This document shows positions 1-64,000 of a DNA stretch of 64,000 nt, one piece after another. Numbering within the stretch: the first letter of the stretch is position 1; each line of letters starts with the position of its first letter. Where the stretch lies: positions 42,057-106,056 of the forward strand of contig CAWJBB010000058.1 of assembly GCA_963840855.1 (NCBI GenBank), given 5' to 3'. The position numbers were made by a program, and so were the translations under genes. The notes under the pieces are model-generated. The model ran no database searches, had not been told where the DNA came from, and saw only the letters and a program-made list of their open reading frames with translations. Origin of the DNA: an uncultured delta proteobacterium (lineage in GTDB: Bacteria > Desulfobacterota > Binatia > UBA9968).

Positions 1-382
1 GACGGAAATTCTAACCGAGGTCCGCGTCCCGGTGTTCACCACGCGCTGTGGCAGCGCGTATCTTAAAATGGCCCAGCAGGCCTCCGGCTTCGCAATTGTC
101 GGCGCGGCGGTCTGGCTTAGACTCAGCTCAAAGGGCGGCTGTGAAGAAATCGGCATCGGCATCACCGGTTTGAGCGAAAAACCCTATCGCGCCGACGCGG
201 TCGAGCAGCGCTTGCGCGGCAACAAGCTGACTTCCGGGTTGATTGACGAAGCGTCCTCTCTCGTCGCCGAAGGCAGCGACCCGCTGGAAGACCTGCACGC
301 CTCCGCGGATTACCGCGCTCATCTCGCGCGCGTCTATACGCGCCGGGCGATTCAGGAAGCAGGGAAGAGAGCGCTCAGGTGA
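1..382 (+). CDS. Xanthine dehydrogenase/CO dehydrogenase family FAD-binding subunit, C-terminal part (5' truncated by window)
   Basis: AYLK...GFAIVGAAV...DPLEDLHASADYRAHLARV matches the CoxM/CutM C-terminal domain. Confidence 0.85.
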   Translation, partial: TEILTEVRVPVFTTRCGSAYLKMAQQASGFAIVGAAVWLRLSSKGGCEEIGIGITGLSEKPYRADAVEQRLRGNKLTSGLIDEASSLVAEGSDPLEDLHASADYRAHLARVYTRRAIQEAGKRALR

Positions 383-693
383 GAACGGTAATTGTTTCCG
401 ACTGACGCGAGTTTTTGTTTCAAGTGCCTAGTTCCCGGTTTCTGGTTATGGAAACAAAGGATTTCGGACTTCAAACTAGTAAATTGTAACAGCTAAACAG
501 CGTTTGCCGTTCATGGTTCGAGAGCCACGAACGGCTTGTGCCTTGACCGTTCACCCTGAGCTTGTCGAAGGGTTCTTCGAACTTAGACGTCAATCAACTG
601 TTACAGGACACTAGAAACATATTACCTTTAGGCTCCCGAGTTTGGAGTCGAACTCGAGACCCTGGACTCGAGACTCTAAACCGCGGGAGCCGG

Positions 694-1938
694 CTACGCC
701 GGCTCTTCAACCATCATGGGTTCTTCGCGTTTGCCTTCGTGAATGGTTAGCACGATCAAGTTGGCGACAAACACAGTGCCGGCGAGAAAATAGAAGGCTG
801 CGAGGATTCCCCAGCGGTCGGCTATGAAGCCGCAGATGACGGGCGATAGCGAGCTCAGCAGCGACTGCGAACCGGAAAAGAAGCTCACTGCGCTCCCGCC
901 CAATTCCTTGGGGCTGAGATCGAGCACCCAGGCCCAAATCACCGGCCTGACGGCGTAGAGAAAAAATCCAAGGAACGCCAGACCAGTAACGAACAACCAG
1001 GTAAATTGAAAATAAGCGAGGATCACCAGGACGACGCTGGTCGAAAACAAACCCGCCGTTAACACCCGTTTTCTGCCGTTTTGGTCAGATATACTCCCGG
1101 CGATGGGTGTGCCGATCATGCCGGCGGTTTGAGTAACGGAAAGATAAAGCCCGGCGACGGCGCTTGAAAGTCCCAGGTCATTGGTTAAGTAAATCGGCAA
1201 AAAGGTATGTAAACCCTGCTGCGTCATCGAACGCATGCCAGCCACCAACACCAACGCCAGAATGCTTGGGTTCTGCGCCATTTTTTTCATCCCGGCCAGA
1301 TACTCCTTGGCCGAGAGCCCTTTTTTTGATTGTGTCCGCGAGTTCAGCTTGCCGAACAGGAACTTCCATAAAATGAAAGCGATCACGATGCCGGGTATGA
1401 GATTGAGAAAAAGCACGTTGCGCCACGACAGATAAAGCAACAACACGCCGACCAACAGCGGCGCCACGCTCTCACCGATGTTCGGTCCGATGGCATGAAT
1501 CGCGATGGCGAAGCCGCGCTTGTCAGGGTATTTTTCCGAGAGCGTCGATATCGCCGCGGGGTGCCACAGATAATTGCCCACGCCGACAAACGCCATGAAC
1601 AGCGCCACCCAAAAAAAGTTGTGACTGACGCCGACTAGAAAGTACGGCACGCCGGTTGCGATCAGGGCAAGCGCCATAAGCAAGCCCTTTTTGCCGATGA
1701 TATCAACAAGCATGCCGGCAGGAATGTTAACTAACAGATTGGCCGCGACCCTAACGGTCACGAGGAAACCCGCCTGGCTGTAGCTCAGCCCCATTTCCTT
1801 CACCAAAAAAGGCAGGAGCAGATAAAACGTCGCCGGGCACCAATGGGTAAACGTGTGACCTAAGGCGACGAGCCACAATAACGAGTCGGTTTGCCGCATT
1901 TGGCGAACTTGTTCGGTGAGCGCGGTGCGTATGGACAT
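694..1938 (-). CDS. MFS transporter
   Basis: 414 aa, ~12 hydrophobic segments, GMLVDIIGKK and GSISDQNGRK MFS motif A-like loops. Confidence 0.9.
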   Translation of the reverse strand: MSIRTALTEQVRQMRQTDSLLWLVALGHTFTHWCPATFYLLLPFLVKEMGLSYSQAGFLVTVRVAANLLVNIPAGMLVDIIGKKGLLMALALIATGVPYFLVGVSHNFFWVALFMAFVGVGNYLWHPAAISTLSEKYPDKRGFAIAIHAIGPNIGESVAPLLVGVLLLYLSWRNVLFLNLIPGIVIAFILWKFLFGKLNSRTQSKKGLSAKEYLAGMKKMAQNPSILALVLVAGMRSMTQQGLHTFLPIYLTNDLGLSSAVAGLYLSVTQTAGMIGTPIAGSISDQNGRKRVLTAGLFSTSVVLVILAYFQFTWLFVTGLAFLGFFLYAVRPVIWAWVLDLSPKELGGSAVSFFSGSQSLLSSLSPVICGFIADRWGILAAFYFLAGTVFVANLIVLTIHEGKREEPMMVEEPA

Positions 1939-2200
1939 GAAATGTTTTCCTGAAGCTTTGTTAATTTTCTATTTCTTAGACCGCTCCCGCCAAGTTTACA
2001 AGCAGCGAGGCGATTAGCGGCTGCTGGTAAACGCTCTTCGCAGGCTAATCAAAAAGATCTCAGAGGCGAGGCGCGCAGTTTTCGCTATTCGTGTTCGTGG
2101 TTCGTGTTCAAAAACCGAGCACGATCACGAGTCACGAGCACGATTCGCCCGCGAGGCGATTGAGCGCACCCTTCGACAAGCTCAGGGCAATCGGCGAAAG

Positions 2201-3379
2201 CTATGAGGCTTTTTCAGCAGCCTGCGCCGCGAAGGAAAACGCGTCATAACCTTCGTGAATGAGACGAATGACTTCGTCTTTTTTCGGATCGCGGTTGACG
2301 CCCACCGGGTCTCTACCTTCTTGCACCGCAAGAATCTGCTCGCGCAGGAGTTTGCGGTACATGATGACACCGCGGTCCCCTTCACCCAGGTGTTCGTTGG
2401 CGCGGTCGGCTATGGGGCCCTGGGTCTCCCACGCCATGTGGTCCTGGCTGGCAAAGCTTTCCATATGGAACTCGCCGTCTTCGTTCTTGGTGCGGACATA
2501 CTCGATCGGCGCGTCCTCGGGCTGCGCCACGACACTGCCATCCTTGCTCGGCGCGAAGCGGAACTGAATGACTTGCGTGTTTTGGTCATCGATGGGCGTG
2601 CGAAAATGCATGGCGTAACCCATGCGCACGGGAACGAAGAGAAGGTTGGGAAAAACCAACGGGTGCGGTGATTCCACCGGGCCATCTTCGCCCGCGAAGG
2701 TCCTTTGTTTTTGAATCCCCGCCCAGCTGGGATTGACCACCAGTTCAAAATCGATCTTGCTCAGCCGCTGATAATGAAAGGGTACGAAGTCTCTGGTCCC
2801 TTTGGTTTTTAGCGTGTGCGAGTGAAGATAATACGTATGCGTCGGATCGACGGAGTTCTCCATCGCCTGGAGCCAATTGCAGCCAAGCACCTCGCAAATG
2901 TCGATTTTCTTCAAGCCGTCCTCGCGCACGAGTAGATCCCACTTGGGTAAAGTCGGCTTTTTCTCCGGCGGTCCCATGTAGGCGAACAAAAGCCCCGCGA
3001 GTTTTACCACCGGGTAGGCTGGATGCTGAATTTTCTCCTTGAAACCGGCCTCCGGACTCTCGAAGGGCTGGTCGATGCATTTGCCGCACGCGTCGTATTT
3101 CCAGCCATGATAGGCACAGCGGATGCCGTCTTCCTCGACGAATCCGTAATAGAGCGATACGCCGCGGTGCGAACACTTTTCGGCGACGAGACCGTAATTT
3201 CCTGTACGGTCTCGATAGAGGACCAGATTTTCGCCTAAAATTTTTACTTTCTTTTTTGGTTTTTCGTCGCTGAGCTCCGCGGCGGCCGCCACCACATGCC
3301 AATAACGCCTCAGCAGTTGTCCCGCGGGCGTCCCAGGACCTACGCGCGCAAGCAAATCGTTTTCTTCGTGACTGAGCAT
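2201..3379 (-). CDS. Rieske non-heme iron oxygenase (phthalate 4,5-dioxygenase/LigX-like)
   Basis: CSHRG...CAYHGW Rieske motif; ENSVDPTHTYYLH mononuclear iron motif; start placed at MLSHEEND after an AAGGAG RBS. Confidence 0.9.
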   Translation of the reverse strand: MLSHEENDLLARVGPGTPAGQLLRRYWHVVAAAAELSDEKPKKKVKILGENLVLYRDRTGNYGLVAEKCSHRGVSLYYGFVEEDGIRCAYHGWKYDACGKCIDQPFESPEAGFKEKIQHPAYPVVKLAGLLFAYMGPPEKKPTLPKWDLLVREDGLKKIDICEVLGCNWLQAMENSVDPTHTYYLHSHTLKTKGTRDFVPFHYQRLSKIDFELVVNPSWAGIQKQRTFAGEDGPVESPHPLVFPNLLFVPVRMGYAMHFRTPIDDQNTQVIQFRFAPSKDGSVVAQPEDAPIEYVRTKNEDGEFHMESFASQDHMAWETQGPIADRANEHLGEGDRGVIMYRKLLREQILAVQEGRDPVGVNRDPKKDEVIRLIHEGYDAFSFAAQAAEKAS

Positions 3380-3507
3380 GGCATAAACTCCTTTATCGTA
3401 CTCAACGCGGCTTTGATCCGATGCGACGATGCTATGCGATGGCTTCGTGGGTGTCAATGTAAAGGAGGCGAAGGTGTGGGCGGGTGATCCTCGCAAGGGA
3501 GAGCGAT

Positions 3508-3559
3508 GTAGGCCCCCGTGCATGCCCGAATCCGGGCGACCACAGGGGGTCGCCCCTAC
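3508..3559. repeat. GTAG-type REP-like palindromic repeat
   Basis: GTAGG...GGGCGACCACAGGGGGTCGCCCCTAC; near-identical inverted copy at 61069-61124. Confidence 0.75.
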
Positions 3560-3642
3560 AAATATTCACGAACTAAACCACTACTCTAAAAAACACGACC
3601 GTACTCCTCGTATCTCACTCGCTCCGCTGCTACACTATTTAT

Positions 3643-4092
3643 GTGAACTGGCAAGAAAACCTGGTCGACGATTCAGATCAAATCGCCGCCTTGATCCGGC
3701 AGACCAAACGCATCGCCGTTCTCGGCATCAAGACCGAAGCGCAAGCCGACCAGCCTTCCGTTTACGTGCCGCTGTATATGCAACGGGCCGGATACGAGAT
3801 CGTTCCGGTGCCAGTATATTACCCGGATGCGACTGAAATCTTGGGTGAAAAGGTCTATCGGCGACTCACCGACATCCCCGGCGATATAGACATGGTCGAT
3901 GTCTTTCGCCGTCCCCATGACATCAACAGCCATATCGAAGATATTCTCGCTAAGAAACCGCCTTTAGTTTGGTTTCAGAGCGGCATACGCAACGATGCCG
4001 CGGCGGAAATCTTCGCCAAGGCCGGGATAAAGGTGGTCCAAGACCGCTGACTTATGGTCGACCACCGGCGGTTCGCCGGTGCAGTCCGCTGA
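3643..4092 (+). CDS. CoA-binding protein (YccU/CoA_binding_2 family), probable selenoprotein with in-frame TGA at 4048-4050
   Basis: IAVLG, DMVDVFR and VWFQSG family motifs; the ORF stops at VVQDR-TGA but continues in frame as LMVDHRRFAGAVR, matching the family's DRC-xxxH tail; hairpin follows the TGA. Confidence 0.85.
4063..4081 (+). promoter_or_regulatory. Candidate bacterial SECIS hairpin
   Basis: CACCGGCG-GTT-CGCCGGTG perfect 8-bp stem; G-first loop starts 20 nt after the TGA. Confidence 0.6.
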
Positions 4093-4118
4093 AAGGAAGT
4101 ACTTTTTTCGGCACCCTG

Positions 4119-5243
4119 CTAGGTCAAAAGATGGCGCGTCAAGTCGAGATTGGCGGTGAATGCCTCCGGCCGCGGTAGTTTCACGGAAGAATTGTAGATG
4201 ATGAGAGGAATGTTCGACTCATGGAGGGAGCCGTGTGAACGGTAACCGCGTTCGAGCTTTTCCATCGGTCCGGTAAGTTCGCCAAAAACAGTCTGGGCAT
4301 CGCCGAAAACTGCCAAATCACCTATCCGTTCGGCCATAAGATCGTACTTTTCCGCGGCTTCTCGACGCGGTAGGACGGCCTCCACGCCCGTGAGACTCTT
4401 GAGTGTCTGCGTCACTATTTGTTCGTCTTCCGGCGAGTTAAGCCAGACCCACGCGGCGCCACCGAACGTTCGGTGGTGCTTGACGTAACGGTCTTTTTCC
4501 GCCGACAGCGCAAAACGCACCTCGACGCCCAATTCGTGGCAAGCCTTGGCGAGGTCCCAACAGCGAGTTTTGTAGTTCATACCATGATCGGCCGTAAGCA
4601 AGAACGCGGCATCCGGCGCCGCTTCCAGCGCTTTGGCTAAGAGCCCATCTAGCCTTTCCAAGTGTTCTTTCGACTGCCGTTCTTCCGGAGCCCAAGTGTG
4701 CATTGGAAAGTCGGTGGTATGAACATACAGTAAGCCGATGTCCTTACGGTGTTTGAGCAGGTCGACGGCCACTTCCCACAGCCAGTAATTGATCTCGCAG
4801 CTGTAGATATTGGCCGGCTTGCCGTAGAGACCAACCCACTCAGCGGGCGGCGCTTCCGCGGCGATCGCGATTTCCGCGCCTTTGCCGAGCAGGTGAATGG
4901 TTTTGACTTTGGCGGTGAGCAGCGCCGATTTCACACCGCGGGCCGCGGCCCGCTGAATGATGGTCGGAACCCGAATGAACTCCGCGCTTTCCATATAATC
5001 GGCCACGCCGGTTTGTTCGTTGAAGTAGGAGTTGCCTGTAATGCCGTGATCCTTCGGCCATGCGCCGCAGCAAATGGATACGTTGTTGGCGTTGGTGACC
5101 GTCGGGAAAACCGCGTCAACCCGCTTAAAAAAGCCGCGCTGGCACATGAAGCGAAACGTCGGTAGAGAGTTCGCTTCGAGATAGTCCATGCCCAGACCAT
5201 CGTACATGCCGATAACGATTCTTTGTGCGCCGATCAGCGTCAT
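4119..5243 (-). CDS. phnA: Phosphonoacetate hydrolase-like (alkaline phosphatase superfamily)
   Basis: YDG, PTVTNANNVSI, HTTDFPMH, ADHGMN and RSHG motifs parallel those of PhnA. Confidence 0.75.
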   Translation of the reverse strand: MTLIGAQRIVIGMYDGLGMDYLEANSLPTFRFMCQRGFFKRVDAVFPTVTNANNVSICCGAWPKDHGITGNSYFNEQTGVADYMESAEFIRVPTIIQRAAARGVKSALLTAKVKTIHLLGKGAEIAIAAEAPPAEWVGLYGKPANIYSCEINYWLWEVAVDLLKHRKDIGLLYVHTTDFPMHTWAPEERQSKEHLERLDGLLAKALEAAPDAAFLLTADHGMNYKTRCWDLAKACHELGVEVRFALSAEKDRYVKHHRTFGGAAWVWLNSPEDEQIVTQTLKSLTGVEAVLPRREAAEKYDLMAERIGDLAVFGDAQTVFGELTGPMEKLERGYRSHGSLHESNIPLIIYNSSVKLPRPEAFTANLDLTRHLLT

Positions 5244-5324
5244 AGATAATACCTCCGAAAGCTAGCCCGGTTTATTCATAGTGTCTGACTCAGACGAAAG
5301 ACAATACAAGTCAGTGGAACCGAG

Positions 5325-6179
<855 letters not shown>

Positions 6180-6186
6180 CGAAGGC

Positions 6187-7050
6187 TCACCACTCTCGCC
6201 AACTTTTCATCACGGCTACACCTGAGTTTCCGATCATGAGCAGGGCAACCAGGATCAACGCCGTTGCGTAGGCTTGATCGGAAGAACTGGCCTCGCTAAC
6301 GAGGTAATACAAATGAGTCGGCAGAGTCATGACTGGAGATGAAAGTCCGATATCGCCTTTGGACAACACCACACTGGCGGTAAGCAACACCGGCGCCGCG
6401 GAGCCAAACGCATGACCGGCGGCAAGCACCACCGTCGCGAGAATCCCGCCGAAAGCTTTGGGCAAAATATTTTTGCGGAACGCATAGGAACGACTCACGC
6501 CAAGAGCAAGCGCCGTTTCCCGGTATTTTGACTCGACGCCGCGAATTGCCTCGTAGGCGCCGAGCAGCACAATCGGCAGCATGACCAACCCCAAAGTGAT
6601 TCCCCCGGCAAGCAGAGAAACTTTCATGCGCAGCCCGACGACCAGCATCGCATAGCCAAACAATCCGTAGACAATTGCTGGAACTCCGGCGAAACAGGCG
6701 CTGCAAAGAGCCACCATGCGCTGCATGGTTTCCGGCGGGTTGTATTCGCTGAGATAGATCGCCGCGCCCACTCCGAATGGCAGCGAAACCATGAGGCCCA
6801 GTGAGATGAGGGCGAGAGAGCCCTGGATCGCCGGCCGCATTCCGCCGCCGCTGCCCAAAGGAAAACCCTTGGGTGCCTGCCAAAGTAAATCCCAACTGAT
6901 CGCTTGGCCACCTCGGTAAAACAAGAAAACTATAATACAAAGCGGCAGCAGCGCGCCAAGTAGCCCGAAAATCCAAACACACAGGAAAAAAATCCGGTCC
7001 TGCCAAATGCGCAACTGCCGGTCCTGGGAAGCCAATTTAGGCGGCGTCAT
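6187..7050 (-). CDS. pstA: Phosphate-type ABC permease PstA
   Basis: AIYLSEY, GVPAIVYGLFG, ETALALG EAA motif. Confidence 0.8.
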   Translation of the reverse strand: MTPPKLASQDRQLRIWQDRIFFLCVWIFGLLGALLPLCIIVFLFYRGGQAISWDLLWQAPKGFPLGSGGGMRPAIQGSLALISLGLMVSLPFGVGAAIYLSEYNPPETMQRMVALCSACFAGVPAIVYGLFGYAMLVVGLRMKVSLLAGGITLGLVMLPIVLLGAYEAIRGVESKYRETALALGVSRSYAFRKNILPKAFGGILATVVLAAGHAFGSAAPVLLTASVVLSKGDIGLSSPVMTLPTHLYYLVSEASSSDQAYATALILVALLMIGNSGVAVMKSWREW

Positions 7051-7891
7051 AGATGATCCTTTTTTTCAGGACGCCGATAAGCATGTTGATCGCAATGGTG
7101 ACGACCATGAGGATCAATGCGGCCGAAAACAGGGCGTGATACTTGGGCGATCCCGCGGCGGCTTCGCCCAGTTCAGTGACGATGAGCGCGGTAAGGGGCT
7201 GGCCACGGTCGAAAGGAGACGTTGGCAGCGCCACGGAGTTTCCCGCCAACATAAGCACGGCAAGAGTTTCGCCCAGAGCGCGGGCCAGCCCCAGAGCCAT
7301 AGCGGCAAACATTCCCGCGCCGGCATAGCGCATGACGATTTGGCGCACCAGCGACCATCGATTAACGCCGAGCGCCAGCGCCGCTTCCTTAAGATCGGCT
7401 GGCACGGCGCGAAAGGCCTCGGCGGAAGTCGTTGCCACGAAAGGCAGGATCATGACCGCCAGGATCAAACCGGCGGCAAGTAACGATTCGCCCGTGCTCA
7501 TGTCGAGATTTTGTTCGAACCAAGGCACCAAGGTGACGTACCCGAAAAACCCATAAACGACGGAGGGGATGCCGGCGAGTAACTCTAGACAAGGCTGGAG
7601 TATTTTACGCACGGGCGCTGGGGCGACTTCCGCAAGAAAGATGCCGATGCCAAAACCCACCGGCGCCGCCGCCAGCAGCGCGACAGCCGTCACCGCCACT
7701 GTCCCGAGCAAAGCGTGACGCAAGCCAAATTTCGCCGGGCTCGCCAGCGGCTCCCAACTATCGGCAAGCAGCAATCCCCAAAGTCCACTTCCCTCGAAAA
7801 ATGCCGGATAGCCTTCCCGCGCGATCATCAACGGCACCAGCAAAAGTGTTCCCACAGCAGCCGACAGAATTAAGATTCCAGCCAGGCCCAT
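7037..7891 (-). CDS. pstC: Phosphate-type ABC permease PstC (start may lie further upstream)
   Basis: ELLAGIPSVVYGFFG, EAALALG, ARALGETLAV. Confidence 0.85.
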   Translation of the reverse strand: MGLAGILILSAAVGTLLLVPLMIAREGYPAFFEGSGLWGLLLADSWEPLASPAKFGLRHALLGTVAVTAVALLAAAPVGFGIGIFLAEVAPAPVRKILQPCLELLAGIPSVVYGFFGYVTLVPWFEQNLDMSTGESLLAAGLILAVMILPFVATTSAEAFRAVPADLKEAALALGVNRWSLVRQIVMRYAGAGMFAAMALGLARALGETLAVLMLAGNSVALPTSPFDRGQPLTALIVTELGEAAAGSPKYHALFSAALILMVVTIAINMLIGVLKKRIIYDAA

Positions 7892-7998
7892 AATGAAATC
7901 CTTGCTAGCGGTCGGCGCAATCCGAGGACGTTGGCGACGATCCAATCGGTGCCCGAAAATAGCCAGGCTTGCTGCGAACTTGTGGATGAATGAAGCGA

Positions 7999-8877
7999 TC
8001 AATTCGCGCTCCGCACGGGAATATAACCATGCGCAGCGACGAGTTTTTGGCAACTGCTAAGCGCGTAATCGACAAAATGGCGCACGGCGGGCGAAGGCGG
8101 AGCTTTGACCACCATCAGCAACGGCCGCGCCAACAGATAGGCGCCGCTGGTCACGTTGGCGTCAGTCGGTTCGACGGTTTCCAGGGCAAATGCTTTGAGG
8201 GTCTTGCTATGAGTGGCAAGCCCGGCAGAGATATAGGCTATCGCGTTATTGTTGCTGTGGAGTTTTTCCAGCAGCGCGCCCTGAGAAGGCAACTGCAGGG
8301 CTTTCGGCGACAGTTTCCTCTCGCCCATGATTTTTTCCTGGAATATTTCGGTTGAGCCCGCCCCGGCGTCGCGGGTTAATAGAACAATCGGCTTTGCCGG
8401 CAAAGATCGGTCGATATCTTGGTAGGTCTTAACCTCGCCGGAAAAAATCCCAGCCAACTCAGCGGGCGTAAAATTTTTCTTGCGGCCGGCCAAAGGGTTC
8501 CGGCTATTGACCGCGATCGCCACCGCGTCTTTGCCGACGAGATGCGTCTGGTGATCACCGATCGTTTTCTTTTCTTGATCCTTCAGATCGCGCGATACCA
8601 TGCCGATGTCGATGACGCCGCTGGCCAGCGATTTGACGCCAAACCCCGAGCCGCCGCCGGTGACAAAAACCGTGGTGCTCTTCTTCGGCAGGGAGGCATC
8701 CACGCGATCCCAGGTTTGAAATTTTTCCATGAATTCACTGCTGCAATTGGCCATGACGGGTAGGAGCGTGGTGGACCCGCCGGTGCGAACCGTCGGATCC
8801 GGCTCGTCGGCGGCGTGCGCCGCCGCGGCCAAGAACATCACTCCGGCAAGCAAAAGCAATCTTTGAATTCTTTTCAT
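7999..8877 (-). CDS. pstS: PstS-family periplasmic binding protein
   Basis: Signal peptide; GSTT, GGGSGFG, DIGMVSR, RDAGAGS. Confidence 0.85.
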   Translation of the reverse strand: MKRIQRLLLLAGVMFLAAAAHAADEPDPTVRTGGSTTLLPVMANCSSEFMEKFQTWDRVDASLPKKSTTVFVTGGGSGFGVKSLASGVIDIGMVSRDLKDQEKKTIGDHQTHLVGKDAVAIAVNSRNPLAGRKKNFTPAELAGIFSGEVKTYQDIDRSLPAKPIVLLTRDAGAGSTEIFQEKIMGERKLSPKALQLPSQGALLEKLHSNNNAIAYISAGLATHSKTLKAFALETVEPTDANVTSGAYLLARPLLMVVKAPPSPAVRHFVDYALSSCQKLVAAHGYIPVRSAN

Positions 8878-8962
8878 GGCAGGTCTCCGTTCGATTTGGA
8901 TTCTCGTGTCGGCGATCGAGCACGGTTCCGCGTTCCCGACTCGCCCACTTTTGGCTGCGAGC

Positions 8963-8991
8963 GTTACGAAAAGATTACAGCAGTATGAATT
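8963..8991 (-). promoter_or_regulatory. Pho-box-like direct repeats upstream of pstS
   Basis: Minus strand TTCAT-N6-GTAAT-N6-GTAAC, three half-sites at 11-bp spacing. Confidence 0.5.
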
Positions 8992-9048
8992 GCGCGTGAT
9001 GAAGTATGGCTCTGCGTCGGCTCAGTCGATCGATTCTGAAGCGACCGG

Positions 9049-9352
9049 CCGGGCGTCGCCGCTCGCCTACAAGGAGTTTCGGAGCTTCAGGAAAGGCGAC
9101 GTCGTCTACATGAAAATGGCCAGCGGCGGCGGTTACGGCGATCCTCTGGAACGCGATCCGCAGTTAGTCTTGGAAGATGTCATCGACGGCCTAGTCTCCG
9201 AGCAAGCGGCGCGGGAGGTTTATGGCGTGGTTTTAGACGAACAGAAAGAAGCCGCAGATTTCGTGCAGACAAAGAGCCTGCGCGCCAATCTACAAAAAAG
9301 AGACTTGCGACCTCGAGCTGATGCGCCTTCCCGGTTAGTGTGGTGGAACTAA
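9049..9352 (+). pseudogene. C-terminal remnant of a hydantoinase B/oxoprolinase gene
   Basis: GDVV...GGGYGDPLERDPQLVLEDV...AAREVYGVV is the HyuB C-terminus; the rest of the gene is absent. Confidence 0.75.
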
Positions 9353-9374
9353 GTGCGCAAATTTAATGAGCGCA

Positions 9375-9445
9375 CTCCCCAACGTCATAGCCGCGAAAGC
9401 GGGCTTGTAGGGGCGGGTTTCAAACCCGCCCTTATCCTGGATTCC
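9375..9445. repeat. Composite REP-like repeat (copy 1)
   Basis: CTCCCCAACGTCATA.CCGCGAAAGCGGG...GGGCGGGTTTCAAACCCGCCC...CTGGATTCC; near-identical copy at 12111-12181. Confidence 0.8.
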
Positions 9446-9541
9446 GGGTCGCGCCAGCTTGCCCGGAATGACGGCCGATATCTGCAACCGGACTTTGATT
9501 CCAGGACACCGGCAGCGCTTATAATTATAACAAGTTGCCGC

Positions 9542-10411
9542 TCACGCCGCCTGGCGCAGTTTGTTTAACTGCCGGGCGATGAACGCCTTGATCTTTTCAT
9601 ATGCAAGGTCGGTGTTGGGACCGGGTTTGGCGACCCAACGGTGCTCGCTCCCTTTGAAGATCTCGAACTCGATCTGGCCGCCCGCCGCCCGATAAGTGTT
9701 GACGAATTTTTCCTGCACCGCGGGCCGGACGTTGTCATCGAGTTCCCCCTGCAAGACATACATCGGCGGCAACGCAACTTTCTCGCCGCGCTCGAGAATC
9801 TCTTGCGGATTGCCTTCGTGGATCGACTCCCACGGGTCAAAATAAGTTTTGCTGTTCTGGATCATTTGCTGCCACTCCCGCCTCTCAGCGTTCTGGTAGC
9901 GGGCGTATGGATCGCTCACCGGCGAGCGCGCCACGACGTATTTCACCGTCGCGTCGACGTTAGGCGCTTCGGGCAACGGATGCGCGTTGTAGCGCGGATC
10001 CTGCGGGCGCATGGCGCAGAGTTCTATTTCGTGCCCGCCGCTGGAGCTACCCAACGCCGCGACGGTGGCGGGATCGCCGTTCCATTCTCGCGCCTTCGCC
10101 TTGAGCCAGCGAACACCATAATTAGCGTCCTGCACTGAGGCGGGATAGGGCGCCTCCGGCGCGCGGGTTAAATCGATGGCCACGACTAGAATCCCGCTCC
10201 GCGCCAAACTTTCGTCCATCGGCGCGTTGGCGGTGCGGTCCTGGTTGTTCCACGCGCCGCCGTGCAGATCCAAGAGCGTTGGGAAGGGCCCTTCGCCTTG
10301 CGGTTGATAAACGCGCGCCATCAGCGTGCGCGCCGGTGCGCGGCGAAATTCGACGTCCGACACTTTGATTTCAAATTTGCCTCCAGGATTGTATGCGGCG
10401 GTCATAATCAT
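9542..10411 (-). CDS. Alpha/beta hydrolase (HSL-like esterase)
   Basis: LHGGAW, GSSSGG nucleophile elbow, GELDD, C-terminal His. Confidence 0.85.
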   Translation of the reverse strand: MIMTAAYNPGGKFEIKVSDVEFRRAPARTLMARVYQPQGEGPFPTLLDLHGGAWNNQDRTANAPMDESLARSGILVVAIDLTRAPEAPYPASVQDANYGVRWLKAKAREWNGDPATVAALGSSSGGHEIELCAMRPQDPRYNAHPLPEAPNVDATVKYVVARSPVSDPYARYQNAERREWQQMIQNSKTYFDPWESIHEGNPQEILERGEKVALPPMYVLQGELDDNVRPAVQEKFVNTYRAAGGQIEFEIFKGSEHRWVAKPGPNTDLAYEKIKAFIARQLNKLRQAA

Positions 10412-10530
10412 TCCTCCCTTTGCGATGTTTGAAACAGGGCATCTATCAGACATCGCATGGCATACCGCCATGGAGTTCTCCTGTCAAGGCGATTTTTGCG
10501 CACCCGATTTTTTCGGGGCCGTAAAAATCG

Positions 10531-10630
10531 GTTCAACGTTCCAGGTTCAATGTTCAAAGTGAAAAGAGTTGGATCAAAAGAGTTCGGCGTGGAGACGAAA
10601 CGTTGAACTTTGAACATTGAACTTTGAACG
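10531..10630. repeat. Inverted heptamer tandem arrays
   Basis: GTTCAATGTTCAAAGT (10545-10560) is the exact reverse complement of ACTTTGAACATTGAAC (10607-10622); 7-bp period. Confidence 0.7.
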
Positions 10631-10688
10631 GGTCATCTGCATAAGTAGACGCCGCCGCGGCTCGCGTGATAAACGTGTTTGAATATCC

Positions 10689-12035
10689 TTGGGATTTGCG
10701 CACACTCCGGAGACCACTCTGATTTCACCGATAAGCGGCAAAGAAGAACCGCGGACGCAGGCGCGCGACGCAGCTGACGCGACGCCGTCAAACAGAAGTC
10801 CCTTCAGCGCGCTACTGCGCCTGCCAGCGTTACAGGCAATGAACCACCGTGACTTCCGTCTGCTGTGGTTCGGCCATGTGTTTTCGTCGATGGCGTTCTG
10901 GATGGATCAAGTCACCCGCGGTTGGCTGATTTACGAATTGACCGATTCCACCGTCCAGTTGGGTCTCGTGCGCGGCGTGCAGGCTCTCCCTATCCTCTTG
11001 TTATCGCCCATCGCGGGCAGCACCGCCGACCGCTATTCACGCAAGATGCAAATACTGGTTGCGCAGATTATCGACGGCGCGATGCTCGCCGCCCTCGCGC
11101 TGCTGATCCTTGCTGGATTGATTCAACCTTGGCATGTCTACGCCACCGCGTTCGGCATGGCGGTGGTGCAGACGTTTCAGCAACCGGCGCGCGCGGCAAT
11201 CATCGCCGACGTCGTCCCATCCAACAATCTCACCAACGCCATCGGTCTCAACTCCATCATCTTCAACGTCGCGCGTAGCACCGGTCCCGCGCTGGCGGGC
11301 GTGCTCATCGCCACCTGGGGCACAGGCGGCACTTACGGTATCCAGGCGATATTTTTTTTATTGGCGACATACTGGACTCTGCGTTTGCACCAAACCGAGC
11401 GACACGCTGCTTCCTCTCACCGCCACGCGGGTGTTTCCTTCGGCCGAAGTATCATCGAAGGTTGGAAGTTCAGTTGGCGCAATGAAACCGTTCGCGCCGC
11501 TTTGCTAATCACCATGCTTGCGTCCCTGTTCATCGTCCCGTTCACGACGTTGTTGCCGGTGTTCGCGCGCGACATTCTCGCGGTGGGCGCCAGCGGCCAG
11601 GGACTGTTGCTTACGGCGATGGGTGTGGGCGCCCTCGGCAGCGCCGTCATCATCGCCTCCTTCGGCGACCGGATGCCGAGGGGAATTTTCATGCTCGGCG
11701 GCGTGACATTGTACGGTATCGGCGTCGTGGTTTTCGCGGCCTCTCCCTGGTTTAACCTTTCGATGGCGTTGATGGTGATCGTCGGTTTCGCCAACGTCTG
11801 CTCTCATGCGCTGGTGCAAACGGTTTTACAGACTTATGCGCCGCCGGAATTTCGTGGCCGCACCATCGCGCTGTTTCACATGGGACAGGTGGTAATGACG
11901 GTGGGAAGCATGCTCATTGGGGCTCTGGCTGCCCTGTGGGGAACCCAATGGGCCGTTGCGTCCATGGGAGCCGCCGGCGCCCTGGCCATGCTGGGTATTC
12001 AGATCATATTACCGAGGACGCGGCATATCCGGTAA
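10689..12035 (+). CDS. MFS transporter (MFS_3/EntS-like)
   Basis: RDFRLLW N-terminus, ADRYSRK loop, ~12 TM segments. Confidence 0.9.
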   Translation: MGFAHTPETTLISPISGKEEPRTQARDAADATPSNRSPFSALLRLPALQAMNHRDFRLLWFGHVFSSMAFWMDQVTRGWLIYELTDSTVQLGLVRGVQALPILLLSPIAGSTADRYSRKMQILVAQIIDGAMLAALALLILAGLIQPWHVYATAFGMAVVQTFQQPARAAIIADVVPSNNLTNAIGLNSIIFNVARSTGPALAGVLIATWGTGGTYGIQAIFFLLATYWTLRLHQTERHAASSHRHAGVSFGRSIIEGWKFSWRNETVRAALLITMLASLFIVPFTTLLPVFARDILAVGASGQGLLLTAMGVGALGSAVIIASFGDRMPRGIFMLGGVTLYGIGVVVFAASPWFNLSMALMVIVGFANVCSHALVQTVLQTYAPPEFRGRTIALFHMGQVVMTVGSMLIGALAALWGTQWAVASMGAAGALAMLGIQIILPRTRHIR

Positions 12036-12110
12036 AGAACCATGGCTAGAAAAACCTTGATAATCAATGCTAGTGTCCTGGACTAAGATGCGCAAATTGA
12101 GTGAGCCCCC

Positions 12111-12181
12111 CTCCCCAACGTCATATCCGCGAAAGCGGGCTTGTAAGGGCGGGTTTCAAACCCGCCCTTACCCTGGATTCC
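12111..12181. repeat. Composite REP-like repeat (copy 2)
   Basis: Near-identical to 9375-9445. Confidence 0.8.
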
Positions 12182-12241
12182 TAACGAGCTTCACAGACAC
12201 CGCACCGGGAGAACACTTATGAATTCTAATCAGGAGTGAAA

Positions 12242-13717
12242 ATGGCCAAAAATCCCGAAATTGACGTCCTCGTGATCGGTGGCGGAACGGCTGCATTTGA
12301 GGCGGCCGTAGCGGCGCGCCAAGCCGGAGCCGAACGGGTTCTATTGTTGGAAAAAGCGCCTGAGGGCGAGTTTGGCGGCAATGCGCGTTTTTCCCACACC
12401 GGCTTTCGCTTCGTTCATGGCGGCGCGCGCGAGATGCGCGAATTCTTGCCGCAACTCGACGAGCCGACTTTCCGAGCTTTGAATCCCCATCCTTACACGA
12501 CTGAAGATTTCATGGCCGATCTCGCGCGTGTCACCCAGGGACGTATCAATAAAGAATTAGCCCTTACCCTGGCCAGCAATTCGAACCAGGCCTTGCACTG
12601 GATGTTAAACTTAGGAATAAAGTTCGAGCTGGACGCGCAGAGCTATGCGGTGATCGACGGCCGCTATTTCTTCGAGCCGGGCCGTGGTCTGCAAACCACC
12701 GGCGGCGGACTCGGCCAACTCATGCAGTGGCGCGACCTGGCGCAACGAATGGGAATTGAAATTCGCTACGATGCCAAAGTTTCCGCCTTGCACGGCAGCC
12801 AACAGCGCATCGAGAGCGTTAGCGTTACCGGTCCGCAGGTGGAATACGAGGTGCCGGCGAAGGCCGTCATTCTCTGCGCGGGCGGTTTCCAGGCAAGCAC
12901 GGAGATGCGGGCTCGCTATCTTGGACCGAATGCGGATCTCATGAAGGTGCGCGGTAGCAAGCATGATACCGGCGAAGTTTTGCAAATGGCGTTGGCGCTC
13001 GGCGCAAAATCCGCCGGGCACTGGCAAGGAGCCCATGCGACCCCCGTCGACACAACTTTCCCCGACGTCGAGGTGAGCAACAACGCCAACCGTTATAGTT
13101 ATATGTTTGGCATCACGGTAAACACCCTCGGCACACGCTTCTTCGACGAAGGGGAAGCGGAGCACTCTTACACTTACGCGAAAACGGGTTGGGCGGTATT
13201 AGGACAACCGGGGGGAGTCGCCTACCAGATCTTCGATCAGAAAGGTCTGCCGCTCCTGATCGCGAACCGTTACGTGCATGCGACGCCCACGGAAGCTCCG
13301 ACCATCGCCGAGCTGGCGCGCAAGCTCGGGCTGGAACCGGCCGTCCTGCAACATACCGTCGAAGAGTTTAATAACGCGGTTCCAGATAGTCCGCCGCTCG
13401 ATCCCACTAAACGGGACGGCAGGGCGACCGTCGGAGTGCAGCCAAAGAAATCCAACTGGGCGATGAAAATCGATCAACCGCCCTTTTGCGCCTACCCCGT
13501 AACCTGTGGCATTACGTTTACTTTCGGCGGGGTCGAGATAAACACTCACGGGCAGGTGGTCAACACCGGCGGGCAACCGATTCGCGGGCTGTTTGCTTCA
13601 GGCGATATCATGGGTCTCTTTTATCACAACTATCCTTCGTGCAGCGGGCAAACCCGCAATTTAGTTTTCGGCATGATCGCGGGGAAAAGTGCCGCGAATT
13701 CACTGCATGGTTGGTAA
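12242..13717 (+). CDS. FAD-dependent oxidoreductase, tricarballylate dehydrogenase TcuA-like
   Basis: VIGGG FAD motif, GGNARFSH, CAGGFQA, RFFDEG, CGITFTFGG, GLFYHNYP. Confidence 0.8.
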   Translation: MAKNPEIDVLVIGGGTAAFEAAVAARQAGAERVLLLEKAPEGEFGGNARFSHTGFRFVHGGAREMREFLPQLDEPTFRALNPHPYTTEDFMADLARVTQGRINKELALTLASNSNQALHWMLNLGIKFELDAQSYAVIDGRYFFEPGRGLQTTGGGLGQLMQWRDLAQRMGIEIRYDAKVSALHGSQQRIESVSVTGPQVEYEVPAKAVILCAGGFQASTEMRARYLGPNADLMKVRGSKHDTGEVLQMALALGAKSAGHWQGAHATPVDTTFPDVEVSNNANRYSYMFGITVNTLGTRFFDEGEAEHSYTYAKTGWAVLGQPGGVAYQIFDQKGLPLLIANRYVHATPTEAPTIAELARKLGLEPAVLQHTVEEFNNAVPDSPPLDPTKRDGRATVGVQPKKSNWAMKIDQPPFCAYPVTCGITFTFGGVEINTHGQVVNTGGQPIRGLFASGDIMGLFYHNYPSCSGQTRNLVFGMIAGKSAANSLHGW

Positions 13718-13834
13718 CCGCCTTTGGCGTGACGAGGAGGAAGTAACCATGCCTTACGATGCCGAGCCGGGATGTCGAACAACGTGAGACCGGGCAATCA
13801 CCTCCCTGCCATAAATACAGCGCGGGAGACGACG

Positions 13835-14905
13835 ATGCATTCAAATCGACACTTGCGAAGATGCTTCAAGATTGTTGCGCTCGCCGTTGCGCTAGACTTC
13901 GCGCCGTTTACCGGCCTGCTCCATGCCCAGACGCCTTTTTATCAAGGCAAGACGCTGACCGTCATCAACGGCAACGAACCGGGCGGCACCGCGGATCAAC
14001 GCATGCGCGCCGTGCTGCCGTTTTTTAAGAAACACATTCCCGGCTCACCGACGGTGGTCGCCGAGTACATGCCCGGCGGGGGCGGTCGCAAGGTCGCCAA
14101 TCACATCTACGGCGCGGCTCGCCCGGATGGTCTTACCATGGCTTTCCCTCCGGGTAGCTTCATAACTTACGCGGTGTTCAAAGAGACCGGCGTCAACTAC
14201 GACATTAATAAACTGATTTTCGTCGGCTCTCCCGAAAGCGCCACTCAATATGTGTTCTTAACGCGCAAAGAAGCAGGTTTAAACAGCCTCGATAAGCTCA
14301 AAGCCGCAACGGGTATAAGAATTGGCGCGCAGTCAGTGGGGCATACGATATACATCGTCGGCCGGCTGTTTGCCCATGTGCTCCGTCTCAAAGAACCGAA
14401 GTTCATTACGGGCTACTCCGGTCCGGAACTCGATATCGTCCTGACCCGAGGCGAGATCGACGCGCGGCCGAATATTCCCGACACTATTCTGCAACGCAGC
14501 CCGGAGTTCATAAAAAAAGGCACCGTGGATTTTCACGCAATGCTGGAAATACCCAGGGGCGATAAACATCCGCAGTTCAAGCACCTGCCTGAGATATCCG
14601 ATCTCGCAAGCACCGATCTGGACCGCAAGGCCATCACTCTCTTCCGCTCGCTGCGTTTGGTCGGTTCACCGTTTATTTTGCCTCCCGCAACACCGAAAGA
14701 CCGCGCGGAAATCTTGCGCGAGGCATTTCGCAAGATCGCAGCCGACTCCGAATTCCAAAAGGAATTCAAGAAACTTGTGGGGGACGATCCGACCCCGCTG
14801 TCAGCGGAGGGCATGGAAAACGCGCTCCGCGAGCTGCCGCTGGAGGACTCGGTGATCGACTTCTTCAAACAAATCTCCGGTTCAGGCCCTCTTCCGCGGA
14901 GTTAG
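13835..14905 (+). CDS. TctC/Bug-like tripartite tricarboxylate transporter substrate-binding protein
   Basis: Signal peptide then AQTPFYQGKT, PGGTAD, EYMPGGGG, GYSG...RGEIDA. Confidence 0.8.
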   Translation: MHSNRHLRRCFKIVALAVALDFAPFTGLLHAQTPFYQGKTLTVINGNEPGGTADQRMRAVLPFFKKHIPGSPTVVAEYMPGGGGRKVANHIYGAARPDGLTMAFPPGSFITYAVFKETGVNYDINKLIFVGSPESATQYVFLTRKEAGLNSLDKLKAATGIRIGAQSVGHTIYIVGRLFAHVLRLKEPKFITGYSGPELDIVLTRGEIDARPNIPDTILQRSPEFIKKGTVDFHAMLEIPRGDKHPQFKHLPEISDLASTDLDRKAITLFRSLRLVGSPFILPPATPKDRAEILREAFRKIAADSEFQKEFKKLVGDDPTPLSAEGMENALRELPLEDSVIDFFKQISGSGPLPRS

Positions 14906-15011
14906 CCGCAGCAAGGACTTTGGGACGTCGCGACGCTCACCCTAACGCTGGGTACAGCCTTGCATTGACTCAGATTCTGGTATGAAGTATTGTCATACCA
15001 TGAGGTGAGGT

Positions 15012-15254
15012 ATGGCGCGATCCAAAGTTGCAATTTCCTTAGATGAATCCACCCTGAACCGGCTCGATCAGCTGGTTAAGAAGCACGTCTTTCCCAACCG
15101 TAGCCAGGCCATCGAGGAAGCCGTTGCGGAGAAACTCGCGCGGCTCGAGAAAAGTCGGCTAGCTCAAGAGTGCGCCAAACTTGATCCCACCTTCGAAAAA
15201 GCGCTTGCGGAAGAAGGGCTATCCGAGGACCTGGCGGAATGGCCCAAATACTGA
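15012..15254 (+). CDS. Ribbon-helix-helix antitoxin
   Basis: KVAISLD...[13 protein letters not shown] pattern; overlaps the toxin gene. Confidence 0.85.
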
Positions 15255-15577
15255 GGGGTGAGATCCGCTGGGCCGACTTGAATCCGGTACGAGGGCGAGA
15301 ACAAGCAGGACAGCGGCCAGTTTTGATTCTGAGCCAGGACGTTTTCAACGAACGCTCCGGAACGGTGATTGCCGTTGCTCTCACGAGTCAACCTCAACGC
15401 GCCGGCTTTCCTTTAACACTTGAACTTCATGCAAGAGGACTCCCGAAGAAATCCTGGGTGAAAATCAGCCAGGTCCGAACCCTTGCGGTCGAAAGGATTG
15501 GGAAGGTGATTGCCAGAGCGTCGCCAGAGGAGTTGGCTCAGGTCGTTGAAGGATTGAACGAGATCATCGGAAACTAA
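15239..15577 (+). CDS. mazF: PemK/MazF family toxin
   Basis: [27 protein letters not shown]. Confidence 0.9.
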
Positions 15578-15642
15578 CCATTCCCGCTGACGTTTTTTTT
15601 CGAGCAGAAGAAGAGATCAAAAAGAGCCTTTCCCCCTCTCAC

Positions 15643-15706
15643 GGAGAATTCGGTGATCGACTTTTTCAAGCAAATCTCCGGCTCCGGCCCTCTTCCGCGA
15701 AGCTAG
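15643..15706 (+). repeat. Imperfect duplicate of the 3' end of the TctC-like gene (14842-14905)
   Basis: Encodes ENSVIDFFKQISGSGPLPRS* versus EDSVIDFFKQISGSGPLPRS*; differences mostly synonymous. Confidence 0.85.
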
Positions 15707-15875
15707 CGCTAGCCAAGCCTTCGCGGCAGACCGCTGCAAGCGCCACAATAATCTATCCCTAGAATCGGGGCAGGAAAGGGCGGCGCATTCCGTTGTTGCG
15801 CCAACCTTAATCTGTGCAGGATATATTGATGCTATACTGACCAAGGATATTGGTTATACCTGCGAGAAAGAATAA

Positions 15876-15905
15876 TTGACAACTTATTGATTGAAGCAGT
15901 AAATT
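15876..15905 (+). promoter_or_regulatory. Candidate sigma70 promoter (Pc-like) for the cassette array
   Basis: TTGACA-N18-TAAATT about 60 nt upstream of the first cassette boundary. Confidence 0.45.
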
Positions 15906-16011
15906 TCATTGCGGTGATTTCGGTGAATCCAATATCGCTGGTCAGTATACTCAATGGTTATCAATGGTTATATACTGCGTGATAGCCGCTTTCTTCGGTA
16001 ATTGGTGACGG

Positions 16012-16713
16012 GTGGACTACAAGGAACTGATCATAGACATTGAAAAGACTCCGGTCGACGGGGAGGGTATCGCTAAGAATATCAGTAGGCTCTTGAAACA
16101 TGAGAAGTATTTGGAGGAGAGAAAAGACATCAACGATCCATTCGCGAAAGGTTTGCTCGACACAGCTCCGTCCTTCATTCGGAAGCAGATCGAGAGACTA
16201 AAACTGCACCTCGGCGATGATGTGGACATTATTTCCTGGATATCTCGCAACTTGATGGAACTTTTCTTCACTCTCCGATACATGTACAGCTCTCAGGAAC
16301 GATATGATGAGGTTATTGGTGAACAACTCAAAGACCTAAAGGAGATAGAAAATCTTCTCTACCCCGGTAGTTCACCCGAACACGACGCGCCAGGAGGGGT
16401 GAAAGCCTTCCATTCAGACATGCAAAAGCTCTGGGAGGGAATAGAGAAGTACGGAGTAAAGCGAAATGATTTGAAAAGACCAAACACCGTTAGACACTAT
16501 GCCGAAGGGGCAAAACTTATGCACGACTATGCCCTGTTTTGGCGCATTCACTCGAAGTACGTGCACCCAACCTCTTACTTGTTGTTTGGTCGAAGGAACG
16601 TTGTCTGTGGTGACGATCCCCGACGCTTCTTTTTATCAACGTCCCAATACTATGCAGCTCGAAATCTACGGGATCTTCACAAAATGATTGAGGCTGCGCC
16701 TAATGGCGAGTGA
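16012..16713 (+). CDS. Cassette 1: DUF5677-like hypothetical protein
   Basis: Helical, lower GC; SRNLMELFFTLRY and WRIHSKYVHPT motifs. Confidence 0.55.
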   Translation: MDYKELIIDIEKTPVDGEGIAKNISRLLKHEKYLEERKDINDPFAKGLLDTAPSFIRKQIERLKLHLGDDVDIISWISRNLMELFFTLRYMYSSQERYDEVIGEQLKDLKEIENLLYPGSSPEHDAPGGVKAFHSDMQKLWEGIEKYGVKRNDLKRPNTVRHYAEGAKLMHDYALFWRIHSKYVHPTSYLLFGRRNVVCGDDPRRFFLSTSQYYAARNLRDLHKMIEAAPNGE

Positions 16714-16716
16714 GAC

Positions 16717-16796
16717 ATATAACCATCGGCTTGAAACGGATCTCGGACCCGCTCGCTTAGCTCGCTGGCCTCGTCCGTTCAGCCTTCGCGTTGGGC
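16717..16796 (+). other. attC site
   Basis: ATATAAC...GTTGGGC with internal imperfect palindrome; ATATAAC complements GTTATAT at 15967. Confidence 0.8.
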
Positions 16797-16848
16797 GTTA
16801 CATGAACGTTCCGCAATGTGACGGTCAGGAGACAGTAAAGAGGGATGA

Positions 16849-18539
16849 GTGCCATCACTAGAGGAAATCCGCATCGACCTCGAAGGGATTGCGCATGTTC
16901 TTGCCGATAACCGGCTGAAAGTTCCGGTCTTTCAGCGATCCTACGCGTGGGAAAAGTCTCACGTGACCGATCTCCTCCAAGACATCACTAGCGCTCTGCG
17001 GGCTGGGGCACAGGAGTACTTTCTTGGATCGATCGTTGTCTCCACTGAGCACTCCGGAGTGCTGGAGGTCGTCGACGGACAGCAGCGTCTTGCCACCGTC
17101 ACTATCATCCTTGCGCAGATACGAGACTATTTCCTAAGCCAAGGTGAGGAGGAGCGTGCCGCAACTCTCGAGCGTGACTATCTCCTCAAGCGCGATCTGA
17201 CACAAGAGCCGGCGCCGAAGTTGACCTTGAATGAGATCGATAACGGATTCTTCCAAAAGTCCATCCTCTCTCGTCCCGGCACAACGGACCGCGGAGTGCT
17301 CCCTACACGCACTTCACACAAACTGCTTAGTGACGCTTCCACAACGGCGGCCAAGCATATCGCGTCGGTCGTCGCCACAACCAAGACACCGATCGACCTA
17401 TTGCTCGACTATGTGGAGTACCTGGGAGAGAAGGCGAAAGTTATCCTTGTTCGAGTCCCCGATCACGCAAACGCATTCACCATCTTCGAGACCCTGAATG
17501 ATCGTGGTCTCGAGCTAGCCATATCTGATCTTCTCAAAAATTATCTGTTCTATCGGGCAGAGAACCGGTTGCCCGAAGCTCAGGCTTCCTGGACGGCCAT
17601 GTTGGGAGGCCTCTCCGCGGTTGTCGGAAATGACGCATCGGTGGTCGACTATGTCCGTCACTACTGGTCTTCTCACAATGGCGCGACGCGCGAGAGGGAT
17701 CTCTACGCAGCGATCAGAAAGCGCGTATCGAGCAAGCAGGCCGCCGTTGATCTAGTAGCCCACGGCCTTGAAAATGGCGGCAGGCTATACGCCGCTATCC
17801 TGAGCCCCTCGCACGAGCTCTGGAGTGAGTACGGCGCAAGTGCCCGACAGCACATAGAGACAATCAACCTTCTCCGGATGGTGCAAGTGAGACCTCTTCT
17901 ACTTGCGATCCTTGAGAAGTTCAGTCTGGCGGAGGCACGGAAGGCTCTTCGCGCCACGGTCGCATGGGGCGTAAGGTTCCTAGTGCACGGTGGCCTCGGG
18001 GGCGGGGTGCTTGAAGACAACTATTGTGAGCGTGCCAAGAGCATCCATTCAGGAAAGATTACCACAGCCGCGCAACTCCTTAAGGCAATGGCTGCCGTCG
18101 TGCCCGCAGATAGAGCATTCGAAGAGGCCTTCGCCTCGGCCTCGGTAGCCCAAGCCTATCTAGCGCGATACTTCTAAGGGCATTGGAAAAACAGTCGCGA
18201 GGAGAGCAAGAACCAGAGCTAGTTCCGAACCCGAACGAAGAAGAGGTCAACCTTGAACACGTGTTGCCTCTCAAGCCGGAAAAGGCCTGGCCGGAGTTTG
18301 ACGACGAAACGGCGCGGGCGTATCAGCGACGGCTTGGCAATATGGTTCTCCTGCAACAGAAGCTCAACGCGTCACTCAAGAGTGCTCCCTTCTCAAGGAA
18401 GCGTCCGATGCTCACCTCATCGCAGTTCTCACTTACCGCGGGCGTTGGCAAAGCGGCGAAATGGGATCCTGCTGCCATCGAAGAACGGCAACGAAAGCTC
18501 GCGCAACTTGCCGTCAAGACGTGGAAGATCAAAGGTTGA
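16849..18539 (+). CDS. Cassette 2: DUF262 + DUF1524 (HNH) GmrSD-like restriction endonuclease, frameshifted near 18175
   Basis: VPVFQRSYAW, VVDGQQRL, FETLNDRG (DUF262); LEHVLP...LGNMVLL...LN (DUF1524); restoring one base rejoins YLARYF-LRALEKQ. Confidence 0.85.
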
Positions 18540-18549
18540 TGACAGTGCC

Positions 18550-18630
18550 GCCCAACAAAGCAATGAACCTGACCGGCCAACAGCGGCGCTTCGCTTGCCG
18601 TTGGCCGCCAGGTTATCGCCAGCGTTATGT
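18550..18630 (+). other. attC site
   Basis: GCCCAAC...GTTATGT; stem AACCTG.CCGGCCAAC / GTTGGCCG.CAGGTT. Confidence 0.85.
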
Positions 18631-18819
18631 GACGAAGGACTATGCAGAGGATCAATCGGCGTAATCTTCTCCATGCTGGTATTGCCTTTATTGCAATGCC
18701 GTGGACAGCCATCCTACACATTGGTTGTTCGCCAAATCACGATAGTCTGGGCGGAAAGCCCGAATGAATTGTCTGGCGACCAATTGGTTGAGGACACGAA
18801 CACTGAGAAAGGGAATACA

Positions 18820-19164
18820 ATGCAAATTCATTACCTCGAAATAGTGACACCGGATGTTGACGCGTCTGTTGCGCTATACTCCAAGATTCATGGCATTTCT
18901 TTCGGCGCCGCCGATGAGAGTCTAGGGGGCGCACGCACTGCCAAACTGGCGAACGGCGGAACGCTGGGGATTCGAGCTCCGCTGCGACATACCGAGACCC
19001 AGGTGGTGCGTCCTTACTTCCTTGTCCATGATATTGAGGCAGCCGTCGCCGCTGCAGGCCAATCCGGCGCAAAAATCGCAATGCAGCCAACTGAGATCCC
19101 AGGACGCGGTAAATTCGCCATTTTGATTCAAGGAGGCATTGAATCTGGATTGTGGCAGGTCTAA
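18820..19164 (+). CDS. Cassette 3: VOC/glyoxalase family protein
   Basis: HYLEIVTPD...PYFLVHDIEAAV...PTEIPGRGKFA. Confidence 0.85.
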   Translation: MQIHYLEIVTPDVDASVALYSKIHGISFGAADESLGGARTAKLANGGTLGIRAPLRHTETQVVRPYFLVHDIEAAVAAAGQSGAKIAMQPTEIPGRGKFAILIQGGIESGLWQV

Positions 19165-19180
19165 TTGTGGCCGTTTCGTC

Positions 19181-19307
19181 ACATAACAAGAGCGCTGCAG
19201 CGAACCGCCACCCCGCTTTGCAGTCGGACGGTTCGGATAATTTGTCAGCGACTGTTGCAGCCGACCAGGCGTTTCCGGCGGCGGTCGCTGAGCTTGGTCG
19301 GTTATGT
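19181..19307 (+). other. attC site
   Basis: ACATAAC...GTTATGT; TTCGTCACATAAC is the 13-bp reverse complement of the cassette start GTTATGTGACGAA. Confidence 0.85.
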
Positions 19308-19328
19308 GGCCTTTGATCTGGATAAGCA

Positions 19329-19598
19329 ATGCCAGAGATTTCTAGGTTCTTCGGAATTATCATTCGTATGTTCGTCGAGGCCGGAGGACAGCATCATATG
19401 CCGCACTTTCACGCGTACTATCAGGACGATGTGGGAATCTACGATATCGGCAAGATCGAGCGTTTGGCTGGTTCTCTTCCGCGCCGCCAGGAGCGCCTTG
19501 TTCTTGCCTGGACAGAGCTTCATCAAGAAGAATTATTGTCTAATTGGCAGACGTTGCAACAGGGCCGTCCGCCCATTAAGATTGAACCGTTAAAGTGA
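19329..19598 (+). CDS. Cassette 4: DUF4160 protein (putative toxin)
   Basis: MPEISRFFGIIIRMF...HHMPHFHAYY...LVLAWTELHQEELLSNW. Confidence 0.85.
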   Translation: MPEISRFFGIIIRMFVEAGGQHHMPHFHAYYQDDVGIYDIGKIERLAGSLPRRQERLVLAWTELHQEELLSNWQTLQQGRPPIKIEPLK

Positions 19599-19610
19599 GA
19601 GGAGCCACCT

Positions 19611-19928
19611 ATGGCACATGAGATTTATCGGGTTTCGTCATTTCAGAAAGTAGCACCGTTCACGCTGCGCGTACAATTTGACGATGGAACGTCTCAAATC
19701 ATCGATTTCCGTCCTGTTCTAAAGGGGGAACTGTACGGCCCTCTGCAAGAGCCCACACTTTTTGATCAGGTCCGCATCGATCCTGAGGTTCACACGCTCG
19801 TTTGGCCAAACGGCGCAGATTTTGACCCAGCAATTCTTCATAACTGGTCCGAGTCAGGACCTGCACTCAAAGCTCTAGCGGAGCAATGGGTCTCTGCAAA
19901 GGGCAGCCTGACCGGGTCCGCCACATAA
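19611..19928 (+). CDS. Cassette 4: DUF2442 protein (putative antitoxin)
   Basis: LRVQFDDG...FDQVRID...TLVWPNGADFDP. Confidence 0.85.
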   Translation: MAHEIYRVSSFQKVAPFTLRVQFDDGTSQIIDFRPVLKGELYGPLQEPTLFDQVRIDPEVHTLVWPNGADFDPAILHNWSESGPALKALAEQWVSAKGSLTGSAT

Positions 19929-19975
19929 CCTCGCCGCTTAAGCTGCCGGTACAGCTCAGCGGCATCTCGTTAGGC
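19923..19975 (+). other. attC site
   Basis: ACATAAC...GTTAGGC; GCCACATAAC complements the cassette start GTTATGTGGC. Confidence 0.8.
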
Positions 19976-20124
19976 ATGACTAAGGTCAACGCATAGGAGA
20001 GAATGTTATATACACCAACCAGTTCCTGTTCGCTCTTGTTCGGTGGCTCGTACCACGCATTGGGGAAGCGACAACCTTATCGGTCGATTGCGACGGTGGA
20101 GAAAAGATCCAGCAAAAGATCGCG

Positions 20125-20925
20125 TTGGCGAAGCCGGGGGATACGGTGTTAGTGAGCGGAACCTGTAGCGAAAACGTCGCAATTCCGTCCGAGGTCGTTA
20201 GAATTACTCTCGACGGTCAAGGGAAGGCGGTGATCCAAGCTCCTGGCACCACAGCTGACGCGATCTTTATCCGCGGCAAGGACATCACGGTTAAGGGGTT
20301 CACGCTCACTGGCGGGCGGGACGGCATTCATCTGTCCGGTGCCGCCGCGGGTGCTTCGGCCATCATTGACGGAAACACCATTCAGCGTACGGGAAGATAC
20401 GGAATCCATTTGGATGGCGGGAGCATCGCTCGCATCGTCAACAACAGGATCGAGAACATCCCGAACGTCGGAATAGACATTACGGAAAACTCTCATGCCC
20501 GGATCGGCTTTCTTTTACCCTCGCGACCCGAACCTGGTCCGAATGCAATTCGGAACAATGGTAGTCATGGAATTGCAGTGTCGCGCGCTTCGAGTGCGTG
20601 GATCGCAAACAACACGATTGCCAACAACAAAGGCAGCGGCGTCTTTGTAAACCGGAACTCGCAAGCCGATGTCGTCGGGAACATCATCAATGGGAACGGT
20701 GAAGACGGAATCACCGTAAGTCACAACTCTGGGGTAAACCTCAGGAGCGAGGGAACATTGCTTCGTCAAGGCCCAAACCAGACCGATCCTGCAGCAAAGA
20801 ATGCCGGTTTCGGAGTCAAGTGTTCAATTGGGGGTTATGTTGAAGGACCTCTAGGAACCCTTACCGGAACGCAGGGTGCGACGGAGTGTGACAATTCCTG
20901 TGTTAATCGCCTGAGCCTGTCTTGA
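20125..20925 (+). CDS. Cassette 5: right-handed beta-helix (pectin lyase-like/NosD) protein; frame is open from 19984, true start probably upstream
   Basis: Repeated GI...I.NN.I.NN beta-helix pattern. Confidence 0.8.
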   Translation: MAKPGDTVLVSGTCSENVAIPSEVVRITLDGQGKAVIQAPGTTADAIFIRGKDITVKGFTLTGGRDGIHLSGAAAGASAIIDGNTIQRTGRYGIHLDGGSIARIVNNRIENIPNVGIDITENSHARIGFLLPSRPEPGPNAIRNNGSHGIAVSRASSAWIANNTIANNKGSGVFVNRNSQADVVGNIINGNGEDGITVSHNSGVNLRSEGTLLRQGPNQTDPAAKNAGFGVKCSIGGYVEGPLGTLTGTQGATECDNSCVNRLSLS

Positions 20926-21038
20926 TTTCTGCAATCTATTATAGCAGTGGTAACGGTCGCCCTAGCATTCGGTCGTACGTCCCACGCTCTGCCGCCACGC
21001 TTGTTAGCGCGTGGAATCTGTGGCGTTTGTGCGGTTTG

Positions 21039-21098
21039 GCCTAACTATTGGGTTGAGAAGGCCCCGGCGGACCACGCCTCTCACCCAAAGCGTTAGCA
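21039..21098 (+). other. attC site
   Basis: GCCTAAC...GTTAGCA; stem TTGGGTTGAGAAGGC / GCCTCTCACCCAA. Confidence 0.8.
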
Positions 21099-21121
21099 CC
21101 ATCAGGGGGGGTGCGCGTATT

Positions 21122-21346
21122 ATGGCGAACGGTAACCTAGCTGAGGGAGCTATCCCGTCGTCGAGAGCTGAAGATGCACTGATTTCATTGGCAACCGTAC
21201 ACGGGATGGATTTCCTTTTGACGTGGAATTTCCGGCATATTAACAACGCCGAGATGAAAGCACGTATCAGCACTATTATCGAGGCGTCAGGGTATGAGAG
21301 CCCCATTATTTGTTCACCCGAAGAGCTAGGAGGTGGTGAGCCATGA
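21122..21346 (+). pseudogene. Cassette 6: C-terminal fragment of a PIN-domain (VapC-like) toxin
   Basis: EDAL...ATVHGMDFLLTWNF.HINNA...PIICSPEEL aligns to the C-terminal half of 33608-34081. Confidence 0.75.
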
Positions 21347-21516
21347 AACCAGATCCCATAGTGGATGAAGTTCGCAAGGTGAGAGAAGCCCACGCGGCGA
21401 AGTTCAACTACGATCTCCCAGCTATTTGTGCTGACCTGAAGAAGAAAGAAAAAGATTCCGGTCATCCGGTGGTGTCTCGTCGACCCAAGCTGCGGCTGAA
21501 GCCTACCGGAAGCTAA
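21343..21516 (+). CDS. Cassette 6: small helical partner of PIN protein (57 aa)
   Basis: MKPDPIVDEVRKVREAHAAKFNYDL; ATGA overlap; paralog at 34083-34259. Confidence 0.75.
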   Translation: MKPDPIVDEVRKVREAHAAKFNYDLPAICADLKKKEKDSGHPVVSRRPKLRLKPTGS

Positions 21517-21570
21517 CCATTGCGTTGACAAGGACGGTGAGGAACGTGCCTCTCACCCAAAACGTTAGGC
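21511..21570 (+). other. attC site
   Basis: AGCTAAC...GTTAGGC; shares GCCTCTCACCCAAA.CGTTAG with the previous attC. Confidence 0.75.
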
Positions 21571-21661
21571 CCATTTGGTTGCTCAGTTTATGAATATCTT
21601 GATATCAGATATTTGAATAAATCAACCAATTGATTACTCAACCAAATGAAACGGAAAACAC

Positions 21662-21728
21662 TGTTGACTAACCGGACAGGGCCACAAGTTCAAAGCCTTC
21701 AAAACGGAGTAATTCCAGTTAGTCAACA
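21662..21728. repeat. attC-like inverted repeat closing an ORF-less AT-rich unit
   Basis: TGTTGACTAAC / GTTAGTCAACA perfect 11-bp inverted repeat. Confidence 0.55.
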
Positions 21729-21765
21729 ACGTTCCCCAATTCTACTCCATGACAGGAGACGTATT

Positions 21766-22224
21766 ATGCACCGACTGACCGCGGCGATGTGCTGGTTGCT
21801 CCTCGGGACCGGGCTCGTGCTCGCCTTCGCGCAGCCGGCCGAGGACGCCCAGAAGCAACTGCAAGGGACCTGGACGGCAACACAGGCGGCACGCGACGGT
21901 ACAGCAGCCGATGACGTGGTCGGCCATCGGCTCTCCTTTGCCGGCAACCGCTTCCAGATCCAGTCCGAGAACGGCAAGCCCCTCTACGCGGGCACTGTCC
22001 GGGTGGACCCAAGCGCGCAGCCGGCGGCCATTGACTTCGAGCATACGGAAGGGGCTCTAACGGGGAAGGCGTGGCAGGGAATCTATGTCCTGGACGGCGA
22101 CACGCTGACGGTGTGCGACAACGCCCCGAACCTGGACAAGGGCCGGCCCACCGCGTTCGAGGCAACGAGTGGGTCTGGGTATGTCCTCATCACGTTCAAC
22201 CGCGCGAAGCCTGAACGGCAATAG
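21766..22224 (+). CDS. Cassette: TIGR03067-domain exported protein
   Basis: Signal peptide, LQGTW...IDF...GIYVLDGDTLTVC...RPTAF; AGGAG RBS. Confidence 0.8.
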   Translation: MHRLTAAMCWLLLGTGLVLAFAQPAEDAQKQLQGTWTATQAARDGTAADDVVGHRLSFAGNRFQIQSENGKPLYAGTVRVDPSAQPAAIDFEHTEGALTGKAWQGIYVLDGDTLTVCDNAPNLDKGRPTAFEATSGSGYVLITFNRAKPERQ

Positions 22225-22277
22225 CCTGGGTTGGCCTGCCGGAGGCCCGGCACCACCCTAAGCCGCGCAGCGGCTTA

Positions 22278-22379
22278 CTTGAACAAAGCAGTAGAGCGGA
22301 CGGGCCACACGACAGGCTTTTTTCACATGCGGCGGATGTCGGTGGCGTGTGGCCTGCCGCTCAGCGGGAGTGTTTAGGC
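22278..22379 (+). other. attC site
   Basis: CTTGAAC...GTT(T)AGGC; stem GAGCGGACGGGCCACACG / CGTGTGGCCTGCCGCTC. Confidence 0.75.
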
Positions 22380-22388
22380 AGCAGTGCG

Positions 22389-22786
22389 ATGAGGGCCTCT
22401 ACTACGATCCAGCTTTCCGATCCAATGCCGTTCGCAGGCGCAATGTGGAGCGCAGTTCCCAATGAGCCAGGCGTCTACGTAATTGCCGACGAAAAAGAAG
22501 TTGTCTACGTCGGAATGGCAGGGCGTAACGGCAAGGGGGGTATTAGAAACCGACTTCGCGATCACGCATCTGGCCAGATCGTCAACATGTTCGCGCAGTA
22601 CCTTTTCCTCGCTCGAGTTCAGTTCCTTGGGGTGGAGCGAATTACGCATCCACGAAATGCGAAGGCCGCGTGCCGTGAATACATAGCAGCGCGTTGCTCA
22701 TTTCAGTAAAAGACCACAGCAAGCGCAGTAGAAGCGAGGGCGCTCGAGAACAGAAGGAAGAACTCCGGCCATCACTTAACCCATAG
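22389..22786 (+). pseudogene. Cassette: GIY-YIG nuclease-like gene, interrupted (TAA at 22707 plus frameshift)
   Basis: PGVYVI...VVYVGMA...IRNRLRDH; the ARALE...ELRPSLNP tail lies after the stop. Confidence 0.65.
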
Positions 22787-22798
22787 GGAAGAAGTTGC

Positions 22799-22878
22799 CG
22801 CCAACGCGCGTTGTTGACCGACGCCTTCACCTCGCCGCTACGCGCTCAGCGCGGCGCGGAAAAATGCGAACGTTGGGC
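22799..22878 (+). other. attC site
   Basis: CGCCAAC...GTTGGGC with internal palindrome. Confidence 0.7.
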
Positions 22879-23055
22879 GTCAAGACGGTGCGTCGTCCGC
22901 TTGCGACCAAAGCAGTAGCAGGGAAAATGAAACTCGGTTATTCAATGCGGCTGGCGATGCGACACAAGCACCATCATTCCTTTGCGTCGTCCCGGGCCCA
23001 TACACACCTCGGCGAAACCTCAAACCGGGCCGATGCGCTACCTTGTATCGCCCGC

Positions 23056-24177
23056 ATGCGGTGGATCAAGAGTCCGGCCTGGGACCTCGTTTGGGTCCTG
23101 AATACGGTGTGGTTGGCTCCCCTGGTCTTTCTGCTGGGGTTGGATCATGACGACGTTCGCGCCAGTCCAGTGGACTGGCTGTTCTTCGTCCTCGCAGTGC
23201 CTCTGTGGTTCGGCCATCGCGTGTCGTCGGCTTGGCTGGCCTACGCCACGCCTGCCTACCGCCCCCTGCTCGCGACGCAGCGGCTGCGCTTCGTAGTAGC
23301 CCCGTTGGCAATCGCCGTCGCCTGCTTCGCCGTGCTGCTCGCGCCCGAGAGCGTGCTACCGATGCCGCTGACCGAGCGCGTGGTCTGCCTCGCTGTCCTG
23401 GACTATCTTCTGGTGAGCCACCATTTCGCCACACAGCACTTCGGGCTGCTCAGCCTGTACCGCGCGCGAGCGGGACGATCCTCGGACGCGAACGCGCGAC
23501 GGCTCGATCGGTGGTTCGCGCTCGTCGTGGGCGGCGGGTTCGTCGTGCTTGCAAACGCCCTCGCGGGATCGATCGCCTTCCAGGATCGCTGGATCGACCC
23601 GCTGCTTGGAGAAGCGCTGTCCGACACGGTCGCGCGGACGCTGCGCGATGGCAGCATGGTCGTTGTCGTCACGATCACCGCTCTGATGCTGCGCGTTGAG
23701 CTACGCTCGCAGCGCCCATCGCCGCCGCGCGTTGCTTACGTCGTTGGCGTCTCGGCCATCGTGCTCTTCGGCTTCCTCAATCCCTTCCTGTTCCTCGTGC
23801 TTTGGAGCGTGCAGCATTGGAGCGCCGCGATGGGACTCGCCTCGCTGGCGGCTTCCGGCGGGGCCCAGGCAACTGGCGCGCACTGGCAGCGGCTGCTCGC
23901 GCCCATCAACCGGCGCGGCTGGGCAGTTCTGCTCGTGCTCGCCGTCGTCTCCACCTTACTGTTGCCGGTGTTGGAGGTGGAGGCGGTGACCGACGAATAC
24001 GCGTACGCCGATCGCATTTTCGGCGAAGCAGCGCTATGGCTGCGTTCCTCATCCTTCGTTCCGGCGCTGCTGGCACTGGGTTTCGCGACCAGCTTCATTC
24101 ACTACGTCCTGGATCGCGCTGCCTTCCGCTTCTCCTCACCCGACGTGAGGCAGGCCGCCCGCGGCCTGCTGAAGTGA
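23056..24177 (+). CDS. Cassette: polytopic membrane protein of unknown function
   Basis: Many TM segments; His motifs GHR, HHFATQHFG, QHW, HYVLD. Confidence 0.75.
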   Translation: MRWIKSPAWDLVWVLNTVWLAPLVFLLGLDHDDVRASPVDWLFFVLAVPLWFGHRVSSAWLAYATPAYRPLLATQRLRFVVAPLAIAVACFAVLLAPESVLPMPLTERVVCLAVLDYLLVSHHFATQHFGLLSLYRARAGRSSDANARRLDRWFALVVGGGFVVLANALAGSIAFQDRWIDPLLGEALSDTVARTLRDGSMVVVVTITALMLRVELRSQRPSPPRVAYVVGVSAIVLFGFLNPFLFLVLWSVQHWSAAMGLASLAASGGAQATGAHWQRLLAPINRRGWAVLLVLAVVSTLLLPVLEVEAVTDEYAYADRIFGEAALWLRSSSFVPALLALGFATSFIHYVLDRAAFRFSSPDVRQAARGLLK

Positions 24178-24220
24178 AGACCTTTTCCCCAATCGTTAGA
24201 GCGCTCGACGGTCAACGGAC

Positions 24221-24604
24221 ATGGACAAACCGCAATCGGCTTCCGTCGCAACATTGAAGGCAATCGTCGATGCGTTCAACGCGCACGACCTCGATGCCAT
24301 CATGGAATTCTTTGCCGACGACTGCTCGTTGGACATGCCTCGTGGACCGGAGCCCTGGGGTAAACGCTTCACGGGCAAAGCGGCCGCACGAGAAGGGTTG
24401 GCTATGCGCTTCAAAGGTCTTCCGGACGTTCACTACGGAGACGACCGGCACTGGGTCAGCGGAAACATGGGCGTGTCCGAGTGGTCGCTGACAGGCACGA
24501 CGCCCGACGGAGTCCGAATTCATGTACGCGGATGCGATCACTGGGAATTCCGGGACGGCAGGGTAATTAGGAAGGACTCGTACTGGAAGATCGTCGATAA
24601 ATAG
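24221..24604 (+). CDS. Cassette: SnoaL/NTF2-like protein
   Basis: AFNAHDLDAIMEFFADD...RGCDHWEFRDGRVIRKDSYWK; bounded by GTTAGAGCGCT (24195) / AGCGCTCTAAC. Confidence 0.88.
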   Translation: MDKPQSASVATLKAIVDAFNAHDLDAIMEFFADDCSLDMPRGPEPWGKRFTGKAAAREGLAMRFKGLPDVHYGDDRHWVSGNMGVSEWSLTGTTPDGVRIHVRGCDHWEFRDGRVIRKDSYWKIVDK

Positions 24605-24617
24605 GCATGAGGCAGCG

Positions 24618-24707
24618 CTCTAACATGGCGGTGTTGGCGGACGCGGCGACCAGCGCTCTGCTTCATTTGCCGTCCACCTCGCCGCGCCGCAAACCCCCAC
24701 GTTAGGT
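24618..24707 (+). other. attC site
   Basis: CTCTAAC...GTTAGGT; stem GCGGACGCGGCGA / TCGCCGCGCCGC. Confidence 0.85.
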
Positions 24708-24787
24708 TACAGAGTGCCATCGTCCGAAAGAGGAGGACTCATGAATGGGCGAGAGTTTCCGAAGAGTGCTGGGTCCTATACACGGCG

Positions 24788-25354
24788 GTGATTCTTGCGC
24801 TCTATGGCAGCCCCAGTGACGCAGCAGAACCCCAGCCAGTTACCATGTTAGTCACCTACCATTCGGCTTCCGGCAACACCGAGAAAATGGCCCAGGCAGT
24901 GGCCGAGGGGGCGAAGGCCGTTTCAGGAACGAGCGTCGTTCTAAAGCGGGTCGGTGAAGTGATAGGCGACGACCTCTCGTCCGCCGATGCGGTCATCGTC
25001 GGTTCGCCGGTGTATGTCGGCAACATGTCGGGGGAGGTGAAGACATTCTTTGACAACTGGGGCGGGCGCAAGTTCGGTCTCGGAACTGGAACCGGTAAGA
25101 TGCGCAACAAGCTCGGAGCGGCGTTTGCGACTGGCGGGGGATTCTCCAGCGGTAAGGAAGTCACTATGCTTACCATCCTCGGGGCCATGCTCATCCACCA
25201 GATGATTGTCATCAGCGGCGGAGGATTCGGTGCGAGCGCGAGCACCGGCCCTGACTCGCCGGGCATCGACGCGAAGGAGATCGCAGAGGCGCGCGAGCTG
25301 GGCCAGCGCGTTGCGGAGGTCGCCGCGCTTGTCAAACAGGGAGCAACCAAGTAA
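24788..25354 (+). CDS. Cassette: flavodoxin/WrbA-like protein with signal peptide (start likely ~24745, with an indel)
   Basis: YHSASGNTEKMA, GSPVYVGNMS, AAFATGGG...GKE. Confidence 0.85.
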   Translation: MILALYGSPSDAAEPQPVTMLVTYHSASGNTEKMAQAVAEGAKAVSGTSVVLKRVGEVIGDDLSSADAVIVGSPVYVGNMSGEVKTFFDNWGGRKFGLGTGTGKMRNKLGAAFATGGGFSSGKEVTMLTILGAMLIHQMIVISGGGFGASASTGPDSPGIDAKEIAEARELGQRVAEVAALVKQGATK

Positions 25355-25417
25355 CGCTGGTGCGAGCGGTAATTCGGAGCCACGCTCTGATGATCGGGGT
25401 CTACACTCAGTCAAGTC

Positions 25418-25499
25418 ACCTAACCATCCGGCTTGAGACAGATCTTCGGACCCGCTCACGAGGCTCGCGGGCCGTGCCTGCTCAGCCTTGGCGTTTCGG
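25418..25499 (+). other. attC site
   Basis: ACCTAAC...GTTTCGG; sequence related to the attC at 16717. Confidence 0.8.
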
Positions 25500-25723
25500 T
25501 GGAGACCTGAACGAGTCGAGTGATTGATGATCGTCCCAGGCGGCACGCGGATTCGTGCTGGCCTTACATGGGCGCGCTCCAATCGATGGATGCCAGCCCC
25601 GACTCCAGGCAAAATGATTGAGCTGCGGCGCCGTATGCGGCAAACTGAAGGTGCTCGCCGGCAGCACCGCAATCGTCCGAGCCAAAATTTCGTGAGGCGC
25701 GTTGCAATTGGAGGAACGCAAGT

Positions 25724-26260
25724 ATGGTAACCACGCAAAAGCTCCCTAGCCGTCTGCATCATACCGCCTATACCACCAAGGACATGGAGAAGACCCGTGA
25801 GTTCTACGAAGAGGTGATTGGGCTACCTCTGGTGGCGACCTGGAGCGAATCCGACGAGCTGTTCGGGAAGGTGCGCACGTATTGTCACTGCTTCTTTGGC
25901 CTTGCGGATGGCGGCGCGCTGGCGTTCTTCCAGTTCGCCGATAAGGATGACGAGAGGACGTTTAGCCCGCCGATCGCGGAGACGCCCTTTCATCACATCG
26001 CGCTCAAGGTTGATAAAATGACACAAGAGGAAATCGAGAAGCGCATCAAGGCGGCGGGCTATAAGGAGCCCGACACCTTTGTGCTGGAGCACGGTTATTG
26101 CCGCTCGGTCTATATCAAAGACCCCAACGGTATGCTCCTCGAATTCACGCTCGATGCTCCCAACGCCGATCAGATCGCCAAGGATCGCAAGGCGGATGCG
26201 CAAGCGACCCTCAAGCGTTGGCTCAGGGGCGACCGCACGTCGAACAACAGGTATCGGTAG
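25724..26260 (+). CDS. Cassette: VOC/glyoxalase family protein
   Basis: LHHTAY...HHIAL...EHGYCRSVYIKDPNGMLLEF. Confidence 0.88.
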   Translation: MVTTQKLPSRLHHTAYTTKDMEKTREFYEEVIGLPLVATWSESDELFGKVRTYCHCFFGLADGGALAFFQFADKDDERTFSPPIAETPFHHIALKVDKMTQEEIEKRIKAAGYKEPDTFVLEHGYCRSVYIKDPNGMLLEFTLDAPNADQIAKDRKADAQATLKRWLRGDRTSNNRYR

Positions 26261-26306
26261 AGCGCTTCTTGTGCGATTCGTCGAGGAATCAGTTCCTATA
26301 CGAACC

Positions 26307-26334
26307 GCCGAACACTGCAGCGCTGGCGTTAGGG
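26307..26334 (+). other. Internally deleted attC site
   Basis: GCCGAAC and GTTAGGG only 14 nt apart. Confidence 0.55.
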
Positions 26335-26368
26335 CAACGAACCGCCGTTGCGGAAAGGAGACTAAAGG

Positions 26369-26980
26369 ATGAAGGTCCTTATCGTCTATTACAGTACCTA
26401 CGGCCACGTCTACCGTATGGCTACCCTTGTTGCCGAAGGGGTTAAAGAGATTCCGGGCGTCCAGCCAGCGGTCCGCACCGTGCCCGAACTCATACCGAAG
26501 TCCGTGATCGATTCTCGGGAGAACATGAAGGCCGGAAGGGAGATGCAACAGGACGTGCCTTTCGTCACAATGGATGATTTCCGCGAAGCGGGTGCCATTG
26601 CTTTCGGTACTCCGACTCGTTTCGGAAACGTATCGGCACAGCTCAAGAACCAAATCGACCAGCTGACGTCACTCTGGCTCAAGGGAGAACTGGAAGGCAA
26701 GCCAGCCGGTGTCTTTGTTTCCACCGCCAGCCTGCACGGCGGACAGGAAACCACGATTCTGACGCTAATGGCGCCACTGCTCCACCTGGGGATGATTCTC
26801 GTCGGTGTCCCGTATTCCACTCCGGAACTGTTCACGACGCAGGGTGGCGGCTCGCCATACGGTCCGGGGCACGTCGCGGGAGATGATAACAAGCGCCAAA
26901 TCGACGAGCAGGAAGCCGCGATCTGCCGCGCTCTTGGCCGCCGTCTGGCAGTAGTGGGTCTGAAGCTGCAACAAACCTAA
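26369..26980 (+). CDS. wrbA: Cassette: NAD(P)H:quinone oxidoreductase type IV
   Basis: YYSTYGHV, GTPTRFGN, STASLHGGQETT, GGSPYG. Confidence 0.92.
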   Translation: MKVLIVYYSTYGHVYRMATLVAEGVKEIPGVQPAVRTVPELIPKSVIDSRENMKAGREMQQDVPFVTMDDFREAGAIAFGTPTRFGNVSAQLKNQIDQLTSLWLKGELEGKPAGVFVSTASLHGGQETTILTLMAPLLHLGMILVGVPYSTPELFTTQGGGSPYGPGHVAGDDNKRQIDEQEAAICRALGRRLAVVGLKLQQT

Positions 26981-26998
26981 CGGACAAAACGAGTCGTT

Positions 26999-27054
26999 GC
27001 CTAACCATTAAGGATTGAGACGACTTTTGAAGTCGTTTCAATCCAGTGTTCAAG
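26999..27054 (+). other. Terminal attC site of the array
   Basis: GCCTAAC...GTTCAAG; stem GGATTGAGACGAC / GTCGTTTCAATCC; TCGTTGCCTAAC complements the cassette start GTTAGG(G)CAACGA. Confidence 0.8.
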
Positions 27055-27348
27055 AAGCCCGTGATTGTGGCAGAGGCTATCGAGCTGGAGATCACGCTCG
27101 TCCCTTAGTTTCAACCGCCGAATTACGATTAAAACCGTCTCCTCGATCTCCCAACCCTCCACGGGGTTCGAGAAAAAATGGAAGTGGCGTCACCGTGAAT
27201 AGGGGTCGAATCGTGAAGGACAGAAGACTAGCCTTACAGCACAATCATTCGTTCGCTACCCCGCCCTCAAACGTTTACCAACTACGGTTTGTGCAAATAA
27301 GTACGGTTGTGGTACTAGCACCGGAGAACCAGCGAAAGGCCTCCGGCG

Positions 27349-28365
27349 ATGAATTTTTTCATTCGCGCTTTTTTTGTCTGCCGTATCTTCGCGCTCTTAG
27401 CGGGAGGCGTTGATACCGCATACGGCGCGGGACCGCTTTTGATCGCCTACGGCGGCCACAACGAAACCATGGCGCCGATCTGGGTAGGCATTGAAAAAGG
27501 CCTGTTCCGAAGACATGGCGTCGACCCCAGAGCGCTGCAGACACGCAGCGGTCCGATCATGATGGCGACGTTGGCCTCCGGTGGCGCGGCGCTTGTCTGG
27601 GCGGCGCCAGGGAGTGCCATCAGCACCTCGACCGGCGGCATGAAGCTCACCTGTTTTGCCGCCGGCAACAATGCCATGCCGCGTGAGTTGATCGTCAGAA
27701 AAGGTATCGAATCCATCGAGGATCTTCGCGGCAAGACTTTCGGCGTGCAGAGCATCGGCGGCGGTTTTTGGCTGTCGACTATGGTTGCCCTCGACGCCCT
27801 CGGCCTCGATCCCGAAAAGTATAAGCTCAGCATGCGCGTCATCGGTGACACCACCACCGTGACCCAGGCGTTGATCTCCGGAAACGTCGATGCGGCTGTC
27901 GTCCCTTATAGTTTCGCCGACATTGCCAAAAGAGCGGGAGCCCGCGCGTTGGCAGACGCCGGAGCCTCGAAGGTCGTGTATCAGGGAACGGTGTTCTGCG
28001 CTCGCAAGGATTCCAACGCCGTAAGTACCGAGCTGATGAACGACCTAACCAAGGGGCTGGTCGAATCATTGGTCTACATTCTGGACCCGGCGCGTAAACG
28101 CGACGTGATGGAGGTTCTGAAAAAGCATCTCCGGCTGAGCAAAGAAGAAGACGCTGAATCATCGTACAACGTCACGCGCTTGCAGATGCCAAACCTGGAC
28201 ATTGCCCCAAACCTGGACGCCTGGAAAACCTACCGGCGCATTATCGCGCGGATAAATCCAAAGGTGCAGGAAGCGGATCTGGAGCAGATCATTACCCCCA
28301 GTGTGGCAAAGAGCCTGGAAGCGAGCGGTTTCTTGGCCGAGATGCGAAAAAAGCTACCGCGATAA
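27349..28365 (+). CDS. ABC transporter substrate-binding protein (NMT1/SsuA-like)
   Basis: Signal peptide; APIWVGIEKGLF, DLRGKTFGV, ALISGNVDA. Confidence 0.85.
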   Translation: MNFFIRAFFVCRIFALLAGGVDTAYGAGPLLIAYGGHNETMAPIWVGIEKGLFRRHGVDPRALQTRSGPIMMATLASGGAALVWAAPGSAISTSTGGMKLTCFAAGNNAMPRELIVRKGIESIEDLRGKTFGVQSIGGGFWLSTMVALDALGLDPEKYKLSMRVIGDTTTVTQALISGNVDAAVVPYSFADIAKRAGARALADAGASKVVYQGTVFCARKDSNAVSTELMNDLTKGLVESLVYILDPARKRDVMEVLKKHLRLSKEEDAESSYNVTRLQMPNLDIAPNLDAWKTYRRIIARINPKVQEADLEQIITPSVAKSLEASGFLAEMRKKLPR

Positions 28366-28878
28366 TTTGCGACCTTCCGGGGTTTGTTGTGAAAGAGTAT
28401 TCACCAGAGAGAGCTAACGCGGCAGAGCCGCAACCAAAACTAGGAATATCTCGCGCAAAGACGCCAAGGCCGCGAAGGTCGGAGAAAAATGGTGAAGATC
28501 GTTTGTAAGATTATCAATCTTTCCCTTCCGAACTTGGCGTGCTCTGCGCCTTGGCGCGAGTCAATCCCCGCATTCGAGTATTTCAGGTTACCGGAAAAAT
28601 TTGCGCGAGCCGCGAAAACTCTTAAACATAGTAGTACAGAGGGTTCGTTCACGATGATATCTTCATTGATTTTCTCCGCGCCCTCAGCGCCTCCGCGGTT
28701 AGCCACACGGAGGCCCAAAGACCCTTTGACCGATTTCACGGAACGTACCCACCCAATTTCAACGAAGGGACCCACCTGATTTCAAGGAAGGGACCCACCC
28801 AATTTCAGGTGGTCCCCTTCGTTTCTGAGCGAGCCGACGAACGATGCTACCTTGGCCAACTGGAGGAGGATCCAGTTA

Positions 28879-30396
28879 ATGGCCAAAGAAAGGACCAGCG
28901 TTCGTATGCGAGCTCAAATCAAAACCCTGTCCGAACAGGGGCACTCCGTTCGCCGTATTGCCCGGATACTTCGGCTTTCGCGCAGGACGGTGCGGAAGTT
29001 TTTGGAGCCCACCGCAGAGCCGCCCAGTGAGAGCGGTGGTTGGGTTGAGACGGTTGACTGGGAGTATGTCCGCCAGGAAGTCTATGGCAAAGGGACCACG
29101 GTCAAGCAGATCCAGCGGGAGGTGGCCCCCGAGACAGGGTATGTAAAGTTTTGGCGTCAGTTTCGGGAAAAGGTTAGTGTGCAAGCCTCACCCGATCAAG
29201 TGACTATCCGGCTTCATCACAAGCCTGCGGAAAAAACCCAGATCGATTTTTCAGACGGTCTGTTTATCACCGAGCGAGGGACGGGAAACAAGACACTGAC
29301 CCAGTTTTTCTTAGGGGTTCTGCCCTTCAGCTCGTATACCTTCGGGGAATTCGTTCTAGATCAGAAGCTTTCCACCTTCATCGGGGTCCAGCAGCGCATG
29401 TTCGCCTACTTTGGTGGGATAACCCCCTACGTAGTGGTGGACAATCTCAAGAGCGGTGTCCACAAGGCCGATCTGTACGACCCCGATGTAAATCCCACCT
29501 ACTGTGATTTTGCCAATCACATGGGCTTTGCGGTACTGCCGGCCAGACCCTACAAGGCCCGGGACAAGGGCTCTGGGGAATGCCACATCGGAGTGATCCA
29601 AAGAGGGTTTTTCCAGGAGGTCCGTAACCGGGTCTTCTATTCTCTCCAAGATCTCAATCAAACCCTCAGGGAATATCTTCATCGGTTGAACCGCGAGGTG
29701 ATGAAAGACTACGGGGTGAGCCGCAACCAGCGCTTCGAGCAAGAGAAAAAGCAATTAAAGGCCCTGCCACCCTCTCCCTTCGAGTTAAGCGAGTGGCGCC
29801 AGGCTAAAGTCCATCCCGACTGCCATATCCAAGTGGAGAAAAACTTCTACTCGGTCCCCTTTGTCTACGTCAGCCAAAGGGTCCGGGTCAGGCTCACCGA
29901 GAAAATTGTGGAAGTGTTTAGTGAGGACAGCCAGCCCCTTACCGCTCACACCAGACTGATGGGGATCGGACAGTTCTCCACCTATGATTTCCATTATCCC
30001 GAAGCCAAGCTGAGCGTGGCGCGCTTTGAAGTCCGTCACGCTCAAGAACAGGCCAAAAAGCTTGGCCCCCATGTCGAGAAGTTACTCGATGATCTGCTCT
30101 CAGGCCAACATCCCTTGCGCCATCTAAGACGGGTCCAAGGAATCTTGCGGCTTGCCAAACGCTATCCCATCACGGCTGAAGCTTTGGACCATGCATGCCA
30201 GCGGGCGATTGTCTTCAACAAGACATGGCTCGCCTACATCAAAGACTGCGCCCTTTACTTTGTTAGCCACGGCCAAAGACCCACGCTTCTTCCCCCGCAG
30301 AGAAAGCTGGATACCGTGCATCTACACCAATACGCTGCCAACTCGGGCTCAGATTCTGAACTGTCGCTGCCGTCGGTGGAGGAGGAACTGCTATGA
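28879..30396 (+). CDS. istA: IS21 DDE transposase
   Basis: N-terminal HTH; QIDF, VVDNLKS, RDKG.GE; NFYSVP. Confidence 0.93.
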   Translation: MAKERTSVRMRAQIKTLSEQGHSVRRIARILRLSRRTVRKFLEPTAEPPSESGGWVETVDWEYVRQEVYGKGTTVKQIQREVAPETGYVKFWRQFREKVSVQASPDQVTIRLHHKPAEKTQIDFSDGLFITERGTGNKTLTQFFLGVLPFSSYTFGEFVLDQKLSTFIGVQQRMFAYFGGITPYVVVDNLKSGVHKADLYDPDVNPTYCDFANHMGFAVLPARPYKARDKGSGECHIGVIQRGFFQEVRNRVFYSLQDLNQTLREYLHRLNREVMKDYGVSRNQRFEQEKKQLKALPPSPFELSEWRQAKVHPDCHIQVEKNFYSVPFVYVSQRVRVRLTEKIVEVFSEDSQPLTAHTRLMGIGQFSTYDFHYPEAKLSVARFEVRHAQEQAKKLGPHVEKLLDDLLSGQHPLRHLRRVQGILRLAKRYPITAEALDHACQRAIVFNKTWLAYIKDCALYFVSHGQRPTLLPPQRKLDTVHLHQYAANSGSDSELSLPSVEEELL

Positions 30397-30566
30397 GCAC
30401 GAGCTTAAAATCCAGCCCCAACCTGATTTTTTACCTCCCAGAGCAGGGAGCAGAGAAAAACGACCTCCACAGAGGCCCTATAAACGACGATCTCGCTTTG
30501 ACCCATACCTTGGGTACCCCCCAAAACAGCCGTTTCACCAGGAGGTCTCCCCGCCATGATGCTTGA
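30393..30566 (+). CDS. Small ORF (57 aa) between istA and istB
   Basis: ATGA overlap with the istA stop, GGAGGAGG RBS, overlaps the istB start. Confidence 0.35.
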   Translation: MSTSLKSSPNLIFYLPEQGAEKNDLHRGPINDDLALTHTLGTPQNSRFTRRSPRHDA

Positions 30567-31311
30567 TCAAGTCAGAAACCTTTCCCACCAGATGCGCCTG
30601 TTTGGCATCCATGAAGCCTGCGAACGGCAAGCCCAGATCGCTTTGTCCCAGCAGCTCCATCCCCTGGAGTTTTTACGCTTGCTGCTCGAAGATGAACTGT
30701 TGTCGCGCAAAGACCGAACCGCCAAGGCGCTGGTGACCAAGGCCCGCTTTCGGTTCCGCGCCGATCTGGAAGACTTAGATTTAGCGTTCCACAAGGATCT
30801 GACCAAAGCCAAGATCAAAGAACTCTGCGAGCTCGGCTTCCTCCATAACCTGGAGAATCTTTTGATTTTAGGTAAAACCGGTTTGGGAAAGACTCATCTA
30901 GCGATAGCCTTGGGAAAACGGCTGTGCCAGGAAGGTCATCCCACTCAATTCTTGCCAGTCAACTTCCTGTTCGAGGAAATCCAAGCTGCCAGGGCCGCCG
31001 GCCGTTACCTCAACTACATCCGTAGTCTCATCAAGGCCAAGGTTTTGATCCTCGATGACCTGGGGTTAAGAAACTATACCCACGAGGAAGCCACTTCCCT
31101 GATGGACATCCTCGAAGAGCGCTACCGCAAGGCTCCCCTCATCGTTACTTCCCAGGTTGAGCCTCAGGGATGGCTCAAACTGTTTGAAGATCCGGTGATC
31201 GCCGAGGCCATCGTGGATCGGCTGATTCATCCATCTCAGAAAATCACCTTGAAAGGAGAGAAGTCCTATAGAGAAAAACTCACAGAGAAAAAATCAGGAT
31301 TGAAAAACTAG
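30556..31311 (+). CDS. istB: IS21 helper AAA+ ATPase
   Basis: GKTGLGKTHLA Walker A, LILDDLG Walker B, AIVDRL. Confidence 0.93.
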   Translation: MMLDQVRNLSHQMRLFGIHEACERQAQIALSQQLHPLEFLRLLLEDELLSRKDRTAKALVTKARFRFRADLEDLDLAFHKDLTKAKIKELCELGFLHNLENLLILGKTGLGKTHLAIALGKRLCQEGHPTQFLPVNFLFEEIQAARAAGRYLNYIRSLIKAKVLILDDLGLRNYTHEEATSLMDILEERYRKAPLIVTSQVEPQGWLKLFEDPVIAEAIVDRLIHPSQKITLKGEKSYREKLTEKKSGLKN

Positions 31312-31448
31312 GGAGGCTTATTGTAGACAGTCAAGATAACTTCGTCGCTTCGCTCCGCTGAATTGGGTGGTCCCCTTCGTTGAAATCGGGTGGGTCCCTT
31401 CAGTGAAATCGAACAACCCTTAATTTAAGTACCAAAGGAGACAAGATT

Positions 31449-33161
31449 ATGCATGGCGGACAAGCGATGTTGAAAGCAATGCAGCGCACCGGCATCGATT
31501 ACATTTTTTCTTCTCCAGGCTCGGAATGGCCGCCGGTATGGGAAGCCCTGGCCGAGCAAACTGCGCAAGGCATCAAAAAACCCGGCTACATCAACTGCCG
31601 CCATGAAGCCGTCGCCGTCGCCATGGCTGCGGGTTACATCAAAACCACCAACCGGCCCCAGATCGTCATGCTGCACGCCACCGCGGGGCCGCTCAACGCC
31701 GCGATGACGTTGCGCGCGGCGCTGCATGAGCGCACGCCGATGGTAATTCTGACCGGCGAGATCGCCGCCTACGGCGAGAACGCCAAAGTCGCCGACCCCG
31801 GCGGCCAGTGGCTCCATGACCTCACCGATCTCGGTGGCTCCCCCGATCTCTTGCGCAGCTGCGTAAAGTGGGCGGACCGCATCGCATCGGCGGAGTTGTT
31901 GGCTCCTACTGTCGAGCGCGCCGTACGCATCGCCGTGGAGCCGCCTGCGGGACCGGTTCTCATCGGCGTTCCGTTCGAATGCATGATGGAAGAAGTCAAC
32001 TGGACAGATCACGGTAAACCAAACGAAGTGGTGCGGCCGCTGGCAGTTGACGACGCGGCGATTGACAGAGCATTACGTCTGATTGCGGCGGCGAAAAATC
32101 CGGTCGCCGTGACGGAGCATGTCGGCGGCGACCCGCGCGCGGTGGAATTGCTGGTAGAGCTTTGCGAACTGTTTTCCATCCCGGTGATGGAAACTTACCG
32201 GCCGGCGTTTATGAATTTCCCGCGGACCCATCCGCTTTATCAGCACCATGACCCGAAAGTCGTCGATGCAGCGGACCTCGTCCTCATGGTCGACGCGGTC
32301 ACACCCTGGTACCCGGCAAGCAAGGCGCCGAAGAATGCCAAAGTCATAACCATTGCCGCAGAGTTTCCCAACTCGCGGCTTCCCTACTGGGGTTATAACG
32401 TCGATCTCGCGCTGGTGGCGCCGCCGGCGGCGACCTTGGAAAAGCTCTTGAAGAAAGCCAAATCGTCCGAGCATGTGGCCGCCAACCGGGCACCTTATGA
32501 TGCACGCCTCAAACGCAGCCAGGAGCAGCACGACAGTTATTTTGGCAAGTTGAAAGACGAAGCACAGAAGCATGCTGCCGATACACCCATCGATCCGCGC
32601 TGGCTCTGCCACGCTCTGGGTCAAGCGCTCCCGGAGAACGCCGTGATCTCGGAAGAGACCACGGTCTATCGCAGCTTGATTCAAGAAACGATCCCGCGCG
32701 GCAAAACCCAATCCTATTTCGCGCGCGTCACCGGAGGACTCGGCGTCGGGTTGAGCTATGCCCTCGGTGTCAAACTCGCCATGCCCGAGCGTCCGGTCTT
32801 CGCGCTGATCGGCGACGGCGCCTTTCATTACAACGCGGTGCCTTCTTGCCTTGGCGTGGCGGAGGAATATCGCCTGCCGATTCACGCCGTGGTGTTCAAC
32901 AATGGGCGCTATCTGTCGATGGAAAGCAGTCTCATAAAATACTTTCCCGACGGGGCGGCGAAGAAAACCGGAGTTCACTACGGCGCTGAAATCGGACCCA
33001 GGCCGGATTACCAGTTCTACGCGAAAGCCCACGGCGGCCACGGTATCCGAGTGGAGAAGCCCAACGAGATCGCGCCCGCCATCGAGCAGGCGCTCGAGTG
33101 CGAAAAAGAAGGAAAACTTACCGTCATCGACATGGTGTTGAGCGATTTCAATCCGCGCTGA
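31449..33161 (+). CDS. Thiamine pyrophosphate-binding enzyme (acetolactate synthase/benzoylformate decarboxylase-like)
   Basis: PGSEW, RHEAVAVAMA, GDGAF...NN TPP motif. Confidence 0.9.
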   Translation: MHGGQAMLKAMQRTGIDYIFSSPGSEWPPVWEALAEQTAQGIKKPGYINCRHEAVAVAMAAGYIKTTNRPQIVMLHATAGPLNAAMTLRAALHERTPMVILTGEIAAYGENAKVADPGGQWLHDLTDLGGSPDLLRSCVKWADRIASAELLAPTVERAVRIAVEPPAGPVLIGVPFECMMEEVNWTDHGKPNEVVRPLAVDDAAIDRALRLIAAAKNPVAVTEHVGGDPRAVELLVELCELFSIPVMETYRPAFMNFPRTHPLYQHHDPKVVDAADLVLMVDAVTPWYPASKAPKNAKVITIAAEFPNSRLPYWGYNVDLALVAPPAATLEKLLKKAKSSEHVAANRAPYDARLKRSQEQHDSYFGKLKDEAQKHAADTPIDPRWLCHALGQALPENAVISEETTVYRSLIQETIPRGKTQSYFARVTGGLGVGLSYALGVKLAMPERPVFALIGDGAFHYNAVPSCLGVAEEYRLPIHAVVFNNGRYLSMESSLIKYFPDGAAKKTGVHYGAEIGPRPDYQFYAKAHGGHGIRVEKPNEIAPAIEQALECEKEGKLTVIDMVLSDFNPR

Positions 33162-33317
33162 ACGGGTTGCGTGCGTTACTTGATAGATGGAGAACTTAAC
33201 CAAACTGTTTCAAGCTTTCTGTTGGACTTCGAATTACGGTATCGTAACGATTACTCGCGCAAAGCATGTCCTGAGCTACGTCGAAGGGGCGCAAAGCACG
33301 CTAAGAGTGAGAACAAG

Positions 33318-33483
33318 AAATTCGAAGCACGAAATGCAAAACTCGAAACAAGTTTAAATGACTAAAACCAAATGCAATGTTCTAAACTGGGAGCTTCGGA
33401 GTAGTGTTTTGGTATTTCTTATAATTGGGTGTCTGATTGACTGCCAATTTGTTTCGAATTTCGATATTCGAATTTCGGATTTT
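33318..33483. repeat. Inverted heptamer arrays
   Basis: AAATTCGAAGCACGAAAT...CTCGAAACAA faces TTGTTTCGAATTTCGATATTCGAATTTCGGATTT. Confidence 0.6.
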
Positions 33484-33607
33484 GATTACGTGGCGTCTTA
33501 GCGTGCCACTCGTGGTTCGTGTCCCGACGAAGAGACAGAGATTCACCGGCTGCGGTAAGTTTCTTTGCTTCTACGTGGTAGGGTGACCCGATTGGATCGG
33601 CGGCTGG

Positions 33608-34081
33608 ATGAAGCCAAAAGTTTACATCGAAACAACCGTCGTGAGTTACCTTACTGCTCGGGGAAGTCGGGACCTGATTGTGGCTGCCCATCAGGAACTG
33701 ACTCAGGAGTGGTGGCAGCGCCGCCGGGGCGAGTTTGAACTCTATTGCTCTCAACTCGTGATCCAAGAAGCCGGCGGCGGCCATAAGGAGGCGGCGCAAC
33801 GTCGTCTCCAAATTCTCCAGAGCCTTTCCATTCTAGAAATCAACGACGCCGCTAAGGAGTTGGCGCGTCACGTAGCCAAGGCAGCGGCCATACCGAGAAA
33901 AGCCACGGAGGATGCGCTTCATATCGCCTTGGCAACGGTTCATGGTATGGATTACCTACTTACTTGGAACTGCAAGCACATCGCTAATGCGGAAATGCAA
34001 AGATCCGTGACGCTAATGTGCCATCTACGAGGTTACGAACCGCCGGTGATTTGCACACCCGAAGAATTGATGGGGGATTAA
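33608..34081 (+). CDS. PIN-domain (VapC-like) toxin
   Basis: VYIETTVVSYL...EDALHIALATVHGMDYLLTWNCKHIANA. Confidence 0.88.
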   Translation: MKPKVYIETTVVSYLTARGSRDLIVAAHQELTQEWWQRRRGEFELYCSQLVIQEAGGGHKEAAQRRLQILQSLSILEINDAAKELARHVAKAAAIPRKATEDALHIALATVHGMDYLLTWNCKHIANAEMQRSVTLMCHLRGYEPPVICTPEELMGD

Positions 34082-34082
34082 G

Positions 34083-34259
34083 ATGTGGAAAGATCCGATC
34101 GTTGAAGAAGTCAGGAAGATTCGTGAGAAACATGCAGCCAAGTTCAAGTATGACTTGGACGCTATTTGTCGTGACCTCAAAGAACAGGAGCGAAAAAGTG
34201 GACGGCGGGTGGTTTCCCTTCCTGCGAAAAAGCCAGGACGCGGAGCCAAAACCGGCTGA
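34083..34259 (+). CDS. Small helical partner of PIN protein (58 aa)
   Basis: MWKDPIVEEVRKIREKHAAKFKYDL; paralog of 21343-21516. Confidence 0.75.
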   Translation: MWKDPIVEEVRKIREKHAAKFKYDLDAICRDLKEQERKSGRRVVSLPAKKPGRGAKTG

Positions 34260-34452
34260 CTCGGAACCATCACGTCTAACCAGTGATTTAAGCGTGCGTT
34301 TCTGTGCCTCTGGAAGGGACGTTGGTGAAGCCAAACTGACACGAGAGTTTCACAAAAGTCTTTTGTTCACATTTCGCCGTTCGCAATTCTCGCTCTGCAA
34401 TGACGCGGACGATAGGGCTTGGGAATAGCTTCAATCCAAAATCGGAGAACGG

Positions 34453-37400
34453 ATGCCGACTGCTAAGAAATCCCAATCGAAGCCGCGACGCCCCTCCCTC
34501 AAGGAGACTAACGCCAAGTTAAATCGGGAGAACAACGAACTACGGCGCGAGCTGCAGGCGCGCGACCGCGATCTCACCGAAGCTCTGGAGCAGCAGACCG
34601 CTACCAGGGAGATACTTCGCGTAATCGCCAGCTCGCCGACAAATCTTCAGCCTGTGCTAGATACAATGGCGGAAACTGCCGCGAGGCTCTGTGATGCGAC
34701 CGACGCGGTAATCTTCCGTGCTGATGATGACTTCTATCAGCCAGTGGCCTCATACGGACCGGTCCCGGTTCCCGAGCGTGATCTACCTAGACCCATTGAG
34801 CGCGATCACATACCCGGTCGAGCCATAATTGACCGGCAAACCATTCACATTCATGACCTTGCAGCCGAGCCAGAGAATGACCTGCGAGCGCCCATGGCCA
34901 GAAGTCTCGGCGTCCGCACGGTGCTTGCCACACCATTGCTACGTGAGGGTGCCCCGATCGGGGCAATCATGATCCGTCGAATGCAGGTTCGGACTTTCTC
35001 GGAAAAACAGATTGCCCTTCTCAAGACGTTCGCGGATCAAGCCGTGATCGCGATTGAGAACGTGCGGCTGTTCCAGGAGCTGCAGGCCCGCAATCGCGAC
35101 TTAACCGAGGCGTTGGAACAGCAGACGGCGACAGGTGAAGTCCTGCGAGTCATCGCCTCCTCACCTACCGAGCTTCAACCGGTTCTCGATACACTGCTCG
35201 CGAACGCGGTGAAGTTATCCGGCGCGACCAAGGGTCACGTCCGTCAAGTCGACGGAGAGTTTCTGCGAGTTGTGGCGCATTTTGGCGAGACAGCTGAACA
35301 GATTGCGCTTTACCACAGGTTTCCTGTTCCGGCGGTCCCCGAGACGTCGGTTGGTGCCCGCGCGCTTATCGAGAAGAAACCGATCCATGTCCTTGACGTT
35401 CAAGCGGAGAGCAATGTCTCCCAGGTAGCTCGTCAGACTGGAGAACGGACAAGACTAGCAGTGCCGTTATTGCGAGAAGGAACAGCAATCGGCACCATCA
35501 CAATTTGGCGCGACTTTGTGGAAGCGTTTACGGAGCGGCAAATTGATCTCGTCAAAACCTTCGCTGACCAAGCGGTGATCGCGATCGAGAACGTGCGACT
35601 GTTTCAGGAGCTCACTGAGGCGTTGGAGCAGCAGACTGCGACGAGTGAAATCTTGGGCGTGATCGCCAGCTCGCCGACTGATATCCAGCCTGTGTTGGAC
35701 ACCGTAGTTGAGAACGCGGCCAGAGTTTGCGGCGCCAATGACGCCGTCATTCGATTAGTCGAGGAGAACCTGTTACGAGCGGCGGCTCACTACGGACCCG
35801 TGCCGGAGGTGGCCGACGCTCGGCCTATCAATCGGCAATCACCAGCAGGTCGAGCGGTACTGGACCGGGCGATTATACATATACCTGACTGGAGCGCGCT
35901 CCCACCGAGCGAATATCCTGAGGTTAGTGAGTCAAGTTTGCGAGTTGGTATCGGAACCGCATTGGCCGTACCCCTTATGCGAGAATCGGTCGCCATCGGT
36001 GAGATCCATATTCGTCGCACCGAGGTTCGCCCATTCACCGAAAAACAGATCGCTCTCCTCAAAACCTCCGCTGACCAAGCGGTGATTGCCATAGAGAACG
36101 TGCGGTTGTTCCAAGAACTGCAAGTTCGCAACCGCGACCTCACCGAAGCGTTGGAGCAACAGACAGCGACCAGCGAGATCCTACGCGTGATCAGCAGCTC
36201 GCCAACTGACCTGCAACCGGTCTTCGAAGCTATAGCAGGGAGCGCCGCGCGCTTGTGTGAGGCGACGTTCGCCGCTCTGCACAGGTTCGATGGCCAGGTG
36301 GTCACGTTCGAGGCTCACCATGGCATGACCGAGCCGGAGGTCGAAGAGTCACGCCGCAGGTTCCCACGACCCCCCGACCGGGAGATCGCCGTGGGCCGCG
36401 CGATCCTGGATCGACGGATCGCTCACATCCACGACATCCGGCGCGATCCGGAATACCGCGTTACGATGGGGCAAATGTCGTTTCGGACCGTGCTGGCGGT
36501 GCCGCTGCTACGGGAGGGTAAAGCCGTTGGCGCGATGGGCCTTTGGCGGCGCGAGGTCCAGCCGTTCTCTGACAAGCAGATCGCTCTCCTCAAAACCTTC
36601 GCCGACCAGGCGGTGATTGCCATCGAAAACGTGCGGCTGTTCCAAGAGCTGCAGGTCCGTAACCGCGATCTCAGTGAAGCGCTGGAACAGCAGACGGCAA
36701 CGAGCGAGATATTGCGCGTCATCGCGAGCTCGCCCACGGACATCCAGCCGGTGTTAAACACCGTCGCAGCAAATGCCGCCCGACTATGCGAGGCAACCGA
36801 TGCACAGATCCGCCTTGTTGAGGGTGACGGAACGCGATTAGTGGCATCATTCGGAACTCTGCCGGCCCCGGAGTTTAGGCCCATGGGCCTACGAGTTCCC
36901 ACTGGTCGAGCACTTCTTAACCGAGAAACTGTACATGTTCACGATCTTCAGGAAGCTATGAAAACCGAATTCCCCGACAGCCAGGCGCTGGTAATTGGCT
37001 CGGGAGTACGGACATTTCTTAGTACGCCGATGCTCAGAGAGGGAACCCCCATTGGCCTAATCAACATTAGGCGATTGGTGGTTCGTCCTTTCTCAGACCG
37101 ACAGATCAAACTGCTCGAAACCTTCGCTAGTCAGGCGGTGATCGCCATCGAGAACGTCCGGCTGTTTAAAGAATTGGATGAGCGAACCAACGAATTGACA
37201 CGCTCGGTAGGCGAGCTCAAAGCCCTCGGCGAAGTTGGTCAGGCGGTCAGCTCCACGCTCGATCTCGAAACCGTGCTGACGAGCATCGTCTCCCATGCGG
37301 TCCAGTTGAGCGGCACCGACGGTGGGGCGATTTACGAATACGACGAGCCCTCGGAAGAGTTTCTCCTGCGCGCGACCGACCATATGGAGGAGGAACTCAT

Positions 37401-38466
37401 CAATGCGCTTCGTGCCAATCCACCTCGGCTGGGAGATGGCGTGGTCGGGCGGGCGGCGGCAAGCCATGAACCGGTGCAGGTCCCGAACATCCTGGAAGAG
37501 CGCGCTTACGCTCCGCGCATGCGCGAGATGCTGGAACGCTTCGGTTTCCGTGCCAGCCTGGCCGTTCCCTTGCTTCGCGAAGGCCACATCATCGGCGGGT
37601 TGGTGGTGCGGCGAAAATCGATCGGGGAGTTTCGCCCCGAAGTCATCGAGCTTTTGAAAACCTTCGCGACCCAGTCGGTACTAGCAATCCAGAACGCCCG
37701 GCTGTTTCGGGAGATCGAGGACAAGAGCCGGCAGATCGAAGCCGCCAATCGCCACAAGTCGGAGTTCCTCGCCAACATGTCCCATGAGCTGCGCACGCCG
37801 CTCAATGCCATCATTGGCTTCTCTGAGGTATTGGGCGAGAGATTGTTCGGCGAGCTAAACGAGAAACAAGCCGAGTACACCGACGACATTCTCTCCTCCG
37901 GCCGCCATCTGTTATCTCTCATCAATGAGATTCTGGATCTTTCCAAGGTCGAGGCAGGCCGCATGGAGTTGGAACTGGCTACCTTCGATCTGCCCTTGGC
38001 AATAGACAACGCGCGCACCTTTGTGCGTGAACGTGCCACCAGGCACGGCATTACCCTCGACGTCACTATCGACGACCGGCTCAGCGACTTCGTCGGTGAC
38101 GAGCGCAAGATAAAGCAGATACTTCTCAATCTCCTTTCCAACGCCGTGAAGTTCACCCCAGAGGGAGGAAGAATCGGAATTAACGCCAGGCAGGCTGATA
38201 GTTCTGTGGAGATTTCTGTAACTGACTCCGGCATCGGCATTGCCCCAGAGGACCAGCCAAAGGTTTTCGAGGAATTTCGCCAGGTGGGCGCCGACTACGC
38301 GCACAAGAGCGAGGGGACCGGACTGGGGTTAACGCTGGCCAAGAAGTTTGTCGAGTTGCATGGGGGAAAGATCTGGGTAGAGAGCGAAGTGGGCAAAGGC
38401 AGTAAGTTCACGTTCACGCTGCCGGTCAACCCTCACCCATTCCCTCTCCCAGAGGGAGAGGGTTAG
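34453..38466 (+). CDS. Cytoplasmic sensor histidine kinase with 6 tandem GAF domains
   Basis: Repeated [18 protein letters not shown] linkers; HELRTPLN H-box; NAVKFT, D.GIGI, GTGLGL. Confidence 0.93.
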
Positions 38467-38602
38467 GGAGGGAATTCGTTTTTGGATTGGGGAAAGCGGA
38501 AAAATTATTCCTGCAAAGGGCTGCACGGAAAGCTTTTCCGGTGAAAGCTAAATGGGTCACGCGTCTTGAGTTTTCTAAAGTTGGACTTTATAATTCTCAA
38601 AC

Positions 38603-39787
38603 ATGCAATACGTCCGACGAGGTCTCGAAAGGCAGCTAATTCGGGCGATAAAGAACTTTCCCGCTGTCGTTTTGACAGGTCCGCGGCGTGCGGGTAAGAC
38701 GTACCTGCTCCGACGCCTCTTTCCCAGGGCGAGTTACTTTCTACTCGAAGACCCTGACGTCGTCGCGCGTCTCCGCGCCGATCCACAGGGGTTCCTTGAT
38801 GGCGTGAAGACGTCTGCTATTCTTGACGAAGCGCAGAATGTGCCAGAGGTATTCGCCTTGGTGCGCTCCCGCATCGATCGCCGACCCCGACGCGCCGGCC
38901 AATGGCTACTCACGGGCTCGCAAGAGGCCCCGCTCATGCAGGAAGTGTCGGAGTCCATGGCGGGCCGCGCCGCTGTGCTGCAGCTTTTGCCGTTCTCGAC
39001 ACGCGAGACGCGGAAAGTAACGCTGCTCGGCGGCGGATATCCCGAGGCCGTGGCGCGCCGAGATGGCGCGCGGTTGTGGTGCAGCTCCTACATACAGACC
39101 TACCTTGAGCGGGATGTCCGGGCCGTTACGGCGGTAAAAGATCTGGCGACTTTCCGGCGGTTTCTAGCGCTGCTGGCTAGCCGTCACGGCCAGGTGCTGA
39201 ACAAGACCGATCTCGCCGCGCCCCTCGGCGTGAGCGTGCCGACTATCACCCAGTGGCTGAGCGTTCTCGAAACGACGGCGCAGATATTGATCGTGCCGCC
39301 ATTCTTTGAAAATTTCGGCAAGCGCCTGATCAAATCTCCGAAGATCTATATCGCGGACTCTGGCTTGGCGTGTCACCTGTTAGGCATCGACTCGGTCGTC
39401 GAGCTGGAAAAATCGCCGTTTTACGGCGCATTGTTCGAGGGGTTTATGGCGGCAGAAATCGTTAAAACCCAGGCCAACTCCGGTAGACGGCGTGAAATCT
39501 ACTATTTTCGCGACGAGCAGGGGCTTGAGGTCGATTTCCTGGTGCCGAGGAAAAGTGGCGCGGTTGCACTGGTCGAGTGCAAGGCTTCGCGAACGGTCTC
39601 GCCAGCAATGGCGATGCCGATGCAGCGTTTGGCTGAGGCGGTGAAAAAAAAGCGCCCCAAGGGAACCGTGGTGGGTAAGTTTTTGGTGCATCAGCAGCCG
39701 AAGGCGAAAATTCCCACGCAAGCCGTCGCCCCCGGAGTTCGGGCTCTCGCTTGGCAAGATTTCCTCGAGGAATTTCAGCCGGGTTAG
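38603..39787 (+). CDS. AAA+ ATPase (AAA_14 + DUF4143)
   Basis: TGPRRAGKT, ILDEAQ, LTGS, KSPKIYIADSGL, EVDF...VECK. Confidence 0.9.
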   Translation: MQYVRRGLERQLIRAIKNFPAVVLTGPRRAGKTYLLRRLFPRASYFLLEDPDVVARLRADPQGFLDGVKTSAILDEAQNVPEVFALVRSRIDRRPRRAGQWLLTGSQEAPLMQEVSESMAGRAAVLQLLPFSTRETRKVTLLGGGYPEAVARRDGARLWCSSYIQTYLERDVRAVTAVKDLATFRRFLALLASRHGQVLNKTDLAAPLGVSVPTITQWLSVLETTAQILIVPPFFENFGKRLIKSPKIYIADSGLACHLLGIDSVVELEKSPFYGALFEGFMAAEIVKTQANSGRRREIYYFRDEQGLEVDFLVPRKSGAVALVECKASRTVSPAMAMPMQRLAEAVKKKRPKGTVVGKFLVHQQPKAKIPTQAVAPGVRALAWQDFLEEFQPG

Positions 39788-40250
39788 GGGTAACCGGGCA
39801 CTCGTTCCTCCTCCTACGACGAACGTGAATCACAAACACTCTGCACAAATCTCCCGTCTATCCTTCCTTGACGCTTGGCGTCCAACTGGCGTAGAAGTTG
39901 GGGTCAGCCGCATTTCGGTCCATTTGCGCAGTCGGTAGAAAGCCGGATATCTAACCGTTGATCCGCCACAGGACGGATCAGCCACAACTTTCAAGGCTGA
40001 CGCGCTGAGGGCGCAGAATAAAGAATTCTTGATTAAGAAATACTGCGAACTCTGTGAATTCTGTGGTCGTGAGAAAAAATCGCCACTCGCCCTTCGACGT
40101 GCTCAGGACGAACGGCTAAGTACTTGAATTACCCATTACGCCATCCCGTTCGTGCTGAGGCTCTCGAAGCATGAACGGATTTTTTCTCACGGCCTGTGCC
40201 TCTGAGGTGAATAATCTTTCACATTAAACCTGAAAGAACCTTTAGCTCAT

Positions 40251-43200
40251 ATGGCAACAACCCCAAAAAAAGTCGCGAAGAAATCAAAACCAAAGCCGCG
40301 CGCCGCGTCCTCGGCGGATGCTGTCTCGAAGCTGAAGAAGACCATCGCCGCGCAGGCGCAAGAAATTCGCGAGGGCGCCGAGCAGCAAACCGCGACCAGC
40401 GACATCCTGCGCATGATCGCCCGCTCGCCGGCAGACCTTCAGACGGTGCTCGATGCGATTGCCGAGCGAGCGGCGAAGCTGTGCGACGCGGCCGACGCTC
40501 TGGTGTGGCGGGTCGATGGCACTGTTCGACGCCTCGCGGCTCACTTTGGATCCGTTCCAACTGCAGTGAGCGTGGGTGCTGAAGAACATAACTCGGGTCG
40601 GACCGGAACCGTTGGCCGAGCTATGTTGGATCGCCAGACCATTCACGTACATGATCTTCTCGCTGCTGAGGCAGATTTCCCAGCTGCCAGGACCCGAGGA
40701 ATAGCACTTGGCGTTCGGACCACGCTCGTCACGCCCTTAATGCGCGACGGAATTGCCATCGGCGCTGTTCACATTCGCCGCCTGCAAGTCCGGCCATTCA
40801 CAGAAGGGCAAATCAAGCTGCTCGAAACCTTCGCCGACCAAGCGGTGATCGCGATCGAGAACGTTCGACTGTTCAAGGAATTGCAGGAACGCAACCGCGA
40901 CCTCACCGAAACACTGGAGCAACAGACGGCGACGAGTGAAATTCTTAGCGTGATCGCCAGCTCGCCCACGGATATCCAACCGGTCCTAGACACTGTGGCA
41001 GCAAATGCCGCCCGACTATGCGAGGCAACCGATGCACAGATTCGCCTCGTGGAGGGTGATGGAATCCGATTAGTGGCATCTTACGGAACTCTGCCAGCTC
41101 CGGAGTTTAGGTCTACGAGCCTACGAGGTCCCAGTAGCCGAGCGCTTCGTGACCGAGAGACCATACATGTTCACGATCTTTTGGAAGCAGCGAAAACCGA
41201 ATATCCCGAGAGTGAGGGCGCGCGCTTTGGAGTCCGGACTATTCTTTGTACGCCAATGCTAAGAGAGGGCGCTCCTATTGGTGTGATCACTATCAGGCGA
41301 ACGGAAGTTCGTCCATTCTCACACAGACAAATCAAGCTGCTGGAAACCTTCGCCTCCCAGGCCGTCATCGCGATCGAGAACGTGCGCTTGTTCAAGGCAC
41401 TTGAGGTGCGCAACTCAGAATTACGCGAGGCCCTGGAACATCAGACCGCAACGGCCGAGGTGCTCGGCATCATCAGCCGCTCGCCCACGGACGTGCAGCC
41501 AGTCCTCGATGCCATCGTCGAGAGCGCCGCTCGGGTTTGTGGAATTGATGACGTGGTGCTGCGACTCCACGAAGGGAACAATACCGTTCCGCGGGCTCAT
41601 TTTGGTCCCATGGCCATTAACCGAATCGAGATCAGTATTGACGAGCCACGGTTTCGCTGGCTGCGCGAACATGGCACGCTCCACGTTCCCGACGTCCGCG
41701 AGCGGAACGAACTCCAACTCGGGCTTGTCGGAGGCTGGCGTACCCTCTTGTCCGTTCCACTTCGTCAGCAAAGGGAACTCATCGGATCGCTGAACGCGCG
41801 GCGCATCGAGGTGCGCCCCTTTACCCCCGTGCAGATCAAGCTACTCGAAACCTTCGCAGACCAGGCGGTGATCGCCATCGAAAACGTGCGGCTGTTCCAA
41901 GAGCTTACTGAGTCACTGGAGCAGCAGACTGCGACGAGTGAAATCTTGGGCGTCATTGCTAGCTCGCCGACGGATATTCAGCCGGTGCTCGATGTTGTTG
42001 CCGAAAACGCGGCGCGGCTTTGTGACGCAACTGATGCTCAGATCATTCGTGTCGAGGGTGATTTCACTCGGACTGTGGCCTCCTATGGAACACAACCCGG
42101 ACACGGGCGTGAGGATAAACGCCCAATCACCCGCGGCAGGGTAGCCAGCCGGGCCATCACTGACCGGCAGACGATTCATATTCACGATCTCGCCGCGGAG
42201 AGCGACAGCGAGTTTGCGGAAAGCAAGATCTTACAAAAGCGTTTCGGGACTCGGACTATTCTTGCCACGCCTTTGCAGCGTGAGGGCGTACCCATCGGCG
42301 CGATCGCCATTCGGCGAACCGACGTCCGTCCGTTTACGGATAAGCAGATTAAACTGCTTGAGACTTTCGCCGATCAAGCTGTAATCGCCATCGAGAACGT
42401 CCGCTTGTTTAAAGAACTCGGCGAGCGCAACGCGGAATTGCGGGAAGCCTTGGAGCATCAGACGGCAACCGCCGAGGTGCTCGGCATCATCAGCCGCTCG
42501 CCCACCGACGTGCAGCCGGTCCTCGACGCCATCGTCGAGGGCGCAGCCCGGGTTTGTGGGATTGATGACGTAATAATGCGACTCCAAGAGGGGACCACTA
42601 ATGTTGCGCGGGCTCATTTCGGTTCCATACCCATCCGCAGCGTCGAGATCACTATTGATGAACCACGGTTTCGTTGGATGCGCGAGCATGGCGCGCTCCA
42701 TGTTCCCGACGTCCTCGAGCAAAACGATTTCCCAACGTTAGGCTCCGCCGGCATCTTTCGCACCTACTTGGCCGCTCCCCTTCGTCAGCACGGGGAAGTC
42801 GTTGGAACGCTGAGCGCGCGTCGCACCGAGGTGCGCCCCTTTACTCCAGCACAGATCAAGCTCCTTGAGACCTTCGCCGATCAGGCGGTGATCGCCATCG
42901 AGAACGTGCGGCTATTCAACGAGCTAAAAGAGTCATTGGAGCAGCAAACCGCGACGAGTGAAATATTGGGCGTTATCGCCAGCTCGCCGACGGACCTACA
43001 ACCGGTGCTGGATGTGGTCGCAGAAACCGCAGCGCGTCTATGTAACTCCCATGATGCTCAGATCTATCGCCTTGAGGGCGACATCGTGCGCAAAGTGGCG
43101 AGCCACGGAGTCGTCTCTACAGCCCTTGAGCTTGGGGAGATCCGACCGATCAGTCGTGGTTCCGCGAGCGGCCGCGCCATTCTCGACCGGCAGACAATCC

Positions 43201-45758
43201 ACATTCATGACATGCTGACCGAGCGCGAAGAGGACTACCCGGACGTCTGGCATGCCGTCCAGCGCGACGGTATTCGGACGGTACTGTTCGTCCCACTTCT
43301 GCGCGAAGGTGTTCCCATCGGGGCGATTGGCATTCGCCGACTTGAGGTCCGTCCGTTTTCTGAGAAGCAGATCGCACTCCTTAAAACCTTTGCCGATCAG
43401 GCGGTAATCGCCATCGAGAACGTGCGGTTGTTCAACGAACTCGAAGCTCGGAATCGCCAACTCACCGAAGCCCTAGAGCAGCAAACCGCCACGAGTGAAA
43501 TCCTTGGTGTAATTGCCAGCTCACCGACGGATATTCAGCCGGTGCTGGATGCGGTAGCTGAAAGTGCCGCACGACTGTGCGACTGCGTTGATGCCCAGAT
43601 TTATCGCGTCGAAGGTAACATCCAGCGCAAGGTGGCGAGCCACGGGATCGTTTCCCCCGTGCTTGCGGTTGGCGAGAGCCGCCCGATCAGCCGTGGGTCC
43701 GTAAGTGGTCGTGCCATCGTCGACCGGCGGCCAGTGCATATTCATGACATGCTAGCCGAGAACGAGGAGGACTACCCGGATACTTGGCGCGCTGTCGAGC
43801 GGCTAGGACTTCGGACGGTGCTGGCCGTCCCGCTTATGCGTGAAGATATTCCCGTCGGATCCATCACGATCCGTCGCCCGGAGGTTAGGCCCTTCACAGA
43901 TAAACAAATTGCTCTTCTGAAGACCTTCGCTGACCAGGCAGTGATCGCCATCGAGAACGTGCGATTGTTCCAAGAGCTTACCGAAGCGTTGGAGCGCCAG
44001 ACTGCGACGAGTGAAATTTTGGGCGTGATTGCCAGCTCGCCGACTGATGTGCAACCAGTGTTGAACGTGGTGGCTGAGAATGCCGCGCGACTGTGTGATG
44101 CAAATAATGCTGTGATCATGCGCGTGTTTGGCGACCGCTTCCAAATGGCGGCGTACTGGGGTGATGTGCCAGAATCCAGCAGATCGAATCCAATCAGTTA
44201 TCCGACTAGTCGTGGCATCCCGATTGGGAGAGCCATTTTGGACCGGCAGATAATCCATATCGATGATCTCTTGGCTAAAATCGATACTGAATATCCTGAC
44301 GCTAGAGAGTCACAGAATATTAATTCGACTCGAACAGTCCTTGCAGCCCCTTTACTGCGTGAGGGAGTTCCGATTGGCGCTATTTTAGTCCGTCGGCGAG
44401 AGGTTCGTCCCTTCAGTGATAAGCAGATCGCCCTTCTAAAGACCTTTGCCGACCAGGCAGTGATTGCCATTGAGAACGTGCGCCTGTTTCAAGAGTTGCA
44501 GATGCGCACGGGGGAACTGGCCCGGTCAGTGGAAGAGTTGAAGGCGTTGGGAGAGGTCGGCCAAGCAGTTAGCTCTACGCTGGAGCTGGAAACAGTGTTG
44601 GCGCGCATTGCCTCACACGCTGTCCAACTTAGTGGAGCCGATGGGGGCGCAATCTACGAATACGAAGAAAGCACGGAGGAATTCCATCTTAGGGGCAGTC
44701 ACCAGATTGAGAAGGAGTTGGTTGAGGCGCTGCGCTCCAGCCCGATCCAACTAGGTTGGGGCGCGGTTGGGCAAGCGGCGACAACACGAGCGCCAGTCGA
44801 AGTCGCAGATATACTTGACGAGCGGCAGTATGCTGCCACACGATTTCGGCCCATGCTACGACAACTTGGGTATCGGTCGTTGCTCGCGGTGCCGCTTCTG
44901 CGTGAAAATCGAATTATGGGAGGGCTGACTATCTATCGTCGCAGGACGGGAAGTTTTTCAACTGAAGTTGTAAACCTTCTGCAGACCTTTGCCACACAAT
45001 CAGTCTTGGCGATCCAAAACGCGCGGCTGTTCCGTGAGATCGAAGACAAGAGCCGACAGATCGAGGCCGCCAACCGCCACAAGTCAGAATTCCTAGCCAA
45101 CATGTCCCACGAGCTGCGCACGCCGCTAAATGCCATCATCGGCTTCTCTGAGGTATTGGGCGAGAGAATGTTCGGCGATCTCAACGAGAAACAAGCCGAA
45201 TACACCGAGGATATCCTTTCCTCCGGGCGCCATCTTTTATCCCTCATTAATGAGATTCTCGATCTCTCCAAGGTCGAAGCCGGCCGCATGGAGCTTGAGC
45301 TGGCTGCGTTCGATCTCCCCTTGGCCATAGACAACGCACGAACCTTTGTGCGCGAGCGCGCCACCCGGCATGGCATCACATTGGACGTCACTGTTGACGA
45401 GCGCCTTGGAGAGTTTGTCGGTGATGAGCGGAAGATCAAGCAGATACTTCTCAATCTGCTATCCAACGCGGTGAAGTTCACGCCGGAGGGCGGTCGGATC
45501 GGAATTAAGGCCAGGCAGGCTGACGGTGCCGTAGAGATTTCCGTAAGTGACACCGGTGTCGGCATTGCCCCAGAGGATCAGGCAAGGATCTTCGAGGAAT
45601 TTCGCCAGGTGGGGGCCGACTACGCGCACAAGAGCGAGGGGACGGGGCTTGGGTTGACGCTGGCCAAGAAATTTGTCGAGCTGCATGGCGGGAGGATCTG
45701 GGTGGAGAGTGAAGTGGGCAAAGGCAGTAAGTTCACGTTCACGCTGCCGGTGCACTAA
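40251..45758 (+). CDS. Cytoplasmic sensor histidine kinase with 9 tandem GAF domains
   Basis: Nine GAF repeats; kinase core nearly identical to that of 34453-38466. Confidence 0.93.
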
Positions 45759-46300
45759 GAATATTCTCGCGCAAAGGCGCAAAGACGCCAAGGTAGGACA
45801 TCAAATAAGAGATGGAAAGGGCGCGGCCTTTGCGTGCTTGGCGGCTTGGCGGGATAAATCCGATTCCGGAGAAGAGTATCCTCGCGCAAAGGCTCAAAGG
45901 ACGCCAAGTTCGGAGAATTAGTTAATGGGTTTTCTTCGTCGACTTTTCTTAAACTTCGCGGCTTGGCGTTTTGGCGGGAGATAAATCCGATTCCGGAGAA
46001 GAGTATCCTCGCGCAAAGCATCTCCTGAGCTACGTCGAAGGGGCGCAAAGACGCCAAGGTGGCGGGCTAAGGCCCGTCATCCCGAGCAAATGCGAGGGAT
46101 CTAAGAAGGATTTCTCCCGTCGGTCGAAATGACAACAAATCCAAACTTCGCGGCTTGGCGCGAGACTCGTGGTTCGTGTTCGTGGTACGTGTCCCGTCGA
46201 GCACGAGCACGGGAAACGAGCACGATTTTCGCGCAAAGACGTGGTTCGATAGACTCGCCACCCCGAGCAAGGTTGTAGGGCCAAGCACGCCAAGTTCGGA
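45759..46300. repeat. Stack of small intergenic repeats
   Basis: Several CGCGCAAAG..GCCAAG units; direct repeat GATAAATCCGATTCCGGAGAAGAGTATCCTCGCGCAAAG; CCTGAGCTACGTCGAAGG; GAGCACGA units. Confidence 0.7.
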
Positions 46301-46311
46301 GAAAGACGGTA

Positions 46312-47299
46312 ATGCAATTTACGAGAGTCATAGGTTTGCTGGTATTTCTCTCGGCGTCCTGGTTCGCGCCACTAGTTTCTGAAGCCGCGACGCCTGCGCC
46401 CAGGGCACCGATTCGTTTGCGCATCAGCTACAGCTCGCCCATCGGTGTCATGGCGCCGCTGTGGATGGCCGCGGAGTCCGGCGCCTTCAAACGCGAAGCC
46501 CTGGATGTCGAGATGGTGCTCGTCGAGGGGCGTGCCGCCATCGCCGCGCTGATTGCCAAAGAAGTCGACTCCGTGCAAATTTCGATGCCAGCGATCGTGC
46601 CCGCCGCCATTGCCGGCGGCGACATTACAATGATCGCCGGCTTGCTTACCAAAATGATTTTTTCGTTGCACGCCCAGAAGGAAATCAAAAATGCCGAGCA
46701 ACTGCGCGGCAAAGTCTTCGGCTCTGACAGAGTGGGCACGCCATCGGATTATGGCGGGCGAATGGCGCTGTCGCTACTCGGCCTGAAGCCCGAAGCCGAT
46801 TTCGCTTCCGTGCTGCGCATCGGCGGCACGAATTTCTTGTGGCCGTCCCTTCTGGCCGGACAAATCGCGGCGGCGCCGCTCACGCCGCCGCAAAGCTTCA
46901 CCGCCGACGCTTTGGGTTTCACACGTTTGGTGAATACCTATCATTTGCCGTACCAAAATATTGGCATCGTCGTGCGCAAATCCGAAGTCGAGGCCAAGGC
47001 CGAAGGCTGGCTCCGCTTGCTGCGCGCCATGCGCGAAGGCATCAAACGCTGGCACGACGATCCGAAATTGGCGCGCGACGTGCTGACGAAGTATACGAAA
47101 GAAAAGGATCCTGACAAGCTGCAAAAGACTTACGAATTTTTCTCCAAGCAAGCGGGCTTCAGCGACGACTTGCAGATCACCGACCAGGGCACCCAGCAGA
47201 TTCTGAGACTTTCTCGGCTCCACGGTGCTGCCAGCCACGAAAGGAACGTCGCCGAAACAGTTCTACGACACGCGGATTCTGGAAAAGCTGGGCAAGTGA
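46312..47299 (+). CDS. ABC transporter substrate-binding protein (NMT1/SsuA-like), frameshift near 47205
   Basis: Signal peptide, APLWMA, QLRGKVFG; the natural tail FYDTRILEKLGK* is in another frame. Confidence 0.8.
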
Positions 47300-47736
47300 A
47301 TAATCTCGGCAGGGTCAAATATAAATCGGTTCAACCGCCGACAGGAACACCTTGCCTCCGCATACGATGTTCGAGAGTAGCGCGGGATGCCGCTGCTGTT
47401 TACGCGCTGTATCCATTGGTTGACGCCCCTGCCTCGGCAATGCTCAGGGATATCCGTGGCTGGCGCCCACCGACGAGAAAATGTTGTCTGATTTTTCAAC
47501 TACTTGGGAGGCACCGCAAGCGAGAATCGGGTAAATGCAATGCAGCGCAGTTATTGAATACAAGACGGTCTGTCATTTGCTCTAGGGTATTATTATTAAC
47601 ACGGGAAGCCGATGTACGGCTCCCGCGCAATTCTCGAACGTCCGCGGGCTAATAAGATTCGGCAACCACGGCTGCCGGATTTGATTATGGAAGAAAACCC
47701 GCGGCCGGGCATAGACCCGAGGCGGTGCGGCCGACT

Positions 47737-50544
47737 ATGACTCGGTTATTGATCCTCATAACCCTTTTGTGCGTGCTAAATGCGCTGCCGCCGGTTGCTG
47801 CGATCTGGAAGACGTCAAACAATGCGCTGGCTGACACTGCGTCGGATCGCCCACCTTCAAAACAGCAATTGCAAACCCCGCAGAGGCTGCTAAGACCGGA
47901 CATCCCCCAACAACGACTGCAGCAGAGGGTGCCGGCAGTACCAGATACTCAAACTGATTCTCCCCTGAGACAGCAATTGCAACCCCCGCAGAGGCTGCTG
48001 AGACCGGACGTGATCCCACAAAGAGGCCAGCAGACAGAATCGGCAGCACCGAAAGCCGAAATCAATCCTCCGCGCCAAGTGGTAACCCAGGGTCAGCCGG
48101 CCATATTCGACAGCAAGGCGACTGCCGATCCGGATATGCCAATTACCGTTCATCAATGGAGCGGTCCGAACGGCCAAACCTCGAATAGACAGCGCTTCGT
48201 CGTCGATACCACAAATCTCAAACCATCCACTTATCCGGTAACTCTCATCGTCCGCGATCGGCAGCAGCGGCAAGGCCTGGATCGCGCCATGTTAGTCGTG
48301 GAAGCAAAGCCGCGGGACGACGTTGGTACGGATACCCGGCCCCCGGTGGCGAGAATCAGTCCCGATCGCACTCGGGTGAATCAGGGGACGCCCGTGAGAT
48401 TTTTCAGCACCTCGTATCACCCCGATAGCAAAAGAAAAATCATCCGCACCCTATGGCAAACTTCATGGGGTCAAAAAGTCTCGGGAGATTACATCGATAT
48501 CGACACCCACGGACTCAATCCCGGCGAATACAGCGTTGTTCTCAACGTCGTCGATGATGGCCGAGCTTCTAATTCCGCTAAGGCAATCCTGGTAATCGAA
48601 GCGGCAAAAGCGCTCATGCCCCCCGTAGCGATAATCACTCCCGATCATAGGAGTGTGGATCAAGGTGGGCGTGTGAATTTTGCCGACGCCTCCTATCACC
48701 CGAATAGGGAGACGAAAATCGTGAGCCGGCGCTGGAACACTCAATGGGGACAAACACATGGGAACAATACCCTGAGCGTCGATACCGCGCCACTTCCGCC
48801 TGGAACTTACTGGATAACCCTCGAAGTCGTTGATCAACATAAAAAAACCGATCGCGCTAGAGCCGCTCTCGAGATCTTGCGGGCTGCGCAGCCGCAGCAG
48901 CCGCCCATAGCCCGAATCACGCCCAGGCGAATCGAAGTTCAACAGCGCGAACCGGCGCGTTTCGATGGCAGCCAATCAACCGATGCCGACGGTAAAATTC
49001 GCGCCTGGACCTGGAGCCTCAACGGCAAACCCATCGATCAAAAGCCATCGGCTCAAATCGACACGCGCGAACTCAGCCCCGGCGAATATAGAATTCGTCT
49101 GGAAGTTAAGGACGATCAAGGTCTCACCGCGCGCGATGAGGCGCTGCTCATCGTCGTCGAACCGCCGCGGGATGTCGATGCCGCGGTTGTCCAGCTCGAT
49201 GTGTCGCCAGAGCCGGTAGCGCCGAACCGGGAAGTCCAGATTCGAGCCATGGTGGCCAACCGGGGAAAAGATGCGTTGCGCAATCTGCCGGTCAGGTTTG
49301 AGACCGGCGCAACACGAATTGCGGAGAAAATACTTGCTTCACTTGCTGGCGGAGAGACGCAGGAAGTTACCGCCGTCTGGATTCCCAAATCCAGCGGCAC
49401 ACAGTCCATCGTTGCCACCGTTAATCCCGACAATCAGCCGCCCGAATCCAACAGGGTAAACAATGTCCGCCGCCGCGCCATTGTGGTTCTCACGGCGCCG
49501 GTCATCAAAATCGCGCCAAGTCCTCTGGAAGTACGCCAAGGCGACACGGCGAAATTTACTGGACAGGCCACCTTTCCCGGGCAACAAGGCGGCCGAGAGG
49601 TGAAATATTTCTGGCGCGGTCCGGGCAATCGCGCCGGGCAAGGCGCGGAATTTCAGCTCGACACCATTGAACTAGCGCCGGGGGATTACAAAATCGTTCT
49701 CGAAATTTCAGACGGCAGCGGATTCAAAGCCACTGCTGACACGACATTGACGGTGCGCGGCGCGAAGGCCGAAGTATGGCTCGCCGCTGATAACCAGAGT
49801 CCTGCGACCGGCGCGGACGTCAGATTCACTGCCGGCACCCGGCCTGCGTTGAAACAAGTGCAGTACAAGTTCATTTTCGGCGACGATAAACAGACCGAGT
49901 GGAGCGCCGGCGCCGAAGCAGTCCATCGCTACGAGAAGTCGGGAGATTATACCGCACGATTGCTGGCGCGACGTAGCGGTGTGGATCTCGGTGAAAAATC
50001 TATCGGTATCAGCGTAAAAGACATCTATGCGGTCTCATTACGAACTGAAACGGAATCCGTACGTGCCGGCGATCCCCTGGCATTTATCGCCAACGTCGAA
50101 CCATCCGCCGATGACATCGAGTATCTCTTCCGGTTCGGCGATGGCCGGGATTCAGGTTGGACGCGCAGCCCTACGGTGTCTCATTCCTACTCGGGAGACG
50201 GCGCTTACACGGCAACCGTCGAGGCTCGGATTCGCGGCTCCCGAACCATCCCCGGCCCTGTCATTCGCGTGAGTGTTTCAACGCCGGCCTCGCTTCCATG
50301 GTTTTGGCTTGGCGCCGGCCTGGCTGCTCTTGCGGCGGCAAGCGCGGCTTACATGCGAAAAACTCGGCCCATTAAAATCGCCGGTGGTTTTTCCATCGTG
50401 CCCGAATTGAACCTTGAACAGCTTCACGTAGGGGCCCAAGGCAAGTTGAATTCCGGCTGCGCCATCGGCTTGCGAGCGGTGCGCGGGCAAAGCCGGTTTG
50501 ATATCGAAGCCTCGGAACCGCTCGTCAAGAGCCGAAACGGATGA
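47737..50544 (+). CDS. Surface protein with multiple PKD domains, a CARDB domain and a C-terminal TM anchor
   Basis: Signal peptide; PP.A.I.P...PG.Y.V.L.V.D repeats; FGDG...HSY...G.YTA; DPDN/PESN..NN CARDB-type motif; TM segment near the C-terminus. Confidence 0.8.
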   Translation: MTRLLILITLLCVLNALPPVAAIWKTSNNALADTASDRPPSKQQLQTPQRLLRPDIPQQRLQQRVPAVPDTQTDSPLRQQLQPPQRLLRPDVIPQRGQQTESAAPKAEINPPRQVVTQGQPAIFDSKATADPDMPITVHQWSGPNGQTSNRQRFVVDTTNLKPSTYPVTLIVRDRQQRQGLDRAMLVVEAKPRDDVGTDTRPPVARISPDRTRVNQGTPVRFFSTSYHPDSKRKIIRTLWQTSWGQKVSGDYIDIDTHGLNPGEYSVVLNVVDDGRASNSAKAILVIEAAKALMPPVAIITPDHRSVDQGGRVNFADASYHPNRETKIVSRRWNTQWGQTHGNNTLSVDTAPLPPGTYWITLEVVDQHKKTDRARAALEILRAAQPQQPPIARITPRRIEVQQREPARFDGSQSTDADGKIRAWTWSLNGKPIDQKPSAQIDTRELSPGEYRIRLEVKDDQGLTARDEALLIVVEPPRDVDAAVVQLDVSPEPVAPNREVQIRAMVANRGKDALRNLPVRFETGATRIAEKILASLAGGETQEVTAVWIPKSSGTQSIVATVNPDNQPPESNRVNNVRRRAIVVLTAPVIKIAPSPLEVRQGDTAKFTGQATFPGQQGGREVKYFWRGPGNRAGQGAEFQLDTIELAPGDYKIVLEISDGSGFKATADTTLTVRGAKAEVWLAADNQSPATGADVRFTAGTRPALKQVQYKFIFGDDKQTEWSAGAEAVHRYEKSGDYTARLLARRSGVDLGEKSIGISVKDIYAVSLRTETESVRAGDPLAFIANVEPSADDIEYLFRFGDGRDSGWTRSPTVSHSYSGDGAYTATVEARIRGSRTIPGPVIRVSVSTPASLPWFWLGAGLAALAAASAAYMRKTRPIKIAGGFSIVPELNLEQLHVGAQGKLNSGCAIGLRAVRGQSRFDIEASEPLVKSRNG

Positions 50545-50551
50545 GGTTGAT

Positions 50552-51139
50552 ATGTCAAGCAACACGCTCAACGATTTTTTCGGCATCTCGGTGAAAGGAT
50601 TTTGGGACGATATTCTTGGCAAGCTCCAAAGCGGCGGCTCTTTGTCCGAACTCAAAGAAAGAGTGATCGGTCAGATGACGCCGGAGCACTGGCCCAACGT
50701 CGCTTCCGGACTCGGCGATAAGGTCAGTGAACTCTTCGACGTGGACGTCGGCTTGCTGCTCGTGTCCGCCTGGTGCAAGTACGGCGAACTGAGAGAATAC
50801 GCCGATTCGAAAAAGCACTCACCCAGTGAAAGCACACTGGTGCCCCTCGGTAAGCACACGTTGAAGGTCGTCTACTCGCCCTATCTCGAAATATTGTTCA
50901 ACGGGCGGCCGCTGGGCAAAGTAGTCTTCGATGTTACACTGTCTTTAGATTTAGAAGGCTTTGTCCTGACGATTCAGAACGGAAAAATCATGAAAGTGCG
51001 CACCGGCACCTGCCAGGGCAGCGGCAAGATCGAGTATCACGATCGCACGCTCTTAAAAAAGGCTCTCACCAAGTTTTCATTGCCCGGCACCATCGAGCTA
51101 AAGGAAGGCATCAGCCTGGGACGCGGTGACGACGCGTGA
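50552..51139 (+). CDS. Hypothetical protein coupled to the PKD protein
   Basis: GAGG RBS overlapping the upstream stop; helical N-terminal half, beta-rich C-terminal half. Confidence 0.7.
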   Translation: MSSNTLNDFFGISVKGFWDDILGKLQSGGSLSELKERVIGQMTPEHWPNVASGLGDKVSELFDVDVGLLLVSAWCKYGELREYADSKKHSPSESTLVPLGKHTLKVVYSPYLEILFNGRPLGKVVFDVTLSLDLEGFVLTIQNGKIMKVRTGTCQGSGKIEYHDRTLLKKALTKFSLPGTIELKEGISLGRGDDA

Positions 51140-51275
51140 AAACGCCGGGTCGGATCTGCGAGCGCCGAAACAATTCTATCACACGCGGATACTTGACAAG
51201 TTGAGCAAGTGATTCGGCGCTGCGGCCTGATTGCCCGCATGGCCGATTGACAACTCCAGAGGTCGCCCGCCGGAC

Positions 51276-52241
51276 TCACGCAAAGGCGGTGCCCACCGGC
51301 CGCAACGCGAAAAAAGTATCGAAAATACAATGGTCCACGGCATTGAGCTTGGTCTGCAGGGCATCGAGAAACTCATGCAAGCCGCGCGACATGATCTGTT
51401 GCCTGTCGGTATAGGCCAGCTCGGCGCGCAGTTGGCCGAGCCGCTGCTCGGCGGAATTGCGGTAGGTGCCGACGGGCGTCCCCGAAATAGCATGGAGCGA
51501 GTCGTTCGCCTCGGTCAGGCAGTAATGGATGGAGCGGGGGAATTCCCCGTCGAGCACAAGAAATTCAACGATGTCTTCCGGCACGATGTGGCCATGCCTT
51601 TTGCGGTACATTTCCAGGGCGCTGGCCGAACGCAGCACGGCGGCCCATTGGATATCATCCAGCGGCGTTCCCACGTCGGCGACCGAAGGCAACAAGATGA
51701 AATATTTCACGTCGAGCAATCGGGAGGTCTTATCGGCGCGCTCCAGTAAACGGCCCATGCGGTAGAAATGCCAGCCTTCTCCGTGCAACATGGTCGCCTC
51801 GGCCACGCCGTCGAACAGATGGCTGGTATTTTTGACCTCGGTAAAAAAACTATAAGGAGAGTGAATCAGCGTCTGGTTCGAAGCCGCGGCGCTGACCGTC
51901 AGATAACTGGTGTTGACCTGTTCCCACATTTCCGAGGAAATGACTTCCCTGACGGTGCGCGCGTTCTCGCGGGCGGCCCGCAAACAAGACAGGATCGAGT
52001 TGGGGTTTTCGCCGTCCAAGGCGAGAAATTTTATGACACCTTCCCGCGTCGGCGCCGAATAGCGTTTCTGGAACGCCGCATCGTCGCCGGAGATACTCAC
52101 CAGCGGCTGCCACTGCTGGTTCAAGCCGCTGGGCAGATCGAGCATCATTTGCAGATTGACATCGATGAAACGAGCGACGTTTTCGGCTCGTTCCATATAT
52201 CGGCTCAACCAGTATATAGAGTTGGCGACGCGACTCAGCAT
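51276..52241 (-). CDS. Alpha-E domain protein (DUF403)
   Basis: MLSRVANSIYWLSRYMERAENVAR; GRLLERADKTSR; FPRS. Confidence 0.92.
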   Translation of the reverse strand: MLSRVANSIYWLSRYMERAENVARFIDVNLQMMLDLPSGLNQQWQPLVSISGDDAAFQKRYSAPTREGVIKFLALDGENPNSILSCLRAARENARTVREVISSEMWEQVNTSYLTVSAAASNQTLIHSPYSFFTEVKNTSHLFDGVAEATMLHGEGWHFYRMGRLLERADKTSRLLDVKYFILLPSVADVGTPLDDIQWAAVLRSASALEMYRKRHGHIVPEDIVEFLVLDGEFPRSIHYCLTEANDSLHAISGTPVGTYRNSAEQRLGQLRAELAYTDRQQIMSRGLHEFLDALQTKLNAVDHCIFDTFFALRPVGTAFA

Positions 52242-52291
52242 GGCTCAATCCGCCGGCACCGCGGCTGCTCCCTGATTTTAAAAAGCTTCCC

Positions 52292-53725
52292 TCAATGCAT
52301 CAGCACCCAGGTGTCCTTGCTGCCGCCGCCCTGAGAGGAATTGACCACCAGCGAACCCTCTTTCAGCGCCACACGAGTCAATCCGCCGGGCAGCACGTAG
52401 ATGTCCGCGCCGTAAAGCACATAGGGTCTAAGATCGACGTGGCGCCCCGCGACCTGACCGTTGACGATGACCGGCACGCGCGACAGCCCCAGCGTCGGCT
52501 GCGCGATATAGTTGCGCGGGTTATCCCGGATTCGCCCGGCGAACTCGGCGCGCTCCTCGGGCCTGGCATGCGGCCCGACCAGCATGCCGTAGCCGCCGGA
52601 TTCGTTGACCGCTTTGACGACCAGTATGTCCAGATTCGCAATCACGTATTCCAGCTGCTTCGGCTCGGCGCAGATGTAGGTCGGCACGTTGGGAATGATG
52701 ATCTTTTCGCCCAGGTAGTATTCGATCATCTGCGGCACATACGCGTAGATCGATTTGTCATCGGCGATTCCCGTCCCCGGCGCATTGGCCAGAGCCACGC
52801 GGCCCTTCTTGTAAATCTCCATGATGCCGGGCACGCCGAGCAACGAGTCCGGCCGGAAAACCTGAGGATCGAGAAAATCGTCGTCGATCCGGCGATATAA
52901 AACATCCACGGGCTCAATCCCCTTGGTGGTGCGCATCATGATGCGGTTGTCGGCCGCCACCAAGTCGCTCCCCTCGACCAACTCCACGCCCATCTGCTGC
53001 GCCAGAAAGGAGTGCTCGTAGTAGGCCGAGTTATAGATGCCGGGGGTCAACAAAGCCACCTTGGGCGATTCCATCGCGGCGGGGAACAGCGACTGCAGCG
53101 TCGACAGCAAACGGCTCGGATATTCATCCACCGGCCGCACCCGCGAGGCCTCGAAGACCTGAGGAAAGGTCCGTTTCAAAATGCGGCGGTTTTCGAGGAC
53201 ATAAGAAACTCCCGACGGACAGCGGAGATTGTCCTCGAGCACATAGATCTGGCCGTCGCGATCGCGCACCAGATCGGTTCCGGTAATATGGCACCAAACC
53301 CTTTGCGGCGGATTGAGCCCGACGCACGCTTTTCTGAAAGAACGAGCCGACTGGATGAGATAGTCTGGGACGACTCCATCCTTGACGATCTTCTGCTCGT
53401 GATAAATATCGTCGACAAACAAGTTGAGCGCGTAGACCCGCTGCTTCAAACCTTTCTCGATCCAATCCCATTCAGCGGCTTCGACGATGCGCGGTATGAT
53501 ATCGAAGGGAAAAATTTTTTCCGTCGCCGCGCTATCGCTGTAAACGTTGAAGGTGATACCGTTCTGCAGCAGCAAGCGCTCGGCCGCGGCCTGGCGGGCG
53601 AGCAGTTCACCTTCGGGCAGCCCGTCGATGCGCTGTTGCAGCAAACGGGAGCCGCTGCGCGGCGTGCCGTCGGCGAGAAACATCTCGTCATAAAAATCCG
53701 CCATGCTATAGGACGCAAATTTCAT
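52292..53725 (-). CDS. Circularly permuted type 2 ATP-grasp protein
   Basis: [44 protein letters not shown]. Confidence 0.93.
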
Positions 53726-53794
53726 AGGCGACAGAAACTACAGTTAACTCTATACGGCTGTTTGGCTCGCACGATATACCCTAGTTGAAACCAG

Positions 53795-53810
53795 AGCAAC
53801 GAACATGCCA
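53795..53810 (-). promoter_or_regulatory. Sigma54 (-24/-12) promoter
   Basis: Minus strand TGGCATGTTCGTTGCT: GG-N10-GC, ~70 nt upstream of the ATP-grasp start. Confidence 0.65.
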
Positions 53811-54114
53811 GCGCTGTTTCTTGGCGCTTTTAACCAGGGCGATTGCCCGCTTTGCATGCGAATGGTTAAATTTTCGGCAATTCGTTGCCCATGTTTTGAT
53901 CGGTGGTCGTCTCGGACCCGTGGCAATAAGGATGCCATACGCGGCGCTTCCTTGCTCGGCGCCGACGATTCTCCCATGGCCCCGCCTGCCGCTGCTTCGG
54001 ATGCGCGCCGCGATGATTCCCGCCAATCGACGTGCGGTGACAAATTATCCGTTGCTTGATCCCGCTTCTCGATTACTCTAGATTAATGTCTTTCCGAAGC
54101 GAGCGTCTCCGCTT

Positions 54115-57100
54115 ATGTCCATCCACGTTGGTCTGCGCCACGTTACCCACTACCGATACGACAGACAGGTCAAACTGGGGCCACAAGTTCTTCGCCTGCG
54201 TCCGGCGCCACACTGCCGCACGCGCATATTGAGCTACTCGCTGCGGGTTTCGCCGGACAAACATTTTATCAATTGGCAGCAAGACCCTCAGGCGAATTTT
54301 TTGGCGCGCCTGGTGTTTCCCGAGACCACCGACGAATTTCGCATCGAGGTCGATCTCGTCGCCGAAATGGCGGTGATCAATCCGTTTGATTTTTTCCTAG
54401 AGCCGCGCGCCGAGCAATATCCATTTGAATACGAGTCATGGCAACGGGACGAGCTGGCGCCCTATCTGCGGCGGGAACCGCTTACACCGTTTTTTGAGCG
54501 TTATCTCGGCGCGATTCAGCGTGGGCCGCGGCGCTGCGTGGATTTTCTCGTCAACTTGAACGCGCAATTGGCGCGCGACGTTAAATATTTGATACGTCTC
54601 GAACCGGGCGTGCAGACGCCGGAAGAGACCCTGGCCAAAGGTTCGGGGTCGTGCCGCGACTCCGGCTGGCTGCTGGTACAGATCCTTCGCCATCTGGGGC
54701 TGGCCGCGCGTTTTGTCTCGGGTTATCTGATTCAGCTCACCGCCGATGTGAAGTCCCTCGACGGTCCATCCGGACCGGAAAAAGATTTCACCGATCTTCA
54801 TGCCTGGGCCGAGGTTTACTTACCGGGCGCGGGCTGGATCGGTCTCGACCCGACCTCGGGATTATTCGCGGGAGAAGGACATCTGCCGCTCGTTTGCACG
54901 CCGGAGCCGGCCTCGGCGGCGCCGGTGACGGGAAAGGTGGACGATTGCAAGGTCGAGTTTATCCACAAGATGTCGCTCACGCGCATCTGGGAAGCGCCCC
55001 GCGTCACCAAGCCCTACACCGAAGAGCAATGGCAGGCCATCGACCGCCTCGGCCATGCCGTCGACGCAGATCTAAAAAAGCATGACGTCAGGCTGACCAT
55101 GGGCGGTGAACCGACCTTCGTTTCCATGGACGATCCCGACGGCGAGGAGTGGAAGACCGCTGCCCTCGGACCCGACAAGCGCAAGCTCGCTGCCGACCTT
55201 TATCATCGCCTGCGCCAACGCTACGGCGCCAACGGTCTCGTCCACTTCGGCCAGGGCAAATGGTATCCCGGCGAACCACTGCCGCGCTGGTCGCTCAACT
55301 GTTTTTGGCGCGCCGACGGCGAGCCCATCTGGCGCGACAATTCGTTGATCGCGGACGAGACCCAACCCGGCAAGGCGACCGCTGCGACGGCAGAGGATTT
55401 TCTCCGCGGTGTAGCCGAACGACTCGGCTTGGACCTCCAACATATTTTTCCAGCCTACGAAGACCTGTATTACTACCTGTGGCGCGAGCACCGCTTGCCC
55501 GCCAACGTCGATCCCTTCGACTCGCGGCTCGAGGATCCGCTCGAACGCGAGCGGCTGATGCGTGTGCTCACCCAAGGGCTAAAACAAGTCGTCGGTCACG
55601 CTCTGCCGGTGGCGCGCGACTTTGCGACCGGACGGTGGCGCAGCGGAGCTTGGTTTTTGCGCTCTGAGCACTGTTATCTGTTGCCCGGCGATTCGCCGAT
55701 GGGCTACCGCCTGCCGCTCGATTCGCTGCCGTGGACGAGCGCCAACGATTACCCGCATATTTTTCCGCCGGATCCGGCTCAGCCGCTGCCGCCGCTTGCC
55801 ACTCACGCACAAATCCGCTTTCAGCTGGGCGCAACAAAATCCGTAGACAGCGAAACCGCGAGTCGCAGCGGCGGCTCGGAAAATCGCGGACAAACCGAAC
55901 GCGTGCCCGCCAAGCATGAGAGCGCGGCCTGGATCTCGCGCACGGCGCTCTGCGCCGAGCCGCGCAACGGGGTGCTTTACATTTTCATGCCGCCGGTAAG
56001 TTCCGTCGAAGATTATCTCGAACTCGTTTCGGCCGTGGAAGCCACCGCCGAAGCGATGCGCCAACCGATCATGTTGGAAGGCTACGAGCCACCGCGCGAT
56101 CCGCGTTTGAAAAACTTTCGCATCACCCCCGACCCCGGCGTGATTGAAGTCAATATTCATCCTTCGGCAAGCTGGCAAGATCTCAGCGAGCGCACGACTT
56201 TTCTTTACGAAACGGCGCGCGCCTGCCGCTTGTCGACGGAAAAGTTCATGCTCGACGGCCGCCACACCGGCACCGGCGGCGGCAATCATTTCGCCCTCGG
56301 CGGCGCCACGCCGGCGGATTCGCCGTGGCTACGGCGGCCGGATCTTTTGCGCAGTTTGTTGAGTTACTGGCACAACCACCCGTCGCTTTCTTATCTCTTC
56401 AACGGGCTTTTTATCGGGCCGACCTCGCAAGCGCCGCGCCTCGACGAAGCGCGCAACGACTCCGTGCGCGAAATCGAAGTGGCGTTCCGCGAGATGGAGC
56501 GGCGCGCGAATTCGCAGCCCGACGATTGCCCGCCCTGGCTCATCGACCGGCTGCTGCGCAATTTGCTGATCGACGTCACCGGCAACACCCACCGCGCCGA
56601 ATTCTGCATCGACAAACTCTACTCGCCGGACAGCGCCACGGGGCGCCTGGGCCTGCTCGAAATGCGCGCCTTCGAGATGCCGCCGCACGCGCGCATGAGT
56701 CTAACCCAACAGCTATTGATCCGCGCGCTGATCGCGCGCTTCTGGCAGACACCCTACGCGCCGCCGCGTCTGGTGCGCTGGGGCACGGAATTGCACGACC
56801 GTTTTCTTTTGCCGCACTTTGTCTGGCTCGACTTCGAAGACGTGATCGGTGAACTGAATCAAGCCGGCTATGGCTTCGATCCGGCGTGGTTCGCGCCGCA
56901 CTTTGAATTTCGTTTTCCTAGATACGGCAACTTCGCCGCGCGGGGCATCGAATTGGAATTGCGCGGCGCGCTGGAGCCCTGGCATGTTTTGGGCGAAGAG
57001 GGCGCCGCCGGCGGCACCGCGCGCTACGTCGACTCGTCGCTGGAACGAATGCAAATCAAAGTAACCGGACTCGCGCCGGATCGCTACGCGATCACGTGCA

Positions 57101-57453
57101 ACGGTGTGCCGCTGCCGCTCCGGTCCACCGGCACCGTCGGTGAATTTGTCGCCGGCGTGCGCTATCGCGCCTGGCAGCCGCCCTCGGCTCTGCACCCGAC
57201 CATCGGCGTGCACACGCCGCTCACCTTTGATATCGTCGACCGCTGGATGAAGCGCAGCCTGGGCGGCTGCCAATACCACGTCATGCACCCCGGCGGCCGC
57301 AGCTATGAGGTCTTTCCCGTCAACGCCTTCGAAGCCGAGAGCCGCCGTCTCGAACGGTTCTTCCGCATCGGTCACACGCCGGGAGCGCTTGAAGTAAGCG
57401 CAGCGCGCGTCGACCCGGAGTTTCCCTTCACCCTCGATTTGCGTAAAATCTAG
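54115..57453 (+). CDS. Transglutaminase-like + DUF2126 (putative amidoligase) fusion protein
   Basis: GSCRDS, DLHAWAEVY, GLDPT; MGGEPTFVS, PDPGVIEVN, GTGGGNH. Confidence 0.92.
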   Translation: MSIHVGLRHVTHYRYDRQVKLGPQVLRLRPAPHCRTRILSYSLRVSPDKHFINWQQDPQANFLARLVFPETTDEFRIEVDLVAEMAVINPFDFFLEPRAEQYPFEYESWQRDELAPYLRREPLTPFFERYLGAIQRGPRRCVDFLVNLNAQLARDVKYLIRLEPGVQTPEETLAKGSGSCRDSGWLLVQILRHLGLAARFVSGYLIQLTADVKSLDGPSGPEKDFTDLHAWAEVYLPGAGWIGLDPTSGLFAGEGHLPLVCTPEPASAAPVTGKVDDCKVEFIHKMSLTRIWEAPRVTKPYTEEQWQAIDRLGHAVDADLKKHDVRLTMGGEPTFVSMDDPDGEEWKTAALGPDKRKLAADLYHRLRQRYGANGLVHFGQGKWYPGEPLPRWSLNCFWRADGEPIWRDNSLIADETQPGKATAATAEDFLRGVAERLGLDLQHIFPAYEDLYYYLWREHRLPANVDPFDSRLEDPLERERLMRVLTQGLKQVVGHALPVARDFATGRWRSGAWFLRSEHCYLLPGDSPMGYRLPLDSLPWTSANDYPHIFPPDPAQPLPPLATHAQIRFQLGATKSVDSETASRSGGSENRGQTERVPAKHESAAWISRTALCAEPRNGVLYIFMPPVSSVEDYLELVSAVEATAEAMRQPIMLEGYEPPRDPRLKNFRITPDPGVIEVNIHPSASWQDLSERTTFLYETARACRLSTEKFMLDGRHTGTGGGNHFALGGATPADSPWLRRPDLLRSLLSYWHNHPSLSYLFNGLFIGPTSQAPRLDEARNDSVREIEVAFREMERRANSQPDDCPPWLIDRLLRNLLIDVTGNTHRAEFCIDKLYSPDSATGRLGLLEMRAFEMPPHARMSLTQQLLIRALIARFWQTPYAPPRLVRWGTELHDRFLLPHFVWLDFEDVIGELNQAGYGFDPAWFAPHFEFRFPRYGNFAARGIELELRGALEPWHVLGEEGAAGGTARYVDSSLERMQIKVTGLAPDRYAITCNGVPLPLRSTGTVGEFVAGVRYRAWQPPSALHPTIGVHTPLTFDIVDRWMKRSLGGCQYHVMHPGGRSYEVFPVNAFEAESRRLERFFRIGHTPGALEVSAARVDPEFPFTLDLRKI

Positions 57454-57626
57454 GCTGAAAATATTTCGGAATGCTTCGACCAGGACATCGGCAAGCTCGT
57501 GACCGGCAAATACCAATATCAAGTCCGCACCGTTCGCCTGAGTTCTCGAAGGGTGAACGGCGGTTTTGAGACGACATGCGTATCGCAAGGATTATCAATC
57601 GAAACTCTAAACTAGTATTTTGGCAC

Positions 57627-60140
57627 ATGGCCCGTTCAAAAGCATTTGTGAACTATCTTCCCAAGCCCGATCATTACGACGAAGTTTTCGATACCAACGG
57701 ACGCCCGCGCCTGCACTGGGCGCCCTTGGCCCAAGCGTCGCGGCGCGCCAGCCGCACGGCGCTGTCACGCCGCGCCGGCGCGATTCGTCGCGCCGTCGAG
57801 CAGGACGGTGTCACGTACAACATTTATGGCGATCCCAAAGGCACCGACCGCCCCTGGGAAGTGGATCTGCTGCCGTTCGTGATCGCGGCGGAGGAATGGC
57901 AATTTCTTGCGAAAGCGGTCGACCAGCGCGCGCGCCTGATGAATGGCCTACTCGCCGACCTCTACGGCGCCAACCGCCTGCTCGCCGAAGGGTTGATCCC
58001 GCCGGCGATTATTCACGGCCATCACAATTATTTATGGCCCTGCCGCGGCATCGAGCCGCCGGGCGGCACATTCCTGCATCTCTATGCCTGCGATCTTGCC
58101 CGCTCGCCGGACGGCCGGTGGTGGGTGATTGGCGATCGCACCCAGGGCCCCTCCGGGGCCGGTTACGCGGTGCAAAACCGTCTCATCGTTACCCCTTTGT
58201 ATGAAAACATGTTTCGCTCCCTCGGCGTGCAGCGCCTGGCGAATTTCTTTCGTGCCCTGCAGCAGCGGCTGGCGGCTCTTGCTCCCAGCGCCGGCGACGC
58301 GCCGCTGGTCGCGCTGCTGACTCCAGGACCTTACAACGAAACCTATTTCGAGCATGTTTTTCTGGCGCGCTACCTGGGCTTCGCGCTGGTGGAAGGCTCG
58401 GACCTCACGGTGCGCGACAATTGTGTTTATCTAAAAACATTGGAAGGTCTAAAGCGCGTGCACGCGATATTGCGCCGCCTGGACGATGAATTCTGCGATC
58501 CCGCGGCGCTGCGCACCGATTCTACTCTGGGGGTAGCCGGATTAATCTCGGCGGCGCGCGCGGGCAACGTCGTGATCGCCAACGCCCTCGGCTCGGGTGT
58601 CCTGGAGTCGCCGGCGTTGCCGGGGTTTTTACCCGCCATCTGCGAGACCCTGCTTGGCGAACCCTTGGCGCTGCCTTCGGTGGCAACCTGGTGGTGCGGC
58701 GAAGCGCCGGCACTCGATTACGCCGTGACCCATCTGCCCGACCTGGTGATCAAACCAGCCTTTCCCTCCATGAAGCTCGAACCGACCTTTGGCCATACCC
58801 TTGATCGCGCCGGGCGTGAAGCAATGGCCGAGCGCATGCGCGCCACGCCCCATGCGTTTGTCGCTCAGGAATGGGTGCGCCTCTCTCAAGCGCCCACCTG
58901 GTCACGCGACAAGGAAAGGTTCGAACCCCGTGTCGTCGGCTTGCGTCTTTACGCCGCGGCCAGCGGCGACGGCTACGATGTGATGCCGGGCGGGCTGGCG
59001 CGGGTGGCCCCGGAGTCGGCAACCGACGTGATCACCATGCAGCGCGGCGGTTCGAGCAAAGATGTGTGGGTGCTGGGCGACGGCACGGCGGCTTGGCAGT
59101 CATTATTGATGCCACGGCTCAAAGCCCGCGACATCGTGCGCGGGGGATTTTATTCGCCGTCGCGCGCGGTCGAAAACATGTTTTGGATGGGACGCTACAG
59201 CGAACGCGTCGAAAACGTGGCGCGAATGCTGCGCGCCATAACCCAGCGGCTCACGGAGAGCGATCCATCGCGCATGGCGGCCGTCGAGCTGCTTACGGCA
59301 TGGTCCGACAAAGCGCGCCTGCGCGAGTTGGCGCCTGAGCCGGATGCGCCGGCGGCGGCCAAGAAAAAACCCGTCACAAGTCCGGACGCTGACTGGTTGC
59401 TGGCGGCGGTCGGCAATCACGCGGCGGTCAACGGTGTTGCCGCCAACACCGCGCGCCTCCTCTACTGCGCCAGCCAGCTGCGCGACCGCATGTCCCTCGA
59501 CAACTGGCGCACCGTGCAGCGTCTTGCGCGCGCCCACGAGCCGGCGCCGACCGGGTTGGAGGAGGCATTAACGGTACTCGACCGGGTCCTTCCCGTCTGC
59601 ACCGCGTTAGCCGGCTTTGCGCATGACGATATGACGCGGGACGACACCTGGCGGTTTCTCATGATGGGACGGCAGCTGGAGCGCACCACGTTCTTGAGCG
59701 CGCTGACGACGCAGATCCTCGCGCTGCCAGACCAGGAGCTCGACCTCGTGCTTGGCGCGGTGCTGGAAATCGGCAACATCACGATGACTTACCGGGCGCG
59801 TTACCAACGCCAGCCCGAGCTGCTGCCGGTCGTCGACCTGCTGGTGCTCGACGAATCGAACCCTCATTCGGTCAGTTTCCAGCTGGCGGCGCTCTGCGAA
59901 CAACTGCAACAAGTCAAGACCCGGTTGGGATTCGCGCCGCTCAACGATCTGCGATCGCTGCTGCAGGCCCTGCGGGGTTTAGACCTTGGTTTTTTGGAAA
60001 GTCTCCGCCCGCCGCATAATGCACCCCTCTCCGCTCTCCTTGCCGCCTGCGAGCGCTGCGCCTACGGACTTTCCGACGAGCTCACACAGCGATTTTTCAT
60101 CCACGCGGGCGAGCGCCCGCAAGCGAGCGTGGCAGCATGA
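57627..60140 (+). CDS. Circularly permuted ATP-grasp + alpha-E fusion protein
   Basis: DRTQGPSGAGY, PGPYNETYFEH, GGSSKDVWV, then FWMGRYSER. Confidence 0.92.
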   Translation: MARSKAFVNYLPKPDHYDEVFDTNGRPRLHWAPLAQASRRASRTALSRRAGAIRRAVEQDGVTYNIYGDPKGTDRPWEVDLLPFVIAAEEWQFLAKAVDQRARLMNGLLADLYGANRLLAEGLIPPAIIHGHHNYLWPCRGIEPPGGTFLHLYACDLARSPDGRWWVIGDRTQGPSGAGYAVQNRLIVTPLYENMFRSLGVQRLANFFRALQQRLAALAPSAGDAPLVALLTPGPYNETYFEHVFLARYLGFALVEGSDLTVRDNCVYLKTLEGLKRVHAILRRLDDEFCDPAALRTDSTLGVAGLISAARAGNVVIANALGSGVLESPALPGFLPAICETLLGEPLALPSVATWWCGEAPALDYAVTHLPDLVIKPAFPSMKLEPTFGHTLDRAGREAMAERMRATPHAFVAQEWVRLSQAPTWSRDKERFEPRVVGLRLYAAASGDGYDVMPGGLARVAPESATDVITMQRGGSSKDVWVLGDGTAAWQSLLMPRLKARDIVRGGFYSPSRAVENMFWMGRYSERVENVARMLRAITQRLTESDPSRMAAVELLTAWSDKARLRELAPEPDAPAAAKKKPVTSPDADWLLAAVGNHAAVNGVAANTARLLYCASQLRDRMSLDNWRTVQRLARAHEPAPTGLEEALTVLDRVLPVCTALAGFAHDDMTRDDTWRFLMMGRQLERTTFLSALTTQILALPDQELDLVLGAVLEIGNITMTYRARYQRQPELLPVVDLLVLDESNPHSVSFQLAALCEQLQQVKTRLGFAPLNDLRSLLQALRGLDLGFLESLRPPHNAPLSALLAACERCAYGLSDELTQRFFIHAGERPQASVAA

Positions 60141-61045
60141 GTGAAAACGGCGCGCAACGCTACCGGGTCGAACATCATACCGCCTACCGCTACTCGGAAC
60201 CGGTGATGCTGTCTCATCAGCAGCTTCACCTGACCCCGCGACCGCTGGATTATCAGCAATGCAGCGCCCATGAAGTCGTCATCCGACCGAATCCGACTTC
60301 GCGGCGCGAATTCATCGACGCGTTCGGCAATCCCGTGGCCGAGCTCGCCATTGAAACAGCCCACAGCGCGCTGGATATCGTCGCCCGGACCGCCGTCGAA
60401 GTGACGCGCCGCCCGCCGGTGGAATTTCACAAAACCCCCGCCTGGGAAACGGTTCGCGAAGCGCTCGCCTACCGCGCCGCGTGGCATCCCGGCCCGGCGA
60501 TTCTCGATGCCACGCAGTATCTCTTCGAGTCCCCTTACGCTCGGGTGAAACGCAGCCTCAGGGCCTATGCCGCCGATTGCTTTGAAACGGGCCGGCCGAT
60601 TCTAGCGGCGGCGACAGCGCTGATGGAGAAAATTCACGGCGAGTTTAAATTCGATGCGGCAGCGACCAACGTCACGACGCCGGTGATGAAATTTTTCGAA
60701 CAGAAGTGCGGCGTGTGTCAGGACTTTACCCATTTGATGATTTCGTGCTTGCGTTCGACCGGGCTGGCAGCGCGTTATGTGAGCGGCTATTTGTTCACGC
60801 GCCGGGCGCCCGGCAAGCCGCGCCGCGTCGGCGCCGATGTTTCCCACGCGTGGGTATCTCTATTCATCCCCGGCAGTGGTTGGATCGACCTCGATCCGAC
60901 CAACAATGTTTTCCCTTCGTCGGAACATATTACCCTTGGATGGGGTCGCGACTTCGCCGACGTCACGCCGCTGCGCGGCGTCATTAACGGCGGCGGCGAG
61001 CAAACCCTCGAAGTCAAGGTGACCGTCGAGCCTGTAGGGGTTTAG
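60137..61045 (+). CDS. Transglutaminase family protein
   Basis: GVCQDFTH, SHAWV, LDPTN, GRDFADV. Confidence 0.92.
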   Translation: MSENGAQRYRVEHHTAYRYSEPVMLSHQQLHLTPRPLDYQQCSAHEVVIRPNPTSRREFIDAFGNPVAELAIETAHSALDIVARTAVEVTRRPPVEFHKTPAWETVREALAYRAAWHPGPAILDATQYLFESPYARVKRSLRAYAADCFETGRPILAAATALMEKIHGEFKFDAAATNVTTPVMKFFEQKCGVCQDFTHLMISCLRSTGLAARYVSGYLFTRRAPGKPRRVGADVSHAWVSLFIPGSGWIDLDPTNNVFPSSEHITLGWGRDFADVTPLRGVINGGGEQTLEVKVTVEPVGV

Positions 61046-61068
61046 TTAGATTCAACAGACGTATCAAT

Positions 61069-61124
61069 GTAGGGGCGACCCCCTGTGGTCGCCCTGATTC
61101 GGGCAGGCACGCGGCGGCCCCTAC
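61069..61124. repeat. GTAG-type REP-like repeat
   Basis: Inverted near-copy of 3508-3559. Confidence 0.75.
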
Positions 61125-61852
61125 TACTCGGTCAGTGTCATCAAAACATCGGCATACCAGGCGCAGTTAAGATCAAGACGCTCGTCCTGAGCGATATCAC
61201 GGTCGGCCACGTCCATGCGCGCCGCGTGCACGCCCAAGAGCATCCAGGCGAGATCGCCGCGGCCGGAGCGCTCAGTGGTAACGCGGGTCACCACCGGCGC
61301 GCCGCTGGTGCCGCGGTGCATCCTGGCGTCCGTCAGGAAATAACCTTGTCCCTGAAAACGAATACCGAATGCAGAAGCGATCACCGCCTGGCGCGCCACC
61401 GGCAAGTGATGCAAGGTATCGTGAAACCCCAACGGAAAACCAACGATCAGCACGGGCGTTCCCACTTCGACCTGATCCAACTCGGCGACCAGATGAGCCG
61501 GCGTAAACGCCGATAGAATGATCGACTCAGGCAGAGCCGGTCGTTGAATCTCCACGGCGACGACGTCAACGGTGCCACCGGAATCAATGCCTTGGCGCCA
61601 AAGCGGTTGGTTTCCTCCATAAAGTGGAATCGACCACTGAATCACCGCACCGATGTTTTTCGGATCCACGTGCAGCTCGACTTCCAGCCGGTCCGGCCGG
61701 TGGTTGCTGGCCTCGTCCAACACGACGTGCCGGCTGGTCACTAAAAACAATCGGTCATCGCGCTCGAAGAAAAAACCGGTGGCGCCGGTCAGCGGCTTGT
61801 CGCCCGACATGGTCGAGACCCGGGTCACCGCCAATAGCAATGATTCAATCAA
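61124..61852 (-). CDS. Trypsin-like serine protease
   Basis: ATGFF, VTSRHV (His), DVVAV (Asp), GTSGAPV (Ser). Confidence 0.85.
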   Translation of the reverse strand: MIESLLLAVTRVSTMSGDKPLTGATGFFFERDDRLFLVTSRHVVLDEASNHRPDRLEVELHVDPKNIGAVIQWSIPLYGGNQPLWRQGIDSGGTVDVVAVEIQRPALPESIILSAFTPAHLVAELDQVEVGTPVLIVGFPLGFHDTLHHLPVARQAVIASAFGIRFQGQGYFLTDARMHRGTSGAPVVTRVTTERSGRGDLAWMLLGVHAARMDVADRDIAQDERLDLNCAWYADVLMTLTE

Positions 61853-62557
61853 GCGGGTCCAGCCTTCGGCCGCCGTCCCTGGCCGAAAAGAATTTTCTTC
61901 GCTTCCTCGCTCATCCCTCTGGCATCCGGATTGACCTTGCGCGCCGCCTCATAGGCCCGCTTGACGGCGTCGCGCTTTTGAATGGTTTCGAACCAGCGCT
62001 TGAGATCGGGAAAATCGTTTAGGTCCTGGCCCTGCCGCTCGTGTAAGACGATCCAGGGATAACACGCCATGTCGGCGATCGAATAGTCGCCGGCGATGAA
62101 TTCGCGGTCCGCGAGCCGTTCGTCGAGTATGCCGTAGAGCCGCTCGGTTTCCTTGGTGTAGCGCTCGATGGCGTAGGTAATTTTCTCGGCGGCGTAGCCA
62201 CGGAAGTGATGGTTCTGCCCAAGCATCGGTCCGAGACCGCCCATTTGCCAGAAAAGCCATTGCATGACCTCGGCGCGCCCGCGCACATCTCTAGGCAGAA
62301 ACTTGCCGGTTTTATCGGCGAGATATTCGAGAATCGCGCCCGACTCGAAAATGCTCAGCGGCCCTTTGCCGTCGCCCGGTTCGAGATCGACGATCGCCGG
62401 TATCCGATTGTTCGGCGAAATTTTCAAAAACTCCGGCGCGAACTGCTCGCCCTTGCCTATATTTATCGGTTTGAGCGTGTAAGGCAGGCCCGTCTCCTCT
62501 AAAAAGATCGTGATCTTATGCCCGTTGGGCGTCGTCCAATAATAAAAGATCGATCAT
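61849..62557 (-). CDS. Glutathione S-transferase (YfcG/YghU-like), frameshift near the start
   Basis: MIDL-YYWTTPNGHK restored by removing one T; SPNNRIP, FESGAIL, QMGGLGPM. Confidence 0.88.
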
Positions 62558-62597
62558 AATTCCTCCAAGAAGGCGCGAGGCGTGAGTAATAGCAAAG

Positions 62598-62951
62598 TTA
62601 AGAGAGTTTTGAAACCAGCGTAGCAATCATTCTGCTAATCTCCTCAATTTCATTCAAAACAGAATCAGCATCCGCCGGTTGCAGGCAATCTTAACCTTTT
62701 CGCCAAGAGAACCTGAGTCTCCAACTCGAGCAACGAACCACGACCAATCGAAAGATGGTGCCTATATTCTCCAGTCGCTTGCCGTCCGTAACCTTCAGCG
62801 ATGTTTGACGGCACGGATATCGCTGCTCTCCTCATTTGAGAGACCAATCCCCACTGCTCCACGGACGGGAAACTTCCCGTGAGACGGTACACAGTCTCAA
62901 CTAAGTCCATGCTCCGTTGCCACACCAAAGATCTTTGTGGCTTTTAACCAT
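62598..62951 (-). CDS. Four-helix-bundle protein (23S rRNA IVP/TIGR02436-like), with small frameshifts
   Basis: KDL.VWQRSM...QMRRAAISVPSNIAEGYGR...GSLLELETQ. Confidence 0.85.
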
Positions 62952-63038
62952 CTCACTCCAGCGACTCTTTCGGCGTTGTGGAATGCTCTTATCTTTTACT
63001 CTACTCACGCCTCGCGCCTCATGCCTCAAGCCTCACGC

Positions 63039-64000
63039 CTATTTCCCATACACCCGGTCGATGAATCCTTCTTTTTCCAGCTCGCGCACGATGCTGTCAT
63101 CGATCAAACTATCCACCGTGACTTTGCTCCCGGGCGCCTGTTTCAACGCATCGTCGAGCTGAATTTTCATCCCTTCGCGAGTCGTGTAGGGAACCCGCTC
63201 CAGGGTCTTGGCGGTGGACTCGTAGGAACTATCCAGATAAGCCTTGTTCGCTCCACGCTGGTATTTAGCGACGATCCGTTGCGCTCCCTCTTTGTTGGTC
63301 TTGAAATAATGCGACGCTTCAATCAGCGCCATCACGACTCTCTTGACGACGGAGCGATTTTTGGCCAAGTAGCTTTTGGTTGTCACCGCGCATATAAACG
63401 GCAAGGGATAGGGCTTTTTGAGATCGGCCATGTCCGCGAGAACTCGGTGTGGGAGTCCTCCGGGAATCAAGTGCACGTTTCCGGGCGGTGATGGGAACCC
63501 GGCGATCACGCCGCGGCTAAAACCCGCGGCTCGCTCCGAGGCGCCTCCCACTTGCAATATTTTCACGTCATCCATGGGCCGCAATCCCAGCCCTTTCAAT
63601 AGCTCCCGCGCGGCCACGTCCGACGCGCTGCCGAAGCGGCTGATGCCGATCGACTTTCCTTTCAAATCCTCGGCAGTCTTGATGCTCTCAAGTACGACAA
63701 GCTCGTAAGCCAAAACATTGATCACGCAGGCTACGCTTACGGTATCGGCGCCACGGACAGCAGCGTTGGCAACCCCGCTGCCCGCCGCGTTGCCAACCTG
63801 AATATCCTGGGCGACAATGGCCGCGACGCCGATCGTCGTGCTGCCAATGTAAACCAGATCCACGTCCAAACCATGCTTTTTGTAGAAACCGGCCTCCTGA
63901 GCGATGGTCCAGATCTGATTCAGCGTGTCCGTCGAGCTGTAGGCGATTTTAATTTTGTCCTGGGCTTGCGCGTCACCCGATGAGATGGCGATGAATAAGA
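63039..64000 (-). CDS. ABC transporter substrate-binding protein (NMT1/SsuA-like), 5' end outside window
   Basis: KIAYSS...GFYKKHGLDV, DLKGKSIGISRFGS. Confidence 0.85.
   Translation of the reverse strand, partial: LFIAISSGDAQAQDKIKIAYSSTDTLNQIWTIAQEAGFYKKHGLDVDLVYIGSTTIGVAAIVAQDIQVGNAAGSGVANAAVRGADTVSVACVINVLAYELVVLESIKTAEDLKGKSIGISRFGSASDVAARELLKGLGLRPMDDVKILQVGGASERAAGFSRGVIAGFPSPPGNVHLIPGGLPHRVLADMADLKKPYPLPFICAVTTKSYLAKNRSVVKRVVMALIEASHYFKTNKEGAQRIVAKYQRGANKAYLDSSYESTAKTLERVPYTTREGMKIQLDDALKQAPGSKVTVDSLIDDSIVRELEKEGFIDRVYGK

Follow-up and report, generated by a model that had tools for sequence, protein, structure and literature searches.

The stand-alone CoA-binding proteins of the YccU/YneT/TT1466/PH1109 type form a family for which, to our knowledge, no function has been known for over twenty years. 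Two of its members, TT1466 of Thermus thermophilus (1iuk/1iul) and PH1109 of Pyrococcus horikoshii (2d59/2d5a/2e6u), came from structural genomics and have entry names that give no function; another solved chain, 2duw, is a Klebsiella-type putative CoA-binding protein. TT1466 and PH1109 agree in family, length and C-terminal motif with the protein described here, but they have a Cys where its gene has a UGA codon. The recoding of UGA as selenocysteine (Sec) by a hairpin that follows the codon is textbook knowledge, and new selenoprotein families are still appearing. Upgrades from Cys to Sec are also found in thioredoxin-, glutaredoxin- and peroxiredoxin-type enzymes.

The consensus for such hairpins in bacteria (bSECIS elements), as given in the legend to Fig. 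2 of a May 2026 review, comprises a loop of 3-9 nt, a stem of 4-16 bp, a spacing of 16-37 nt and a minimum free energy (MFE) of -7.5 kcal/mol or lower, with a G in the first two loop positions and a U after it (PMC13188914). Table 1 of the same review, which is presented there as 'the most comprehensive inventory', holds 119 prokaryotic selenoprotein families or subfamilies with their domain accessions, and its rows that mention CoA are a CoA-disulfide reductase, HgcA and a DsbA-like/crotonase protein (PMC13188914). In a study of Bacillus spores, YneT of B. subtilis, a putative CoA-binding protein of 135 amino acids, is reported as one of four CoA-modified proteins, and its CoA is attached at C126, in the peptide TVIMDLC126IK (PMC8127865).

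The gene that we compare with these systems lies at positions 3643-4092 on the + strand of the window, the 64,000-nucleotide stretch of DNA that was analysed. It has a GTG start, which in an alignment stands opposite the ATG (MNWQ...) of its same-genus relatives, and a true stop TGA at 4090-4092, and it would encode 149 residues of the CoA_binding_2 family, including a predicted Sec at codon 136. Standard gene calling ends the gene at the in-frame UGA of that codon (4048-4050), which gives a protein of 135 amino acids whose last residues are ...KVVQDR. The 13 codons that follow (4051-4089, LMVDHRRFAGAVR) correspond to the C-terminal helix of the protein and are lost if 4048 is taken as the stop. 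A preliminary description of this DNA had reported both the stop at ...KVVQDR-TGA and the continuation of the same frame as LMVDHRRFAGAVR to a second TGA, and re-reading the sequence confirmed both. It had also assigned the product to the CoA_binding_2 proteins that end in a DRC...H motif, an assignment borne out by a PF13380 match and by alignments to solved chains.

The PF13380 match of the read-through protein (E-value 1.2e-33, 116.5 bits against a cut-off of 22.8) covers residues 22-141 and positions 1-115 of the 116 in the profile, so it runs five residues beyond the TGA. The read-through protein also aligns from end to end with the solved chains 1iuk, 2duw and 2d59; the E-values against 1iuk and 2d59 are 1.1e-28 and 1.7e-18 with the single sequence as query, and 2.2e-34 and 7.3e-24 with a profile. 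In these alignments the TGA column falls opposite the Cys of VVADRCLMVEHKRL (1iuk), VVMDRC (2duw) and IVANRCMMREHERL (2d59), that is, the solved relatives have the Cys of D-R-C-L-M-V-E-H where this gene has TGA, and the C-terminal D-R-C...H motif is present in the gene with U in place of C. In an alignment of 30 sequences (A1), column 136 is the sole invariant Cys column of the family, and D134, R135, L137, M138, V139 and H141 around it are invariant as well. Residue 136 is the only Cys-type residue in the 149-residue read-through translation. That the encoded protein binds CoA would follow from the family name and the titles of the structure entries.

The TGA recurs at the same codon in many relatives. 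Our relatives set consisted of the 60 nearest genomes together with the gene's own genome (61 in all), and a close orthologue (E <= 4.8e-56) was found in 33 of them. The codon could be read in 32 of the 33 (G046, with no stop reported inside its match, was left out), and it is TGA in 9 and a Cys codon in 23. The genomes with TGA belong to two groups: clade A, with the own genome, three others of the same genus and one from another genus of the same family, and clade B, with four species of one genus in a different family of the same order. Among species-representative genomes, TGA is present at 14 of 80 loci and TGC or TGT at 62, the remaining 4 being unparsed; the TGA records there are metagenome-assembled genomes (MAGs) labelled Candidatus Binatia, uncultured delta proteobacterium, Thermodesulfobacteriota or Syntrophobacter sp. 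SbD2. Metagenome contigs have TGA in 44 of 71 parsed loci (9 of 80 were unparsed). When 8 duplicate loci were dropped, we had 100 distinct genome rows, of which 21 have TGA and 79 have Cys, with no further residue at this position in the parsed rows.

The same picture is seen in protein databases. Among the nearest 120 protein clusters (90% identity), 89 stop exactly at ...DR, and 85 of these are 135 amino acids long; the other clusters have D-R-C (30) or D-L-C (1). Judged by their protein ends and not by DNA, the 89 clusters that stop at ...DR presumably carry the TGA too. Where clusters have names, these are 'CoA-binding protein', 'hypothetical protein' or 'uncharacterized protein'. With the own protein as query, a wider search of 401 genomes of the phylum found a close orthologue in 9, and TGA only in the own genome. 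None of the best 150 of 1,773 PF13380 matches in those 401 genomes has an internal TGA, a sample that says little about Sec forms in other subfamilies.

A TGA is only one base away from TGC or TGT, and the assembly has a one-base indel in another gene, selB (see below), so we considered whether the codon might be a sequencing error, or a Cys codon mutated in a decaying or mis-assembled gene. Against this, the frames on both sides of the TGA are intact where it recurs, in 21 distinct genome rows and in 44 contigs from metagenomes, and a codon that is common to many relatives is not a read error. We also compared four public runs, all of them in the form of assembled contigs. A DNA contig (X1) spans 3672-4098 with no difference listed at 4048-4050, although it may come from the source sample itself. 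Two contigs from RNA libraries, X16 (3659-3867) and X15 (4059-4200), lie on either side of the TGA without spanning it, and they are no proof of transcription. By these comparisons the error or pseudogene reading is refuted at the level of the family, and the chance that it applies to this gene seems to us negligible.

A maximum-likelihood tree of the 100 rows, which is slightly circular because the columns after the TGA were taken in, places TGA in two clades, where it occupies 17 of 18 rows (SH-aLRT 97) and 4 of 4 rows (SH-aLRT 95). At least three changes of state are needed on this tree, two of them forced by well-supported branches. The two TGA clades also differ in genome family, hairpin sequence and downstream peptide. 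The one Cys row within clade A (L058) has kept the hairpin stem described below, but its loop is CTT and not GTT.

The hairpin that follows the TGA is CACCGGCG-GTT-CGCCGGTG, with eight perfect pairs between 4063-4070 and 4074-4081 on the + strand and a GUU loop at 4071-4073. The loop G is 20 nt from the A of the TGA, and the isolated hairpin has an MFE of -13.7 kcal/mol. In this sequence only, RNAfold extends the hairpin by a lower GAC/GUC stem (4060-4086) that has a CA bulge. The hairpin at 4063-4081 lies within all four of the published bSECIS limits on loop, stem, spacing and energy. It shares with the bacterial consensus, as given in the figure legend cited above and for which the E. coli fdh genes are the studied cases (PMC13188914), a small apical loop with G and then U and an upper stem of 6-8 bp, at a spacing of 20 nt in clade A and 23 nt in clade B. 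It differs in having a three-base loop and a very GC-rich closing stem without a bulged base.

By itself the hairpin is statistically unremarkable. A fold of 71 nt gives z = -1.77, with 9 of 200 shuffled sequences equally stable. We sampled 10% of the TGA triplets in this GC-rich genome (21,338 triplets) for perfect stems downstream that obey the loop and spacing rules: 45 triplets (0.21%) precede one of at least 8 bp, and 566 (2.7%) one of at least 6 bp. Across the 100 distinct genome rows, however, a bSECIS-type hairpin with a stem of at least 6 bp is present in 21 of the 21 Sec rows and in 9 of the 79 Cys rows. What lies beyond chance, as far as the sequence comparisons go, is the conjunction of a hairpin with a TGA on an invariant Cys, and its recurrence in many species.

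The pattern of substitution around the TGA indicates that the frame is translated on both sides of it. In the 17 clade-A rows, synonymous variants occur at each of the six codons that lead up to the TGA (AAG/AAA, GTG/GTC/GTA, CAA/CAG, GAC/GAT and CGC/CGT/CGA/AGG). Beyond it, Leu +1 is encoded by CTT or CTG, Asp +4 by GAC or GAT, and Gly +10 by any of the four GGN codons, and no amino acid change was found in codons +1 to +10 in any of the 17 clade-A species. Such purely synonymous variation is the signature of a translated frame. Within this stretch the stem and loop are made up of codons +5 to +9 (CAC CGG CGG TTC GCC). None of the 17 rows has a synonymous change in these five codons, and all 17 have the hairpin core CCGGCG-GTT-CGCCGG; the invariance of these synonymous sites suggests that an RNA structure is selected over and above the coding constraint.

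The metagenome copies and the Cys forms can be compared with this pattern. The 44 metagenome copies with TGA show mostly synonymous variation after it, with a few conservative changes, and Leu +1 uses all four CTN codons. In their stems, three copies have a G-C pair changed to G-U (GCC to GTC) and there are three single mismatches, while 4 of the 44 have variants that widen the loop (for example, GGTCA); we found no fully compensatory double change in the stem among the 44. The peptide HRRF is also encoded in six Cys-form rows, where CGC and CGG are mixed and the codon that would supply the loop G as its third base is CGC in five; among these six rows only the clade-A revertant L058 has a comparable hairpin. 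In clade B a different hairpin, GGTCGCC-GGC-GGCGACC, is located 23 nt after the TGA and encodes HRSPAAT at the same place.

These data bear on whether the TGA is a genuine stop, in which case the gene would encode a 135-residue protein without the last helix and the downstream sequence would be a non-coding hairpin at the end of the transcript or with a regulatory role. All public gene calls end at ...DR, the second stop is only 10-17 codons further on so that little protein is lost, and the hairpin is GC-rich and close to the 3' end of the gene. On the other hand, a non-coding hairpin would not explain why changes after the TGA are confined to synonymous sites in the 17 genome rows and nearly confined to them in the 44 metagenome copies. 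A stop here would also delete the invariant Cys, the invariant His and the entire helix 137-149, and the same arrangement was reached in two clades with different hairpins. As for a terminator, there is no run of T 3' of the stem, and the hairpin was not scored as terminator-like. We consider a genuine stop very unlikely, and we read the TGA as a candidate Sec codon. Several proposals of the preliminary description hold up at this point: the perfect 8-bp hairpin with a G-first loop 20 nt past the TGA is there, and its exact coordinates are now set; it agrees with the published bSECIS description, as had been suggested for checking; homologues alternate between Cys and TGA at a single column with conserved coding downstream; and the TGA and hairpin are common to many relatives.

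In the assembly of the genome itself, only part of the selenocysteine machinery was found in intact form. This assembly amounts to 7.1 Mb in 93 contigs and is 94% complete with 8% contamination. On another contig, selD, selB and selA adjoin each other. The selA match scores 616.3 bits (cut-off 267.9) and the selD match 382.6 bits (cut-off 125); selD has one in-frame TGA of its own at the known Sec/Cys site (...KAAG-U-AAK...), and the hairpin downstream of it likewise has a GUU loop. In contrast to these two genes, selB is split over two frames (207.6 and 193 bits), with the break near residue 175. Compared with three aligned relatives of the same genus it has one extra C, and at the break it reads GCGCCG-C-AACGG where two same-genus relatives have GCGCCG-AACGG; all 5 relatives checked have selB in one open frame. 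If the extra base is real and not an assembly error, the strain could not insert Sec.

We did not find a tRNA-Sec gene in the own assembly by an Rfam search of the whole genome, by ARAGORN or by BLAST with a same-genus tRNA-Sec, and it is also absent from the sel locus and from two loci that resemble the flank of a relative's tRNA-Sec. The best matches to RF01852 in the genome are tRNA-Ser genes, at 43 bits or less. ARAGORN reports 39 tRNA genes in the assembly and none for Sec; only 39 in an assembly that is 94% complete means that many tRNA genes are simply missing from it. In the relatives set, with the own genome counted, selA is present in 57 of 61 genomes and tRNA-Sec in 47 of 61, including one genome of the same genus, and among the TGA-bearing genomes the numbers are 9 of 9 for selA and 6 of 9 for tRNA-Sec. 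Two genomes in these tallies (G009 and G015) are flagged as unpublished; neither has the TGA form, and dropping them shifts the counts by at most 2. Because the whole order uses Sec, the counts fit the Sec reading without discriminating between TGA and Cys forms. The preliminary description had looked to the sel genes as a check, and the outcome is divided: selA and selD are present, while selB is frameshifted and selC (tRNA-Sec) was not found. The gaps at selB and tRNA-Sec make the case weaker for this particular assembly and leave that for the family unaffected.

These gaps could also mean that the gene belongs to a true selenoprotein family but was recently disabled in this organism, SelB having been broken by the frameshift so that UGA136 now terminates translation. 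The single extra C near residue 175 relative to three same-genus relatives, the intact selB of all five relatives checked and the lack of a tRNA-Sec in the assembly would all fit such a loss. However, selD, with its own in-frame TGA, and the gene at 3643 both keep intact frames and hairpins, so any loss must be very recent; moreover, single-base indels are common assembly errors, and with 39 tRNA genes found, many are missing from the assembly. We regard a recent loss as improbable.

The gene at 3643 is, we think, very probably a selenoprotein gene. The reading of UGA 136 as Sec, which the preliminary description had put forward, is supported by the alternation of Cys and TGA, selection on the downstream frame, a SECIS-type hairpin, and the presence of selA and selD. 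The product would be a 149-residue stand-alone CoA-binding protein of the YccU/YneT/TT1466/PH1109 type. Its UGA codon 136 would be recoded to Sec by SelB and tRNA-Sec, directed by the GUU-loop hairpin 20 nt 3' of it, and the Sec would take the place of the single invariant Cys of the family.

An AlphaFold2 model of the protein (mean pLDDT 95.3) has a strand at residues 130-132, then Q-D-R-U, and then a helix at 137-149. In this model residue 136 comes after the last beta-strand and just before the N-terminus of the last helix. A lone Cys or Sec where a helix begins, in a protein that lacks a Cys to resolve it, suggests a one-cysteine mechanism in which the thiol comes from outside, most obviously from the CoA that the fold would bind. 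A Cys close to the CoA thiol also occurs in the alpha subunit of succinyl-CoA synthetase. To see whether residue 136 might correspond to the Cys in the L-L-G-P-N-C-P-G stretch of that subunit, we compared the A1 profile with a profile of the succinyl-CoA synthetase alpha of the own genome, and obtained no meaningful alignment (probability 0.6%).

Like the protein described here, YneT is a short, putative CoA-binding protein. A Cys that stands nine residues from its C-terminus has a context (V-I-M-D-L-C-I) that resembles V-V-Q-D-R-U-L. By eye, the YneT peptide TVIMDLC126IK can be matched to VVMDRC of 2duw and to VVQDR-U of the gene at 3643, and by this match over a 9-residue peptide C126 appears to be in the same column as residue 136. 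YneT differs in having Cys and not Sec, and its CoA modification in spores may represent damage or storage and not necessarily catalysis. Table 1 of the review includes a precedent for Sec in another protein that handles the CoA thiol (PMC13188914), with an unrelated fold and family and the mechanism of a flavin enzyme.

Since no second Cys is available as a resolving partner, a selenenyl-sulfide between Sec136 and CoA is the most likely chemistry that we infer. Sec136 would form this bond reversibly, with the thiol of a CoA in its own pocket or with that of a CoA-modified substrate, which would give the protein an active part in CoA thiol/disulfide chemistry, beyond passive binding. Both the actual insertion of Sec and the CoA-linked redox role are put forward here from sequence comparison. 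More speculatively, the stand-alone CoA-binding proteins might be one-cysteine redox enzymes with protein-bound CoA as their thiol partner, a kind of 'CoA-redoxin': through a Cys/Sec-S-CoA bond they would strip CoA from CoA disulfide or from oxidised, CoA-modified proteins, or hand it on, with the Cys upgraded to Sec independently in two lineages; we offer this as a tentative idea, and think it somewhat more likely to be wrong than right.

The surroundings of the gene contribute little. It is alone on the + strand and has no operon partner. Its upstream neighbour is a Rieske oxygenase gene on the other strand (2201-3523), and downstream, also on the other strand, are a phosphodiesterase gene and a four-gene ABC transporter block (4119-8877). 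An alpha/beta-hydrolase gene (BD-FAE/Abhydrolase_3) follows in convergent orientation at nine other clade-A loci, and in the window a gene of this type is located beyond the transporter block, at 9542-10471. Upstream neighbours differ between clade-A loci. The context gives no functional clue beyond the frequently convergent alpha/beta-hydrolase gene.

We also searched for earlier records of a Sec form in this family. Among the 119 families in Table 1 of the review there is no CoA-binding protein and no PF13380 (PMC13188914). Neither the BSepDB paper nor the deep-Sep paper mentions CoA in its main text; the BSepDB families are tabulated in its Table S2. No NCBIfam selenoprotein model matched the protein, the only hits being three weak, sub-threshold ones to acyl-CoA ligases, and we found no literature that links the PF13380/COG1832 CoA-binding family to selenocysteine. 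Beyond the spore study, literature on CoAlation likewise yielded nothing more about the family. We read the Sec form of CoA_binding_2 as a putative new selenoprotein family, absent from the current lists checked.

Public annotation shortens these genes, as seen in the 89 of the nearest 120 clusters that end at ...DR, and selenoprotein catalogues, with the profile sets derived from them, would be extended by a family that soil metagenomes commonly contain. Inserting Sec is expensive, and the residue is hardly ever used outside catalytic redox sites, so its presence at the single invariant Cys of this widespread family is a strong pointer to the site of chemistry. On the evidence of these sequences, a Sec at residue 136 very probably marks the conserved Cys of the CoA_binding_2 family as a reactive residue, and one that probably engages in thiol or selenol chemistry with bound CoA. 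Together with the CoA modification reported for YneT at C126, apparently the same Cys, the Sec site leads to a testable hypothesis for the family, in which its members may act through a covalent Cys/Sec-CoA intermediate.

The selD gene of this genome lies outside the window on another contig, C1 (37,592-38,518, minus strand; locus L011), and is itself a predicted selenoprotein gene, with an in-frame TGA in the context ...KAAG-U-AAK.... About 33 nt past this TGA there is a hairpin (GTGCAA-GTT-TTGCAC), and its GUU loop is the same as that of the hairpin downstream of the TGA in the CoA-binding gene of the same genome.

On the same contig, the selB coding sequence falls into two frames at about 39,976-39,989 (loci L003 and L004). 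Comparison with three relatives from the same genus showed that the frame is broken by one surplus C (GCGCCG-C-AACGG), and all five relatives checked have selB in one uninterrupted frame. Either the assembly is wrong at this point or the ability to decode Sec was lost very recently. The spacer between selA and selB contains a palindromic stretch (C1 about 40,574-40,690; positions 12,575-12,691 of locus L021) that gives a weak match to a plant microRNA model on each strand, at 28 bits, far below threshold. A short unit recurs in its six-frame translation, and an array of repeats or hairpins is the probable interpretation. By ARAGORN we found only 39 tRNA genes in the whole 7.1 Mb genome, and several expected ones were not found–for example, there is no tRNA-Asn gene–so the lack of any RNA gene from this assembly carries little weight.

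In nine other species (loci L055, L056, L057, L059, L060, L062, L065, L067 and L069), the convergent downstream neighbor of the TGA-containing form of the CoA-binding gene is an alpha/beta-hydrolase gene (BD-FAE/Abhydrolase_3), whereas in the window the hydrolase gene (9542-10471, minus strand) is separated from the CoA-binding gene by a phosphodiesterase gene and a four-gene ABC transporter block (4119-8877), which suggests that these intervening genes are an insertion. On the other side, a divergent gene (2201-3523, minus strand) codes for a Rieske [2Fe-2S] oxygenase whose C-terminal domain is LigXa-like. This neighbor recurs in two relatives from the same genus (L024 and L025) and was not seen in the other loci of clade A, the group of CoA-binding gene relatives to which they belong.

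All members of clade A have TGA at the Sec position except L058 (CAWERH010000065.1), which has a Cys codon, TGC, at locus position 2906. L058 retains a 7-bp relic of the hairpin, with the loop CTT instead of GTT, and the Asp at the fourth codon after this site is replaced by Glu. L058 thus appears to have gone back from Sec to Cys, and its SECIS element appears to be decaying.
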